From the IMG/VR virus record IMGVR_UViG_3300027734_000042: a DNA stretch of 64,000 nucleotides; one strand, written 5' to 3'. Shown in pieces: positions 1 to 64,000 of this stretch. This DNA comes from a virus. The position numbers and the translations under genes were made by a program. The notes beneath the pieces were generated by a model. It searched no databases. It was not told the DNA's origin and saw only the letters and a program-made list of their open reading frames with translations. Numbering within the stretch: the first letter of the stretch is position 1; each line of letters opens with the position of its first letter.

Positions 1-329
1 CTAAAACACCTTTAAGCGATAAAATAACATTACCTACTATAGAGATATCAGCAAATATACTAAGTAAAATACCTTGGCCTTTAACTGTTCTGATCGGAAG
101 AAATTTATTAAATATTATTAATCCTATAGCTATGTCTGATGATCATCCTGTATGGAGAAGAATGAGTGTTAAGAACCCTTATTACGTGGTGTATTTAGAT
201 GAGTTCTTAAGAAGTGCTGCAGATGTTTCTGGATTATATAAATTTTTCCTAGGTGCTGCAGATCCTACTTATCCTATACCTGAATTACAGACAGAGCTAA
301 AAAAGGCATTTAATGTGAAAAAATATTAA
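1..329 (+). CDS. 3' part of a hypothetical protein (5'-truncated by the window edge)
   Basis: The frame of ORF 132..329 stays open back to position 3 (KTPLSDKITLPTIEISANILSKIPWPLTVLIGRNLLNIINPIAM...), so the gene begins before the window. Confidence 0.7.
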   Translation, partial: KTPLSDKITLPTIEISANILSKIPWPLTVLIGRNLLNIINPIAMSDDHPVWRRMSVKNPYYVVYLDEFLRSAADVSGLYKFFLGAADPTYPIPELQTELKKAFNVKKY

Positions 330-336
330 TTTCTTG

Positions 337-365
337 GAAATTTTAATACATACTAATACTACAAT
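337..365 (+). promoter_or_regulatory. putative middle-type promoter GAAAT-N18-TACAAT
   Basis: Same bipartite motif and spacing as sites upstream of gp32, Hc1-like, DNA pol, nrdA and the GT gene. Confidence 0.45.
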
Positions 366-384
366 ACATACAAACCTCAATAGA

Positions 385-1497
385 ATGAAAAATAAAAACT
401 ATAGCTGCTTTGAATACACTGCAGAGGAAAGAGAAGATCTTGAATCGATTTACAATAAATCTTTTCCTGATCAGATTGGAAATTTTTTCGGAAAGGATTT
501 ACAAGAAAACAGTTCGGAAAGAATTATGATTACTGATTTTGATGCGAGTAAAGGAGTTGCTTTAGGAGAAACCCCTTTCGGTCAAACCATTATTATAGAT
601 ATTAGAAAGGAAGAAAAGCATATGAGAAAGCTTGGATATCCTTCTATAGAAATAACACCAGGACAGATTCTGGATGTTGTTATACACAAAGATCTTTCTG
701 GCGCATTTAACGGTTCTGTTTCTGCAGGATACGAGAAAGCACTTAAAGCTGAATTACACAGATCTATTAAAGAAGAAGATTGTGCATTTAAAGTTAAAGT
801 TAAGAATGTTTGTAACGGAGGATTCATGGTGGATCTATCTGGTATCGAATGTTTCTTACCTGGAAGTTTAGCAGCTGCTAATAGAATTATGAATTTTGCA
901 GACTATGTTGGAAAGCAATTGACAGTTATGGTTGAAATATATGATTCTAAAAGAGATATCTTTGTAGTTTCCTTTAAAAAATATTTAAAGAAAATTATAG
1001 ACGGGGAAGTTAAAGCTCTTTCTTTCTCTAGTAAATATCAAGGAAACGTAACAGGAGCTTCAGGAAATGGAGTTTTTGTTGAATGGGACGATATTTTCAC
1101 TGGTATAATTCCTATAGATGATTCCAATAGAGAGAAATTATCAGAACTAAAATCTGGTGATTCTATTGAATTCTATGTAATTGACATTAAAAATCCACAC
1201 AGGGTTGGACTTTCTTTACTTGAACCTAATGAAAAACTTCAAACAATTCAAAAATTAAAAGATACTTCAGCGGAAGCTTTAGGGGAAAATATTGAATTGC
1301 AAATATATAAAGGAGAGGTTACCAAGTTAAAGACATTCGGTGTATTCGTTAAACTTGAAAATGGTTTATCTGGATTGATCGAAAAAGAGAGATTGGTTAA
1401 CCCTATTAAAGATTATGAGGTTGGTCAATTGGTTAATTGCTCAATCTCGAGAGTGGATTTATCCTCCCTCAAAATACAATTAATAGAGCAAAAATAA
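385..1497 (+). CDS. rpsA: ribosomal protein S1-like protein (about 4 S1/OB domains)
   Basis: VKNVCNGGFMVDLSGIECFLPGSL...VGKQLTVMVEIYDSKRDIFVVSFKKYL matches RpsA domain 2; GEVTKLKTFGVFVKLENGLSGLI is a canonical S1 repeat. ATG 385 preferred over TTG 334 because the candidate promoter lies at 337-365. Confidence 0.85.
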   Translation: MKNKNYSCFEYTAEEREDLESIYNKSFPDQIGNFFGKDLQENSSERIMITDFDASKGVALGETPFGQTIIIDIRKEEKHMRKLGYPSIEITPGQILDVVIHKDLSGAFNGSVSAGYEKALKAELHRSIKEEDCAFKVKVKNVCNGGFMVDLSGIECFLPGSLAAANRIMNFADYVGKQLTVMVEIYDSKRDIFVVSFKKYLKKIIDGEVKALSFSSKYQGNVTGASGNGVFVEWDDIFTGIIPIDDSNREKLSELKSGDSIEFYVIDIKNPHRVGLSLLEPNEKLQTIQKLKDTSAEALGENIELQIYKGEVTKLKTFGVFVKLENGLSGLIEKERLVNPIKDYEVGQLVNCSISRVDLSSLKIQLIEQK

Positions 1498-1498
1498 A

Positions 1499-2941
1499 TT
1501 GGCTAATTTACTTTCTAATGATTTTTTCTACTCTGCAAAATTAGGATTTGAATTTGAGTTCTTCAGTAACTTAAATAGAACAGAGATAGCGGATGAATTA
1601 GGGAAGGAGCTAGGAAAGAAAATACTTCTTTTTAACAAATACCATTCTAATTTTAAGCCTACCAAGGACATCTTTAAATTAGAACCAGATTACTCAGGAG
1701 GATCCAAGATGGTCGAAATGATCACGGGTCCTCTTCCTTATTTTGAGGCAATTACTATTTTAATTAAAACATTAAGATGGATAGATCTAAATGGATATAC
1801 AGATAAAAAGTGTGCTTTCCAGTTCGGTGTTAGTATAGACACGTCTATTTTTCCCGATGTGCCTCCTGTTTCACAGCTTAATATACTTAAGTTCATTCTA
1901 GGGTTTGATGAGAATGTTGTATATAAAAGATTTCCAGATAGAGCTAGCTCTCTTTATGCTAAATCTATAAAAAGAATACTTCCTTCTAATAAGTTTGTAG
2001 ATCCCTCAAATATTTCTTTTATAGATAAGAATCTATTTGAAGTACCGTTAGAAAAAAATATGGGAATAAACTTCTTAAAATTGCCTGAAGGTTATTTTGA
2101 AGTTAGATATTTAGGAGGATCAGATTATCAGAAAAGATATAGCTCAATCAAAGAAGTTATTGATTATATAATAACTTATACAGTACAGTCGTTAAAAACA
2201 AATGACGGATTCTCTGATAATGATCTAAAGATCCTAAAGATGTTTTTAGGAGAGATCTATAAAAACTCCTCAACCTTTGTTACTCCTGAAGCTTTTCAGA
2301 AAAACTATCCACATATGAATATTATGATTGATATGAGGTCTGACCCACAGATTCTTAGATCTTTCTTTTTAAACATTAGAGAAGTTCTTTACGATTTGAT
2401 AGTTGAGAATAACATCAAGGAGGGATTAGTTAATTATGATAGCAATCTAGGTAAATTTCAGTTAAAAGAGATTAAAACTTCTAAAGCATATCTTTTAAAA
2501 GATTACGATATTCTAGAAAGTGAAATTGCAGGTAACTTGTTTAATTGTAGATTGTTTAACTGTAAGATCAATGATAGCACTTTAGAAGAATGTGATTTAC
2601 TTACTAATAACGAGATTTACCGATCTAAAATAATGTACTCTGATGTAATGTTCAGTAACTTTGTACATGATAGCTATATAGACAATAAGGACAAAGAAAT
2701 AAACTGCGAAGTTTATGGAGGTATTATTAGATCAGGATTTATTGGTAAGTTAGCTACTCTATCACCAGAAACAGAAGTAGTAAAAGACCCTGAGGATGAT
2801 AAAAAAATGAAAGGAAGTTCTAAGAAATTAAAATTCCCTAATAGAAATGAATCAGATGCTTTAACCAGTCCTATTAAGTTCAGTAACAATAATAGTAAGC
2901 CATCAGGAATCCCTGGTGTAAACTTCAAACCAAATAATTAA
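1499..2941 (+). CDS. putative amidoligase (COOH-NH2 ligase type 2)-like protein with C-terminal beta-helix-like repeats
   Basis: Ordered motifs LGFEFEF, EPDYSG, VEMITGP, TDKKC and FEVRYLGG resemble the Amidoligase_2 family; short I/L-x-x-S/C repeats near the C-terminus; TTG start 1 nt after the S1 stop. Confidence 0.55.
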   Translation: MANLLSNDFFYSAKLGFEFEFFSNLNRTEIADELGKELGKKILLFNKYHSNFKPTKDIFKLEPDYSGGSKMVEMITGPLPYFEAITILIKTLRWIDLNGYTDKKCAFQFGVSIDTSIFPDVPPVSQLNILKFILGFDENVVYKRFPDRASSLYAKSIKRILPSNKFVDPSNISFIDKNLFEVPLEKNMGINFLKLPEGYFEVRYLGGSDYQKRYSSIKEVIDYIITYTVQSLKTNDGFSDNDLKILKMFLGEIYKNSSTFVTPEAFQKNYPHMNIMIDMRSDPQILRSFFLNIREVLYDLIVENNIKEGLVNYDSNLGKFQLKEIKTSKAYLLKDYDILESEIAGNLFNCRLFNCKINDSTLEECDLLTNNEIYRSKIMYSDVMFSNFVHDSYIDNKDKEINCEVYGGIIRSGFIGKLATLSPETEVVKDPEDDKKMKGSSKKLKFPNRNESDALTSPIKFSNNNSKPSGIPGVNFKPNN

Positions 2942-2946
2942 CGGTA

Positions 2947-3726
2947 ATGACAGAAGCAGATCTAATTCAAGAGGTAAAAGACGAAATCTCTCACTCTTGT
3001 TCGCTACCTTACAATCTTAACGACCAGGAGATAAAAAGGATCATCAAAAGGGCTAGGGCTTATTTTTATGATAACTATCAATATGCTGTGGAGGATAGAA
3101 TATTTGTTTTAGGTAGGGAGCTATTTTCTGCACCCGCTTTCAGAGCAACAAGACAAATACAGCTTCCCCCTTGTGTGGTATCTGTTTATGATGTTAGAGA
3201 GGTAAACGGGTCAGGTCTTACAGGTACACCAGACAAGGACTTTGGTGAATCTAAATTATTAGGATCGGAGCTTATGCTTTCCCCTTTTGCTGGAGATAAC
3301 CTTGTTTATAGAACGGTTCTCTATTCATTCTTTGATTTAGCTAAAGCTTATTTGTTAGAAAGTTTTGCCTTTAATTATAATAAGAATACTAAAAAATTAA
3401 CTATTCTTGGTAGAGACCCAGCAAGAACTAATAGAACTGATGGCGGAACTTCCCAGACACTTTACACAGGTATAGATGTTGGTGTTAGAGGTTGTATTGC
3501 TATCCCTGAAGAAAATCTATACGATGATGAACTATTCGTAAGATATTGTCTTGCAGAAGCTAAGATTAATATTGGACGTTTACTTGGTACATTTGAATAT
3601 AATCTCCCTGGTGGTGTTCGTGTAAACTATAACAATATACAAACTATGGGAACTACAGAGAAGGGAGAGATCATACAAATGATAAAAGACGAAAACACTC
3701 CCAGCTATTTCTTACAGTGGAACTAA
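2947..3726 (+). CDS. gp13: neck/head-completion protein, T4 gp13-like
   Basis: C-terminal YCLAEAKINIGRLLGTFEYNLPGGVRVNYNNI...GEII resembles the gp13 LPGGV motif; size and position next to baseplate genes fit. Confidence 0.75.
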   Translation: MTEADLIQEVKDEISHSCSLPYNLNDQEIKRIIKRARAYFYDNYQYAVEDRIFVLGRELFSAPAFRATRQIQLPPCVVSVYDVREVNGSGLTGTPDKDFGESKLLGSELMLSPFAGDNLVYRTVLYSFFDLAKAYLLESFAFNYNKNTKKLTILGRDPARTNRTDGGTSQTLYTGIDVGVRGCIAIPEENLYDDELFVRYCLAEAKINIGRLLGTFEYNLPGGVRVNYNNIQTMGTTEKGEIIQMIKDENTPSYFLQWN

Positions 3727-3758
3727 TTTCTTGCTTTATTCTCTTTATTCTAACAAGG

Positions 3759-3766
3759 AATATATA
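3759..3766 (+). promoter_or_regulatory. putative late promoter (AATATATA)
   Basis: RATATATA motif in the intergenic gap 8 nt before the gp25-like ATG. Confidence 0.5.
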
Positions 3767-3774
3767 GATCTAAG

Positions 3775-4146
3775 ATGGCAAGATTTTCAGAAATTTATCC
3801 AAGAAATCCAGACGACCCAAATTACAAAGTGGGTTTACTTCACACCGATGATGATGTTGAAATTCTAATTGGTATGATTAAACAGTGTATGATGACTAGA
3901 CCAGGTGAGATTTTAGGAGATCCATATTTTGGTATAGATCTGGAAGGATTACTTTTTGATTTTAATGTTGATCAGAGCACATTAGAAAGAGCTATAAGAT
4001 TACACTTACTTACATATGTTCCTCTTTCTTCTGGAAAATTTGATGTTGATTTTAAAATCGGATTTTTTAAAGGAGAAACAAGAGATGCTTGTGTAATTGA
4101 TTTTGCAATTAGAGGTAATCCTATACTTGGTATTAAAATAATTTAA
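3775..4146 (+). CDS. gp25: baseplate wedge/sheath initiator, gp25-like
   Basis: IKQCMMTRPGEILGDPYFGIDLEGLLFD matches the GPW/gp25 signature (L.T..GER...P.FG..L...LF). Confidence 0.8.
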   Translation: MARFSEIYPRNPDDPNYKVGLLHTDDDVEILIGMIKQCMMTRPGEILGDPYFGIDLEGLLFDFNVDQSTLERAIRLHLLTYVPLSSGKFDVDFKIGFFKGETRDACVIDFAIRGNPILGIKII

Positions 4147-4147
4147 G

Positions 4148-5845
4148 ATGGATTTATTAAAAAAAAACAAAGCCAAAATATCTGATCTTTTAAGTCAAAC
4201 TTTTGACCTTATACAGGCAAGATATGGAATGTCGGATCAGCTTTTTACTGTAGCTTCCGTTTGGGGACAGATTATATTTGTTCTTGATAACTTATCACAG
4301 TTTATTCTTTTCTTTATAGAGGATTCGATTACTGAGTTAAATATTAACACTGCATCTAGAGAATCATCTATATACGGATTAGCAGCTTTAGCTGGTCATA
4401 ATCCAACTAGAGCGATAGCTTCAAAGGGAGAAGTAGTTATCATGTGGAACGGAAAAGGGTTCGAAAACGTAGGAGGAAGCGCAGTTTTAGTACCAAATAA
4501 TTCACAGTTAAAATGTATAAACAATGGTAAGACTTACTTATTAAAGTTAGCACAGGAATACACAAGATTAAACTTAGATCCAACATCTAAACTTATAGCT
4601 TCTATCGTAGAAGGAACAATAAATACCAATCAATATACAGGGACTGGACTAAAATTACAAAGTTATAATGTATCTGCCAGGGGTACTTCAAGTATAGAAA
4701 ACTTTGAAGTTAATGTTAAAGTGAACGGTGAATCGTGGAATAAATACGAATCATTATACGATATACCTAGGAATGCAAAAGGATTTATTGTTAAATCTTC
4801 TTTATCTTCGGGTATAGATATTTTCTTTGGAACTATAGATTTTGGTAGACCCCCTTCAGCTGGATCAGTTATCGAAGTTAATTATTTAGAATGCACAGGA
4901 TCATCTGGAAACGTATTAGTTGAAGATGCAAGTCAGGCTATTTTTAGATTTGACGCAGACGGAACTGATCTATTTGGATCTAGTGTTACTTTACAGGACG
5001 TACTAAAAGTTTCTTGCTCTATTGCTCCTCAATTAGGTGCAAACCAAGAATCTGTAGATTTAACTAGACTTATAGCTCCTAAAACTTCAAGAAGTTTTGT
5101 TCTTGCTAATCCAACTAACTATATTACATTCTTTGAAAAGTTTGGACAATTCTCTATAATAGAGGCATTCACAACATTCGATGATCAATATCTTGACGAT
5201 GACAATATCATTTATTTAATCCTTGTACCAGATATTCAATTAACACTAAAAAGTAACGAAACATATTTTGATGTTCCTCTTTCTAGATTTAAACTAACTC
5301 AATCACAAAGGGCTAGAATCTATCAATTGTTAGACGAGAGTGGGCAGAAGATAGTTACTACTGTTGTTAAAATATTAGACCCAGTACTAACAAGATATGT
5401 AGTTAACATCGCTATTACTATTTTTGAAGGAAACGATCCTGATACAATTAAGAGTCAAATCGTTAGCATTCTTAGTGATTACTTTTTAAATATTAGAAGA
5501 AGAGATAAGATCCCTAGATCAGATTTGATCGCTGCTGTAGAAGGGATAACAGGAATAGATTCGGTTTCTTTGTATTTTGTTGGTGAAGAAAACGAAGCAG
5601 CTAAAGCTCAAAATGTTAATTCTCCAGAAATAGGATTCGATGAATTTGGTGATATAATTATGAAAAATGACGAGATAGTAGTTATATCAGGTGGATGGGA
5701 AGATAGAAACGGTATCTATTATGATTACGGATCTGGTATGAATACACTATCATCTGTTAATATTGATGTTAGAGCTATTGTACCTGTTACTTATAATACT
5801 AAGGTTAATAACATATTAAAAAGTTCGTTAAAAACAGGAAATTAA
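4148..5845 (+). CDS. gp6: baseplate wedge subunit, gp6/baseplate J-like
   Basis: ELNINTASRESSIYGLAALAGHNP, DIFFG...FGRPPSAGSVIEVNYL and GANQES motifs; follows gp25-like. Confidence 0.8.
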   Translation: MDLLKKNKAKISDLLSQTFDLIQARYGMSDQLFTVASVWGQIIFVLDNLSQFILFFIEDSITELNINTASRESSIYGLAALAGHNPTRAIASKGEVVIMWNGKGFENVGGSAVLVPNNSQLKCINNGKTYLLKLAQEYTRLNLDPTSKLIASIVEGTINTNQYTGTGLKLQSYNVSARGTSSIENFEVNVKVNGESWNKYESLYDIPRNAKGFIVKSSLSSGIDIFFGTIDFGRPPSAGSVIEVNYLECTGSSGNVLVEDASQAIFRFDADGTDLFGSSVTLQDVLKVSCSIAPQLGANQESVDLTRLIAPKTSRSFVLANPTNYITFFEKFGQFSIIEAFTTFDDQYLDDDNIIYLILVPDIQLTLKSNETYFDVPLSRFKLTQSQRARIYQLLDESGQKIVTTVVKILDPVLTRYVVNIAITIFEGNDPDTIKSQIVSILSDYFLNIRRRDKIPRSDLIAAVEGITGIDSVSLYFVGEENEAAKAQNVNSPEIGFDEFGDIIMKNDEIVVISGGWEDRNGIYYDYGSGMNTLSSVNIDVRAIVPVTYNTKVNNILKSSLKTGN

Positions 5846-5846
5846 G

Positions 5847-6095
5847 ATGGAAGATAAAAAGAGTTGGTACGAATTTATACAATCCCAGAATGATATAAGA
5901 TCTAACAAGGGATTTGATTATGAGGGTAAGATTTTTGAAAAGACCCTTTCTAATCAAGTTATGCAAGGTGATGCTAACAGGATAGATATCTTAGCTAGTA
6001 TAGAAAGAGTGGTTTATCAATTATTTGAAACCACTAAGTATATTAAGAATTACATTAATTATACAGTACCAAAAAATAATAAGTACGTAAGATAA
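5847..6095 (+). CDS. small hypothetical protein, probably baseplate-associated
   Basis: Tightly coupled (TAAGATG junctions) between the gp6-like and gp7-like genes. Confidence 0.65.
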   Translation: MEDKKSWYEFIQSQNDIRSNKGFDYEGKIFEKTLSNQVMQGDANRIDILASIERVVYQLFETTKYIKNYINYTVPKNNKYVR

Positions 6096-6096
6096 G

Positions 6097-9000
6097 ATGA
6101 CTACTCAAAACCTTTTATTTTTCGATAAAAAAGGAGACCAATACAATTTTGAATGGAATGGTGATTATTGGGAAGGATCAGTTCTTTTTCCTATAGTTTC
6201 AGAGAAGCTTTTTGAAGTTGAAAACATATTTGTGATAGAGAAATTTTTAAATAATCTATCTGAATTAAAATACGGATTTCCACATGCAGATGGAATTAGT
6301 CCAGGATCTCCTGTTTGGAGAACTAGATGGGAGTCTAGCTTTGATGGTAAAACTGATGTATCATCCATTATTTATACCTATGAATTGGGTATAGATTCAA
6401 ATTTAGATGCTCCAGTTTTAGTTAAAGCAACTAATGTTGAATTTTATCCAGAGGTTGTTCCTGGTGATGCTATAGCTTCCCCTTCTGGATTAGTAGTAAC
6501 ATCAGATATCAATTCATCTTCGATGCAAATAAACATTGCTTTAAATTCGGAGAGCGAAGGAATATACGACAGGACTTTAATATTCGAGGATTACAGTGAT
6601 TCTAATAATCCTGTAACTATATTGAAAGTTAATTTTCATGGTGAGGTTGAAGGTGAGGACAGTAGACTATCTGTGCTATTAGACAACTTCGGAAGATCTT
6701 TCAATGTTTCTGATTCTTTTATAGTTAGAGAAACTGACATCAAAGAGGAATTACCGAATTACGAAATAATAAACAATAAGAGGAAAGAACTATTATTAAC
6801 AGGAGAAAGTATATTCCCTTATTTAGGATCGTATAAATCTTTGTTTAATGCAATTAAGTTCTTTGGGTATTATGATCTTAGAATTAAAGAGTATTGGCTG
6901 AATGTTCACGTTGACAGTGCGGATGTATTAACCCCACTACAACAGAATAGTAAAATATTAAATCAGTTAGGTAAAACTAATTTAGAGGGGCAGAATTCTT
7001 TACAATTAATAAGTAGTTTATTAAAGGATGAGAATGAAGGTAAATTTAAACAAGTTGAGGTATACGGTAAAAAGAGTGATGGTACTTTTGGATTAAAGAA
7101 ACAATTTGAGGAAATATTTCCTTCTAAATCGTACAAGAAAACTGCTCTATTTGGTTTATTCTATGATATAAATAGAGAAGTCGAAGGACAGGATGAGGAT
7201 AAATACGGATATCCTATAGTAGAAGATGCTTTTGCATTTAGTCCAGAGGAAGTACTTATAAAACTATTTGGATTAAAAGAAAGACTTAAGAGAGATTATT
7301 TACCTTTAAATGCAAGAATAGTAGATATAACAGGTGAAGGAATTTACTTTAATATTTACAAAACTAGGGGATGGGTTGATCAGCTAGGTATAGATGAAAT
7401 TAAATCTGGAATAGAGGTAGACTTTACAGTTTCTCCTGAAAATGGATACATTGAGGATTTAAGACCTTTTTATACTAAACCAAACCAGAGCGGACTTTTA
7501 TATCCTAATATTAATGGAACAGAACTAGGTATAAGTTTTCTGGGTAATACAGTAGATCCATATTCATATTTTCAGGAATATCCTATTTCTTCTATACCAG
7601 ATTTAGAGAAAGGTATTAATAATTTTTATAGCGAGGTTAAAAACGGGGTTCTTCCTAAATTCTTAGGCGACGGTGATTATGATTATCCTGGTTATAAACT
7701 TTTCTCTGACGGAAGTGATTATGTATTCCCTGCGGGATTTCCAGTAATAATTAAGGATAACACTTTTGATTTAGCGTGGGATGAAGTTTCTGGAGGCTGG
7801 AATTCTTTAGATACCACTATAACTACTACAAGTTTAGATATAGCAAGTTACACTAGTACCACACAGAACAACCCAGGAGCTACGCTTCAAACTGTTAATA
7901 GTACCAATACAATAACTTTGAGTAATTCATTCCCTCAGGGTATAACTATTAACATAGGATCTGGTAATAATTGGTTCGATACAGCTACTCCTCAAGTTCT
8001 ATTCATTAGGGCTGAATCTGTAAATTCACCTGGAAATTTATTACTAGGATATTCTAGTGATGGTGATTACAATACTTCTACTGGTGATTTATTTATACAA
8101 GTAATAAACACTAGAGGGTCTGGATCTTATTCTAATTGGAATGTAACTCCAACTAATATAACCTTCAATCCTTATACTTTTGAGTATTTTGAAAACTATA
8201 TACATTCTGGAGGATTCTATTCTTGGGACAGATTACCTTATTTAGACTTCTATGAAATAGAATGGACTATTTCTAAAGATGATGATAGACCTTATTATTT
8301 CCAAATTAGAGGACAGCTACCGGAGTTAGATACGTTACCCCACTTCTTACCATATAGCGGTATTTATAATGTTCAGTGTAGAGTTTGGGACACGTTAAAT
8401 TCAATATCGCTTGGTATAAAGAAAAGCGTAATTAATGTATCTAAAAGAGAGATAGAATTAAATACCATTACAAGATTTAGAGAATCTGAAACATACGATT
8501 GGGATAACACAATATTAAAATGGGACAGCTACCCATCCCAGTGGCTATTCCCTGTTGAGAACACTGATACTGTAAAAAATATATCAGATTACATTCAGAA
8601 TTTCCCAGAGTATTCTAATAACTACGAGGAGGGACAAACATGTGAGGTTCTTACACATCTACCAGAGGTAAGATCAACGGTAACTTTTGATATGGGGGTA
8701 ACAAGTACTTCAATATCTACTATAGCTAGCGTAGCTGTTGGTGGTGGATATTCTCTTGCTGTGGTAACAACCACGTCGAATCACGGATTAACGTCAGGTG
8801 AAACTGTTTGGATTTACAATTCGGTTGGCGCGTCTTATGGTATTTTTCCAATAACAGTTTTAACTAATAATACTTTTGAAATACCTCAGGTAGTTATAAC
8901 ACCTATAACGGGAGGTAATGTTTATGGAAGTGGTACAGTTAAGCTTATTGCTGATGGTTTGGAAATAGCCAGCTGTTCATTCCAGGGAGATATAAATTCT

Positions 9001-12000
9001 ACTACTAGCTTAGTTTATAGTACTGTAAATTCATCTCCTTTTAATCCTAAATACAAAGTTACAAGTTTAATTGATTCAGTAACAAATACTGGACAAAAAA
9101 CATTCACTTTACAGGCACCAAATAATTCAGGAAGTATATGGAATAGTAAAGCATTAGTTTTACAAACAACCGGATCTATAACTACGAGTGCATCTAATAT
9201 TTTATTCAGCGGAGGACTAAACGAAAGAGACGAATACTTATCTTATAATTTTGGTTCTTTACCTAAGCCCGAAATGAAATATTGGGGGACTAAGAAATTA
9301 GCATGGGACACTTTCGAAGATTTCGAATTTGCTAAAGCTTATGCTCATACTTGGGACATGCTAGACTACCATAATGATTGGTTAGGCGGATTTAATTTAT
9401 ACTCTTTACAATACGGCGATAGAATAAAAATCACAGAAGATTCTAATGGCATTGTTCTAGGAGAAGCTGATTCTCCATCTAATAATTATTTAGATCTTTC
9501 AGAAGCAGCAAGTCAGCTTAATGATTCAATTGACGATAATATAAAAAGATTTGATTATGTAGTTAGGGGATTCTCTGAACTACCTAATAATTTTTATCCA
9601 AATCAGAATCCAATATCACCGGATCTTAGTACAAATCCGGGTCCTAAGAATATAAAATCTGATTTTTATAGTATCCCTACTTATTCACCTATTACTTTAT
9701 ATCCTACTTCGATCGGATGGGATGGTGATGGGGATATTTGGGTAACTGGTGAGGATGTGGTTAAATTCGACGGATTAAACTTTACCAGCTATGACTCTTC
9801 AAATAGTGTTATGCCTGGATTAGGATTAAAGACTAATACTATTAAAATAGATCGGAATGATATTAAATGGATAGGTATAGATAATACTATGACTCCTTTA
9901 GTACAACTAAACGACATTCAACCTACTCTTAGTAAAGCTTATTCCGTAACAGATTTTGTAGACAATGGGGGAAACCCCGTTTGTCCCCCTATAAATTCTA
10001 GTATTAAGGTAATAGAAATAAATCCACAGACTGGAGATATTTTTGCAGCATTTGTTTCTGTTTCTTCACCTTCTTATGATGGACTTTTATTTTATGATTC
10101 ACATGCTAAATCTTGGAATCTTTACACAACAGCAAATTCGGATATTCCTTCTGGTGATATAAGAGACCTTAGATTAGAATACTACGGAATAAATAAATGG
10201 TATCTTTGGATTGCAACAGATAATGGACTTTCTAGATTTAATGGTGTTGGATTTAAAAATTATGACACAACAAATTCTGGTATTTATTCTGATTCAATTT
10301 ATTCAATAGAGCTTGATTCATTAAATCATAAATGGATAGGAACAACAGACGGATTAGTTTATTGGGATAATATTAGATGGGCAGTGTGGAATAATACTAC
10401 TAACCCTGAAATATCTATCGGTAAATTTGGTAATATAGTGGAAACCGGAAATTCTAATATATGGTTTACTATAGATCCTTCGACTTCCCCAGGAAACACT
10501 GAATTATATTTCTTTGACGGATATTTTTTCACTAAAGTGCTATACAGAAACGATGGAACAACACTAATAAGCCCTTGCAATGTGCTACAAGGAAAAACAC
10601 TTCTTTCTGCTCCTTGGAAGACCATTAAAAATGGAGAGACAACTTATCCTAAGAATATATTACTTGTTACTGATCTTGGAGAGATTGCTAAGATTGATTA
10701 TGTGATTCCACATATACATGCAACTTCAAAATCACCAGGTACACAAGGATGGGATTTTGTTTATTATGATTCATCAATGCCGCTTCCTTCGATTAAATAT
10801 ATTCACGACGGGGGTATTGGATATTCTCAATTAGGATTTAACTTTATAGTAGGTCCTTTAGTTGATAATATAACACTCAATTCTGATTACACTAGACCAA
10901 TCATGCCTTCAGTTGACAGATACTCTTGGTCTAAGCCAAATGGGCAGCGCTACAACATTAATTACATCAAAGACCAGTTTCCATCTTTGAACCTGGACAA
11001 TGTCTTCTTATACGCTCCGCTACGCGATATTATAAGTGGTAAAGCGACATACGAGAACTACTGGAGGAACTCTCAGATAGAAAGAATAGCTCAGAAAAAA
11101 TCTAGGGATTTATTTCAGAATTTTGAATGGGTTATCACATTAGGAAATAGCAGTCCAGATCAAGGAATTAAAGTCACAGTGGATCTTGAAGGTGATATTA
11201 TTACAATAGGTGATTTTAACGGAACCATATTTATGGGAGAAGTTAATAACGTTGGAACTCAGGACATATATTTAACAACAGCAGAACAAGGAGTTTATAT
11301 AGCTAAATATAACAAGGGCGGGGTTTTACAATGGGCAAGAGCTATAACTTCAACAGTTTTACAAGGTCCTATTTATGCTAGATCTGTTATAACCGACACA
11401 TATTCAAATATTTATGTAGTAAGTGATAATTCAGTAACCGGATTTATAGAAATTAATAAATACAATAGTGATGGTGTATTGCTAAACGCTATAAATCTAC
11501 CGGTTACACCTGATCAATTTATAGGAGACATTAAAGTAGATCAATATGAGAATTTATTTATATGTGGATCATTTGAAGGAACACTCACATTAGGAGATAT
11601 AGTATTAGATTCACCTACTCAAGGTGTGGGATATCTTGCAAAATTGGATTCGACCCTTACATTTATCTGGGCTAAAAAACTAAGTTCAATAGATGCTTCA
11701 CAAGCTAATGAATTAGCAGTACTAAAAGATGGATATTTATATTTAACTGGTATATTTGACGGACAACTGGATCTTGGACCTATAATATTAAATGCAGCTA
11801 GTACAGGAGATATGTTTATTGGTAAATTTAACACTGGAGATGGAACGTGTATTTGGAGTGAATCTTTTGCAGGTACTCCATCAACTTCGTTTAATTCCCC
11901 TTCAATATGTGTAGATCCGAAAGGACATATATTAGTTACCGGATCTTTTGACGGAACAATGGAGATAGAAAATACATCTATAACTTCTTTCGGTGGTATA

Positions 12001-12879
12001 TTTGATGTGTTTGTCTTAAAGCTTCTCTCTACTGGAAAATTAATTTGGCTTAAGATGTGCGGAGGAGTTTCTGGAACTCTTGCTTTTGATATAGAGAGTG
12101 ATTCAGATGAGAATGTTTATATAACAGGAGCATTCGAAGGTACAGCTTATTTTTCACCCGATACAATTTATTCTAGAGGCGGAGAAGATATCTATTTAAC
12201 TAAATTCAATAAGGATGGTACTATTGTAGATATAGTTACTGCAGGTGGTATAAATTATGATAAAGGAGCGGATCTTGTCTTAGATAAAGAGGAAAATATT
12301 TATCTAACGGGATATTTTGAGGGTGAGGCAGAGTTTTCACCATATTTAGTCCTATCACCTCCCGGAACAAGTCTTGATGCTTTCCTAGGAAAAATACCTA
12401 AAGAGAGATTTAGAAGCGGGCTTAAAATAGGTGCTATCCAATCATGGACAGGATCTCATTCATGGTCATGGAAAGAGGATAGATTTTATGAAAAAGAATT
12501 TGAAATACCTTTAGCTTCTACAATTTTTATTAATCCTATAGACTCTTTAATACCAGGTAAGAAAGATCATATTTGGACATTAACAGATACTGAGAGCGGA
12601 GAGGTAATTGTAAAAATTAGAAAAACCCCTTATTTTATATGGACGTTTACAAGCCCAGGATTCTATACCATAAGTTGTCAATTACAAGATGCTAACGGAA
12701 ATCTATATGATGTAACTCATGATGGTAAAATAAGAGTCATAGATCACAAAGAACCTTTTGCAGGGGATTTAACACCAGATGTAGTTAATCCGGACGATTT
12801 CTTAAAAAGATCAATATACTATGATCGAAAAGAAATGGGGTTTCCCCCATTATCTAAATTCGACATAGGAATGCCTTAA
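6097..12879 (+). CDS. giant baseplate wedge protein (gp7-like) with Reg_prop-type and SBBP-type beta-propeller repeats
   Basis: PYLGSYKSLFNAIKFFGY resembles the gp7/P2-gpI wedge motif; repeats such as NSGIYSDSIYSIELDSLNHKWIGTTDGL and DIESDSDENVYITGAFEGT...DIYLTKFNKDG; 2260 aa. Confidence 0.65.
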   Translation: MTTQNLLFFDKKGDQYNFEWNGDYWEGSVLFPIVSEKLFEVENIFVIEKFLNNLSELKYGFPHADGISPGSPVWRTRWESSFDGKTDVSSIIYTYELGIDSNLDAPVLVKATNVEFYPEVVPGDAIASPSGLVVTSDINSSSMQINIALNSESEGIYDRTLIFEDYSDSNNPVTILKVNFHGEVEGEDSRLSVLLDNFGRSFNVSDSFIVRETDIKEELPNYEIINNKRKELLLTGESIFPYLGSYKSLFNAIKFFGYYDLRIKEYWLNVHVDSADVLTPLQQNSKILNQLGKTNLEGQNSLQLISSLLKDENEGKFKQVEVYGKKSDGTFGLKKQFEEIFPSKSYKKTALFGLFYDINREVEGQDEDKYGYPIVEDAFAFSPEEVLIKLFGLKERLKRDYLPLNARIVDITGEGIYFNIYKTRGWVDQLGIDEIKSGIEVDFTVSPENGYIEDLRPFYTKPNQSGLLYPNINGTELGISFLGNTVDPYSYFQEYPISSIPDLEKGINNFYSEVKNGVLPKFLGDGDYDYPGYKLFSDGSDYVFPAGFPVIIKDNTFDLAWDEVSGGWNSLDTTITTTSLDIASYTSTTQNNPGATLQTVNSTNTITLSNSFPQGITINIGSGNNWFDTATPQVLFIRAESVNSPGNLLLGYSSDGDYNTSTGDLFIQVINTRGSGSYSNWNVTPTNITFNPYTFEYFENYIHSGGFYSWDRLPYLDFYEIEWTISKDDDRPYYFQIRGQLPELDTLPHFLPYSGIYNVQCRVWDTLNSISLGIKKSVINVSKREIELNTITRFRESETYDWDNTILKWDSYPSQWLFPVENTDTVKNISDYIQNFPEYSNNYEEGQTCEVLTHLPEVRSTVTFDMGVTSTSISTIASVAVGGGYSLAVVTTTSNHGLTSGETVWIYNSVGASYGIFPITVLTNNTFEIPQVVITPITGGNVYGSGTVKLIADGLEIASCSFQGDINSTTSLVYSTVNSSPFNPKYKVTSLIDSVTNTGQKTFTLQAPNNSGSIWNSKALVLQTTGSITTSASNILFSGGLNERDEYLSYNFGSLPKPEMKYWGTKKLAWDTFEDFEFAKAYAHTWDMLDYHNDWLGGFNLYSLQYGDRIKITEDSNGIVLGEADSPSNNYLDLSEAASQLNDSIDDNIKRFDYVVRGFSELPNNFYPNQNPISPDLSTNPGPKNIKSDFYSIPTYSPITLYPTSIGWDGDGDIWVTGEDVVKFDGLNFTSYDSSNSVMPGLGLKTNTIKIDRNDIKWIGIDNTMTPLVQLNDIQPTLSKAYSVTDFVDNGGNPVCPPINSSIKVIEINPQTGDIFAAFVSVSSPSYDGLLFYDSHAKSWNLYTTANSDIPSGDIRDLRLEYYGINKWYLWIATDNGLSRFNGVGFKNYDTTNSGIYSDSIYSIELDSLNHKWIGTTDGLVYWDNIRWAVWNNTTNPEISIGKFGNIVETGNSNIWFTIDPSTSPGNTELYFFDGYFFTKVLYRNDGTTLISPCNVLQGKTLLSAPWKTIKNGETTYPKNILLVTDLGEIAKIDYVIPHIHATSKSPGTQGWDFVYYDSSMPLPSIKYIHDGGIGYSQLGFNFIVGPLVDNITLNSDYTRPIMPSVDRYSWSKPNGQRYNINYIKDQFPSLNLDNVFLYAPLRDIISGKATYENYWRNSQIERIAQKKSRDLFQNFEWVITLGNSSPDQGIKVTVDLEGDIITIGDFNGTIFMGEVNNVGTQDIYLTTAEQGVYIAKYNKGGVLQWARAITSTVLQGPIYARSVITDTYSNIYVVSDNSVTGFIEINKYNSDGVLLNAINLPVTPDQFIGDIKVDQYENLFICGSFEGTLTLGDIVLDSPTQGVGYLAKLDSTLTFIWAKKLSSIDASQANELAVLKDGYLYLTGIFDGQLDLGPIILNAASTGDMFIGKFNTGDGTCIWSESFAGTPSTSFNSPSICVDPKGHILVTGSFDGTMEIENTSITSFGGIFDVFVLKLLSTGKLIWLKMCGGVSGTLAFDIESDSDENVYITGAFEGTAYFSPDTIYSRGGEDIYLTKFNKDGTIVDIVTAGGINYDKGADLVLDKEENIYLTGYFEGEAEFSPYLVLSPPGTSLDAFLGKIPKERFRSGLKIGAIQSWTGSHSWSWKEDRFYEKEFEIPLASTIFINPIDSLIPGKKDHIWTLTDTESGEVIVKIRKTPYFIWTFTSPGFYTISCQLQDANGNLYDVTHDGKIRVIDHKEPFAGDLTPDVVNPDDFLKRSIYYDRKEMGFPPLSKFDIGMP

Positions 12880-13547
12880 GTGGTGTATTCCTTATAAACA
12901 TCTAAGATCTCAGGAACAATAGGATGTCTGTGATTTTTCTTTAATGAAATAACTTTAACTCCTGGTATTCTAGCAGCAATAGTATTCATGAAATCTAGTC
13001 CGGATTCTTTTTTGTTTTTTAAATCTATCTGAGAGGTATCTCCACAGATAATAATTTTAGAACCAATACCAAGTCTTCCTAGAACCATCTCCATTTGACT
13101 CATAGTTACGTTCTGTGCCTCGTCGACAATAACACAAGCATTAACTAAAGTTCTTCCTCTCATGAAAGGAAAAGGTAATATTTCTATAATATCTTCGGAT
13201 AGTAATTTTTCAATCTTAGTTTTATCGTAGATCATTTCAAGATTTGAATAGATCGGTGCTAACCACGGATCCATTTTCTCTTTTAAATCCCCAGGTAGAA
13301 ACCCAATATCCTCTTTTGCCACTGTGGGTCTTGTGATTACCAATTTCTCAATTTCCCTGTTAAATAACATGTCTAAAGCTATTTGTACTGCTAATAACGT
13401 TTTACCGGATCCAGCAGCTCCTTTAAGCACATTAACTGGATTTTCCAGAATAATAGCTTTAGCTTCTTTTTGTTCTTCGTTCAGATTGATTTTGAATTTG
13501 ATAGGATTTTTTGGTTTTCTTTTTTGTGTCCAGTTGTTTTCGGTCAT
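12876..13547 (-). CDS. phoH: PhoH-family ATPase
   Basis: GAAGSGKT Walker A, IGFLPGDLKEKMDPW, FMRGRT, IVDEAQN, GDTSQID and RHPIV motifs. Start taken at ATG 13547 (MTENNW); the alternative ATG 13571 lies inside a hairpin. Confidence 0.95.
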   Translation of the reverse strand: MTENNWTQKRKPKNPIKFKINLNEEQKEAKAIILENPVNVLKGAAGSGKTLLAVQIALDMLFNREIEKLVITRPTVAKEDIGFLPGDLKEKMDPWLAPIYSNLEMIYDKTKIEKLLSEDIIEILPFPFMRGRTLVNACVIVDEAQNVTMSQMEMVLGRLGIGSKIIICGDTSQIDLKNKKESGLDFMNTIAARIPGVKVISLKKNHRHPIVPEILDVYKEYTT

Positions 13548-13563
13548 AAGATTCTTTTTTTTC

Positions 13564-13584
13564 GGAAACATATTCCATGTTTCC
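13564..13584. repeat. inverted repeat/hairpin ggaaacat-attcc-atgtttcc
   Basis: Perfect 8-bp stem with a 5-nt loop in the phoH leader. Confidence 0.6.
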
Positions 13585-13628
13585 CAGTTTAATAAATATC
13601 CTGTCTTTTCCTATTGTAATAAATACAG

Positions 13629-13636
13629 GATATATA
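13629..13636 (+). promoter_or_regulatory. putative late promoter (GATATATA)
   Basis: Motif 19 nt upstream of the ATG at 13656, which heads the second structural operon. Confidence 0.6.
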
Positions 13637-13655
13637 TCAAAAAAAGAAAATTCAA

Positions 13656-14573
13656 ATGGCAATCACAATTACAGAAATTCTTGGAACAGATTCTATATCA
13701 GGATCAAGACTAACTATTAATGCTAACTTTTTACTTCTAGAGAACGCTTATAATGATTTAGAGGACACGTTTAATATTAACGTTCTAACCGGATCGATGG
13801 ACGTATCTAGTGCATCTAGTGGACAAATCAAAGCTAAATCGTTACTTGCTAACAGTTTGGTCATGCCTTCTTCAGGTGCACCAACTATACAAGTTTACGG
13901 AACTGGAGCTAGTGCTGGTTTTATGGTAGCTTCTAGCACCGTAGCCGCAGCTACTGGTATCTTCTCTAATACTTTACAGGTTAACTCAATGTCAGCTTCA
14001 GGGGCAGCAACTTTTGGTGCTACTGCTACTTTCTCTAGCCAGTTAAACGTAGAAGGAAGAATGTCAATGGGAGCTTCCGGTAATTTTGTTAATACCAATA
14101 GAAAAGCAACAGTAGGATCCACAACAGCTTTCCCTTCTGCTCCAGGAGCAGGAGTAACTGGGACTTACTCTTCACCTTACCAATTAAATTTAACGGAGAA
14201 TGTTATTTATATACGATCAAATTATGTTTCGGGTGCGCCAGCTGATGCTGGATTTACTACAGGATTTTTCTTTTACGCTACAACAGGCACTGGAGCAACT
14301 GCTTCTGCTATTCCTTCAGGTTATACAGTAACTTTAATTGATACTGCTACTAGTGCAGGATCTATTGTTACAGGAGTTACTGGACCTGCTCCTTATTATT
14401 ATACAGGATTTTCAACAGGTGACGCATCTTATTCTTCGCCTTCTATACAAACTCCTGGAGATCAATACAAATCTTCTATAACTCTTATGTGGGAGCCAAG
14501 AATAGATCAATCAGGAGCTATACAAAAAGGATCTTGGGTGGTTGTTAACTCTACACCAGGCTTTACATTCTAA
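13656..14573 (+). CDS. virion structural/fibre protein with gp9/gp10-like N-terminal anchor
   Basis: N-terminus EILGTDSISGSRLTINANFLLLE resembles the D...KINxNF anchor; S/T/G/A-rich beta-type composition. Confidence 0.6.
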   Translation: MAITITEILGTDSISGSRLTINANFLLLENAYNDLEDTFNINVLTGSMDVSSASSGQIKAKSLLANSLVMPSSGAPTIQVYGTGASAGFMVASSTVAAATGIFSNTLQVNSMSASGAATFGATATFSSQLNVEGRMSMGASGNFVNTNRKATVGSTTAFPSAPGAGVTGTYSSPYQLNLTENVIYIRSNYVSGAPADAGFTTGFFFYATTGTGATASAIPSGYTVTLIDTATSAGSIVTGVTGPAPYYYTGFSTGDASYSSPSIQTPGDQYKSSITLMWEPRIDQSGAIQKGSWVVVNSTPGFTF

Positions 14574-14589
14574 TAAAGAAAATTAAACA

Positions 14590-16773
14590 ATGGCAAAAAC
14601 ACCTTTCATAAGACCTATAGCAGTACAAGGGGGTACATTTTATACCTTCTCCTCTGCTGCAGAGGATCTAACTTTAACTTTTAATAATTCATTAAAGAAG
14701 TTTACTTTCTCTAAGTATGCTCTTTTAAAGTTACCAGAGTTTGGTAGTCCAACTTATGGGGAGAATACTTTACAATTTAATGCCATAGATACAACTTTTA
14801 TTGATGCTGCAGATGGTAACTTTGTTCTATCTAATCCTAATAATTTAAGTCCTTCTCCTGAAATATCATTTCAGAACTATTGTTTAAACTTAGAATCTAC
14901 GATAATCTCCGATCCTAATTATAATCCGGAGTTAAAAAGAAATGTATCCGAAAGGGTATTTTGGAAATGGGTAAAAGAATTAGGAGGGGTTCGTTATAGA
15001 TCAGCAAATACAAATGAAGTTGTTGCATCTTTAAATCAAACTAACACAACAACAGTTGATGGATATCCTTTTTCTAACAAAAGATGGGTAGAGGAAGATA
15101 CATTATTATCAGGTAACGGAACACCTACGCCAAGATATGAAAGAATAGTACAATATGTAGGTGACATAGACGTTGTTAACTCTGTACAGAATCAAGCTAA
15201 TGCTTATTCTGAAGTTTATATACACGTACCAACTTCTGACGGAGCAACACCTTATGTTTTATTTAAAACTATTGCTGACGAGAATTATTACCCAGACAGA
15301 ACTTGGACACACAATCCTCCTGATCCTACAGATACTGAATATATTCAAGGAAGAGACTCAGCAAGCGGTTTATATGGACCTAACGGTCTTCCTAAACTTG
15401 CTATTTTTGATCAGGACGTTTTAGGAGAACCTGGGGTTAGCGGAACTTCTGCTACAGGTTCTTTTAGTAATAACTGGTATTCACCAAGAGACGAAGCTAA
15501 TTCTTACTTTAGTGATCCTTCTTTCTTTGATTCAACTAATTATGAATTAGAAAAATATATCGCTGCTTCAGGTCCTTCTGGATATTCGGTAACTTATAAA
15601 AGAAGTAACCTAGACGGTATTCAAATAGATTTTGAGCCAGGATCATATAAGGCTATCCAAAATTATGTTGGTATATCAACTATAGAAGAGTGGAACGGTA
15701 CACCTACCACTACTTCATTTGATTTTAATGCAGTACTTGTTTATTACAATGTTTACGATCCTAATAACCCTACAGATTATGAAACTAATCTATATGGTAT
15801 TTTATTCTTAAATGATCCTGAACCGGTATCTACAAATGCTGCTAAATTACCTTCATTTAAGAAATTTAAACCTGATCCTATTACTAAACTAAATGGTAAT
15901 TCGTATGGTTTTAAAATAAATCTAAAGTTTGACACTGACGTAGAAAGCACAGGAGTAGAACAGGCTATTAACGACTATTCATCTTTCTCTCTTTCTATAT
16001 TCATGGATGCGGCAACAGTTTTACAAGATGCTGCTAAAAACTTAAACGATAGAACTTTGGAGATTATAAATCTTCAAAATCAGATAAATGCCTTAACCGA
16101 TCTTGTTATTAATACTGAAGATAGCTCAGAAATAAAAGCAAGATTAACAGTGGTTGAAGATTCTTTACAAGCTAACCAGGCTTTATTTGATAACACACAA
16201 GATATTCTAAGTCTAATCGAAAAAAATAGTGACGACATCAGCGATATCTTACAGAATCAAACATCAGTTCAAATGTCTTACAACCTTGATCTTTTAAAAG
16301 ACGGGGACGGTACAGCTGTTGATAGAAATACTCCTAATATTTTAAGAGTAGACGTAACTCAACAAGATTATAATATAGCTCAAAATTCGGTATTTACTAT
16401 AAATCCAGTTGCTGGAAATACTATATCTCTTGTACTTTATACTAATTACTTAAAGCACAAGAACAACGGTATTTCTATTACTGCTAATAATGATATAGTT
16501 ATTAAAATCGATGACAGCTTAAATAAATGGAAAAAAGGACAGGTTCTAAGATTAGTTATAGGTGATGATATAGATCTAGGAAATTATTCACTCGTAGTAT
16601 TAACTGATGCTCTTGGTGTATATCCTAAGGGAACTCCTTCAGGCGTACCATATTCAACTGTAGTTGCTGGGTTTGTTAATTCTCAATTCTCTAGTTCTTC
16701 GTATAAACCTATCTTTGATATAGTTTGTATCGATGATGTCAATTTAACTTTCGAGGTAGACCAAATAAAATAA
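14590..16773 (+). CDS. large virion structural protein with central coiled coil (probable tail/baseplate)
   Basis: 727 aa in the structural operon; N/T/S-rich with a heptad region (LQDAAKNLNDRTLEIINLQNQINALTDL). Confidence 0.55.
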   Translation: MAKTPFIRPIAVQGGTFYTFSSAAEDLTLTFNNSLKKFTFSKYALLKLPEFGSPTYGENTLQFNAIDTTFIDAADGNFVLSNPNNLSPSPEISFQNYCLNLESTIISDPNYNPELKRNVSERVFWKWVKELGGVRYRSANTNEVVASLNQTNTTTVDGYPFSNKRWVEEDTLLSGNGTPTPRYERIVQYVGDIDVVNSVQNQANAYSEVYIHVPTSDGATPYVLFKTIADENYYPDRTWTHNPPDPTDTEYIQGRDSASGLYGPNGLPKLAIFDQDVLGEPGVSGTSATGSFSNNWYSPRDEANSYFSDPSFFDSTNYELEKYIAASGPSGYSVTYKRSNLDGIQIDFEPGSYKAIQNYVGISTIEEWNGTPTTTSFDFNAVLVYYNVYDPNNPTDYETNLYGILFLNDPEPVSTNAAKLPSFKKFKPDPITKLNGNSYGFKINLKFDTDVESTGVEQAINDYSSFSLSIFMDAATVLQDAAKNLNDRTLEIINLQNQINALTDLVINTEDSSEIKARLTVVEDSLQANQALFDNTQDILSLIEKNSDDISDILQNQTSVQMSYNLDLLKDGDGTAVDRNTPNILRVDVTQQDYNIAQNSVFTINPVAGNTISLVLYTNYLKHKNNGISITANNDIVIKIDDSLNKWKKGQVLRLVIGDDIDLGNYSLVVLTDALGVYPKGTPSGVPYSTVVAGFVNSQFSSSSYKPIFDIVCIDDVNLTFEVDQIK

Positions 16774-16779
16774 GATAAA

Positions 16780-19700
16780 ATGTCAGGTACAAAAAATTCA
16801 TTCTCATCATTAATAGCTCAATTTCTAAGAATTCAAAAGAATTCTATGGAGATAGTTAATAAGCTAAATGAGGTAACGACATCTTCTAAAGATTCGGTAG
16901 AGATAGAATTCTTAATGGACGATAACACGTCACAAAACATTCAGGTTCCTTCTTACGGATTTTTAAAATCTGAGATAAATCGCTTAGATCAAAATGTTCA
17001 GGCATTATCTGGTCTAGAGAACAACACAGCAAATATTAGAAAGCCGGACGGTACAGTTGCTAAGATTTATCAAGCAACAGTCCTAAAAGACCCTACCTCC
17101 CCTACAAGCTTACAAGTTCCAGCAACTTTCCAAGCTAGAAATAACTGGTTTTTCGAATCTTTTTTAAATCCTTTACTTTATATCTCTATTGATGTTGAAA
17201 ATCAAATACCTGTTAATTCGGAGAAAGTTTTCGTTAAAAGAATAATTGCAAATACACAATCCACCGTACAAAAACAGTATTTTGATAATAATTTAAAAGG
17301 AAGAAACGATTTAACAGATACTGACTTTATATCAGCTTTACAAAGCCAAGGCATACAATACTTTACTGATGAGCAAATAAATGATTTAGAGCTAAGAACA
17401 ATACGTTATACTGGATCATTCGGGGTTATAAGAATATTTGACGAGGAAACACAAACTACTCAAAATGGTATTACCTCAACAAATACTGTAAGAAAGTATA
17501 AATTAAATGGTTTAAGATATACAGACACGCTATCTAATACAACCAATTCAAGAACTCTTACGAAAGGTGATACTTTAATTACTCCTGGGGGTACTAAGTA
17601 TGAGATTAGTTCAATTGATACTACTTCTCAAACCGTGGTATTAAAAAGATTATTTGGGTTTGATGCTATACAAATAGGGAACAACTCGTTAACAATTTAT
17701 TCTAACGTATTATCTGATAGAGCTGTTGATGTTAATGTTGGGTATGACGAAAGGGAAGCTATTTTTATTAAATCTATTGATGCTAATTTTAATGTAGCTT
17801 CTAGTAGCTATAGTCCGGGAGTTTGCTTCTGGTCTAACGAATTACAGATAAACACATCAGATGGTGTTAAAAATCTAGATTCTTTTTATAAATCTCAGGT
17901 TTCTGATTTTGGTAAAATATTTATAGCTTCTGCAAAAGAAAATGTAATACCAGCAGTTTACGGACAAACACCAAGTGCTCCTTCTGTTTCTGCAACAAAC
18001 TTTAAAGTAATTAAGATTAATTCTCAAATTACAGATTCTAAAGAAAACGTAGAATTTAAGAACAAGATACAAGTTAAGACATCGCTTAAAAATGAGATAG
18101 GATCAATCGATAAAGCCATCGATCAAACTAGAAAACAGCTTAACGAATTAACTACTAAATCTACTGCTAAAACTCCCACTGCCGAGTTTAAAAAACTAAA
18201 TGATAAGTTAGTATCACTGACAAAAGATAAATCGAATAGGACTGATCTTTTGTCTACTACGATCACTGATATCAATAATCTTACTGTAACAACTCCTGAA
18301 TTAACGAGAGCTCCTGTTTATAGAGTTAGAGGATTTTGGCCTATACCTGAACCAATTGTTGATGCTAAAACAGGAGAACAAAATATTGTACAATTTAATG
18401 TTAGATATAGATATCTTTCATTAACTGGTAATTCTAACGGAACAACTCAAATAGATTATATCGACAATGACGGTGTTCAAAAAACTGGTCAATTTACAAA
18501 CTGGACTCAATTTGTATCGGATTTAAGAAAAAAAGTGTATGATCCTAATACAGGTACTTACATTTGGAAAGTGGAGGATGTTAGTGATGCCAATACGGTT
18601 AATATTAACCAATTAGATATACCGATTACAAAAGGAGAAAAAGTAGAGATTCAGGTTCAATCTATTTCTGAAGCTGGATGGCCAACTAATCCTCTAACAT
18701 CTGCATGGTCAACCTCTGCAGTTGTAGAATTCCCTTCTGATTTAAGTGTACAAATTGATAACACCGCTTATATTAGTCAAAACGAATCAGATAAAGCTTT
18801 AGTTCAAATTCAGACGGATCTACAAGCGAAAGGATTAGATCAGCATTTATCTACCTCATTTACTTCAGGAGACAAATACTATGCTCACAATACTTCTGTT
18901 ATAGCATCCGGATTTTTTGATGCTACTGGGACTGCTATAGATCTTTTCCAGAAATTAACTCAGATTGATAATGAATTACAATCATTAAGAGCATTAATTG
19001 CAAAAGCAAAAGGAACTTTAGGAGTTTATATCAGAAGCGGAAGCACAACAAACAAGATAAATCCAGGAAGTACAGTAAATCTTTTTGGAGGATATTACGA
19101 TCAGCTTATAGATTTATCAAATCCTAGTAACCAAGGTAAGATTGCTACTGTTATTTATTACTTAGAACTAAGAAACGAAGCAGCAACTCCTTTAGAGCTT
19201 TCATCTTTGATAGCTGGGGGACAGGCAGTTAAAGCACCTACTACAATTTCGGGATTAGCAGATTACAACAATAACAGAAAATATGGAGATACTCCAATAC
19301 AGTTATCTGGTATAACTAATGCTGCAGTCCCTGTCGGAACACCTGCTACCCCTGGGTCTTTTATACAAGCATCAGGATATCAAAGTGCAAACGCATATTC
19401 ACAATTTATTTATCCAAGATACAAAAGTGTAGGACTTGACGAGGATTTATATTTTAATCCTTTAACAAGTGGTACTGGATGGAATATTTCTGACGGATCT
19501 GCTGTAAGTGGTACTAATTATCCTATAAATGAAGATGGTATTATTATGCCTTTTAACCCCGCAACAACTACTGTTACGGGAGCAGGACCTAATACTAACA
19601 TATGGGCAGGAACTTATACAACATTTACTCCGGATGGTAATGGTAATCTTAACGAATTCTGTATACACATTTCACATCCGGATATAAATGACGCTCTTGG

Positions 19701-20295
19701 TAATACATTTACTACATTAGAAAGACCGAGTGTTACTTCAGGGGGTCCTATGGACTATCCTTCATTTAGACATGCTTTAGGATTTGAAGTTGATTCATCT
19801 ATAACATCTTCTGTTAACACTAGTGGACAGACTCTTTCCACTCAGCAGCTGAAATATTATGCACCAAGCTCTACTAGTTCTTTTGGTGTTGATGATAATG
19901 CCTATCCTAATAAATTAGGATTTATAGATTCTGATGAGTATTTATGCGGTAAATATTCATGTGGATCTTATCTTTTCGTATCGCCTACAGACCATTCTGC
20001 TATACAAATAGAAGGTTCAACACAGCTTGCTAAAAAGACTTTGAATTTCGGACAAGAAAATGCGATTACTGTTCCTTTGATTTTCCAAATGAGAGCTCAA
20101 GATAAACTTGGCTACATTGGGGGATGGAGATCAGCAGGTAATCTTAAGAATATTACTTACAGTAAAAAAGTGGGAATAGATATACAGGTTAAGAATGAAG
20201 ATCTATTTTCATTTGATGTCCTTGTATCAGGAAGTTATACTAAAACATCTTTAGTTTCTCCTGCTTATTCGCAGACTGTAATAACTAACAAGTAA
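16780..20295 (+). CDS. large virion structural protein (probable tail/baseplate)
   Basis: 1171 aa, two coiled-coil segments among beta-rich regions, FN3-like segment (VEIQVQSISEAGWP); operon context. Confidence 0.55.
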   Translation: MSGTKNSFSSLIAQFLRIQKNSMEIVNKLNEVTTSSKDSVEIEFLMDDNTSQNIQVPSYGFLKSEINRLDQNVQALSGLENNTANIRKPDGTVAKIYQATVLKDPTSPTSLQVPATFQARNNWFFESFLNPLLYISIDVENQIPVNSEKVFVKRIIANTQSTVQKQYFDNNLKGRNDLTDTDFISALQSQGIQYFTDEQINDLELRTIRYTGSFGVIRIFDEETQTTQNGITSTNTVRKYKLNGLRYTDTLSNTTNSRTLTKGDTLITPGGTKYEISSIDTTSQTVVLKRLFGFDAIQIGNNSLTIYSNVLSDRAVDVNVGYDEREAIFIKSIDANFNVASSSYSPGVCFWSNELQINTSDGVKNLDSFYKSQVSDFGKIFIASAKENVIPAVYGQTPSAPSVSATNFKVIKINSQITDSKENVEFKNKIQVKTSLKNEIGSIDKAIDQTRKQLNELTTKSTAKTPTAEFKKLNDKLVSLTKDKSNRTDLLSTTITDINNLTVTTPELTRAPVYRVRGFWPIPEPIVDAKTGEQNIVQFNVRYRYLSLTGNSNGTTQIDYIDNDGVQKTGQFTNWTQFVSDLRKKVYDPNTGTYIWKVEDVSDANTVNINQLDIPITKGEKVEIQVQSISEAGWPTNPLTSAWSTSAVVEFPSDLSVQIDNTAYISQNESDKALVQIQTDLQAKGLDQHLSTSFTSGDKYYAHNTSVIASGFFDATGTAIDLFQKLTQIDNELQSLRALIAKAKGTLGVYIRSGSTTNKINPGSTVNLFGGYYDQLIDLSNPSNQGKIATVIYYLELRNEAATPLELSSLIAGGQAVKAPTTISGLADYNNNRKYGDTPIQLSGITNAAVPVGTPATPGSFIQASGYQSANAYSQFIYPRYKSVGLDEDLYFNPLTSGTGWNISDGSAVSGTNYPINEDGIIMPFNPATTTVTGAGPNTNIWAGTYTTFTPDGNGNLNEFCIHISHPDINDALGNTFTTLERPSVTSGGPMDYPSFRHALGFEVDSSITSSVNTSGQTLSTQQLKYYAPSSTSSFGVDDNAYPNKLGFIDSDEYLCGKYSCGSYLFVSPTDHSAIQIEGSTQLAKKTLNFGQENAITVPLIFQMRAQDKLGYIGGWRSAGNLKNITYSKKVGIDIQVKNEDLFSFDVLVSGSYTKTSLVSPAYSQTVITNK

Positions 20296-20304
20296 AATTG
20301 AAAA

Positions 20305-23300
20305 TTGGCAAGGAAGATAATAAAACAAACAGCTTCTTTTGGAGTCCTGAGAGCAAACCCAAGAATATCTGGGAATGTAAAAATTACAGTAGATTCTAAT
20401 AGCGATATATGGTTAAATTCCATAGATTCTAATCCGGAAATGTCAAATCGTGCCTATAAGGCATTTAGAATTACAACCGAATCAACTTTTGATAAAGATT
20501 TATATAATTTCTTTAATAAAGGTAAAACACCTCCTCAATTTGTTTTTGGGCTAGTCGGAGAAGATTCCCCTGTACAGAATCAGTTAAACGATCTTTCGTC
20601 AGTTTATAATTTTACTTATAGCTCTGGAGTTAGTCCTTTAATATCTGATAGTTATCCTGAGGATTTTTCCTACCTTTCACCACTGTGGCTAGGTAACGAT
20701 CTTCCTGATTATTTTGTAATATTCAAAGTTAATGATCCTATAGATTACTCGTACCAGGTGCCAGTAACAATATTGGAAGTTGGTAAAAATTATAAAGTAC
20801 TACAGGATCCAGCAGTTAATGTTAATTCTGTAGGATATACTCCCTATCAAGTGTCTAGTGGATCTTCTACTTATACAGACGGACAAGTTTTTACCGCTAC
20901 AGTAACGACGTTTAATATTTTACAAGGTCAAGGATCAGTTATATTGCTTGATCCTTTATATAATTTATCAAACGTAGAGAATTCTTCTGATCATTTCTAC
21001 GATAAAATATTACCAAAATCAACAGCAGTTGCAACTTTCGATTTAACAGAAAATTCTAATATAGGTAAGTATTTAAGAAAAATAAAAAATGCCTCAGGAT
21101 TTAGTGAAAGCTTAATCGATGTTAGATTTGAGGAGGGACAGCTTACAACATTTAATGGGGTAAATTATCAATATGGGGTTTTTGATAAAAAAGGGGATTA
21201 CCTTTTAGACTATTATCAAAATCCAGAAACACAGATAGCTTTTGAAGATTTTATAACTAATGGATTTAGATCTAATGGTATAATAAGCTGTAAATTACTA
21301 AATCTCGAATTTCTATTTAGTGACGTAGAGGCTAAAGATTATACAATCAATAGATACTTTGGTCTTTATGTCAATGCTGCTGAAATGGCTAGCTTTAAAC
21401 TTGATGGAGATGCTCTATATAAAAGCTCAGGGAATTCTGGTAATACACCAGTACCTCAAAGAAATGATAAGGGATATTTTTATCAAGATACTAAATACTA
21501 CCAATACAACGATAACGGTGTTAGACTTTACACGGATCCTAACTATATCTCAGGTGTTTTACCTAGCTCTTATGATGTAAATGTTTTAGAATCAACTAAA
21601 TTATTTTGGATAAAGGATAAAAATGGAGACTTCCATTCTTTAAAAAGATCTGATAGCTATTCTGTATCCCCTCAATCTAATGGAGCAGATTACGGATTAA
21701 ATGGCACTGAAAATGAAATAGTTATACAGGATACTGCTATAGACATTTCTCTTCTTACCGGGAAAGACGACGACACAAAGAAACAATACATAGGGGCAAC
21801 TACTGGAGATAAAGGTAGAGGATATTCAGTAATAAGAATAGGAAAAAGCTTAGTTTCGAGTTACGAAGATTGTTTTGTTTTCTATAATCCATTAGGATTT
21901 TATGGTAATCCTGGCGGTAAATATGACTTAATAAAGGCATCCGATTTATCTTCTGTTGTAGATGAATGGGTACCTGGCAGCTATTATTCTCAGGACGGAG
22001 CTTATTATTATAATCCAGATGGTACACCAGAGGATGTAGCTAAATCTTTAGCAGGTGTATTTAATAGTTTTAACTACAATTCGTTTGAAGCTTTTAATAG
22101 CGGTGATGAGCTAGTAATAAGAACAAGAGCGACAGGAACACAAGAAAATACTAAATACTATTTTGACTTTTTTCAAGATTTTACTAATTCTCAAAGAATG
22201 CCTAACTCAAGGAGAGGAATAGTTTTTATTAATGAAAAAGATGTATGTGATATAAACAAAAGACAATCTTTCTTAGGTGGATCTAATTATTCTAATACAA
22301 GAGTTAAAGTAAAAATAGAAGACGCAAACAAAATAGAGGTTGGTAAAACTTTTATTGAGACTGTAAGAAATACTTCAACAGATACTTATAGTGGACTTCC
22401 AGAATATTCAAATAAGTCAGCATCTGTAGTAGTAGGAAAATATAGATTTATAGATCAGTATGCAAAAGATGAGAATGGAACAATTATAGGACTTAAGGAT
22501 TTTGAAACCCATGCTACTTTAGAAATTGCTAATTTTACTGAAAGTATTTCGTTTGGCTCTTCAAGTAAGATATCAGCCTTTAATACATTTGATGTTAAAT
22601 TAGGTATTTTCTCTTTCTATGGATTAAGAGAACTTGATATGGACTTCTGGTCTAGCCAATATGGTTATACCCCAACACAAGAATATTATAAATATTTAGA
22701 TATTCAGCCAGAGGGAGTTACTAAAATAATCCCAGGGAAATCTTACTTTGTTTCTTCTGGTGCAGAAATATCCTATGATATTTATAGCTCAATATCAGGA
22801 CCTACTTTTTTTGAAGGTGTTGCTGGTGCTGATTCATATACACTTATAACTTCATCAACTGGAGCTGAATCTAATGTTTTTCCTACGCTGAATTCTAGAG
22901 GTAATATCACATCAGGAGTAACAGTTTCTAATTTTGATAATGCTTTCTATCCTGACCTAGATGCTTTCCCTGGATTTTACGGAATACAAGCTCTTAAATT
23001 TATTAATAATCAAATAGGCATAGATACAAAATATCAGCAGTTAAATTTTGGTAAACTTGATTCAGAGTATGATTACACTCAAGATAATTATAATCCAGAT
23101 TATGCTATAAATAGTAGAGTAAGTCCATATATTACTAAATGGGTTTACAGAGGGGGAACAGATATTAGAGGTAATGGATATAGACTAAACTCAAACGTGG
23201 CTTTTAGTCCTCTTAATTTTTCTCCTAGCTTTTTTAGAAGAACTCAAGATCCTCAGTATTTTACTCACGAATGGTATCAATTACAAAAGCCACCTTACTC

Positions 23301-25914
23301 TTTACCTGAGGAAAATTTACATAAAGATAAAAGCTATTTAGCGGGTGAAATAAATCTAAATAACATCTATGACGGTAATCCCTCATTGAAAGATTATTTC
23401 TTGGATTACTTTTCTATAGAAGGAGAGGACTTTGTTAATTACTATACAGGTAGTACTACTATAGAAAATATAGATCTAACGGAGAGATATACAGTTTTTA
23501 ATTTTAATTCAGGGAATGGCTTTTCCGAAACAATATTTAGAGGAGCTAAAGCTAGAATAAAAAGAACTTTTACTGATTATGCACAAGGTGAATCTATAAA
23601 ATATGTGAACGATGATAGATTTTATGAAAACTATAAATTCTCATGTGTTATTATACCTGTTGAAAACATAAAGAACGAAATACAAGCTCCTATTAAAATA
23701 GAGATAGTAGAGAATCGTACTTTTAAAAATATAACATTTGTAGTTAAGGTACTCATAGATGATATGAGAGCTTTAAATTTTGAAGAGATTAGTCCGGATA
23801 AACAATATCTTGATCTCGATTATTTTTTACTATATTCTTTAAAAGATAAATTAGATAAACAATTATCACCAATAGCATCATCACCATCGTGGCTTCCTAG
23901 CTCTTTCATAGAATTACCTAAGGTTGGTGATATTAAATTATCTTCAGCATTAAATGTTACATCTGTACCTAATCAGCAGGGATTATTCTCTGCTGTAAAT
24001 AATAGTACTGCTGGGCAGCAAGGAATAATATATTCTATAAATAACGCGGAATACGAATCAGATTTAAGAGATGAAATTAATTTTACATATCTTCCTTCTG
24101 CTGTTCCTACCTCTGGTAGTTCTATAGGTCCTGGATCTTTTTATGGATTAGTAGGGGTTACGGGTACAACTGGAGGATACACATTACCATTCCCTACTGG
24201 AGTAGGCCAGAATTTTATAAACTTTACTAACACAGATACATTCTACTTCTTTAATTTTAATGACATAGGATTGCCTGGACCTTTAAATGTACCTACTCTT
24301 GCTAATTATAATACTGTTTCTAATGTACCTGTATATCAAAGAGAAGGCGGAAAAGGATATTGGAGTAAGATACTGGAAAAAATATCTTTCGCTAATTTAT
24401 CATATTGGGTAAATACAGGATATCCTTACATAGAATATAAATCCTATGTTTGGAACGAAACTACTAAGACCACTGATTTATTAAATGATCAGTTTGTTAT
24501 TGAATTTTTACAGCCATCTGCTTTTGAGCAAAATACTATATTAGTAACGGATGAGGTAAAAAATAAGCCTCAAGAATTTTCAGGATCTAATGTGGGATAC
24601 AGTGTTTCTGAAGTTGCTGGTCAAACAGAACTTTATAGATATAGTGGAGAATATGTTCCTAGCTTTAGAGAGATACTAAAATTTGAAAATGTCAAATATG
24701 ACGGACCTTTATGGACTGTACCTGATTACTATACTTTCGTTGTTAAAGTAGTAGATAAGCAGGTATCTTCTATTAATTATGATCTAGGATCAACACATTG
24801 TTATGAGATAAACGGGGTAATACAAAATAAAATAACTCTAGTAAAAGGAATAACATATTATTTTAATCTTAGTGATTCATCTAATTTAGGTAATCAAATA
24901 TACTTCTCAGAAAGCAATATAGGAGATAACCTTTCAAATGATGGAATTACACAGGGATATACTCTTTTTGGAACTCCTGGAACTCCTGGATCATATGTTC
25001 AGTTTGACGTTCCTTATGATTTACCATCTACTGTTTATTATGTTTCTAATGGAGACAAATACATGGGTAATGCTATTAAGTCTATAGATCCTATAGAATA
25101 TTCTTACTGTTCATTTGGGCCTTATAGGGATGGCTTTGGTAAGGTTAAAAATGTAAACTATTATAAATATTCAAATCAATGGATATACGGGATAGGAAAG
25201 AATTCTCCTTACAATCCAATTTATAACTTAATAAATGAAACTCCGGTAGACAAGAGGGATCTTTCTTTATTTGAAAGCTCTTGGGACCCAGGATTTTATA
25301 GACAATACACTTCACCTTCGGCATATACGAGTTTGCCCGGAACTAGAAGTATGAAAGAAGAAAAATCTTTCTTTGGAAGTAAAGTAATGCAAACCCCTGA
25401 TACTATAAATTCTCAAAAGCAGATAGTTTACCCTAATTCTTTAAAGGATGTTCTAGATCTTAATTACAACAATTATCCTAACTATGAGATATTATGGGAA
25501 AATACTCCTACTGAAATTAAAGGGGTTTTGTTAATGGATAGGATGATAACTAGATATTTCCTTGAAAACGGAGGTAAACAAACTTTCGATGAATTTATAA
25601 TACCTGAATTTGGATTTGGTTCATTAACAGATGTTAACGATGACTTTACTGAATATATGAGGTTAAATGTTATTCCTATATTCCAATCTAAGAATAACGG
25701 ATCATATCTAAAGAAAGTCCCAGTAGCAAATCCTGCATCGCTTACTCCAATAGAAGGTAATTTACAAGATTACCAAAAATTAATAAATGGATATTACCCT
25801 TCACAAGATATTAGATACACCAAAGTAAATGAGCTAAGATATGAATTTAGGATTCCTAAGGATCCTTCTTTCAATTATTCCTTAGCATTTTCTATACAAA
25901 TAGGAAAAATTTAA
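20305..25914 (+). CDS. giant virion structural protein (probable baseplate/fibre)
   Basis: 1869 aa, TTG start; contains a cupredoxin-like module (ITLVKGITYYFNLSDSSN...QFDVPYDLPSTVYY) of the type seen in T4-like virion proteins. Confidence 0.55.
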   Translation: MARKIIKQTASFGVLRANPRISGNVKITVDSNSDIWLNSIDSNPEMSNRAYKAFRITTESTFDKDLYNFFNKGKTPPQFVFGLVGEDSPVQNQLNDLSSVYNFTYSSGVSPLISDSYPEDFSYLSPLWLGNDLPDYFVIFKVNDPIDYSYQVPVTILEVGKNYKVLQDPAVNVNSVGYTPYQVSSGSSTYTDGQVFTATVTTFNILQGQGSVILLDPLYNLSNVENSSDHFYDKILPKSTAVATFDLTENSNIGKYLRKIKNASGFSESLIDVRFEEGQLTTFNGVNYQYGVFDKKGDYLLDYYQNPETQIAFEDFITNGFRSNGIISCKLLNLEFLFSDVEAKDYTINRYFGLYVNAAEMASFKLDGDALYKSSGNSGNTPVPQRNDKGYFYQDTKYYQYNDNGVRLYTDPNYISGVLPSSYDVNVLESTKLFWIKDKNGDFHSLKRSDSYSVSPQSNGADYGLNGTENEIVIQDTAIDISLLTGKDDDTKKQYIGATTGDKGRGYSVIRIGKSLVSSYEDCFVFYNPLGFYGNPGGKYDLIKASDLSSVVDEWVPGSYYSQDGAYYYNPDGTPEDVAKSLAGVFNSFNYNSFEAFNSGDELVIRTRATGTQENTKYYFDFFQDFTNSQRMPNSRRGIVFINEKDVCDINKRQSFLGGSNYSNTRVKVKIEDANKIEVGKTFIETVRNTSTDTYSGLPEYSNKSASVVVGKYRFIDQYAKDENGTIIGLKDFETHATLEIANFTESISFGSSSKISAFNTFDVKLGIFSFYGLRELDMDFWSSQYGYTPTQEYYKYLDIQPEGVTKIIPGKSYFVSSGAEISYDIYSSISGPTFFEGVAGADSYTLITSSTGAESNVFPTLNSRGNITSGVTVSNFDNAFYPDLDAFPGFYGIQALKFINNQIGIDTKYQQLNFGKLDSEYDYTQDNYNPDYAINSRVSPYITKWVYRGGTDIRGNGYRLNSNVAFSPLNFSPSFFRRTQDPQYFTHEWYQLQKPPYSLPEENLHKDKSYLAGEINLNNIYDGNPSLKDYFLDYFSIEGEDFVNYYTGSTTIENIDLTERYTVFNFNSGNGFSETIFRGAKARIKRTFTDYAQGESIKYVNDDRFYENYKFSCVIIPVENIKNEIQAPIKIEIVENRTFKNITFVVKVLIDDMRALNFEEISPDKQYLDLDYFLLYSLKDKLDKQLSPIASSPSWLPSSFIELPKVGDIKLSSALNVTSVPNQQGLFSAVNNSTAGQQGIIYSINNAEYESDLRDEINFTYLPSAVPTSGSSIGPGSFYGLVGVTGTTGGYTLPFPTGVGQNFINFTNTDTFYFFNFNDIGLPGPLNVPTLANYNTVSNVPVYQREGGKGYWSKILEKISFANLSYWVNTGYPYIEYKSYVWNETTKTTDLLNDQFVIEFLQPSAFEQNTILVTDEVKNKPQEFSGSNVGYSVSEVAGQTELYRYSGEYVPSFREILKFENVKYDGPLWTVPDYYTFVVKVVDKQVSSINYDLGSTHCYEINGVIQNKITLVKGITYYFNLSDSSNLGNQIYFSESNIGDNLSNDGITQGYTLFGTPGTPGSYVQFDVPYDLPSTVYYVSNGDKYMGNAIKSIDPIEYSYCSFGPYRDGFGKVKNVNYYKYSNQWIYGIGKNSPYNPIYNLINETPVDKRDLSLFESSWDPGFYRQYTSPSAYTSLPGTRSMKEEKSFFGSKVMQTPDTINSQKQIVYPNSLKDVLDLNYNNYPNYEILWENTPTEIKGVLLMDRMITRYFLENGGKQTFDEFIIPEFGFGSLTDVNDDFTEYMRLNVIPIFQSKNNGSYLKKVPVANPASLTPIEGNLQDYQKLINGYYPSQDIRYTKVNELRYEFRIPKDPSFNYSLAFSIQIGKI

Positions 25915-25930
25915 TGAGGAGTGAATTTTT

Positions 25931-25938
25931 GATATATA
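25931..25938 (+). promoter_or_regulatory. putative late promoter (GATATATA)
   Basis: Intergenic, 18 nt before the fibre ATG at 25957. Confidence 0.6.
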
Positions 25939-25956
25939 ATAGAACTATAACTAGAG

Positions 25957-28812
25957 ATGCCACAGATTAACATATTAAACGTACTCCAAGGAGATAATCA
26001 ATCGACAATAGTTGATAAACTCAACTATAACTTTGATCAGATCCTAAGCGCAGGAGGAGGTCCTCAAGGACAAAGAGGTATTGATGGACCAACAGGACCT
26101 ATTGGACCACAAGGACCAATAGGAGTACAGGGATCACAAGGACCTTCAGGTACGAAATGGTTCGTACAAGAAACATCTCCTGCTTCCGGAGGTATTACTG
26201 GATCTAATCCTTGGCAATTTCCTACACTTGGAGATTATTGGATGGATCCGGATTCAGCAAATCAGGACATATACGTTTTTACTGCAACAGGATGGACTAA
26301 CACAGGATACGGATTATCCTCTGGCGATTTATTTCAGAAAGTTACTCCTATTAATGTTAGTGGAGGTGGAACAGGACAAGGTATATTAATATCAGGAACA
26401 GCTTCTAACCAGTCCCTAGTTTTATCTGATAACTCTGTTACAGAGTATACTCCTGGTGGATCTGGTATACCGAACATCAATTACGAAAATGCAAAATTAA
26501 AAATTGCAACTGAAAACTCAAGAACTAAGATATTAAGTTTCGGTAGAGCAGATTTTGATCTTACAACGAGTGGATCGGGAACAACAGGGAATCAAAGAAA
26601 TCCTTCCATAGATTGGGATTCTTCAGCTTCTGGATCTAGTTATTATGATATCTCTTTTAGAAATCCAGGGGGAGAAATTACGATTTCATCTTTAGCGGCT
26701 ACATCTTCTGGTGGTGTTAATATACTTGCAAAGGGAGATATTGTCAATCTATCTTATGAATCCGATGTTAGACTAAGTACTTCTTCTGTTTTTAAAGGTA
26801 CTTTTGTAAATGCTGCATCTAAAGGCGGATTCTTAGAATTTAATCCTACGGGTCCTTCAAATCAACAATTTGCTCCACTATTTGCAACAGTCAACGGCTT
26901 AGGTATAGGCTTAGGAACGGGACAATTCCTACAATCGGGTGATAGTTCCAGGAGATTAGCAGTGTACGGAAACGTAAGTATTTCTAAGACCGTATCTAAA
27001 CACACTGGAGCAATATTTACAGGAGATGCTTTAGCCCCGCTAAATAATAATAAAGGCGTTTTATTCGTTGAAGGATACGGAGCTTTTGGAAACGGTGATC
27101 CTAGATACACACAATCAGGAACTCCTTTCGCTACAACTGGACCAGCAGAAGCACAAGGAAGATTTCCACAGCTTTGGGTTACTTCACCTAACTACGGTCC
27201 AGGCTTACAAATAAAAACATTAGGAAATTCCACATATACATCGCGTACTGTTATAGGTGATGGTGTATTTGATTATAATGCAGCAGGTGGTTTAAACGGG
27301 GTTGCTGGTACGGGATCTGATATCACTCAAGAATTTTATGTAAGTTCACATAATTTTGCTGCTAATGCCCCTATAATGAGCTATCAGCATAAGGTTTCTG
27401 ATGCTTCTAATACAACCGGAAGTGCACCGGTATTTGCTATAACTACATACTCTAATTCCGGTGTTTATAATAACAATACATCGGTACAGAAGACAGTAAT
27501 ACAAACTAGAAATTCCAATTCTTCATTAATATTACAAGCTAATTCTACAGGACAGCCTGATCTTAATAATGTTTCATTAGGAGCAAGAGGAAATTCTATG
27601 GTTTCCGTTTATGGTGGTCCTACAGGAGCTACTATAGCATATGGTACAGTATCTATTGGATACACGTCTAATTCTTTCAAAGGAACTACTGGCTCTATAA
27701 GTACAATAGGAAATTTCGATCAATTATTTGGATTACCTTCGTCGCTTAAGCCACAAATTTACCCGAATCATGCTCTTAGCATTGGTGGGGTTCAGACAAT
27801 AGGAACTACAGATCCTAATTCTTTATTTACTTCATCCAACAACCAAGTGAGTTCGGTTGGTGCAGCTTCTATGCTAAAGATTCATAGGAATTTAAGTACA
27901 ACTTACACTACTACTGGTACTGGTACTTATATAGGATCAGCTAAAGGGGTCAATCCTATAAATAACAATTATCCAAACGGATTAGAAATAACTTCATATA
28001 TACCGAATTCTCATAGTGCATCATCTGTGTCAGGTAATAGATCGGTAGCTTTAGCCATAGGTGCGGCAACTAGTGTTGCTAGCTCTACTGGAGCTAAGCT
28101 ATACGCTAACACCACAGGTTTCTTTGTTTCTGATACTGGCGAGAGTGTTTCTATAGGTACAGCTCCAGATTACAGTACTGCATTAAATGTATCTGGTGCA
28201 GCTGGGGATTCTGCTATTAAAGCTAAAGGAGATGTTACTATTACTGGAAGTATTAATACAACAGGGGCAACCGGGGAAATAAAAGCAGTAGGAATAGTTA
28301 GAACCGATGAAGATTTTACAACTGGAACTGACACACCAGGATGGACAGATATTGTTCTAGTAAATAGTGATCTTGCATACTCAATAGGAGGTAACCCATA
28401 TAAGCCTAATTGTACACTTAACGGAGCTAAAGTATTATCATATAAAGTAATAGGAAAAACAGTCTATTTAAGTTTTAATATAACAAGTACGAACACCAGC
28501 GACGCAAACATAGGAGCTTTTTATTTAAAACTACCGACTGCAATAAATCCTGAGGTTGTAAAGAGTATATCTAGATTTATTGGTAACGGATTTTACAATA
28601 ACCAGGCAAACCCCAGTAATGGTGTTGGAACTAGCAGTCCCTTAGGTAGGAGCGGTATCATCTTAACATTAACATCGGGAAGTGCTATAGGTGGTACTGC
28701 GCCAACCAGTAATTACTTTTTATCTATGATTCCCCCCACGTATAATAATTTTGATTGTGCTGGCTCTAATAATGTTACACTAAAAGGAACAATTTATTAC
28801 GAATTACCTTAA
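25957..28812 (+). CDS. tail fibre/receptor-binding protein with short collagen-like segment
   Basis: GDNQSTIVDKLNYNFDQI anchor, ten G-X-Y triplets (GPQGQRGIDGPTGPIGPQGPIGVQGSQGPS), G/S/T-rich shaft, C-terminal YKVIGKTVYLSFNI head-domain pattern. Confidence 0.7.
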   Translation: MPQINILNVLQGDNQSTIVDKLNYNFDQILSAGGGPQGQRGIDGPTGPIGPQGPIGVQGSQGPSGTKWFVQETSPASGGITGSNPWQFPTLGDYWMDPDSANQDIYVFTATGWTNTGYGLSSGDLFQKVTPINVSGGGTGQGILISGTASNQSLVLSDNSVTEYTPGGSGIPNINYENAKLKIATENSRTKILSFGRADFDLTTSGSGTTGNQRNPSIDWDSSASGSSYYDISFRNPGGEITISSLAATSSGGVNILAKGDIVNLSYESDVRLSTSSVFKGTFVNAASKGGFLEFNPTGPSNQQFAPLFATVNGLGIGLGTGQFLQSGDSSRRLAVYGNVSISKTVSKHTGAIFTGDALAPLNNNKGVLFVEGYGAFGNGDPRYTQSGTPFATTGPAEAQGRFPQLWVTSPNYGPGLQIKTLGNSTYTSRTVIGDGVFDYNAAGGLNGVAGTGSDITQEFYVSSHNFAANAPIMSYQHKVSDASNTTGSAPVFAITTYSNSGVYNNNTSVQKTVIQTRNSNSSLILQANSTGQPDLNNVSLGARGNSMVSVYGGPTGATIAYGTVSIGYTSNSFKGTTGSISTIGNFDQLFGLPSSLKPQIYPNHALSIGGVQTIGTTDPNSLFTSSNNQVSSVGAASMLKIHRNLSTTYTTTGTGTYIGSAKGVNPINNNYPNGLEITSYIPNSHSASSVSGNRSVALAIGAATSVASSTGAKLYANTTGFFVSDTGESVSIGTAPDYSTALNVSGAAGDSAIKAKGDVTITGSINTTGATGEIKAVGIVRTDEDFTTGTDTPGWTDIVLVNSDLAYSIGGNPYKPNCTLNGAKVLSYKVIGKTVYLSFNITSTNTSDANIGAFYLKLPTAINPEVVKSISRFIGNGFYNNQANPSNGVGTSSPLGRSGIILTLTSGSAIGGTAPTSNYFLSMIPPTYNNFDCAGSNNVTLKGTIYYELP

Positions 28813-28814
28813 TC

Positions 28815-29027
28815 ATGGAGAAAAATAAAGACTGGTTCATAAACGAGTATTCTGAAATACACGATAATCTATCTAAGCTAGAAGTTGAAATAGATGAGCA
28901 TATTAAAAATAAAATATATCTTTTAGATAAGGGAGAAGTTCTAGAAGAACTTAAGAAAAGAGCTCAGGGAGAAATTGAGAGACTAAATAAAACAAGAGAA
29001 AATGAAAGAAGAATCTTTAATCAGTAG
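28815..29027 (+). CDS. small helical hypothetical protein
   Basis: 70-aa ORF 2 nt after the fibre stop; charged coiled-coil composition. Confidence 0.6.
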   Translation: MEKNKDWFINEYSEIHDNLSKLEVEIDEHIKNKIYLLDKGEVLEELKKRAQGEIERLNKTRENERRIFNQ

Positions 29028-29799
29028 AATTTTAAAAAGAAAAGATATAATCTTAGTTGGAATCATAGCTGTTATCCTATTAATGATGCTTAAGGAGTGT
29101 AATAACGCTTCTAATCTAAAAAAACAATTAGAGATCCAGGATATGAATTTGGATGCGTTAAACGACACTGTACGACTCCAAAAGAATAAAGAAGGTGAAG
29201 ACACTTACGTAAGAAAAACACTTCTTGCAACAAGAGATAATCTAGAGAAACTAAATAAGAATCTCGCTGACGAATTAAAAAAAGTTAAAGGACAGGTACT
29301 CGTTTTACAAAGCGTTGAGACTGTGATCAAAACAGATACGCAATATGTTAACAATTATCTCACTGTTTACGAGGACGGAAGCTATAGTTTGGATTGGAAA
29401 TTTGATTCAACATTTTCTGAAAATAACTACAGAAAATTCGCAGGAAATAGCTTCTTTAAAATAGATTCAATAACTCATAAGGTAACTCCTGGAGCTACTA
29501 GAATAAATCAGGACGAATTAGGATTCTCATTTATAACTGGAATTAGAGAAAAAGATAAAGCATTGGAGATATTTGTAACACCAAAATATCCAGGAATGAA
29601 AATTACTGAGATAGAAGGAGCAATTATAGATCCTCACAAATCTGATGTTCTAAAAAGTATGTTTCCTGATAAGAAATTTTCTTTTGGTCCATACGTAGGA
29701 GTTGGTATAGGATCAGGCTATGGAATAAACGGAAGTCCTATTACAGGAGCTATGTTTAATATTGGATTCTCCCTACAGTATTCCTTGTTTAAATTTTAA
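29002..29799 (+). CDS. membrane-anchored coiled-coil protein with C-terminal amphipathic beta-strands; spanin candidate
   Basis: N-terminal TM helix (IILVGIIAVILLMML) then Cys, a coiled coil, and C-terminal FSFGPYVGVGIG...FNIGFSLQYSLFKF ending in Phe. Confidence 0.5.
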   Translation: MKEESLISRILKRKDIILVGIIAVILLMMLKECNNASNLKKQLEIQDMNLDALNDTVRLQKNKEGEDTYVRKTLLATRDNLEKLNKNLADELKKVKGQVLVLQSVETVIKTDTQYVNNYLTVYEDGSYSLDWKFDSTFSENNYRKFAGNSFFKIDSITHKVTPGATRINQDELGFSFITGIREKDKALEIFVTPKYPGMKITEIEGAIIDPHKSDVLKSMFPDKKFSFGPYVGVGIGSGYGINGSPITGAMFNIGFSLQYSLFKF

Positions 29800-29814
29800 G
29801 GAGATATAATAAGG

Positions 29815-29822
29815 AATATATA
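29815..29822 (+). promoter_or_regulatory. putative late promoter (AATATATA)
   Basis: Intergenic, 4 nt before ATG 29827. Confidence 0.45.
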
Positions 29823-29826
29823 AGGC

Positions 29827-32175
29827 ATGGCTAGTTACACATCAACACAAAGGTTCGTTAAGTTAACAGATTACTTGTTACTGGAGTACGATTATACTAC
29901 TGCTCCAAACCCTGAACAGTATTATGTTAACACTGGAACTCCTGCTGTTGGCTTTGAAAAAATAATAAATGGATATTTTGATAATTCCGTTCAGATACTA
30001 AACAACCCAGCATCAGAAGCAACAACTCATAACGTAAGGGATCTCAGTGTTGTACAAACTGATAAGAATAGATTTGTAACTTTAGATATGGACTACCTTG
30101 TCCAGTATCTGGATACAGATCCTAAATTAACATCAGTTTCAAATCTACCTGTGGTATTCCCTTCTAATATAGGTGTTTACTATGACAGTGTAAAATTTCA
30201 TATTATTTCCGGATATAACTTCGATAATATCGATGGTGTTATACTCCAGGTTAAATTTCAGGAAAGAACAGGTAAAAAAGCAACGGTTTTACAATTAATA
30301 ATAACTAATGCAGATGTTACATTACCTGTACTAAACCCTAACCCTATTTATTTAGGCGGTGCTTTGTACGATCATTATATAGAGGCTAAGATACCTGCTT
30401 TTGCAAATATGGTATACGAGTTTGATATTCTTGCAGGTACACCAGCACAAGCTAACACTTTAAGTGCTAAGATTTCTTCTGATGGTAAAGGATTTTTAAA
30501 AGACGCACCCGTAGAGTTTACAGTATTTGAAATAAATCAAACTGTACTTAAGAATGGCTATCAAAATTATATAGCTCAGACAAGATCACAACTTGGTATA
30601 TTTCCTAGGGACAACTATTCTTCTTTAGCTGCAGTAATACAACAGAACTCATTCTATAATTATCTTGAATATTATCCAACTTGGGACGGTAACTTCCTGG
30701 AGGACTTCTTAACAGGGGAAGGAAAAGTTGGTGTAACATATTATGTTGTTAATGAGATAGAGGTAAAAGAACAAGTTGGTTTAACTTATATTACCACTTA
30801 CAATTTTACAAACACACAAACACAAGATTTTAATGCTCCTTACATATTTAGACCTGTAATAGTAAATCCTTTATCAACATCTTTTGTTGTTAATTACACT
30901 ATGAGATTAGTAAACAAAACTAATCAGAATCAGATTATCAGGAGATCTTCTTTTAGCTCTTTGGATGTTAATAAATTTGGTAGAGAAAACAACGTAATAA
31001 CATTAACTACTGGAGCTTATGCTCAGAAGGTTTACAATAAAGTTGTACAAGCGCCTAATATCATATCTCCCGTTGGAGTTAGCCCTACTGTTGCTGCTCC
31101 TATAGAGAGAAAGGTACCTGTTTTTTATAAGGATAATAATATATCGGTAACTCAAGAGAATATCACAATAGATAAGGACGGGAACGTGGTATCTGAAACA
31201 TCATCTCCTTCTTCTGCCACAGTTTATGGACAAGGAAAAGCTAAGATATTAATCGATCCTTTTGATAATTTTTACAAATTCACGGTTTATCTTTTAAGAG
31301 ATGGAACAACTCTAGAGATATTAGATCTAGGTACATCACTCACTTATTACATGGTCTTTATTGATAATTCTGGACAGGAAGTTAGAATAGAAAATATAAA
31401 GAATAAAACTAATATTTCAAATCCTTCAGCTGGTCAAGTTGCTTTTAAATTAGTTGATACAAATTCTAAGAAAGTTTTAGGATTTTCTTCTAGGAGTTTT
31501 TATATAATTTCTAGAACACCTGATGGAATAGAGACTAAGTTATATTCGGGAACATGGCAAAATCAAGCAGAATTTTCTGCTAGTGTATCCTCATCAGGAA
31601 CTACAGGTTCTGCTGGAACTGCTGGAACTGCAGGAACAGGGGGAGTGGCTGCATCAACTACAACAGTTACTGCTACATCAACTACAGGAACAGCAACAAC
31701 TACTACCGGATCTCAAGTCACATCAAAGGTTCCTTTGACTAGAGTAATTAGACCTATTAGACCTTATGTTTTAGGAAGCAGTTCTATACTCAGTGTTAAA
31801 CCAACTTCAGAAGTTAACACGACAGGAGGATACGTTAATACAAAGAATTCTAATAATGTAAATGCTTCAAATACTAAATCTAGCACACAATCTAATAACA
31901 TAGATATTGCATCACTTGCGGATTCTATATCTGGTAAGGAAGCACAGGGATTAAATGTACAGAAGGTAGTTAACTATTATTTCACTCCAGGAGCACCTGG
32001 AGCGGTTTTATTTAAAGGTATAAAACCTAGTGAATTCTTAACTTCAGCTTTACAAGTACATCCTAAATTAGAGAATGGTTCATTTGATCCAATTTACATA
32101 CAATATTGTAATGCTTTAGATTTTCCAATAACTAATGATCCTACTGCAGCAGCAAATAAGGGAAAAGGAAAATAA
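29827..32175 (+). CDS. hypothetical protein, probably structural, with S/T/G low-complexity linker
   Basis: 782 aa beta-rich protein with linker SSSGTTGSAGTAGTAGTGG...TTTTGS; precedes the tail-tube-fold gene. Confidence 0.55.
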   Translation: MASYTSTQRFVKLTDYLLLEYDYTTAPNPEQYYVNTGTPAVGFEKIINGYFDNSVQILNNPASEATTHNVRDLSVVQTDKNRFVTLDMDYLVQYLDTDPKLTSVSNLPVVFPSNIGVYYDSVKFHIISGYNFDNIDGVILQVKFQERTGKKATVLQLIITNADVTLPVLNPNPIYLGGALYDHYIEAKIPAFANMVYEFDILAGTPAQANTLSAKISSDGKGFLKDAPVEFTVFEINQTVLKNGYQNYIAQTRSQLGIFPRDNYSSLAAVIQQNSFYNYLEYYPTWDGNFLEDFLTGEGKVGVTYYVVNEIEVKEQVGLTYITTYNFTNTQTQDFNAPYIFRPVIVNPLSTSFVVNYTMRLVNKTNQNQIIRRSSFSSLDVNKFGRENNVITLTTGAYAQKVYNKVVQAPNIISPVGVSPTVAAPIERKVPVFYKDNNISVTQENITIDKDGNVVSETSSPSSATVYGQGKAKILIDPFDNFYKFTVYLLRDGTTLEILDLGTSLTYYMVFIDNSGQEVRIENIKNKTNISNPSAGQVAFKLVDTNSKKVLGFSSRSFYIISRTPDGIETKLYSGTWQNQAEFSASVSSSGTTGSAGTAGTAGTGGVAASTTTVTATSTTGTATTTTGSQVTSKVPLTRVIRPIRPYVLGSSSILSVKPTSEVNTTGGYVNTKNSNNVNASNTKSSTQSNNIDIASLADSISGKEAQGLNVQKVVNYYFTPGAPGAVLFKGIKPSEFLTSALQVHPKLENGSFDPIYIQYCNALDFPITNDPTAAANKGKGK

Positions 32176-32185
32176 TACAAAGTAG

Positions 32186-32737
32186 ATGATTTTAAATGCT
32201 AGGCAGAATGGTTTTATCTTTAACTTCCCGAAGTCTTTTATTTCGGATGAAGTAATAGCCAAATATGAGGGATACATTAAAAGAATGCCTATCCCTTACG
32301 ACACAGTTAACGATTTCATTAACGCTACTATACAGCAGGTAAACTTTCCTACTCTTAGAACTATTGATACTACGGAGCAAATAAGACCTGGCGGTTTTAA
32401 GCAAAGTTACAAAAGTGCAACAACGCTGCAAAACTTAATTCAAAGAGATTTCACAGTTACTTTTAAGCTAGGAGAGGGGTTTATTAATTATTGGGTTATT
32501 TACGAGAACATGGTTAAGTTCCTGGACTTTCAGAATCCCGAACAATATCTTCCAGATTTTAGACTTCTGCTATTGGATAACGAAGGTATTATTATGGCTA
32601 GTGTTATCTTACAACAACCAATATTTACTTCTCTGTCGGAGATTCAATTAAACTATGCCTCTTCAACCCCACAATTCTCGACATTCAGTGTGGGCTTTAA
32701 ATGTAATTACGTAAACCTAAAACTAGAAATTGGATAA
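32186..32737 (+). CDS. tail tube-fold protein (gp3 tail terminator / gp19-like)
   Basis: IQQVNFP, FTVTFKLGEGFINYWVIYE, FRLLLLDNEG and TSLSEIQLNY...FSVGFKCNY follow the gp3/gp19 pattern; 183 aa. Confidence 0.65.
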   Translation: MILNARQNGFIFNFPKSFISDEVIAKYEGYIKRMPIPYDTVNDFINATIQQVNFPTLRTIDTTEQIRPGGFKQSYKSATTLQNLIQRDFTVTFKLGEGFINYWVIYENMVKFLDFQNPEQYLPDFRLLLLDNEGIIMASVILQQPIFTSLSEIQLNYASSTPQFSTFSVGFKCNYVNLKLEIG

Positions 32738-33410
32738 TATAATCGGAATAGATTTCTCATTAAATAGTCCTGGATTTTGTATACTAACAGAAACGGACTG
32801 TAAATGGATAAGCCTACATAGAACAACTAACATCATAGATAAGATGTTAAAAAAAGACGGATCACCTTTTAAAGTCTTAGGTGATAATGGTACAGTTAGT
32901 ATTAATATCATACAGAAAAAAGAATTCACGGGAGAGTACCATGATAAGGAAAGACAGAAGATATTAAATGCAATATACTTTTCAGAAATTGCATTGGATT
33001 TATTAGATCCGTATCTTAACCAAAATTCTATAGTTGGTATGGAGGGTTTATCTTTTGGATCTAGCGGTAATTCATTAATAGATATTTCTATGACTACAGC
33101 ACTTATTAGAGCTGGTGTAGTTAAAAGAATAAATCCCGATAATTTCTATGTGATTTCACCAACAACTCTTAAGAAGTTTGCAGTTAAAGGAAATGCTAAA
33201 AAGGACGAACTATATAATGCCTTATTGGAGAAAAAATCAGGGGATGAAAGAATCAAGCCTCTTTTGAAGATACTAAGTGAATATAAAGACACATGGATAA
33301 AAGGAGCAGGTAAGGTGGAAAACCCATGCTCAGATATAATTGATGCAACCTGGATTTGTTTTTTTCTAGATGAAAATTTAGAGAAACTTTTGACAGGCAG
33401 CAAGATATAA
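32730..33410 (+). CDS. RuvC-like Holliday junction resolvase (RNase H fold)
   Basis: IIGIDFSLNSPG, MEGLSFGS, PTTLKKFAVKGNAKKDE and DIIDA catalytic motifs. Confidence 0.8.
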   Translation: MDNIIGIDFSLNSPGFCILTETDCKWISLHRTTNIIDKMLKKDGSPFKVLGDNGTVSINIIQKKEFTGEYHDKERQKILNAIYFSEIALDLLDPYLNQNSIVGMEGLSFGSSGNSLIDISMTTALIRAGVVKRINPDNFYVISPTTLKKFAVKGNAKKDELYNALLEKKSGDERIKPLLKILSEYKDTWIKGAGKVENPCSDIIDATWICFFLDENLEKLLTGSKI

Positions 33411-33411
33411 C
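33383..33411 (+). promoter_or_regulatory. putative middle-type promoter GAAAC-N18-TATAAC
   Basis: Bipartite motif ending 28 nt before the gp32 ATG. Confidence 0.5.
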
Positions 33412-33439
33412 TATTAATTAAAAACAAATTAGAAAAATT

Positions 33440-34414
33440 ATGGAAAATTACGGAGAAAATCAGGATTTCGACATCTTTAACTTAGATAACGAAGCATTTG
33501 TTAAACAGGAAGTAAAAAAGGACGAGGACGAGTTTTTATACAAACCTTATCCAGAACTAGGAAAAGACGGTGTTTATAAATCTCTAGTGAGATTTTTACC
33601 TAACATCACTAATCCGAAAAAATCTAAGGTCCACCAATATTATGTTTGGTTAAAGGATCCAGTAGACGGAGCTAATCACAAAGCTATTTGCCCTTCTACT
33701 GTTGGAAAAAAATCAATTCTTAAAGACATCTTTTGGAAGCTTAAGAATTCAGCTTCTGCTAAAGACCAGGAGCTTGCTAAATCATTCTCAAGAAAAGAAG
33801 ATTTTTATTCTTTAATTCAAGTAGTTAAAGATGCAAATCGCCCTGATCTAGAAGGAAAAATTTTAATATTCAAGTTTGGTAGAAAGGTTAACGATATGAT
33901 CGAACAACAAATCAAACCTGAATTCGGTAACCCATCTAACCCATATGATTTATTCGAAGGTAAAAACTTTGGATTACATGTAAGAAAAGTTGGAGAATGG
34001 AACAACTACGACCTTTGCCAATTCGTTGGCGATAAAATGTCTTTGCTTGTTGAAGGAAATCCTGTTGAAAAAACAGAGGAAGGAAGAGACTCAGTTATGG
34101 CATATTTAAAGACAGGTCCTTTGGATCTTGATAAATTTGATTATAGTGATTGGTCAAGTGAAGAAAACGAAAAAATCATGAGAATCATTAGAAACACTAT
34201 TCCAGATGGAAGATTGGTTGCTGAGATTATCGGAGGAAGCGCAGATTCTAAGCCATCTTCACCATCTGCATCTGCTGATTCATTCTTTGAAGAAGCAAAC
34301 GAAAGAAGCTCAACCTCAACTTTTGAAGAGGAAGAAGCTCCTGCTGATAAACCAGCTAAAACACCAACTAAAAAAGCTAGTCCTTCTCTAGACGATTTAT
34401 ATAACGATCTATAA
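33440..34414 (+). CDS. gp32: single-stranded DNA-binding protein, T4 gp32-like
   Basis: VRFLP, CPSTVG, VVKDANRPDLEGKILIFKFGRKV, PYDLFEGKNF.L...KVGEWNNYD motifs and an acidic C-terminal tail. Confidence 0.9.
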   Translation: MENYGENQDFDIFNLDNEAFVKQEVKKDEDEFLYKPYPELGKDGVYKSLVRFLPNITNPKKSKVHQYYVWLKDPVDGANHKAICPSTVGKKSILKDIFWKLKNSASAKDQELAKSFSRKEDFYSLIQVVKDANRPDLEGKILIFKFGRKVNDMIEQQIKPEFGNPSNPYDLFEGKNFGLHVRKVGEWNNYDLCQFVGDKMSLLVEGNPVEKTEEGRDSVMAYLKTGPLDLDKFDYSDWSSEENEKIMRIIRNTIPDGRLVAEIIGGSADSKPSSPSASADSFFEEANERSSTSTFEEEEAPADKPAKTPTKKASPSLDDLYNDL

Positions 34415-34434
34415 TATAATAAAAATGGATCGAT

Positions 34435-35508
34435 ATGGAATCAAAGACTGTAAGCAACCTATCTGTAGATAGAGTTAAAGGAATAGTTTCCTCAGCTTTG
34501 CTTAAGTTTTTTGGGAGTGACTCACAGAGATTAAAAATCTATCAAGGGGGCAACAGATTAAACTTCTGTTGCCCTTATTGTGGTGATTCAACTGACGCAA
34601 AGAAAAAAAGAGGTAACTTATATACTGATACTCTTACCTATAAATGTTATAATGGTGGATGCGGGATATTTAAAAATCTAAATCAATTTACTCGTGATTT
34701 CGAAATACAATCTCTTCTTTCAAGTGATGAGATTGCAGAGATTGCAGAGATATCTAGAAATTCCACTATAAGGAAAAAAATAAGAAATTCCTTAGACTAC
34801 TTCTTTTCGGAAAACTACAAGGATATTCTGGTTAGCAGAGATTATCTGAAACATAAATTAAATCTTAAAGAGGTTACTGGAACTTTCGCTGAAAAATGGA
34901 TTCTAGAAAGAAATCATGTACCCGATGCTAAATTTTTGTGGGATCCTAATAGGAAGAACCTTTATCTTTTAAATCTTTCGGGAGATGATACAAAAGTAAT
35001 CGGATTACAGGTAAGACCTATAGTAAAGAAAAACGGAGGTAGCAAATATTACACTTACAAACTAAGTGGAATATACAAGAACCTATTAAAGGAGACTAAT
35101 CCCGAAATAATACTTAAAGCTGAAGAGGTTGATCCTATATCTAGTGTATTTGGATTCTCTACTGTGGATCTTGATTCTATGATCACTGTTTTCGAAGGAC
35201 CTATGGATGCTTGGCTTTGTCCTAACTCAATAGCTCTTTGCTCTATCAATAATCCTTTCCCTTTTGATGTCACTAATAAAAGATGGATGCTGGACGGAGA
35301 TGGAATAGGAAGACAAAAATCAAGAGAGTTTTTAGAAAATGATGAACAGGTATTTTTATGGGGTAAATTCATAAAAGATTGTGATTTACCAGAAAGGGAT
35401 AAATGGGATCTAAATGATATAGTTAACTATGTTAAATCCACAGGAAAGAAGATCAAAAGACTTGATAATTATTTCTCTGCTGATAAATGGGATATTATAG
35501 ATATATGA
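34435..35508 (+). CDS. gp61: DNA primase, T4 gp61-like
   Basis: Zn finger CPYCGDS...YKCYNGGC; TOPRIM motifs VFEGPMDA and MLDGD; KWDLND. Confidence 0.85.
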   Translation: MESKTVSNLSVDRVKGIVSSALLKFFGSDSQRLKIYQGGNRLNFCCPYCGDSTDAKKKRGNLYTDTLTYKCYNGGCGIFKNLNQFTRDFEIQSLLSSDEIAEIAEISRNSTIRKKIRNSLDYFFSENYKDILVSRDYLKHKLNLKEVTGTFAEKWILERNHVPDAKFLWDPNRKNLYLLNLSGDDTKVIGLQVRPIVKKNGGSKYYTYKLSGIYKNLLKETNPEIILKAEEVDPISSVFGFSTVDLDSMITVFEGPMDAWLCPNSIALCSINNPFPFDVTNKRWMLDGDGIGRQKSREFLENDEQVFLWGKFIKDCDLPERDKWDLNDIVNYVKSTGKKIKRLDNYFSADKWDIIDI

Positions 35509-35690
35509 AAGCTAAAGTTAACAATGGTAAATTTAAATTTCCGGTAGAGATTAAAGGAGAAATAGAACTACCCGATTTGGATATTTCTGAAAATTTTTCT
35601 AATTCTGTAGTAAAAGATAAGATAGATTCAAAAGTTAAAGAAATTTGTAAAATAAAGAAGAAAAAATGTCGGAGCAACAACCTAATGTAG
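35505..35690 (+). CDS. small hypothetical protein
   Basis: ATGA overlap with the primase stop (ATG 35505); fills the gap to uvsY. Confidence 0.45.
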   Translation: MKAKVNNGKFKFPVEIKGEIELPDLDISENFSNSVVKDKIDSKVKEICKIKKKKCRSNNLM

Positions 35691-36124
35691 AGAAAAAAGA
35701 TTTCGATAAGGGATTCCAAATAGAAAGAGAAGAATGGACGGAAAAAATTAGAGAGCTTTCTATTAGAATGAAAAATATTAGAGAGCTGGCTGATGTCCAG
35801 GTCGATCTTTATTATAATAGACAGATACTATTAGAATACTCTTCTAAGTTAGGACAGGTAATGAGCAAGCTTAACGCTAAATTCAGAAAAGATAAGTCTA
35901 GCAGATTAAAATACTATTCTGAAATGTCTCAAGTAAAATACGGAGCTAATGAAAAAACCCCTCTAATTGAAGGGGATCTTTCTGAATTAAAAGAAAGAAT
36001 GGATCTTGTAAATGAACATATATCTTTCCTCAACGAGACAATGAAGACCATTGATTTTATGCTTTATGGGGTAAAAGACAGAATAAAGTTACAGGAATTT
36101 TTATCAGGCAATACTTCCAATTAG
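35666..36124 (+). CDS. uvsY: recombination mediator, UvsY-like
   Basis: 152-aa all-helical protein with RLKYY and C-terminal FLNETMKTIDFMLYGVKDRIKLQEF pattern; located upstream of uvsW. Confidence 0.6.
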   Translation: MSEQQPNVEKKDFDKGFQIEREEWTEKIRELSIRMKNIRELADVQVDLYYNRQILLEYSSKLGQVMSKLNAKFRKDKSSRLKYYSEMSQVKYGANEKTPLIEGDLSELKERMDLVNEHISFLNETMKTIDFMLYGVKDRIKLQEFLSGNTSN

Positions 36125-36650
36125 ATTCTACATTTTATTCCATATAAAAAATATATTAGAACAAGGGCTTGAACCTATTATAATTAAATATAAAGATAAT
36201 CTTATTGAAGCTGATTCGTTTGAAATTGAAAAAAATATGATAGAATTAATAGGTAGAAAAGATTTATCTAGAGGTCCTTTAAGGAATTTAAGCAACGGGG
36301 GAGAAGGAAATGGCGAAAGAAAATTTACAGATGAACACAGGAAGAATATAAGTATTTCAAAAAAAGGAATAGTTACTGAAAAAATTAGAGAAAATCTTAA
36401 AGGAATACATAAAAGAATGCTGGGAAATCAAAGAACCCTTGGTTTTAAATTTTCAGAGGAGAGTAAAAAAAAATTGGTGGAATCTCATTATAAGCCTGTT
36501 TTTCAGATAGGATTAGATGGTGAAATATTAAATGAGTTTCCCTCTATAAAAGATGCTGAGTCTTACATTGGGGTATCAATTAAAAAAGTACTTAGAGGTG
36601 GCGGAAAAACTGCTGGGGGATTTCTCTGGAAGTATAAAAATAATTACTAG
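36123..36650 (+). pseudogene. 5'-truncated GIY-YIG-type homing endonuclease with NUMOD3- and NUMOD1-like DNA-binding domains
   Basis: The frame of ORF 36237 is open upstream (IKNILEQGLEPIIIKYKDNLIEADSFEIEKNMIELIGRKDLSRGPLRNLSNGGEG) but has no ATG or GIY/YIG strands before the stop at 36084; FTDEHRKNIS and FSEESKKKL (NUMOD3-like); KPVFQIGLDGEILNEFPSIKDAE...KTAGGFLWKY (NUMOD1-like). Confidence 0.7.
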
Positions 36651-36652
36651 TA

Positions 36653-38194
36653 ATGTTAAAATTTGTAGTATGTGAAGATAAAAATTGGTTAAGCCTTATA
36701 GATTACGATGAGGAGTTTGAGAGAAAACAAATTGAGATATCATTAACTAGAAAAATACATAATCACTTTTTCCATCCATTGGTTAAGAAAAAACATTGGG
36801 ATGGGGCAATATGCTTTGTTGATAAAAGACTTCCTATATGGAGAGTTCCTATCGGATTATGGTCTGAGATTTATCATATATGTCAAAAATATAAAATAGA
36901 AATTCAGATAGACGGATTAGGACAAATAATAGACAACGAATTTACACTAGAGTCTTATACTGAATGGTGTAATGAATTTTTTAAAGACGGAGTTGGCGGC
37001 GATCCTAATAAAATGCCAAGAGATTATCAAATAGAAACTGCTTGGAAGATTATCAAGTTTAAACTATCAGTTTCAGAGGTGGCAACAAGTTCAGGAAAGA
37101 CCCTTATAGCTTTTATGGTAATGGCTTATCTTAAAGAGGTACTAAAGGTTAAAAAATTCTTGATGGTTGTGCCTAACACTAACTTAGTTATTCAAGGATC
37201 TGAGGATTTTGAAGAGTATGGATTAGAAAAATTAGAAGACTGTGAGATTCAACAAATTCATGGTGCAAATAAGAAGAAAATTCCAGGGGGATTAATGATA
37301 GGTACTTATCAATCACTTGTTAAAATGGATCCTGATTTTTTCGATGATGTTGAGGCAGTATTTGTGGATGAGTGTCACCAAGCCCAAAGTGCATCTATTA
37401 AAAAGGTAGTTGCATTATGTAAAGACTCTAAATGGAGATTTGGTTTATCCGGAACATTAGCTAATAAAAATACAGCGGAGTATTTAACTATTCAGCAATT
37501 CTTAGGACCCTTGATTATGGAGATATCTCCTAAATTCCTATTTGATAATAATTATGCTACACCAGTTTCAATTAAGATAGTTAAAATGGACTGGATGGAT
37601 CCAGAGGTTAAAGAAAAACTATCTAAGCTTAAGGAGGAAAAAAACGAGATGGAAGGTAATGAGCTTTTTAATCTCGAAAGAAAACTTGTTGTTAATTCTG
37701 ATAAGAGACTTAATTATATTATCAACTTTGTTCTTAAGACATCTAAAAATTCGTTAATACTTTTCCAGTCTGTGGGAGAAGGGTACGGCAAAAGAATATA
37801 CGAGGGTATTCGTGACAGATCTAGCGATAGGGAGGTTTATTATATAGACGGGGATACTGATCCTGACAAGAGAGATATTTTTACAAAAAAAATGGAAGAG
37901 GGTATTAATAAAATAATGGTAGCTTCTTTTGGTACTATGTCTACTGGTATTTCAGTTAAGAACATACATAATATATTTCTTACCGAATCATACAAATCTG
38001 AGGTTTTAATTAAACAAAGTCTAGGAAGGGGCATGAGACTATATGATGGCAAGGAGAAAGTAAATATTATAGATTTTGTAGATGACTTCAGTTGGGAAGG
38101 CAAGGATAATTATTTAATGAAGCATTCCAAGGAAAGAATAGAAATTTATAAAAAAGAACAATTCGAGTACAAGATATATGAGATCAAAATTTAG
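36653..38194 (+). CDS. uvsW: SF2 DNA helicase UvsW
   Basis: PRDYQ, ATSSGKT, VDECH, GLSGT, STGISVKNIH and QSLGRGMR motifs. Confidence 0.92.
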   Translation: MLKFVVCEDKNWLSLIDYDEEFERKQIEISLTRKIHNHFFHPLVKKKHWDGAICFVDKRLPIWRVPIGLWSEIYHICQKYKIEIQIDGLGQIIDNEFTLESYTEWCNEFFKDGVGGDPNKMPRDYQIETAWKIIKFKLSVSEVATSSGKTLIAFMVMAYLKEVLKVKKFLMVVPNTNLVIQGSEDFEEYGLEKLEDCEIQQIHGANKKKIPGGLMIGTYQSLVKMDPDFFDDVEAVFVDECHQAQSASIKKVVALCKDSKWRFGLSGTLANKNTAEYLTIQQFLGPLIMEISPKFLFDNNYATPVSIKIVKMDWMDPEVKEKLSKLKEEKNEMEGNELFNLERKLVVNSDKRLNYIINFVLKTSKNSLILFQSVGEGYGKRIYEGIRDRSSDREVYYIDGDTDPDKRDIFTKKMEEGINKIMVASFGTMSTGISVKNIHNIFLTESYKSEVLIKQSLGRGMRLYDGKEKVNIIDFVDDFSWEGKDNYLMKHSKERIEIYKKEQFEYKIYEIKI

Positions 38195-38200
38195 ATTTTG

Positions 38201-38208
38201 GATATATA
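38201..38208 (+). promoter_or_regulatory. putative late promoter (GATATATA)
   Basis: Intergenic, 21 nt before ATG 38230. Confidence 0.6.
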
Positions 38209-38229
38209 AAAGGAAAGAAAAGAATCTCG

Positions 38230-38829
38230 ATGAAAAATATTAAAGATTACGAAAGATTTTGTCTTAATGAAGCGGAAGAAATAATGTGGTCTAGGCATCT
38301 TGGAAACAATGCCAATAGTTACGAGGATAGAGCTAAAAATTATTATAATTTGTCTAGCAACCCAAGTATACTTTCTAAAGCACAGAATTTCTTCCAGAAA
38401 ATGGAGGATAGAATTAACAATATGGCTAGAGTAGGTAAAGGACTTGCTCAACAAAATAGATCTGGTAGAACTGGTGATTTAGATACTGGATACGAAAATC
38501 TATTTGGGCTTGTTTCTGTTGTTCCTAGCGTTCTTAAAAGAGTATTTGGACCAACTAAGTTTGAGGTAGCTAAAAGTGCACCAGCAAATGATAGCGAGGT
38601 CAATCTTGAATTCATGAGACACACTAATGAGGATTTTGCTAAGAGTGAACTTCCTAATATTAGATCAGAAAAACAATTAGAAGACAATATCGCTGACCTT
38701 TATCAAAAAGGTGAAGTTAAAAAAGGTGAAGTACCTGTTCTTGATGATATAGCAATGAATAGAATCAATCTATATTACACGAGGCAAGAAACGCCAAACC
38801 AGCCAATATTCCAACCAAATAATCTATAA
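38230..38829 (+). CDS. hypothetical protein with CTS-like N-terminal tag (candidate internal head protein)
   Basis: Starts MKNIKDYERFCLNE; preceded by GATATATA. Confidence 0.7.
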   Translation: MKNIKDYERFCLNEAEEIMWSRHLGNNANSYEDRAKNYYNLSSNPSILSKAQNFFQKMEDRINNMARVGKGLAQQNRSGRTGDLDTGYENLFGLVSVVPSVLKRVFGPTKFEVAKSAPANDSEVNLEFMRHTNEDFAKSELPNIRSEKQLEDNIADLYQKGEVKKGEVPVLDDIAMNRINLYYTRQETPNQPIFQPNNL

Positions 38830-38831
38830 AA

Positions 38832-39575
38832 ATGAAAAAATTCTCTTCAATAGTAGAAAAGAAAAAACAAGAATTACACGAAAATCAAGTAATCAACGAG
38901 AGAAATCTTTATCTCGACTTTGCAAAGAAATACCATAAAAAACAGGGTGTATCTGGACCTTTCGATAAAAAATTCCAAGGTGATAAAAAAGCTCAGGAAG
39001 AATATATGGAAGGCCTAGGTAAAGCTTGGGCAGAGCACAAGGAAAAGAAAGGTATCAAAAATAAGTCTGAAAAGGGTAAGTTCGATTTTGCTAAGAAAAA
39101 AATGAACGAATCTAAGGCTTTTGATATGGCTAAGCAAATGATAGGTGACGGTGGAGATCCTAACTATCACTTCGTTACAATGTGTGACGACTATCTTTTT
39201 GAAAAAGATGGAGAAATGATAAGATACAGCAAAGATATGATGTCTGCGCCGCTTAAAATCAAAACTACACCTACTTTAGGAGCTTATACATTCGGGCCTT
39301 TTATGAATATTGAAGAATCTAAAATGTTTGCTGCTAGCATAGAGCTAGACGAGATCAATGGACCTAGAATGGTTACTATTGAGGACAGAAAAACAGGTGA
39401 GGTTTTCAGTAAGTATTTAACTTGCAAACTTCAACCAGTTTGGGATGAGCACGAAGAGGAAAGCTTTGAATCTATGGAAGATTCAGATGATGAAGAATTT
39501 GAAGATCCTAGTGCAGAATACACATACGGTGAAGAGACTGAAGACGAAGAAACAGAAGACGGAGAGGAAGAATAA
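38832..39575 (+). CDS. hypothetical protein with multiple hydrophobic-x-E sites and acidic tail (candidate internal head protein)
   Basis: MKKFSSIVE start; LHE, INE and MNE sites; D/E-rich C-terminus. Confidence 0.65.
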   Translation: MKKFSSIVEKKKQELHENQVINERNLYLDFAKKYHKKQGVSGPFDKKFQGDKKAQEEYMEGLGKAWAEHKEKKGIKNKSEKGKFDFAKKKMNESKAFDMAKQMIGDGGDPNYHFVTMCDDYLFEKDGEMIRYSKDMMSAPLKIKTTPTLGAYTFGPFMNIEESKMFAASIELDEINGPRMVTIEDRKTGEVFSKYLTCKLQPVWDEHEEESFESMEDSDDEEFEDPSAEYTYGEETEDEETEDGEEE

Positions 39576-39578
39576 AAA

Positions 39579-40022
39579 ATGCTAACCCATTCACAAAGTC
39601 AAGCACTCTATCCTGTACTACAACACTACACAGGAACTAAGATAGTTTCTATCTCTGATAGAGGAGATGAACTTATCTTTAGCAATTCTTGGGGTCAATC
39701 AGGATTATTAGTTGAAGATAATAATGGGGATTGGGAAATAATAATAGGACAGGAATTAGTTGATCGGATTGAAAAAGATGTCTTTGAAGCTTTAGTTAAG
39801 CCTAGAGTAAAAAGCAACATTGAGGAATATATTAAGATTTTAGAACATTTAACTAATGATTCAAATGTAAGTTACAGATCTAAAGTTTTAGTTTCTCAGA
39901 TACTTGGTATACTAGAAGAATTTATTTTAAATTCTAATTTTTTACCCAAGAAAGAAATAAAGTTTGGGCCTTTTTGGATTTTTAACTATAAAGGAAATAA
40001 GTTTATAAACTCATTAAATTAA
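39579..40022 (+). CDS. hypothetical protein
   Basis: 147-aa ORF tightly packed between neighbours. Confidence 0.65.
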   Translation: MLTHSQSQALYPVLQHYTGTKIVSISDRGDELIFSNSWGQSGLLVEDNNGDWEIIIGQELVDRIEKDVFEALVKPRVKSNIEEYIKILEHLTNDSNVSYRSKVLVSQILGILEEFILNSNFLPKKEIKFGPFWIFNYKGNKFINSLN

Positions 40023-40023
40023 A

Positions 40024-47616: not shown

Positions 47617-48087
47617 ATGGAAGAAAAACTAGACGAAGATTGCGGATGTGGGGGAACCACAGATAGCATTAGAAGTTTTACCAATGCTTCTGCATCTAGA
47701 TATGATCAGGATCCTTTAGTGGGAATAAGAGTAAACTTGGTAGACGGAAGATCTGGTAAGGTCGATGATTCTATTAGAAATAATACTGGTGAAGTTATTG
47801 GGTATGTAATAGAGGGAGATAGGGGAACATATAGAGTATTTAAAAATAAAATTGCTGGACCTATTAGTGAAGGAGAAGGTGCAATGGCTTCTTTAACAGC
47901 TACACCGGGGATGGGAAATGTTATACCTCCTGGACCAGGGAGAACAGGATCGGGTGATCAATTTCCTTCATTAGAAGTTGGTACACCGGCTGCTAGAAAG
48001 AAAAAGAAGAAGAAAGATAACAACCCTACAGATACTTCTTTAATGGACTTTAAAACGTTCCTTAGCAGAGGCAAGGGTAACCAATAA
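47617..48087 (+). CDS. hypothetical protein with small beta-barrel (SH3-like) core
   Basis: VGIRVNLVDGRSGKV...YVIEGDRGTYRVFKNKI; LDE and ISE sites; C-terminal LMDFKTFLS. Confidence 0.6.
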   Translation: MEEKLDEDCGCGGTTDSIRSFTNASASRYDQDPLVGIRVNLVDGRSGKVDDSIRNNTGEVIGYVIEGDRGTYRVFKNKIAGPISEGEGAMASLTATPGMGNVIPPGPGRTGSGDQFPSLEVGTPAARKKKKKKDNNPTDTSLMDFKTFLSRGKGNQ

Positions 48088-48163
48088 GAATCGTTTTCTT
48101 ATTAATTCTAAAAATTTTACAAAATCTAATTAAACTTCTGTGGAAATTTCTTAATTTAGCTTT

Positions 48164-48547
48164 GTGCAAAAATTAAATATAATACAAGAAGAATACAAAG
48201 ATGATCCTTGGAAGGTTCTAGTCTGTTGTATATTATTAAATCAGACCAACAACCGTCAGGTTAGACCTCTGATCTCACATTTCTTTAAAACGTGGCCTAA
48301 TCCAGCATCTATTATTAGAGAAAATCCTATTAATATAAGTGCATTCATTAAGAGTACTGGATTTCAAAATATAAAGGCTCACAGGATTAGGGAATTCTCT
48401 ATAGCATGGGAGATAGGTATAAGAGATCCTAAGAAATTCCCAGGAGTAGGAGAATACGGTAGAGAAGCATGGAGAATATTTGTAGAAGAAGATCTGGATT
48501 TTACGCCGAAGGATAAGAAGCTAAAAATGTATTTGGATTGTATGTAG
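48164..48547 (+). CDS. MBD4-like HhH-GPD DNA glycosylase (minimal catalytic domain)
   Basis: IQEEYKDDPWKVLVCCILLNQT, FPGVGEYGREAWRIF (HhH) and PKDKKL (position of the catalytic Asp); GTG start uncertain. Confidence 0.75.
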   Translation: MQKLNIIQEEYKDDPWKVLVCCILLNQTNNRQVRPLISHFFKTWPNPASIIRENPINISAFIKSTGFQNIKAHRIREFSIAWEIGIRDPKKFPGVGEYGREAWRIFVEEDLDFTPKDKKLKMYLDCM

Positions 48548-48555
48548 AATATATA
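48548..48555 (+). promoter_or_regulatory. putative late promoter (AATATATA)
   Basis: Fills the 12-nt gap before ATG 48560. Confidence 0.55.
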
Positions 48556-48559
48556 CTAC

Positions 48560-49156
48560 ATGAATCATTTACTAAGGTTTGAAAATTACAAACCAATATA
48601 CGAGAAAATCCAGCCAATCACAGCTAATTGGTTTATAATTGATAGTGAGGGTTCTTTTGAGAAGAAAGAACAATCAGGTTTTTTCGTATTTAATCGTGTT
48701 GGTACTTTCTCGATAATCTATAATAAAAAAGCTTCTGATTCGGAAGAGGCAAGAATAGATTTTTATACATCCAAAGAAAATTCTAAGGACAAAAAAACAA
48801 TCTGTGAATGTAAGATACTAACAAAAAGTGGAGAAGAAAGAACTGTTAGGAGGTTTACTGATATTACCCCAGACAATATTTGGGAGATCGTCACATCATT
48901 CTTTGATTATTGTGATTTAGAGAAATCTGAAAAAGAGGTAACTGATAGATTCTTATTAGGATTTTCTAAAAGTTTAAAAGAGGTTCTAAAATACGAAAGC
49001 AGTGATCAGTTACCCTCAGCATTTAAAACATTCTATAAATTCATTTCTGAATGGGCTAAGAAATCTGATACTAAGATAGAGATTAAAGCTACTAACAACA
49101 ACTACGAACTTTTAGAATTAATTAGGAAATTCATGGACAACTTCAAAAAAGTCTAA
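48560..49156 (+). CDS. hypothetical protein with CTS-like tag
   Basis: Starts MNHLLRFENYKPIYE. Confidence 0.7.
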   Translation: MNHLLRFENYKPIYEKIQPITANWFIIDSEGSFEKKEQSGFFVFNRVGTFSIIYNKKASDSEEARIDFYTSKENSKDKKTICECKILTKSGEERTVRRFTDITPDNIWEIVTSFFDYCDLEKSEKEVTDRFLLGFSKSLKEVLKYESSDQLPSAFKTFYKFISEWAKKSDTKIEIKATNNNYELLELIRKFMDNFKKV

Positions 49157-49458
49157 GCTGATTCTCTCTTTTTTAATTGTGACAGGAAATCCTTCCAAAC
49201 AACTAATCCTTCTTTAATTCCTGCTTTAGGGAATTTGTGAAATTCTGCACGGTGCGACATTATATAAGAAGCTATTATTGCATCTTTAAGTTCTATTTCT
49301 TTCTTATCTAACATCTCCTGTAATCTTCTTACAGATTTTAATGCTTCCTCTCTATTAGAAAACCTTAATCCTCTTGGATATTTTGAATCATTGGAGAAAG
49401 GTTTAATGTCATTAAGATAAACCTGTTCGAAAAGTTTAAAGGTTAGAATTTTTTTCAC
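49153..49458 (-). CDS. hypothetical helical protein with CTS-like tag
   Basis: GTG start, MKKILTFKLFEQVYLND; own AATATATA motif on the minus strand; convergent stop overlap with ORF 48560. Confidence 0.7.
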   Translation of the reverse strand: MKKILTFKLFEQVYLNDIKPFSNDSKYPRGLRFSNREEALKSVRRLQEMLDKKEIELKDAIIASYIMSHRAEFHKFPKAGIKEGLVVWKDFLSQLKKRESA

Positions 49459-49462
49459 ATAG

Positions 49463-49470
49463 TATATATT
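49463..49470 (-). promoter_or_regulatory. putative late promoter (AATATATA, minus strand)
   Basis: Plus-strand tatatatt, 4 nt from the GTG at 49458; orientation follows the gene. Confidence 0.55.
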
Positions 49471-49487
49471 CTTTACCTAAATAAATC

Positions 49488-49516
49488 GAAACCTCTTAGT
49501 TGTATTAGTGTAAGAT
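49488..49516 (+). promoter_or_regulatory. putative middle-type promoter GAAAC-N18-TAAGAT
   Basis: Bipartite motif ending 6 nt before the polymerase ATG. Confidence 0.45.
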
Positions 49517-49522
49517 AAGAGT

Positions 49523-50929
49523 ATGATTATTGATATAGAAAATTCAGGTACATCTTTAGTTGTCTCCCATTATACAGAGGAAGGGGACGTAAATTTGTTA
49601 AAACTACAAGTTCCTAAAGCGCTTCAATTCGTCTGGCAAAAAACATCTGCTAGCGATAGATCGAAAGATTCAGAATGGACAACATGGGACGGATTTCCTG
49701 TTAAAAAATCTTCTACATATAAGTTTGATAAGTATAGAGTAGTAGAAATTTTAGAAGCACTAGATCCTGAATTAACCAAGCCTCTTTGGGATTACCAGAC
49801 GCCTAAAAAATACTTCGTCGATATTGAGGTGGAGATGACAGATAACAGAGCAGATTCATTAGACACAGAGAATTCTAAGAATAGAATTCTTTCCATAGGA
49901 ATGGCTTCTTCTCAAGGTAAGGTTCTTGTTATAGGTCTGGAGGATATGAGTCCTGATAGGATATTAAAGATCGAGAAAAGGATTAATGATCATTTTGAAG
50001 GACAAAATGGGGATTGGACTTTTAATTACAGAAAGTTTGAAAGTGAGTTTGATATGCTCTACACTTTTCTTTCTAAATTAGTTCCTAAGATGCCTTTGAT
50101 AACTGGGTGGAATTGGTTTGGTTATGACTGGCCTTATATTATAAACAGAGCTAAGAGATTAGGTATAGATCCTAAGATTGCTTCACCTAGTGGGGTACTT
50201 ATAGGAAAGCATCAAATACCTATGCACGTTTTAATGGTCGATTACCTTGACATTTATAAGAAGTGGGATAGGGTAGTAAAAATCAGAGAGTCTAACTCAT
50301 TAGATTATGTTTCCAATCAAGCTATAGGGATTAAAAAGATTGCTTATAATGGAACATTAAAAGATTTATACGAGTCAGACTTTGAAACGTTCATATTTTA
50401 TAACGCAGTTGACTGTGCTCTTGTACACTATATAGATAAAAGACTTGATACACTTTCTACTTTCTTTAAAATCGCAGAAGTAAGTAGAGTGGAGATCAAT
50501 AGAGCATTATCTCCAGTTTGGACTACTGAGGTTCTTATGCTAAGAAAATTCTTAGAAAGAAAACAGGTAATTGTAAATGAAAGGAAAGAGGAAAATCATG
50601 TTAAATTCGAAGGAGCTTATGTTAAGAAGCCAGAAAAAGGATTATATGAATGGATCGCTTGTTTTGACTTTGCTTCTCTTTATCCTAATACAATGATGCA
50701 ATGGGGTATATCCCCTGAGGTTTATATAGGTAAGAATCTTAAGAACATACCCGAAGGTGCAATTAAAACTTCGTCAGGAGCGGTATTTTATAGTAAGGAA
50801 GGAAGAGAACCTATATTAAGAGAAATATTAAAAGGACTTTACGGGCAAAGAAAAGCAACAAAGAAGAAATATTTCGAATGTGAAAAAGAAATAGAGAAAA
50901 TACAAAAAGTAATTAAAGAAAAATCATAA
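49523..50929 (+). CDS. gp43: family B DNA polymerase, N-terminal subunit (exonuclease + motif A; gp43A-like)
   Basis: ExoI VDIEV, ExoII GWNWFGYDWPYI, ExoIII YNAVD, FEGAYVKKP and motif A FDFASLYP; ends in the fingers helix (QRKATKKK) with no KxxxNSxYG or YGDTDS. Confidence 0.88.
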   Translation: MIIDIENSGTSLVVSHYTEEGDVNLLKLQVPKALQFVWQKTSASDRSKDSEWTTWDGFPVKKSSTYKFDKYRVVEILEALDPELTKPLWDYQTPKKYFVDIEVEMTDNRADSLDTENSKNRILSIGMASSQGKVLVIGLEDMSPDRILKIEKRINDHFEGQNGDWTFNYRKFESEFDMLYTFLSKLVPKMPLITGWNWFGYDWPYIINRAKRLGIDPKIASPSGVLIGKHQIPMHVLMVDYLDIYKKWDRVVKIRESNSLDYVSNQAIGIKKIAYNGTLKDLYESDFETFIFYNAVDCALVHYIDKRLDTLSTFFKIAEVSRVEINRALSPVWTTEVLMLRKFLERKQVIVNERKEENHVKFEGAYVKKPEKGLYEWIACFDFASLYPNTMMQWGISPEVYIGKNLKNIPEGAIKTSSGAVFYSKEGREPILREILKGLYGQRKATKKKYFECEKEIEKIQKVIKEKS

Positions 50930-50932
50930 ATT

Positions 50933-51397
50933 ATGGCAAACACAGACAACAAATGTGCGGATCTTCCAGTTGAAGATTTCCACACTGGGGTAAACGATAC
51001 CCTCGGCTTGATTTACAATAAGCAAGCAGAATTACAATCAAGATACGGATTTGATTTTAAGGATTGGACCTTGAAACAAATTGCAGATTTTTGGATGGTT
51101 AACAAACATGCACTAAGTGATGAGTTAAACGAAATGTTTGATGCTCTTGGAGGTGTTAATGATGGTATTGGATCTGCAGGATGGAAATACTGGAAAGGAG
51201 ACAATAAGAAAGCTTCTGAAATGAAGATCTCTGACCTTAGTGAAAATGATAGATTGGAGTTATTCTATGAATGGATTGACGGATTACATTTCTTTATGAA
51301 CTTCGGTATTTCTATGGGAATGACAAGTAAGGATATTGTTAATCTTTATATGGCAAAAAATGCTGAAAATCATGACAGGCAGGAGAGAGGATATTAA
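50933..51397 (+). CDS. all-alpha dimeric dUTPase / gp56-like dCTP pyrophosphatase
   Basis: DELNEM, WKYWK, ELFYEWIDGLHFFMN and YMAKNAENHDRQERGY. Confidence 0.8.
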   Translation: MANTDNKCADLPVEDFHTGVNDTLGLIYNKQAELQSRYGFDFKDWTLKQIADFWMVNKHALSDELNEMFDALGGVNDGIGSAGWKYWKGDNKKASEMKISDLSENDRLELFYEWIDGLHFFMNFGISMGMTSKDIVNLYMAKNAENHDRQERGY

Positions 51398-51418
51398 TAT
51401 ATAGATGACCCAATCATT

Positions 51419-51607
51419 ATGAGCAATATAAAATTTTACACTAATAGACAAATAGCACTACAAATGGCTATGAAGTTACATAAGGAAGGATCAATAACAA
51501 AAAGCGAGATAACAAAAAATGCCGATGAGTTTTATGCTTGGCTTCAGGATGCTCCACAGAAAGATTCAGATAATAAAGAATGGTTGAAAATTAACGAAAT
51601 TAAATAA
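51419..51607 (+). CDS. small hypothetical protein
   Basis: 62 aa with RQIALQMA...ADEFYAWL helical pattern; AATATATA upstream at 51396-51403. Confidence 0.6.
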   Translation: MSNIKFYTNRQIALQMAMKLHKEGSITKSEITKNADEFYAWLQDAPQKDSDNKEWLKINEIK

Positions 51608-51621
51608 TATAAATAATTAAG

Positions 51622-52602
51622 ATGGAAAAGTTACTCACCCCGAATCCTAGAAGATTCTCTTTATTCCCTGTACAACAAGACGATATTTGGACAATGTACA
51701 AAACAGCGGAAGCTTCTTTTTGGACAGCGGAGGAAATAGATTTAGCACAGGATATCACTCACTGGAGAGATAAATTAAACGACAACGAGAGATATTTTAT
51801 AAAGAATGTAATTGCTTTCTTTAATAACTCCGATGGGATAGTTAATGAGAATCTTGCAGCTAATTTTTTCAATCAGGTACAATACCCGGAAGCTAGATGC
51901 TTTTATGGATTCCAATTGGCTATTGAGAATATACACGGTGAGGTTTATTCTCTTCTTATAGATTCTTACATATCTGACGAGGAAGAGAAAGAGAATTTAT
52001 TTAATGCTATTGATACTGTCCCTGCGGTTAAAAGAAAAGCAGATTGGGCAATGAAATGGATCGAGAATGGATCATTCACTGAGAATATGATTGCATTTGC
52101 TGCTGTTGAAGGTATTTTCTTTTCCGGATCTTTCTGTTCTATATTTTGGTTAAAGAAAAGAGGATTAATGCCAGGTCTTTGCTTTGCTAATGAATTAATT
52201 TCTAGAGACGAAGGATTACATTGCGATTTTGCTTGTTTACTTTACACTCAGCACATTGAAAATAAACTTCCGGAGGAAACAGTGAAAGAGATTATTATGG
52301 AAGCTGTAGAGATCGAAAAGGAGTTTGTAACTTCATCTTTGCCTGTTAGACTTATTGGTATGAACTCTGAGCTTATGTGTGAATATATCGAATTTGTAGC
52401 AGATAGGCTTTTAACTTCTTTAGGATGCTCAAGAGTTTATAATACTAAATGCCCTTTTGATTTTATGATAAATATTGCTTTAGAAAATAAAGGTAATTTC
52501 TTCGAAGGAAGAGTGGGATCATATCAGAAATCGGGTGTTATGGACAGTACTAAAGATAACGGAAATAGCGGAAAAACTTTTTCAATGGATGCTGATTTTT
52601 AA
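51622..52602 (+). CDS. nrdB: ribonucleotide reductase class Ia beta subunit
   Basis: [43 protein letters not shown] and NFFEGRV..Y motifs. Confidence 0.97.
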
Positions 52603-52625
52603 TTAGGAAGATCATATTAACCATT

Positions 52626-54805
<2,180 letters not shown>

Positions 54806-54806
54806 T

Positions 54807-54971
54807 ATGTACGATCACGTATACGAAATAACTGGCTATCAGATAGAAATCGAAGGAGTCATAGAGAATCGTCAAAGAATTCAATATTGGAATAACGAAA
54901 CCGATTATCTAATTGAGGAATACTACGGAACAACCGAAGAAATACGCCTCGGTTATACACAGATTCAATAA
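54807..54971 (+). CDS. small acidic protein, possible fibre chaperone/accessory; absent from the ORF track
   Basis: Translated by hand, 54 aa: MYDHVYEITGYQIEIEGVIENRQRIQYWNNETDYLIEEYYGTTEEIRLGYTQIQ; starts 1 nt after the fibre stop. Confidence 0.6.
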   Translation: MYDHVYEITGYQIEIEGVIENRQRIQYWNNETDYLIEEYYGTTEEIRLGYTQIQ

Positions 54972-55001
54972 AACAAAGTGGAATAAATATTCTTATTAGT
55001 G

Positions 55002-55029
55002 GAAACTAATGGGTTAATTTTTCTATAAT
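55002..55029 (+). promoter_or_regulatory. putative middle-type promoter GAAAC-N17-TATAAT
   Basis: Intergenic, ends 28 nt before the nrdA ATG. Confidence 0.55.
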
Positions 55030-55057
55030 TTTTCACATAAAATAAAATAAAATAATA

Positions 55058-57427
55058 ATGGAAGTAACAAAGAGAGACGGAGCTAAAGAAAGAGTTAAGC
55101 TTGATAAAATTTTAAATCGTGTTAAGAAACAATCTTATGGTTTAAATATGGATTATATTGAGCCAATGGAAATTGCAAAGAAAGTTATTCATGGTTTATA
55201 TGATGGTATCTCTTCAGTAGAACTTGATACTTTAGCAGCAGAAACAGCAGCTGCTTTAACCCCAACCCATCCTGATTATTCTATTTTAGCTTCTAGAATT
55301 TGTGTTACCTCGTTACATAAAAGAACACCTAAAAGTTTTTCGAGTGTGATTGATCAGCTTTATAATTATGTTGATCCTAAGACAGGTTTAAAAGCTCCAA
55401 TGATTGCTGATGATGTATACGAGATTATTGTTAATAATGCTAAGGATATAGATTCACAAATTATTGCAGATAGGGATTTAGATTATGATTATTTTGGTTT
55501 TAAGACTTTAGAAAAATCATATCTTTTAAAGATTGATGGTTTACCTGCTGAAAGACCACAGCAAATGTTAATGAGAGTTGCTATTGGTATACACAAGGAA
55601 GATTTAGCCTCTGCTTATAAAACATATGACTTAATGAGTCAGGGTTACTTCACGCATGCTACACCTACTTTATTTAATGCGGGTACTAGAAGACCCCAGC
55701 TTTCTTCTTGCTTCTTAGTTTCAATGGATGATGATTCAATTCAAGGTATCTATAAAACACTATCTGATGTGGCTCAGATCTCTAAAAATGCAGGAGGTAT
55801 TGGTTTACATATACATAATGTAAGAGGCACAGGAGCTTATATTAGAGGAACAAACGGAACCTCAAACGGAATTATTCCGATGCTAAAAGTATTTAACGAA
55901 ACTGCAAGATACGTCGATCAAGGTGGAGGTAGAAGAAAGGGATCTTTTGCTGTTTATTTGGAGCCTTGGCATTGTGATGTTGAAGACTTTTTAAATCTTA
56001 GAAAAAATCACGGTAAAGAGGAGATGAGAGCTAGGGATCTTTTCTTAGCTTTATGGACACCGGATTTATTTATGGAAAGAGTTAAGGAAGATGGAGAATG
56101 GACTTTATTCTCTCCTGATGAAGCACCAGGATTAGACGACGTATACGGTGAGGACTTTGTTAAACTTTATACTAAATATGAAGCTGAAGGAAGAGGAAGA
56201 AAAACAATTAAAGCTCAAGAGCTTTGGTATAAAATAATTGAAGCACAGATCGAAACTGGAACTCCTTATATGCTTTATAAGGATGCAGCTAATATAAAAT
56301 CAAATCAGAAGAATTTAGGTACTATTAAGTCATCTAATCTTTGTACTGAGATTATGGAGTATTCAGATTCAAAAGAAACTGCAGTTTGTAATTTAGCTTC
56401 TATTGCATTACCTAAATTCATTATTCCTGGTAAGAAACCTAAATACGATCTTAATGCTCTTAAGGATATAGCTTACACAGCAACTATCAATCTTAATAGA
56501 GTGATTGATGTTAACTATTATCCTACTAAGGAAACTAAGACCTCTAATATGAAGCACAGACCAATTGGTATTGGAGTTCAAGGTTTAGCTGATACATTTG
56601 CTATTCTAAAAATACCTTTTGAATCGGAAGAAGCAAAAAATTTAGATAGAGACATTTTCGAAGCAATTTATTACGGAGCTATGTGTGCTTCAGTGGATCT
56701 TGCAGAAAAAGAAGGTGCATACCAAACATTTAAGGGATCGCCATTATCTAAAGGATTATTTCAATTTGATTTATGGAACGAATCACCTAGTACAAGATGG
56801 GAATGGGAAGAATTAAGAGAAAGAGTTAAGACTTTCGGAGCTAGAAATTCTTTATTGCTTGCTCCTATGCCTACTGCTTCTACAAGTCAGATCTTAGGAA
56901 ACAATGAATGTTTTGAACCTTTCACTTCTAACATTTACATTAGAAAAACATTATCTGGAGAATTTCCAGTAGTTAATAAGCATCTTGTTAAAGACTTAGT
57001 TAAACTTAATATGTGGGATGATAATCTTAGGGATAAGATCATTATTAATAATGGATCAGTACAAGATATTGCTGAAATACCAGATGAGATTAAGATCATT
57101 TATAAGACTGCTTGGGAGATGAGTCAGAAGATTATTATAGATCATGCTGCAGCTAGAGCACCTTTTATATGTCAAAGTCAAAGTATGAATTTATTTGTTC
57201 AAGATGCTAACTTTGCTAAACTTTCTTCAGCTCATTTTTATGGATGGGATAAGGGATTAAAGACTGGAAGTTATTATATAAGAACTAAAGCTGCTACAAC
57301 AGCTATAAAAGGTCTAGGTATAGATCTAAGCAGAAATCAAGAACTTCCTAAATCAGAGGATGATAACTATAGCGACTTAACTTGTAGCATAGACAATCCT
57401 GAAGATTGCGAAGCTTGCGGTTCATAA
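55058..57427 (+). CDS. nrdA: ribonucleotide reductase class Ia alpha subunit with ATP-cone
   Basis: VTKRDG ATP cone, [43 protein letters not shown] and C-terminal CEACGS. Confidence 0.98.
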
Positions 57428-57440
57428 ATAATAACCAATA

Positions 57441-58034
57441 ATGAAAATCAAAAATTTTAAAGAGTTTGACTCCTTGAGCACACCCTGTGTAATTTTTGTA
57501 GGACCTCCTGGATGTGGTAAAGGAACACAAGCAGAAATACTTTGTAAGAAAACACATCTGAAACATGTTTCTACTGGTGATATCCTTAGAAAATCTGATG
57601 ATAAAGAGGTTAAAGAATTAATGAAAACTGGTAAGCTTCTTCCTGATGATTTAGTATCTAAGGAGCTTGAAAAATTCATACAAAAAAATAAAAAATCTGC
57701 AGGATTTGTTTTTGATGGATATCCAAGAAACCTTAAGCAAAAAACTTTATTGGACAAAATAATGTCTAATAATAACCTAGAGACAATCAACATTTTCTTT
57801 CTAGATGTACCAGAAGAGACTTTAAAAGAAAGAATTAAAGAGCGAGGGAAAACATCAGGAAGAGCCGATGATAATGATCCCGAAGTTTTTAAAGTTAGAA
57901 TGGGAGAATATAAAGATCAGACACTACCTCTGATTAAATCTATGAAGAAGCTAAAAAACTTTTTAGAAATATCCGGGGAGAAAGACCTTGATGAGGTTAC
58001 TGAGATTATATTTGATAATCTGGGTGAAATTTAA
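57441..58034 (+). CDS. adk: adenylate kinase (short-LID type) with CTS-like N-terminal extension
   Basis: GPPGCGKGTQA, HVSTGDILR, GKLLPD, FDGYPRN and GRADD; extra MKIKNFKEFDS before the first strand. Confidence 0.93.
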   Translation: MKIKNFKEFDSLSTPCVIFVGPPGCGKGTQAEILCKKTHLKHVSTGDILRKSDDKEVKELMKTGKLLPDDLVSKELEKFIQKNKKSAGFVFDGYPRNLKQKTLLDKIMSNNNLETINIFFLDVPEETLKERIKERGKTSGRADDNDPEVFKVRMGEYKDQTLPLIKSMKKLKNFLEISGEKDLDEVTEIIFDNLGEI

Positions 58035-58054
58035 TCCAATTTTTTATCTATAAA
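58026..58054 (+). promoter_or_regulatory. putative middle-type promoter GAAAT-N18-TATAAA
   Basis: Bipartite motif ending 17 nt before the GT ATG. Confidence 0.45.
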
Positions 58055-58071
58055 TGTTAAATTGAAATAAC

Positions 58072-59328
58072 ATGCCAAAATTAGTAATTGAAAAAACAGA
58101 TGCTAAACAGCCTTCTATATGTTTAGTTATGATTGTTAAAAATGAATCTAAAGTAATCAGAAGATGTATTGATTCCGTTAAGGATTACATTAACTATTGG
58201 GTTATTGTTGATACAGGATCTACCGATGGTACTCAGGATCTTATTAAGGAGATAATGAATGAGTATGAAATTCAAGGTGAACTACATGAAAGACCTTGGG
58301 TAGATTTTGGATACAACAGAACTGAGAGTTTAGAATATTCTGAGGGCAAGGCAGATTATAGATTAGTTATAGATGCTGACGACTTTCTATCTGTACAGGA
58401 GGGAGAAAATCCTTTTCTAAATTTGACAGAGGATGCTTATAAGATTAGGATTCGACTTAATTCATTGGCTTATTACAGAACTCAATTGGTTAGAGGTGAT
58501 CAGAAATGGAAATATGTAGGTGTTTTACATGAATATATTTCAGGTCCAACTGATATCAAAGTATCTGAAGAATTCTTAGAAGGCGTTGAAATGCACGCTT
58601 CTGTTTCTGGACACAATAGAGATATTAAAGGAAAGGATAAGTATTATAATGATGCTTTAATTTTCGAAAAAGCTATTCTAACAACACCTAAGGAAGAACT
58701 TCCTATTGATCTGGAAAGAAGATATGTTTTCTATATGGCTCAAAGTTATAGAGATGCAGGAATGAATGAAAGATCTATTGAAGCTTATCAAAGAAGAGTA
58801 GATCTAGGAGGATGGGCGGAAGAGGTTTACATTTCTAGATATTGGATAGCTAGACAAAAACAAATTCTAGAAAGACCTGACGAAGATATCATTGATGCTT
58901 ATTTAAAAGCTTGGGAATACAGACCTAATCGTTTAGAATCCCTTTATCATCTTATTAAGTTCTTAGGAACAAGAAAAAGATATGCTTTAGGTTTTGCTTT
59001 ATCGTCAATCGGAATGAAAACTGGACCTTGCTCAGATATTCTTTTTGTAGAAGATGATATCTGGAAATGGAGAATGCCTGATGAGTATTCTGTACTAGCA
59101 TATTACAATGGAAATGCAGAAGAAGCTTATAAAACAACCAACATTATCATAAATTCTAGCTTGTTTGCTGGCATTAATAAGTCAGATCAGGAAAGAATTA
59201 TGAAAAATATGGATTTCTATAGTAAAGCTTTAGAACCTAACGAGGAAGAACAACCTGAAGCTATAGAAGAATCTATTCCTGAAGTTATTGACGAATCTAT
59301 TAAAAATGAGGAATTGAAAGAATCTTGA
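58072..59328 (+). CDS. GT2-family glycosyltransferase with TPR-like C-terminal repeats
   Basis: ICLVMIVKNE, VDTGSTDGT, DFGYNR, IDADD and GVLHEY; RYVFYMAQSYRD and AWEYRPNRLESLY TPR-like helices. Confidence 0.88.
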   Translation: MPKLVIEKTDAKQPSICLVMIVKNESKVIRRCIDSVKDYINYWVIVDTGSTDGTQDLIKEIMNEYEIQGELHERPWVDFGYNRTESLEYSEGKADYRLVIDADDFLSVQEGENPFLNLTEDAYKIRIRLNSLAYYRTQLVRGDQKWKYVGVLHEYISGPTDIKVSEEFLEGVEMHASVSGHNRDIKGKDKYYNDALIFEKAILTTPKEELPIDLERRYVFYMAQSYRDAGMNERSIEAYQRRVDLGGWAEEVYISRYWIARQKQILERPDEDIIDAYLKAWEYRPNRLESLYHLIKFLGTRKRYALGFALSSIGMKTGPCSDILFVEDDIWKWRMPDEYSVLAYYNGNAEEAYKTTNIIINSSLFAGINKSDQERIMKNMDFYSKALEPNEEEQPEAIEESIPEVIDESIKNEELKES

Positions 59329-59336
59329 GATATATA
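59329..59336 (+). promoter_or_regulatory. putative late promoter (GATATATA)
   Basis: Directly after the GT stop, 16 nt before ATG 59353. Confidence 0.6.
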
Positions 59337-59352
59337 AATAAAAATTATATCA

Positions 59353-59835
59353 ATGCAGATTTTAAGATTTTCCGACTTCATTAATGAACAGTCTGTTTAT
59401 AACGTTGGAGTTCCTATTTTTAAAGGAACAGCGATAAACCCAGAAAAAACCGTAAAAAGAAATAAGCTTTTACCTGAGTTACAAGATTACTTATCTCAGC
59501 TAATGAGTGGACAGCTTACAGAGGTTACATTAGTTGCTGAAATTCCTACACAAGGAAAAAATGCGCCTCAATACCTTAAAGATATCTATTCTGAAATGGG
59601 ATACGATGCTTCTAAAGAAGAAGATATGTATGACGACGAAACAGATACTTTTTTAGGTAACAGAGATAGAATGCCAGATGATCCTAGTACAAATATCTTT
59701 GTTGATTCTGAATTCATCGTTAAGGATGTGGACATGGAAAGAAATGTAATTCTAGCTATTCCGTATTCAATGAAGAGAAAAGGAATTATAGTAGAAATTG
59801 CACCAGAAATGGTAGAAGAAGTTTTTATTAAGTAA
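59353..59835 (+). CDS. hypothetical protein with CTS-like tag
   Basis: Starts MQILRFSDFINEQ. Confidence 0.7.
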   Translation: MQILRFSDFINEQSVYNVGVPIFKGTAINPEKTVKRNKLLPELQDYLSQLMSGQLTEVTLVAEIPTQGKNAPQYLKDIYSEMGYDASKEEDMYDDETDTFLGNRDRMPDDPSTNIFVDSEFIVKDVDMERNVILAIPYSMKRKGIIVEIAPEMVEEVFIK

Positions 59836-60200
59836 TGAATTTTAACCAGGAGGAAGATTTTTATTTAGCTAAGATAGGTGAACACACATTTGTTTTAGAA
59901 GAATGCAAAGATTTTCCTAAAGGACTTTCACATAGAGAGCATCTCCACGAAAACGAGGGGATGCTTTTTAATTTTAATGATCCCGGCGACAGAACTTTCC
60001 ATATGAGGGATTGCTTAATACCACTAGATATACTTTTTATAAAAGACGGGAAAGTAAACAAAATATATCACGAATGTCAGCCTTGCGAAATTAACGAATG
60101 CGACAAATACATAGGTGAGGCAGATTCAGTAGTTGAACTACTAGGGGGTACTTGCAAGAAGAATAATATTAGCGAAGGTCTAATATACAGGCACTTTTAA
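59835..60200 (+). CDS. DUF192 family protein
   Basis: GLSHRE...EGMLFNF...FHMRDCLIPLDILFI...VVELLGG. Confidence 0.85.
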   Translation: MNFNQEEDFYLAKIGEHTFVLEECKDFPKGLSHREHLHENEGMLFNFNDPGDRTFHMRDCLIPLDILFIKDGKVNKIYHECQPCEINECDKYIGEADSVVELLGGTCKKNNISEGLIYRHF

Positions 60201-60233
60201 GAAACTTTTCACAGTTTTCTATCTTAAATTTTT

Positions 60234-60407
60234 ATGACCAGAAAGGCAAAGATCAAACTTCCTAATGAATCTTATTGGGATGAATTGGCTATAAATATGG
60301 ACGATTTCATAATTTCTAGAGAATTTGAATATGAAGTTTTTGGCTGGTATAAAGGAATGTACGTTTCAATTTTAAAAAAATCACTAGAGGAAAATGACGG
60401 CGAATAA
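60234..60407 (+). CDS. small hypothetical protein; absent from the ORF track
   Basis: Translated by hand, 57 aa: MTRKAKIKLPNESYWDELAINMDDFIISREFEYEVFGWYKGMYVSILKKSLEENDGE; overlaps the topoisomerase start; GAAACTTTT upstream at 60201. Confidence 0.55.
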   Translation: MTRKAKIKLPNESYWDELAINMDDFIISREFEYEVFGWYKGMYVSILKKSLEENDGE

Positions 60408-62181
60408 GGAGATTAAGGTTTTATCAGAAAGAGAGCATATACTTTTAAGACCAACAGTTTATGTTGGTAGTGTTAAACCAACTGATGAAAAGGTTCCTAT
60501 AATACGCGAGAACAAGATTTTCGTTGAGTCTAGGACGATTTCAGTGGGAATGTATAAACTATTCGATGAAGTCTTTTCTAACTCATTAGACGAAGCTAAA
60601 CGCATGAAAGGAAAGATGAAAACTATCCTTATTGATGTTGACAGTAAAAGTAATTCTGTATCTATTAGCGACAGTGGTAACGGATTCTATAAAGGTACTG
60701 ATATCAACAAAGTTAGTGGAAAGACAAACATAGAAACAGCAGTATCACAATTGAGAGCTGGATCTAATTTTGAAAATGACGACATCCAGGAATCTTTAGT
60801 TGGTACCAACGGAATGGGTGTAAGTTTGGTTAACGTTCTTTCCAAGTATTTTAGTATAGAAACTATTAATGATAAATTCTACTATTTTCAGGAATGGAAG
60901 AATTACGAGGGTAAGGAAGCAAAGATATCCAAGAAAAAAGGTGAAGATAAAACAGGAACTAAAGTTACTTTCGCTCCTTTGTCCGAAGTCTTCGGATATT
61001 CTAAATGGGATAAGGAGGTTCTTTCTTCTATCCTTATTCTAAAGTATGATCTAATTAAAAGAGATCCGATACTGAGTAATCTAGAAATTAAATTTAGTTG
61101 GGATGGAGAAATTGTTGATCTTCAACCTAAATTTTTACCTGAAGATTGTTTCAAGATAAACACAGACATAGGACAAATAACTATTTGGGAAAAATACGAG
61201 GGATCAGGATCATTAAGCTTTGTGAACTCAGCTCTTTGTTCCGGTATACACCAGAAGATATTTAATGATTTTGTTAATACTAAACTTGAAGACACATTGG
61301 GACATCACTTTTACGATTGCCTCATTGTATTAAATCTACCTCCTAAATATGTCAAATTTGGGGATCAAAATAAAACTAGATTCGTAACAACCAGGGAAGA
61401 GATCGAAAGTCTTTTAATGGGCAAGTTTGGATCCAAATTACAAGGATTTTTTAAGACCGACCTTTATTCAAGAGTACTTAAAAAGGTAGAGGAAAGAAAA
61501 ACAGATGGATATGTAAAAAAGCTTAGATCTGAAAAAAAGAAAGTAAATCTAAAGCATTCACATAAATATTTTCCCGCACAAAAATCAGTAGCAGAAAATC
61601 TTTTTATTGTTGAAGGATTATCAGCAATGGGATCTATATTACAAAAGAGGAATCCAAAAGAAGACGGGGTTTACGCTTTAAAAGGAAAGATAAAAAATTG
61701 TAAGAACATAGGAGATCTTTCAGAGAATAAAGAAATTCTAGAGCTAATGCACATACTAGGTTTAGATCCCACATCTAGAAATACAGATATAGTTGGATAT
61801 AAAAAAATAGTAATTGCAACAGATCCGGATCCGGATGGATCTCACATTACCTCTTTACTTATCAATCTATTTTATAAATGGTTCCCAACTATAGTAAAGC
61901 ATAAAAGATTAAGCTCTTTAAAAATTCCTCTAGTATCTGTAGGTGACGGAAAGAAAAGAAAGTATTTCTGGGATTTGGATGAATTTAAAGCAGCAAGACC
62001 TACAGGAAACATCAGATACCTAAAAGGATTGGGTTCATTATCTTTAGAAGATTGGGAATGGGTAATGGGGGATAAGGAGCTAACTAACATAGAGGAAAGT
62101 TTAGATAGCAAGGATAAATTAGAAATGGCTTTTGGTGATTCTGCTGACGCAAGAAAAAAATGGTTATCAAATGGTAATTAG
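60394..62181 (+). CDS. type IIA topoisomerase large subunit (ATPase + TOPRIM; T4 gp39+gp60 / GyrB-like)
   Basis: EHILLRPTVYVGS, EVFSNSLDE, DSGNG, GTNGMGVSLVN, IVEGLSA, LKGKIKN, TDPDPDGSHI and YLKGLGS. Confidence 0.93.
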   Translation: MTANKEIKVLSEREHILLRPTVYVGSVKPTDEKVPIIRENKIFVESRTISVGMYKLFDEVFSNSLDEAKRMKGKMKTILIDVDSKSNSVSISDSGNGFYKGTDINKVSGKTNIETAVSQLRAGSNFENDDIQESLVGTNGMGVSLVNVLSKYFSIETINDKFYYFQEWKNYEGKEAKISKKKGEDKTGTKVTFAPLSEVFGYSKWDKEVLSSILILKYDLIKRDPILSNLEIKFSWDGEIVDLQPKFLPEDCFKINTDIGQITIWEKYEGSGSLSFVNSALCSGIHQKIFNDFVNTKLEDTLGHHFYDCLIVLNLPPKYVKFGDQNKTRFVTTREEIESLLMGKFGSKLQGFFKTDLYSRVLKKVEERKTDGYVKKLRSEKKKVNLKHSHKYFPAQKSVAENLFIVEGLSAMGSILQKRNPKEDGVYALKGKIKNCKNIGDLSENKEILELMHILGLDPTSRNTDIVGYKKIVIATDPDPDGSHITSLLINLFYKWFPTIVKHKRLSSLKIPLVSVGDGKKRKYFWDLDEFKAARPTGNIRYLKGLGSLSLEDWEWVMGDKELTNIEESLDSKDKLEMAFGDSADARKKWLSNGN

Positions 62182-62188
62182 ATATATA
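62181..62188 (+). promoter_or_regulatory. putative late promoter (GATATATA)
   Basis: Overlaps the topoisomerase stop, 5 nt before ATG 62194. Confidence 0.6.
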
Positions 62189-62193
62189 CTTTA

Positions 62194-62940
62194 ATGATTT
62201 TACGATTAAATAACTTTATAGTCGAGCAAGCTTCGGATAATTCTGATAGCCAAGCTAAGACTCCTGTAAAAAATTATTCAGGTAAGTTAAAGATTAATTG
62301 GGAAAAACCTGATCTTGCTGAGGAGATTCATCATTACGATGATAAAGCTAAACTTGAATTTTATCAACACAACATAACTATTGGTAATAAAGATATAGGA
62401 AAGACTAGTTCAAGAGCAACTAAGTTTTATAAATATATTATAGAGCCATTTAGAAAAGGCCACATAGAAGATCTTCCTATAGTTTCAGATAATAAGTTAG
62501 ACGTAAATAGCATTCAGAACCTTATGGTTTATGAATATGATAATATAGTTACAGGAGCATACGGTAGATCATACGGAGATGTATTAATCAAAATATCAGA
62601 TGATCTTAAAAAGAAAGGTAGTTTAGATCTGCCTTTACCTATAATTATTAAATTCATCAACTTCGGAGAAACTAGAACATCTTCAGAAGATAGCTACTAT
62701 CTTTTTTCCGGTAACAGAATCATAAATTTAGCACTTCAATACAATATTCCAATTAAAGCATGGGTTATTGATTTAGTACCTTCTAGAAGAGACGTAAGAG
62801 AATTTGCTCAGAAGTCTGGAGCCACTACTGATCCTGATAAATTTAAGAAAATCTTAAAAAGAGCAACGGGTAAAGATAATCTAGATGATCTAAATGCTAG
62901 AGAAAGATTCAAAATCATCCAATCACTTAAGAATTTTTAA
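62194..62940 (+). CDS. hypothetical protein with CTS-like tag and possible ParB/Srx-like domain
   Basis: Starts MILRLNNFIVEQ; LPLPIIIK...YYLFSGNRIINLAL..NIPIKAWVID resembles a degenerate ParB/Srx motif. Confidence 0.55.
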   Translation: MILRLNNFIVEQASDNSDSQAKTPVKNYSGKLKINWEKPDLAEEIHHYDDKAKLEFYQHNITIGNKDIGKTSSRATKFYKYIIEPFRKGHIEDLPIVSDNKLDVNSIQNLMVYEYDNIVTGAYGRSYGDVLIKISDDLKKKGSLDLPLPIIIKFINFGETRTSSEDSYYLFSGNRIINLALQYNIPIKAWVIDLVPSRRDVREFAQKSGATTDPDKFKKILKRATGKDNLDDLNARERFKIIQSLKNF

Positions 62941-62942
62941 TT

Positions 62943-62950
62943 TATATTTG
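62943..62950 (+). promoter_or_regulatory. Bacteroidota-type -7 promoter element TATATTTG
   Basis: Exact TAnnTTTG in the 14-nt gap, 4 nt before the uvsE ATG; no clear -33 element seen. Confidence 0.5.
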
Positions 62951-62954
62951 TAGA

Positions 62955-63875
62955 ATGATCTACAAAAATAGAATGGGGTATTGTTGTTTGTGTCTTTCTT
63001 TGGAAAAAGAAGGAGTGACAACTAACAGAGGAATGATTAAGAGAACCTTTATTGAAAAGGGAATATCTTATGTTTCTGAATTAGCAGTTAAAAATACAGA
63101 GGATCTAATACGTATTATTAGGTTTAATGGTGAAACTGGGATAGACATGTATCGTATGAGCTCCGACATGTTTCCTTGGATGTCTGAATATGAGATAAGT
63201 GATTTACCAGATTTCGAAAAGATCAGAGAAAATCTTATAACTGCAGGGGATCTTGCTAAGAGCTTTGATCAAAGACTTAGTTTTCACCCTTCTCCTTATT
63301 GTGTTATAGCATCAGAAAATCCTAATGTAGTTTTAAAATCAATAAAAGAATTAAGACAGCATTCAGAAATAATGGATCTAATGGGATTAGATAGAAGTCA
63401 CAAGTATCCAATTAATATTCATATAAATACTACTAAGCCGTCTAAAGAAGAATCTGCCAACAGATTTATTTATTCTTATAATTTATTACCAGATTCAGTT
63501 AAATCTAGATTGGTAGTAGAGAATGATGATAAAAAAAGTCAGTTTACCCCTACTGATCTGCATTCTCTTTTGCATTTAAAAATAGGAATTCCAGTAACAT
63601 ACGATTACTTACATCATAAATGCAATCCAGATAATCTGACAGAATTAGAAGCATTAGATCTTTGTATTTCTACGTGGCCAGAAGGAATAACTCCGCTAAC
63701 TCACTTTTCAGATTCTAGAAAAATATTCGAGGATCAGGGTGCTAAAGAGGTTGCTCATTCAGATTGGATTTGGAGTAAAATAGAAACTTATGACCGAATT
63801 TTTGATATAGAATTAGAGGTGAAGATGAAAGATCTTGCGCTTCTAAAATATATCGAAAAATGGAAGAGGAATTAG
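62955..63875 (+). CDS. uvsE: UV damage endonuclease UvsE/UvdE
   Basis: MGYCC, YRMSSDMFPW, RLSFHPSPY, INIH, LVVENDDK, YDYLHH, HFSDS, AHSDWI and ELEVKMKD. Confidence 0.92.
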   Translation: MIYKNRMGYCCLCLSLEKEGVTTNRGMIKRTFIEKGISYVSELAVKNTEDLIRIIRFNGETGIDMYRMSSDMFPWMSEYEISDLPDFEKIRENLITAGDLAKSFDQRLSFHPSPYCVIASENPNVVLKSIKELRQHSEIMDLMGLDRSHKYPINIHINTTKPSKEESANRFIYSYNLLPDSVKSRLVVENDDKKSQFTPTDLHSLLHLKIGIPVTYDYLHHKCNPDNLTELEALDLCISTWPEGITPLTHFSDSRKIFEDQGAKEVAHSDWIWSKIETYDRIFDIELEVKMKDLALLKYIEKWKRN

Positions 63876-64000
63876 ATCTTACAAAATCAAATTGGGTACA
63901 GGAGAATGAAATCTACATCTCCGCAATAAAAGAATCTATTGAAGAAAACTATCCAGAGATAAATATTATCGAGGAACTAGGTGAAATAAATTTCACACTA
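63860..64000 (+). CDS. 5' part of a hypothetical protein (truncated by the window end)
   Basis: ATG 63860 overlaps the uvsE end; open to the end (MEEELDLTKSNWVQENEIYISAIKESIEENYPEINIIEELGEINFTL). Confidence 0.5.
   Translation, partial: MEEELDLTKSNWVQENEIYISAIKESIEENYPEINIIEELGEINFTL

Follow-up and report, generated by a model that had tools for sequence, protein, structure and literature searches.

This locus raises the question of why genes with otherwise unrelated products begin with nearly the same short peptide. In this uncultivated T4-like jumbo phage, about one in eight genes starts with a 13-residue tag of the consensus M-K-x-I-K-x-F-x-E-F-[ILV]-N-E. The window, the whole 64,000-nucleotide stretch analysed, is part of a 129.8-kb fragment (G000) in which an HMM trained on the leaders detects an N-terminal tag of at least 8 bits in 20 of 162 ORFs, with 0.4 expected by chance, and about 16 further tagged ORFs lie downstream of the window on the same contig. 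Because a tag on about one-eighth of the genes matches both the T4 capsid targeting sequence (CTS) and a scaffold repeat of its own lineage, the phage probably loads its capsid with dozens of unrelated proteins.

The earlier note listed twelve leaders in the window, and all twelve N-termini read as given; nine score at least 12 bits, whereas the other three are weaker. The first tagged gene (38230..38829, + strand; leader MKNIKDYERFCLNE, 21.5 bits) encodes a 199-aa protein with an all-alpha body. The gene at 42020..42718 (+; MRRILGWSEFKLFE, 20.9 bits) encodes a DUF2201_N metallopeptidase-like protein in which Pfam PF13203 begins at residue 46 (5.8e-21), and its homologue in the huge phage LR756500.1 is likewise tagged (19.6 bits). 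A MoxR-like AAA+ ATPase (43796..45313, +; MKRIYNFNEFVNE, 26.0 bits), with its AAA_5 domain at residues 132-284, has a tag identical at 12 of 14 positions to that of its orthologue in the relative G003. The tagged ORF at 45606..46139 (+; 177 aa, MKHIKLFEQFLNE, 27.5 bits) was assigned to no family in family searches including Pfam, and further tagged ORFs occur at 46132..46449 (+; 105 aa, MINKILSYNEFITE, 23.8 bits), 48560..49156 (+; 198 aa, MNHLLRFENYKPIYE, 18.6 bits) and 59353..59835 (+; 160 aa, MQILRFSDFINE, 24.5 bits). The 101-aa ORF at 49153..49458 on the minus strand carries the leader (M)KKILTFKLFE (12.4 bits) after a GTG start, and G003 keeps both the leader and the start codon. The adenylate kinase at 57441..58034 (+) bears the tag as an N-terminal extension, MKIKNFKEF (14.0 bits), PF00406 beginning at residue 20, which is profile position 2; the G003 orthologue reads INNFKEFVKE and continues with a longer linker. 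The 248-aa ORF at 62194..62940 (+) has a promoter motif and a weak tag, MILRLNNFIVE, of 5.2 bits only, its G003 orthologue starting MILRLKDFVSE. The short forms MKKFSSIVE (38832..39575, +) and MKKFSEIKE (45317..45589, +) are doubtful as tags, with scores under 3 bits; 13 of 14 residues at the N-terminus of the former are kept in G003, but G003 has Ala at I7.

The similarity among these proteins is confined to the leader, as the earlier note had proposed. BLASTP among the tagged proteins found no similarity outside it, and an alignment of 138 tagged proteins, most of them without a known family, gives the consensus MKxIKxFxxFxNE with nothing common after it. The position of the tag is almost exclusively N-terminal: a full-length scan of the fragment (40,880 residues) yields 16 N-terminal matches versus 1 internal match, and the pattern [ILVM]xx[FYW]xx[FYW], found within the first 16 aa of 26 of the 162 ORFs, occurs in 1.9-2.6% of internal windows. 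ORFs 46978, 47249 and 47617 also have tag-like motifs, in their case C-terminal.

A leader of this composition might have no function at the protein level, being instead a product of AT-rich 5′ codon bias, a signal for initiating translation on late mRNAs that are nearly leaderless, or a recombining cassette of promoter and 5′ end. The genome has a GC content of 32-35%, the codons for K, N, I, F, Y and E are AT-rich, and the distance from the end of late-type motifs to the ATG is often exactly 4 nt, all of which would suit such an origin. However, shuffling the same N-terminal residues leaves the pattern in 4.6 ± 1.9 ORFs (maximum 11 in 1000 shuffles) against the 26 observed, and tags are retained on genes without a promoter motif of their own. 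The residues are kept while the codons vary synonymously between tagged ORFs, the exchanges that do occur (F/Y, I/L/V) are conservative, and lineage dialects differ in sequence with constant spacing. In 72 homologues of ORF 38230, I4, the aromatic residue at position 7, F10, [ILV]12, N13 and E14 are invariant or nearly so, and the linker after E14 is prone to indels. With synonymous codon differences between tagged ORFs and near-invariant key residues in these homologues, selection on the tag is at the peptide level; an origin without protein function is largely refuted by the shuffling, the synonymous codons and the conservation across the 72 homologues, and is highly improbable. Between G000 and G003 orthologues, identity is 63% in the tag and 56% in the bodies, the corresponding values for untagged proteins being 64% against 72%.

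The tag is linked to a late-type promoter common to tail genes. Counted as [AG]ATATATA within 40 nt upstream of the twelve starts, the RATATATA motif precedes exactly eight of them, the number in the earlier note. This late-promoter-like motif reads GATATATA upstream of the ORFs at 38230 (38201..38208, +), 42020 (41998..42005, +), 43796 (43766..43773, +), 59353 (59329..59336, +) and 62194 (62181..62188, +). Like many late-type motifs, those at 45606 (GATATATA; 45594..45601, +), 48560 (AATATATA; 48548..48555, +) and the minus-strand ORF 49458 (AATATATA; 49463..49470, −) end exactly 4 nt before the start codon. Across the fragment, RATATAWA-type motifs lie upstream of 19 of 28 tagged versus 10 of 134 untagged ORFs (odds ratio 26, p 3e-11), which bears out the proposed co-occurrence of leader and motif, and at least four of the ten untagged ORFs are tail genes. 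Early genes have a different promoter-like motif and 0 tags. At the 8-bit cut-off no tag is found in 22 tail, 6 replication and 39 early ORFs, in agreement with the reported lack of leaders on replication and tail genes and at odds with a motif equally common on early genes.

The T4 CTS is MKTYQEFIAE, as previously quoted (PMC8442874), with targeting determined by residues 4 and 7 and processing by residues 8 and 10, and the T4 gp21 protease cleaves after L/I-x-E (PMC9026906). In the alignment of the tag HMM with T4, KTYQEFIAE is in register with lsFneFinE and the F/Y-x-x-F/Y pair of the tag falls on T4 Y4 and F7, so that the tag repeats the functional residues of the CTS, namely aromatics at 4 and 7 and aliphatic-x-Glu at 8-10. 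The pair is 100% aromatic in the ORF 38230 homologues (n=72). Most tags end in [ILVF]-x-E, where x is usually N and the next residue mostly S or A; in a minority the aliphatic-x-Glu is absent or degenerate, as in 57441 and in two ORFs outside the window, at 91782 and 84231 in window-equivalent numbering. The T-even internal proteins are likewise diverse, with the CTS alone conserved (PMC3012670, PMC9026906). The leader is thus likely to be this lineage's version of the T4 CTS, which would load proteins into the prohead.

Head genes, including the gp21-like protease expected in the earlier note, were not found in the 129.8-kb fragment, for which CheckV estimates 47% completeness, and the match to protease, scaffold and capsid is therefore drawn from a relative. 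This 248-kb relative, G001, shares the tagged genes and their order and has one tail protein of 93% identity, and although outside the HMM training it carries the tag in 38 of 343 ORFs versus 0.7 expected. It encodes a Peptidase_S77/S80 domain of the T4 gp21 type fused to the scaffold, the protease profile having T4 gp21 (5JBL, E 7e-8) as its sole match in the PDB; a gp21-type protease is encoded in G003 too, so the lineage does possess the enzyme whose lack would have counted against the earlier note. The G001 scaffold contains 14 phased tandem 14-residue repeats, each with Y-x-x-Y-[LI]-[AG]-E, and the tag pattern equals one unit of this repeat. The last Glu that precedes the conserved body of its gp23-type capsid protein is part of H-S-L-N-E, and the capsid gene is flanked by small tagged genes. 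The cleavage motif in scaffold and capsid protein is thus seen in G001 and G003, not in the 129.8-kb contig.

This arrangement bears on two further explanations. The tag could serve only to let the head protease, or some other protease specific for Glu, recognise and cut late proteins, so that these are activated or removed at a set time and their bodies are neither kept in the capsid nor injected. Within the tag, conservation is highest at the aliphatic-x-Glu end, and T4 core proteins including gp22, gp67 and gp68 undergo cleavage and are for the most part expelled (PMC9026906), but gp21-type proteases work inside the closed prohead, so that a substrate must enter it first, and the aromatic pair, which acts in targeting in T4, is conserved as strongly as the cleavage residues; a role in cleavage only is decidedly unlikely. 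Alternatively, the tag could dock proteins to another common late partner such as a chaperone, a membrane site or an assembly factory, the likeness to the T4 CTS being convergent. The cytoplasmic-type enzymes among the tagged proteins, a DnaJ-like protein encoded on the contig as a candidate chaperone, and the C-terminal motifs, which fall outside an N-terminal propeptide model, would fit such docking. Against this, the tag matches the scaffold repeat as well as the P3-P1 motif of the protease and has a near-invariant final Glu, and in G001 as in the cultivated phage PAU tagged genes are grouped around the head module, making such a partner unlikely.

Under the capsid-loading reading, the tag is a short N-terminal amphipathic peptide (aliphatic-x-x-aromatic-x-x-aromatic-aliphatic-x-Glu) that would copy one repeat unit of the prohead scaffold, itself fused to a gp21-type serine protease. 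Tagged proteins would be synthesised late in infection alongside virion proteins, and the tag would dock them into the assembling scaffold core as the capsid shell closes around it. The protease would then cleave after the tag Glu, as for the scaffold repeats and the capsid propeptide, and the freed bodies would remain in the head and exit with the DNA at the next infection. The core of what was first proposed, a portable, cleavable CTS-like loading tag, is well supported in silico by residue positions, N-terminal placing, the late-type promoter and the protease, scaffold and capsid motifs of the relative.

Dialects of the tag in other lineages differ in sequence and keep the spacing. The dialect MKYIKEYEEFILE occurs in 35 of 542 ORFs of LR756500.1, and MKTLSKLYEAKLNE in about 22 ORFs of PAU, where tagged ORFs cluster beside the genes for the protease, the scaffold and an 'internal capsid protein'. 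N-terminal sequencing places maturation of the PAU capsid protein at about residue 65, adjoining L-M-E (PMC5646251). The tag was not found in PTm1 and MaF61 despite their related capsid proteins, and its occurrence is thus not bound to the type of capsid as such. Tagged cargo comprises Tad3 anti-Thoeris homologues, a pentapeptide-repeat protein, PNK3P, NUDIX, Amidase_2 and OmpA-like peptidoglycan binders, all of which fit capsid loading, as well as the adenylate kinase and the MoxR/metallopeptidase pair. For the suggestion that the cargo includes anti-defence factors there is thus one concrete example, the Tad3-family protein that carries the tag in the relative. Several observations count against the capsid-loading reading, including the housekeeping type of some cargo (adenylate kinase, MoxR ATPase, DUF2201 peptidase), tags without a clear aliphatic-x-Glu such as 57441, 91782 and 84231, and the two tagless phages. 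In addition, the AF2 model of ORF 38230, with a pTM of 0.72 and without a match in the PDB, places the tag within a single long low-confidence helix (residues 2-24) rather than in a clearly detached peptide.

The closest known system is that of T4. Both have a peptide of 10-15 residues at the N-terminus of proteins that are otherwise unrelated, two aromatics at a distance of three residues with aliphatic-x-Glu after them, a gp21-family protease with a gp23-family capsid protein (here via the relative) and late expression, which here is suggested by the promoter motif. Unlike T4, where the CTS occurs on the three internal proteins, namely IPI, IPII and IPIII, about 20-28 proteins are tagged in half a genome and about 38 in the 248-kb relative, the tag has an N-terminal extension of 3-4 residues (M-K-x-I/L-K), and the cargo includes enzymes. 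Further differences are the fusion of protease and scaffold and the visible copying of the 14-residue scaffold repeat by the tag. Cargo at 12-16% of genes is, to our knowledge, without precedent, a further point against the capsid-loading reading. The giant phages phiKZ, 201phi2-1 and SPN3US share the large capsid and hold dozens of internal or ejected proteins, and their gp21-related proteases (gp175/gp245) cut after the Glu of a three-residue motif (PMC9026906). Like these proteases, that of G001 also matches Peptidase_S80. The propeptides of these giant phages are, as far as is known, long and individually different rather than one short shared portable tag, and their cleavage motif is small residue-x-Glu, in contrast to aliphatic-x-Glu after two aromatics. 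A short portable helix also sends unrelated cargo into protein shells in encapsulins, which have the HK97 fold, and in bacterial microcompartments. The working principle predicted here is the same; however, there is no homology, and most encapsulin tags lie at the C-terminus; they attach to the shell instead of a scaffold and stay uncleaved.

There is about an even chance that the tag is a single 14-residue scaffold-repeat unit that co-assembles into the core and gives open-ended loading of some 40-50 proteins (10-15% of the proteome, including Tad3 homologues) for delivery with the DNA, in dialects across many uncultivated huge phages and PAU. If so, any gene that gains about 13 codons would become capsid cargo, and the link between tag and scaffold repeat suggests a physical mode for T4-type capsid targeting. 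The tag also offers a portable means to fill large capsids with foreign proteins. Since proteins that enter the cell with the phage DNA act ahead of all phage gene expression, they are prime candidates for anti-defence and host-takeover functions. Their identification is difficult unless virion proteomics is available, which is impossible for uncultivated phages. A loading tag readable from sequence would list the injected proteome directly across metagenomic huge-phage genomes.

The N-terminal leaders that an earlier note had reported on 12 unrelated open reading frames between positions 38230 and 62940, and had taken for a capsid-loading tag, are all present in sequence at those starts, and eight of the 12 have an [AG]ATATATA motif just 5′ of them, as had been claimed. 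Over the whole contig, 26 of 162 ORFs have the pattern [ILVM]xx[FYW]xx[FYW] among their first 16 residues, against a background of 1.9-2.6% of internal windows; 1000 rounds of shuffling of the N-terminal residues give 4.6 ± 1.9 matches and never more than 11. An HMM of 27 leaders from this contig and a 148-kb relative, G003 (consensus MkkIlsFneFinEs, cut-off at least 8 bits), identifies 20/162 tagged ORFs in the contig (0.4 false hits expected) and, outside the training set, 38/343 in a larger relative, G001 (0.7 expected), and 35/542 in the huge phage LR756500.1 (1.8 expected). Scanning of the full-length contig proteins (40,880 residues) returns 16 N-terminal matches versus one internal match. 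By this model nine of the original 12 leaders hold at 12 bits or more, whereas 62194 is weak at 5.2 bits and 38832 and 45317 go undetected.

The leader behaves as a portable peptide under selection. When 138 tagged proteins of four lineages are aligned, the consensus stops after MKxIKxFxxFxNE, and paralogy was rejected as the cause of the common leaders since BLASTP finds no similarity among the tagged bodies. The tags differ synonymously in their codons (e.g., TTT/TTC, GAA/GAG, ATT/ATC/ATA), and on this and the shuffling test a nucleotide cassette or codon bias was rejected as their cause; a non-protein effect is very improbable. Among 72 metagenomic homologues of ORF 38230, with identities down to 45%, position 4 is I/L, position 7 is F/Y and position 12 is I/L/V in all 72, F10 is invariant, N13 is kept in 64 and E14 in 71, and an acidic, indel-prone linker follows E14. 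Tagged orthologues of the source contig and G003 are 63% identical in the tag and 56% in the body, and the trend is reversed in untagged proteins, whose N-termini are 64% and whose bodies are 72% identical. The tag of adenylate kinase extends the protein ahead of the first strand of its fold, as the Pfam ADK match begins only at residue 20; the G003 orthologue reads INNFKEFVKE and then has a longer linker. Two unrelated proteins (42020-42060 and 49420-49458, minus strand) have in common an extended leader, FKLFEQVYL[DN], with three of nine codons synonymously different, which may point to a tag having moved from one gene to another.

The source contig, a linear viral sequence of 129,821 bp from IMG/VR, has a CheckV completeness of 47% and a GC content of 32-35%, and the window is its minus strand. 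Its genes include a myovirus tail and baseplate module, a T4-style replication block (SSB, primase, UvsY-like protein, helicase), ribonucleotide reductase and topoisomerase; between the UvsY-like and helicase genes, at 36237-36650, there is an ORF that looks like an HNH or homing endonuclease. Its virion proteins resemble those of Lak megaphages, LR756500.1, Tenacibaculum, Flavobacterium and Chryseobacterium jumbo phages, and Sphingomonas phage PAU. G001 (an IMG/VR contig of 248,191 bp, 85% complete) is 93% identical in a 1171-aa tail protein, for which G003 shows about 78% identity, and the tagged genes of the source contig recur in G001 and keep their order.

At 8 bits or more tags are found on 0/22 tail and baseplate ORFs and 0/6 replication-block ORFs, in agreement with the earlier note, and on 0/39 early-block ORFs, where the same note had said that an equally common motif would speak against its reading. 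The proposed co-occurrence with an upstream motif is also borne out, as RATATAWA lies within 40 nt upstream of 19/28 tagged versus 10/134 untagged ORFs (odds ratio 26, p 3e-11), and at least four of those 10 untagged ORFs are tail genes, namely the gp25-like gene and ORFs 13656, 25957 and 29827. RATATAWA is inferred to be a late promoter; early-block genes have TATATTAGC or TATATTTG-type motifs instead and zero tags. Beyond the window (equivalent to 101139-121400), some 22 small ORFs of the early block, none of them tagged, each follow a near-identical TTCTATATTAGCTAAGTAAACCAATTAAA or TATATTTG-type element resembling the Bacteroidota -7 promoter consensus, TAnnTTTG. RATATAWA also shows a preferred fixed spacing, with exactly 4 nt between its end and the start codon in 23 cases from the contig and G001 together (e.g., 45594-45605, 48548-48559, 49459-49470 on the minus strand, and 62181-62193). 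If it acts like a T4 late -10 element, these late mRNAs would have no leader or almost none.

The proteins that bear the tag are diverse, and about 110 of the 138 have no Pfam family. Pfam and PHROGs return nothing for most tagged ORFans, ORF 45606 has no usable match in the ESM Atlas, and Foldseek finds nothing in the PDB that matches an AF2 model of ORF 38230 (pTM 0.72). The recognizable members include six LRR proteins, three DUF2201 metallopeptidase-like proteins (one tagged in LR756500.1 too), two each of adenylate kinases, Tad3 anti-Thoeris homologues and OmpA-like peptidoglycan binders, and single examples of pentapeptide-repeat, PNK3P, NUDIX, Amidase_2 and zeta-toxin-like proteins. Tad3 acts on the Thoeris sensor ThsB, which it binds and blocks (PMC13728456). 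One of the two Tad3 homologues, in G001 (151569-152354, E 5e-21), lies with another tagged gene in a hypervariable slot of the tagged-gene island (G001 151569-152860) that holds two different ORFs in the source contig (equivalent to 90915-91780, beyond the window), which suggests a fast-changing cargo island.

A tagged 466-aa protein beyond the window (equivalent to 65482-66882, minus strand of its locus) has a second, internal tag at residue 212, KVLSFENFYSLNE, that is kept in G001; the protein could result from fusion of two tagged genes or be cleaved into two parts. Three consecutive untagged ORFs (46978-47247, 47249-47611 and 47617-48087) and the tagged ORF 49153-49458 (minus strand) end in WKEYIGKK, DYREFISTKK, DFKTFLSRGK and WKDFLSQLKK, respectively, a tag-like form of aromatic-x-x-aromatic-aliphatic followed by basic residues that is kept in G001 and G003. 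C-terminal enrichment of this form is not significant by itself; the form may represent an uncleaved C-terminal docking variant. One further protein beyond the window (equivalent to 79021-79623, minus strand) combines the N-terminal tag MSIKNYPEFKKIQE with a C-terminal G-x-x-IL-x-R-F-G tag.

The tag shares with the T4 capsid targeting sequence (CTS), MKTYQEFIAE (PMC8442874), the pattern aromatic, x, x, aromatic, aliphatic, x, Glu, and the HMM aligns KTYQEFIAE to lsFneFinE in the same register at 7.4 bits. In T4, suppressor analysis assigns residues 4 and 7 mainly to targeting and residues 8 and 10 to processing, and the prohead protease gp21 cleaves after L/I-x-E (PMC9026906). The source contig has no head genes, and neither Peptidase_S77 nor Gp23 finds a match in it, because it is a fragment of about half a genome. 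The gp21-type domain, on whose existence the earlier note had made its reading depend, is absent from this fragment and present in G001, where the first ~190 residues of a 677-aa protein match Peptidase_S77 (T4 gp21) and Peptidase_S80 (phiKZ type). Single-sequence phmmer finds nothing in the PDB, and a five-sequence profile was required, which retrieves only T4 gp21 (5JBL, E 7e-8), and both invariant columns, His in GELDHP and Ser in ISSRAAG, lie inside the aligned region. The remainder of the protein is scaffold-like: a 14-residue repeat, ISYSEYLAENLDKN in form, recurs in phase 14 times, and every copy contains Y-x-x-Y-[LI]-[AG]-E, the pattern also seen in the tag and in the T4 CTS. With the tag HMM the repeat reaches 5.7 bits. 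The next gene encodes a gp23-family capsid protein in which H-S-L-N-E contains the final Glu ahead of the conserved body, and small tagged genes (23117, 23979, 30327, 31276 and 32464) lie on either side of it. Co-folding of six scaffold repeats (residues 334-421) with the 105-aa tagged protein 46132 scored 0.01, which speaks neither for nor against an interaction.

Related systems use dialects of the same peptide. LR756500.1 has a 43% identical capsid protein, the tag dialect MKYIKEYEEFILE or FLNE, and Y-x-x-[YH]-[IVL]-A-E-like scaffold repeats. The cultivated phage PAU, which is in the Felix d'Herelle collection, carries MKT[LI][ST][KQ]L[YF]E[AS]KLNE on some 22 ORFs, and many of them adjoin annotated protease, scaffold and 'internal capsid protein' genes; we found no paper describing this dialect. 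In PAU, a published jumbo phage (JQ362498.1), the dialect MKTLSKLYEAKLNE occurs at 100248-113735 and elsewhere, and gp154, annotated as 'internal capsid protein', is among the tagged products. N-terminal sequencing shows that 520 of the 585 residues of the PAU capsid protein remain after maturation (PMC5646251), which places the cut at about residue 65, adjoining L-M-E. Placement of the G001 capsid cleavage site from this N-terminus was rejected as the sites do not align, which reduces the capsid argument to the last Glu before the body. The PTm1 scaffold repeat is different, FTKELSEGIEKW, and PTm1 is without the tag by HMM (1/309, 0.6 false hits expected), while MaF61 has neither an S77 match nor the tag, so that a tag universal in the Lak/PAU/PTm1 capsid clade was rejected. 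One exact back-translated tag pattern recovers 49 loci in IMG/VR, on contigs that reach 640 kb in length; 144/628 of the ORFs in these loci are tagged, and arrays reach 12 tagged genes out of 25.

The internal proteins of T-even phages are already a diverse set with the CTS as their only common part (PMC3012670), and the principle is therefore already known. In the literature, of which coverage was incomplete, the CTS is described only in T4 and the T-evens, plus the phiKZ and SPN3US propeptides, and no description of an expanded tag of the present kind was found. In T4 itself, changing the tag Glu to Asp leaves targeting intact and blocks processing. Taken with the protease, scaffold and capsid genes of the relatives, the leader is probably an expanded T4-type capsid targeting and processing tag; docking of the tag to some other late partner is unlikely, and cleavage with no retention of the bodies in the head quite unlikely. 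The common repeat pattern, the gp21-type protease, the capsid H-S-L-N-E and the flanking tagged genes in G001 suggest that the tag would dock by mimicking one scaffold repeat, and that the cut which takes the scaffold apart would remove the tag as well.
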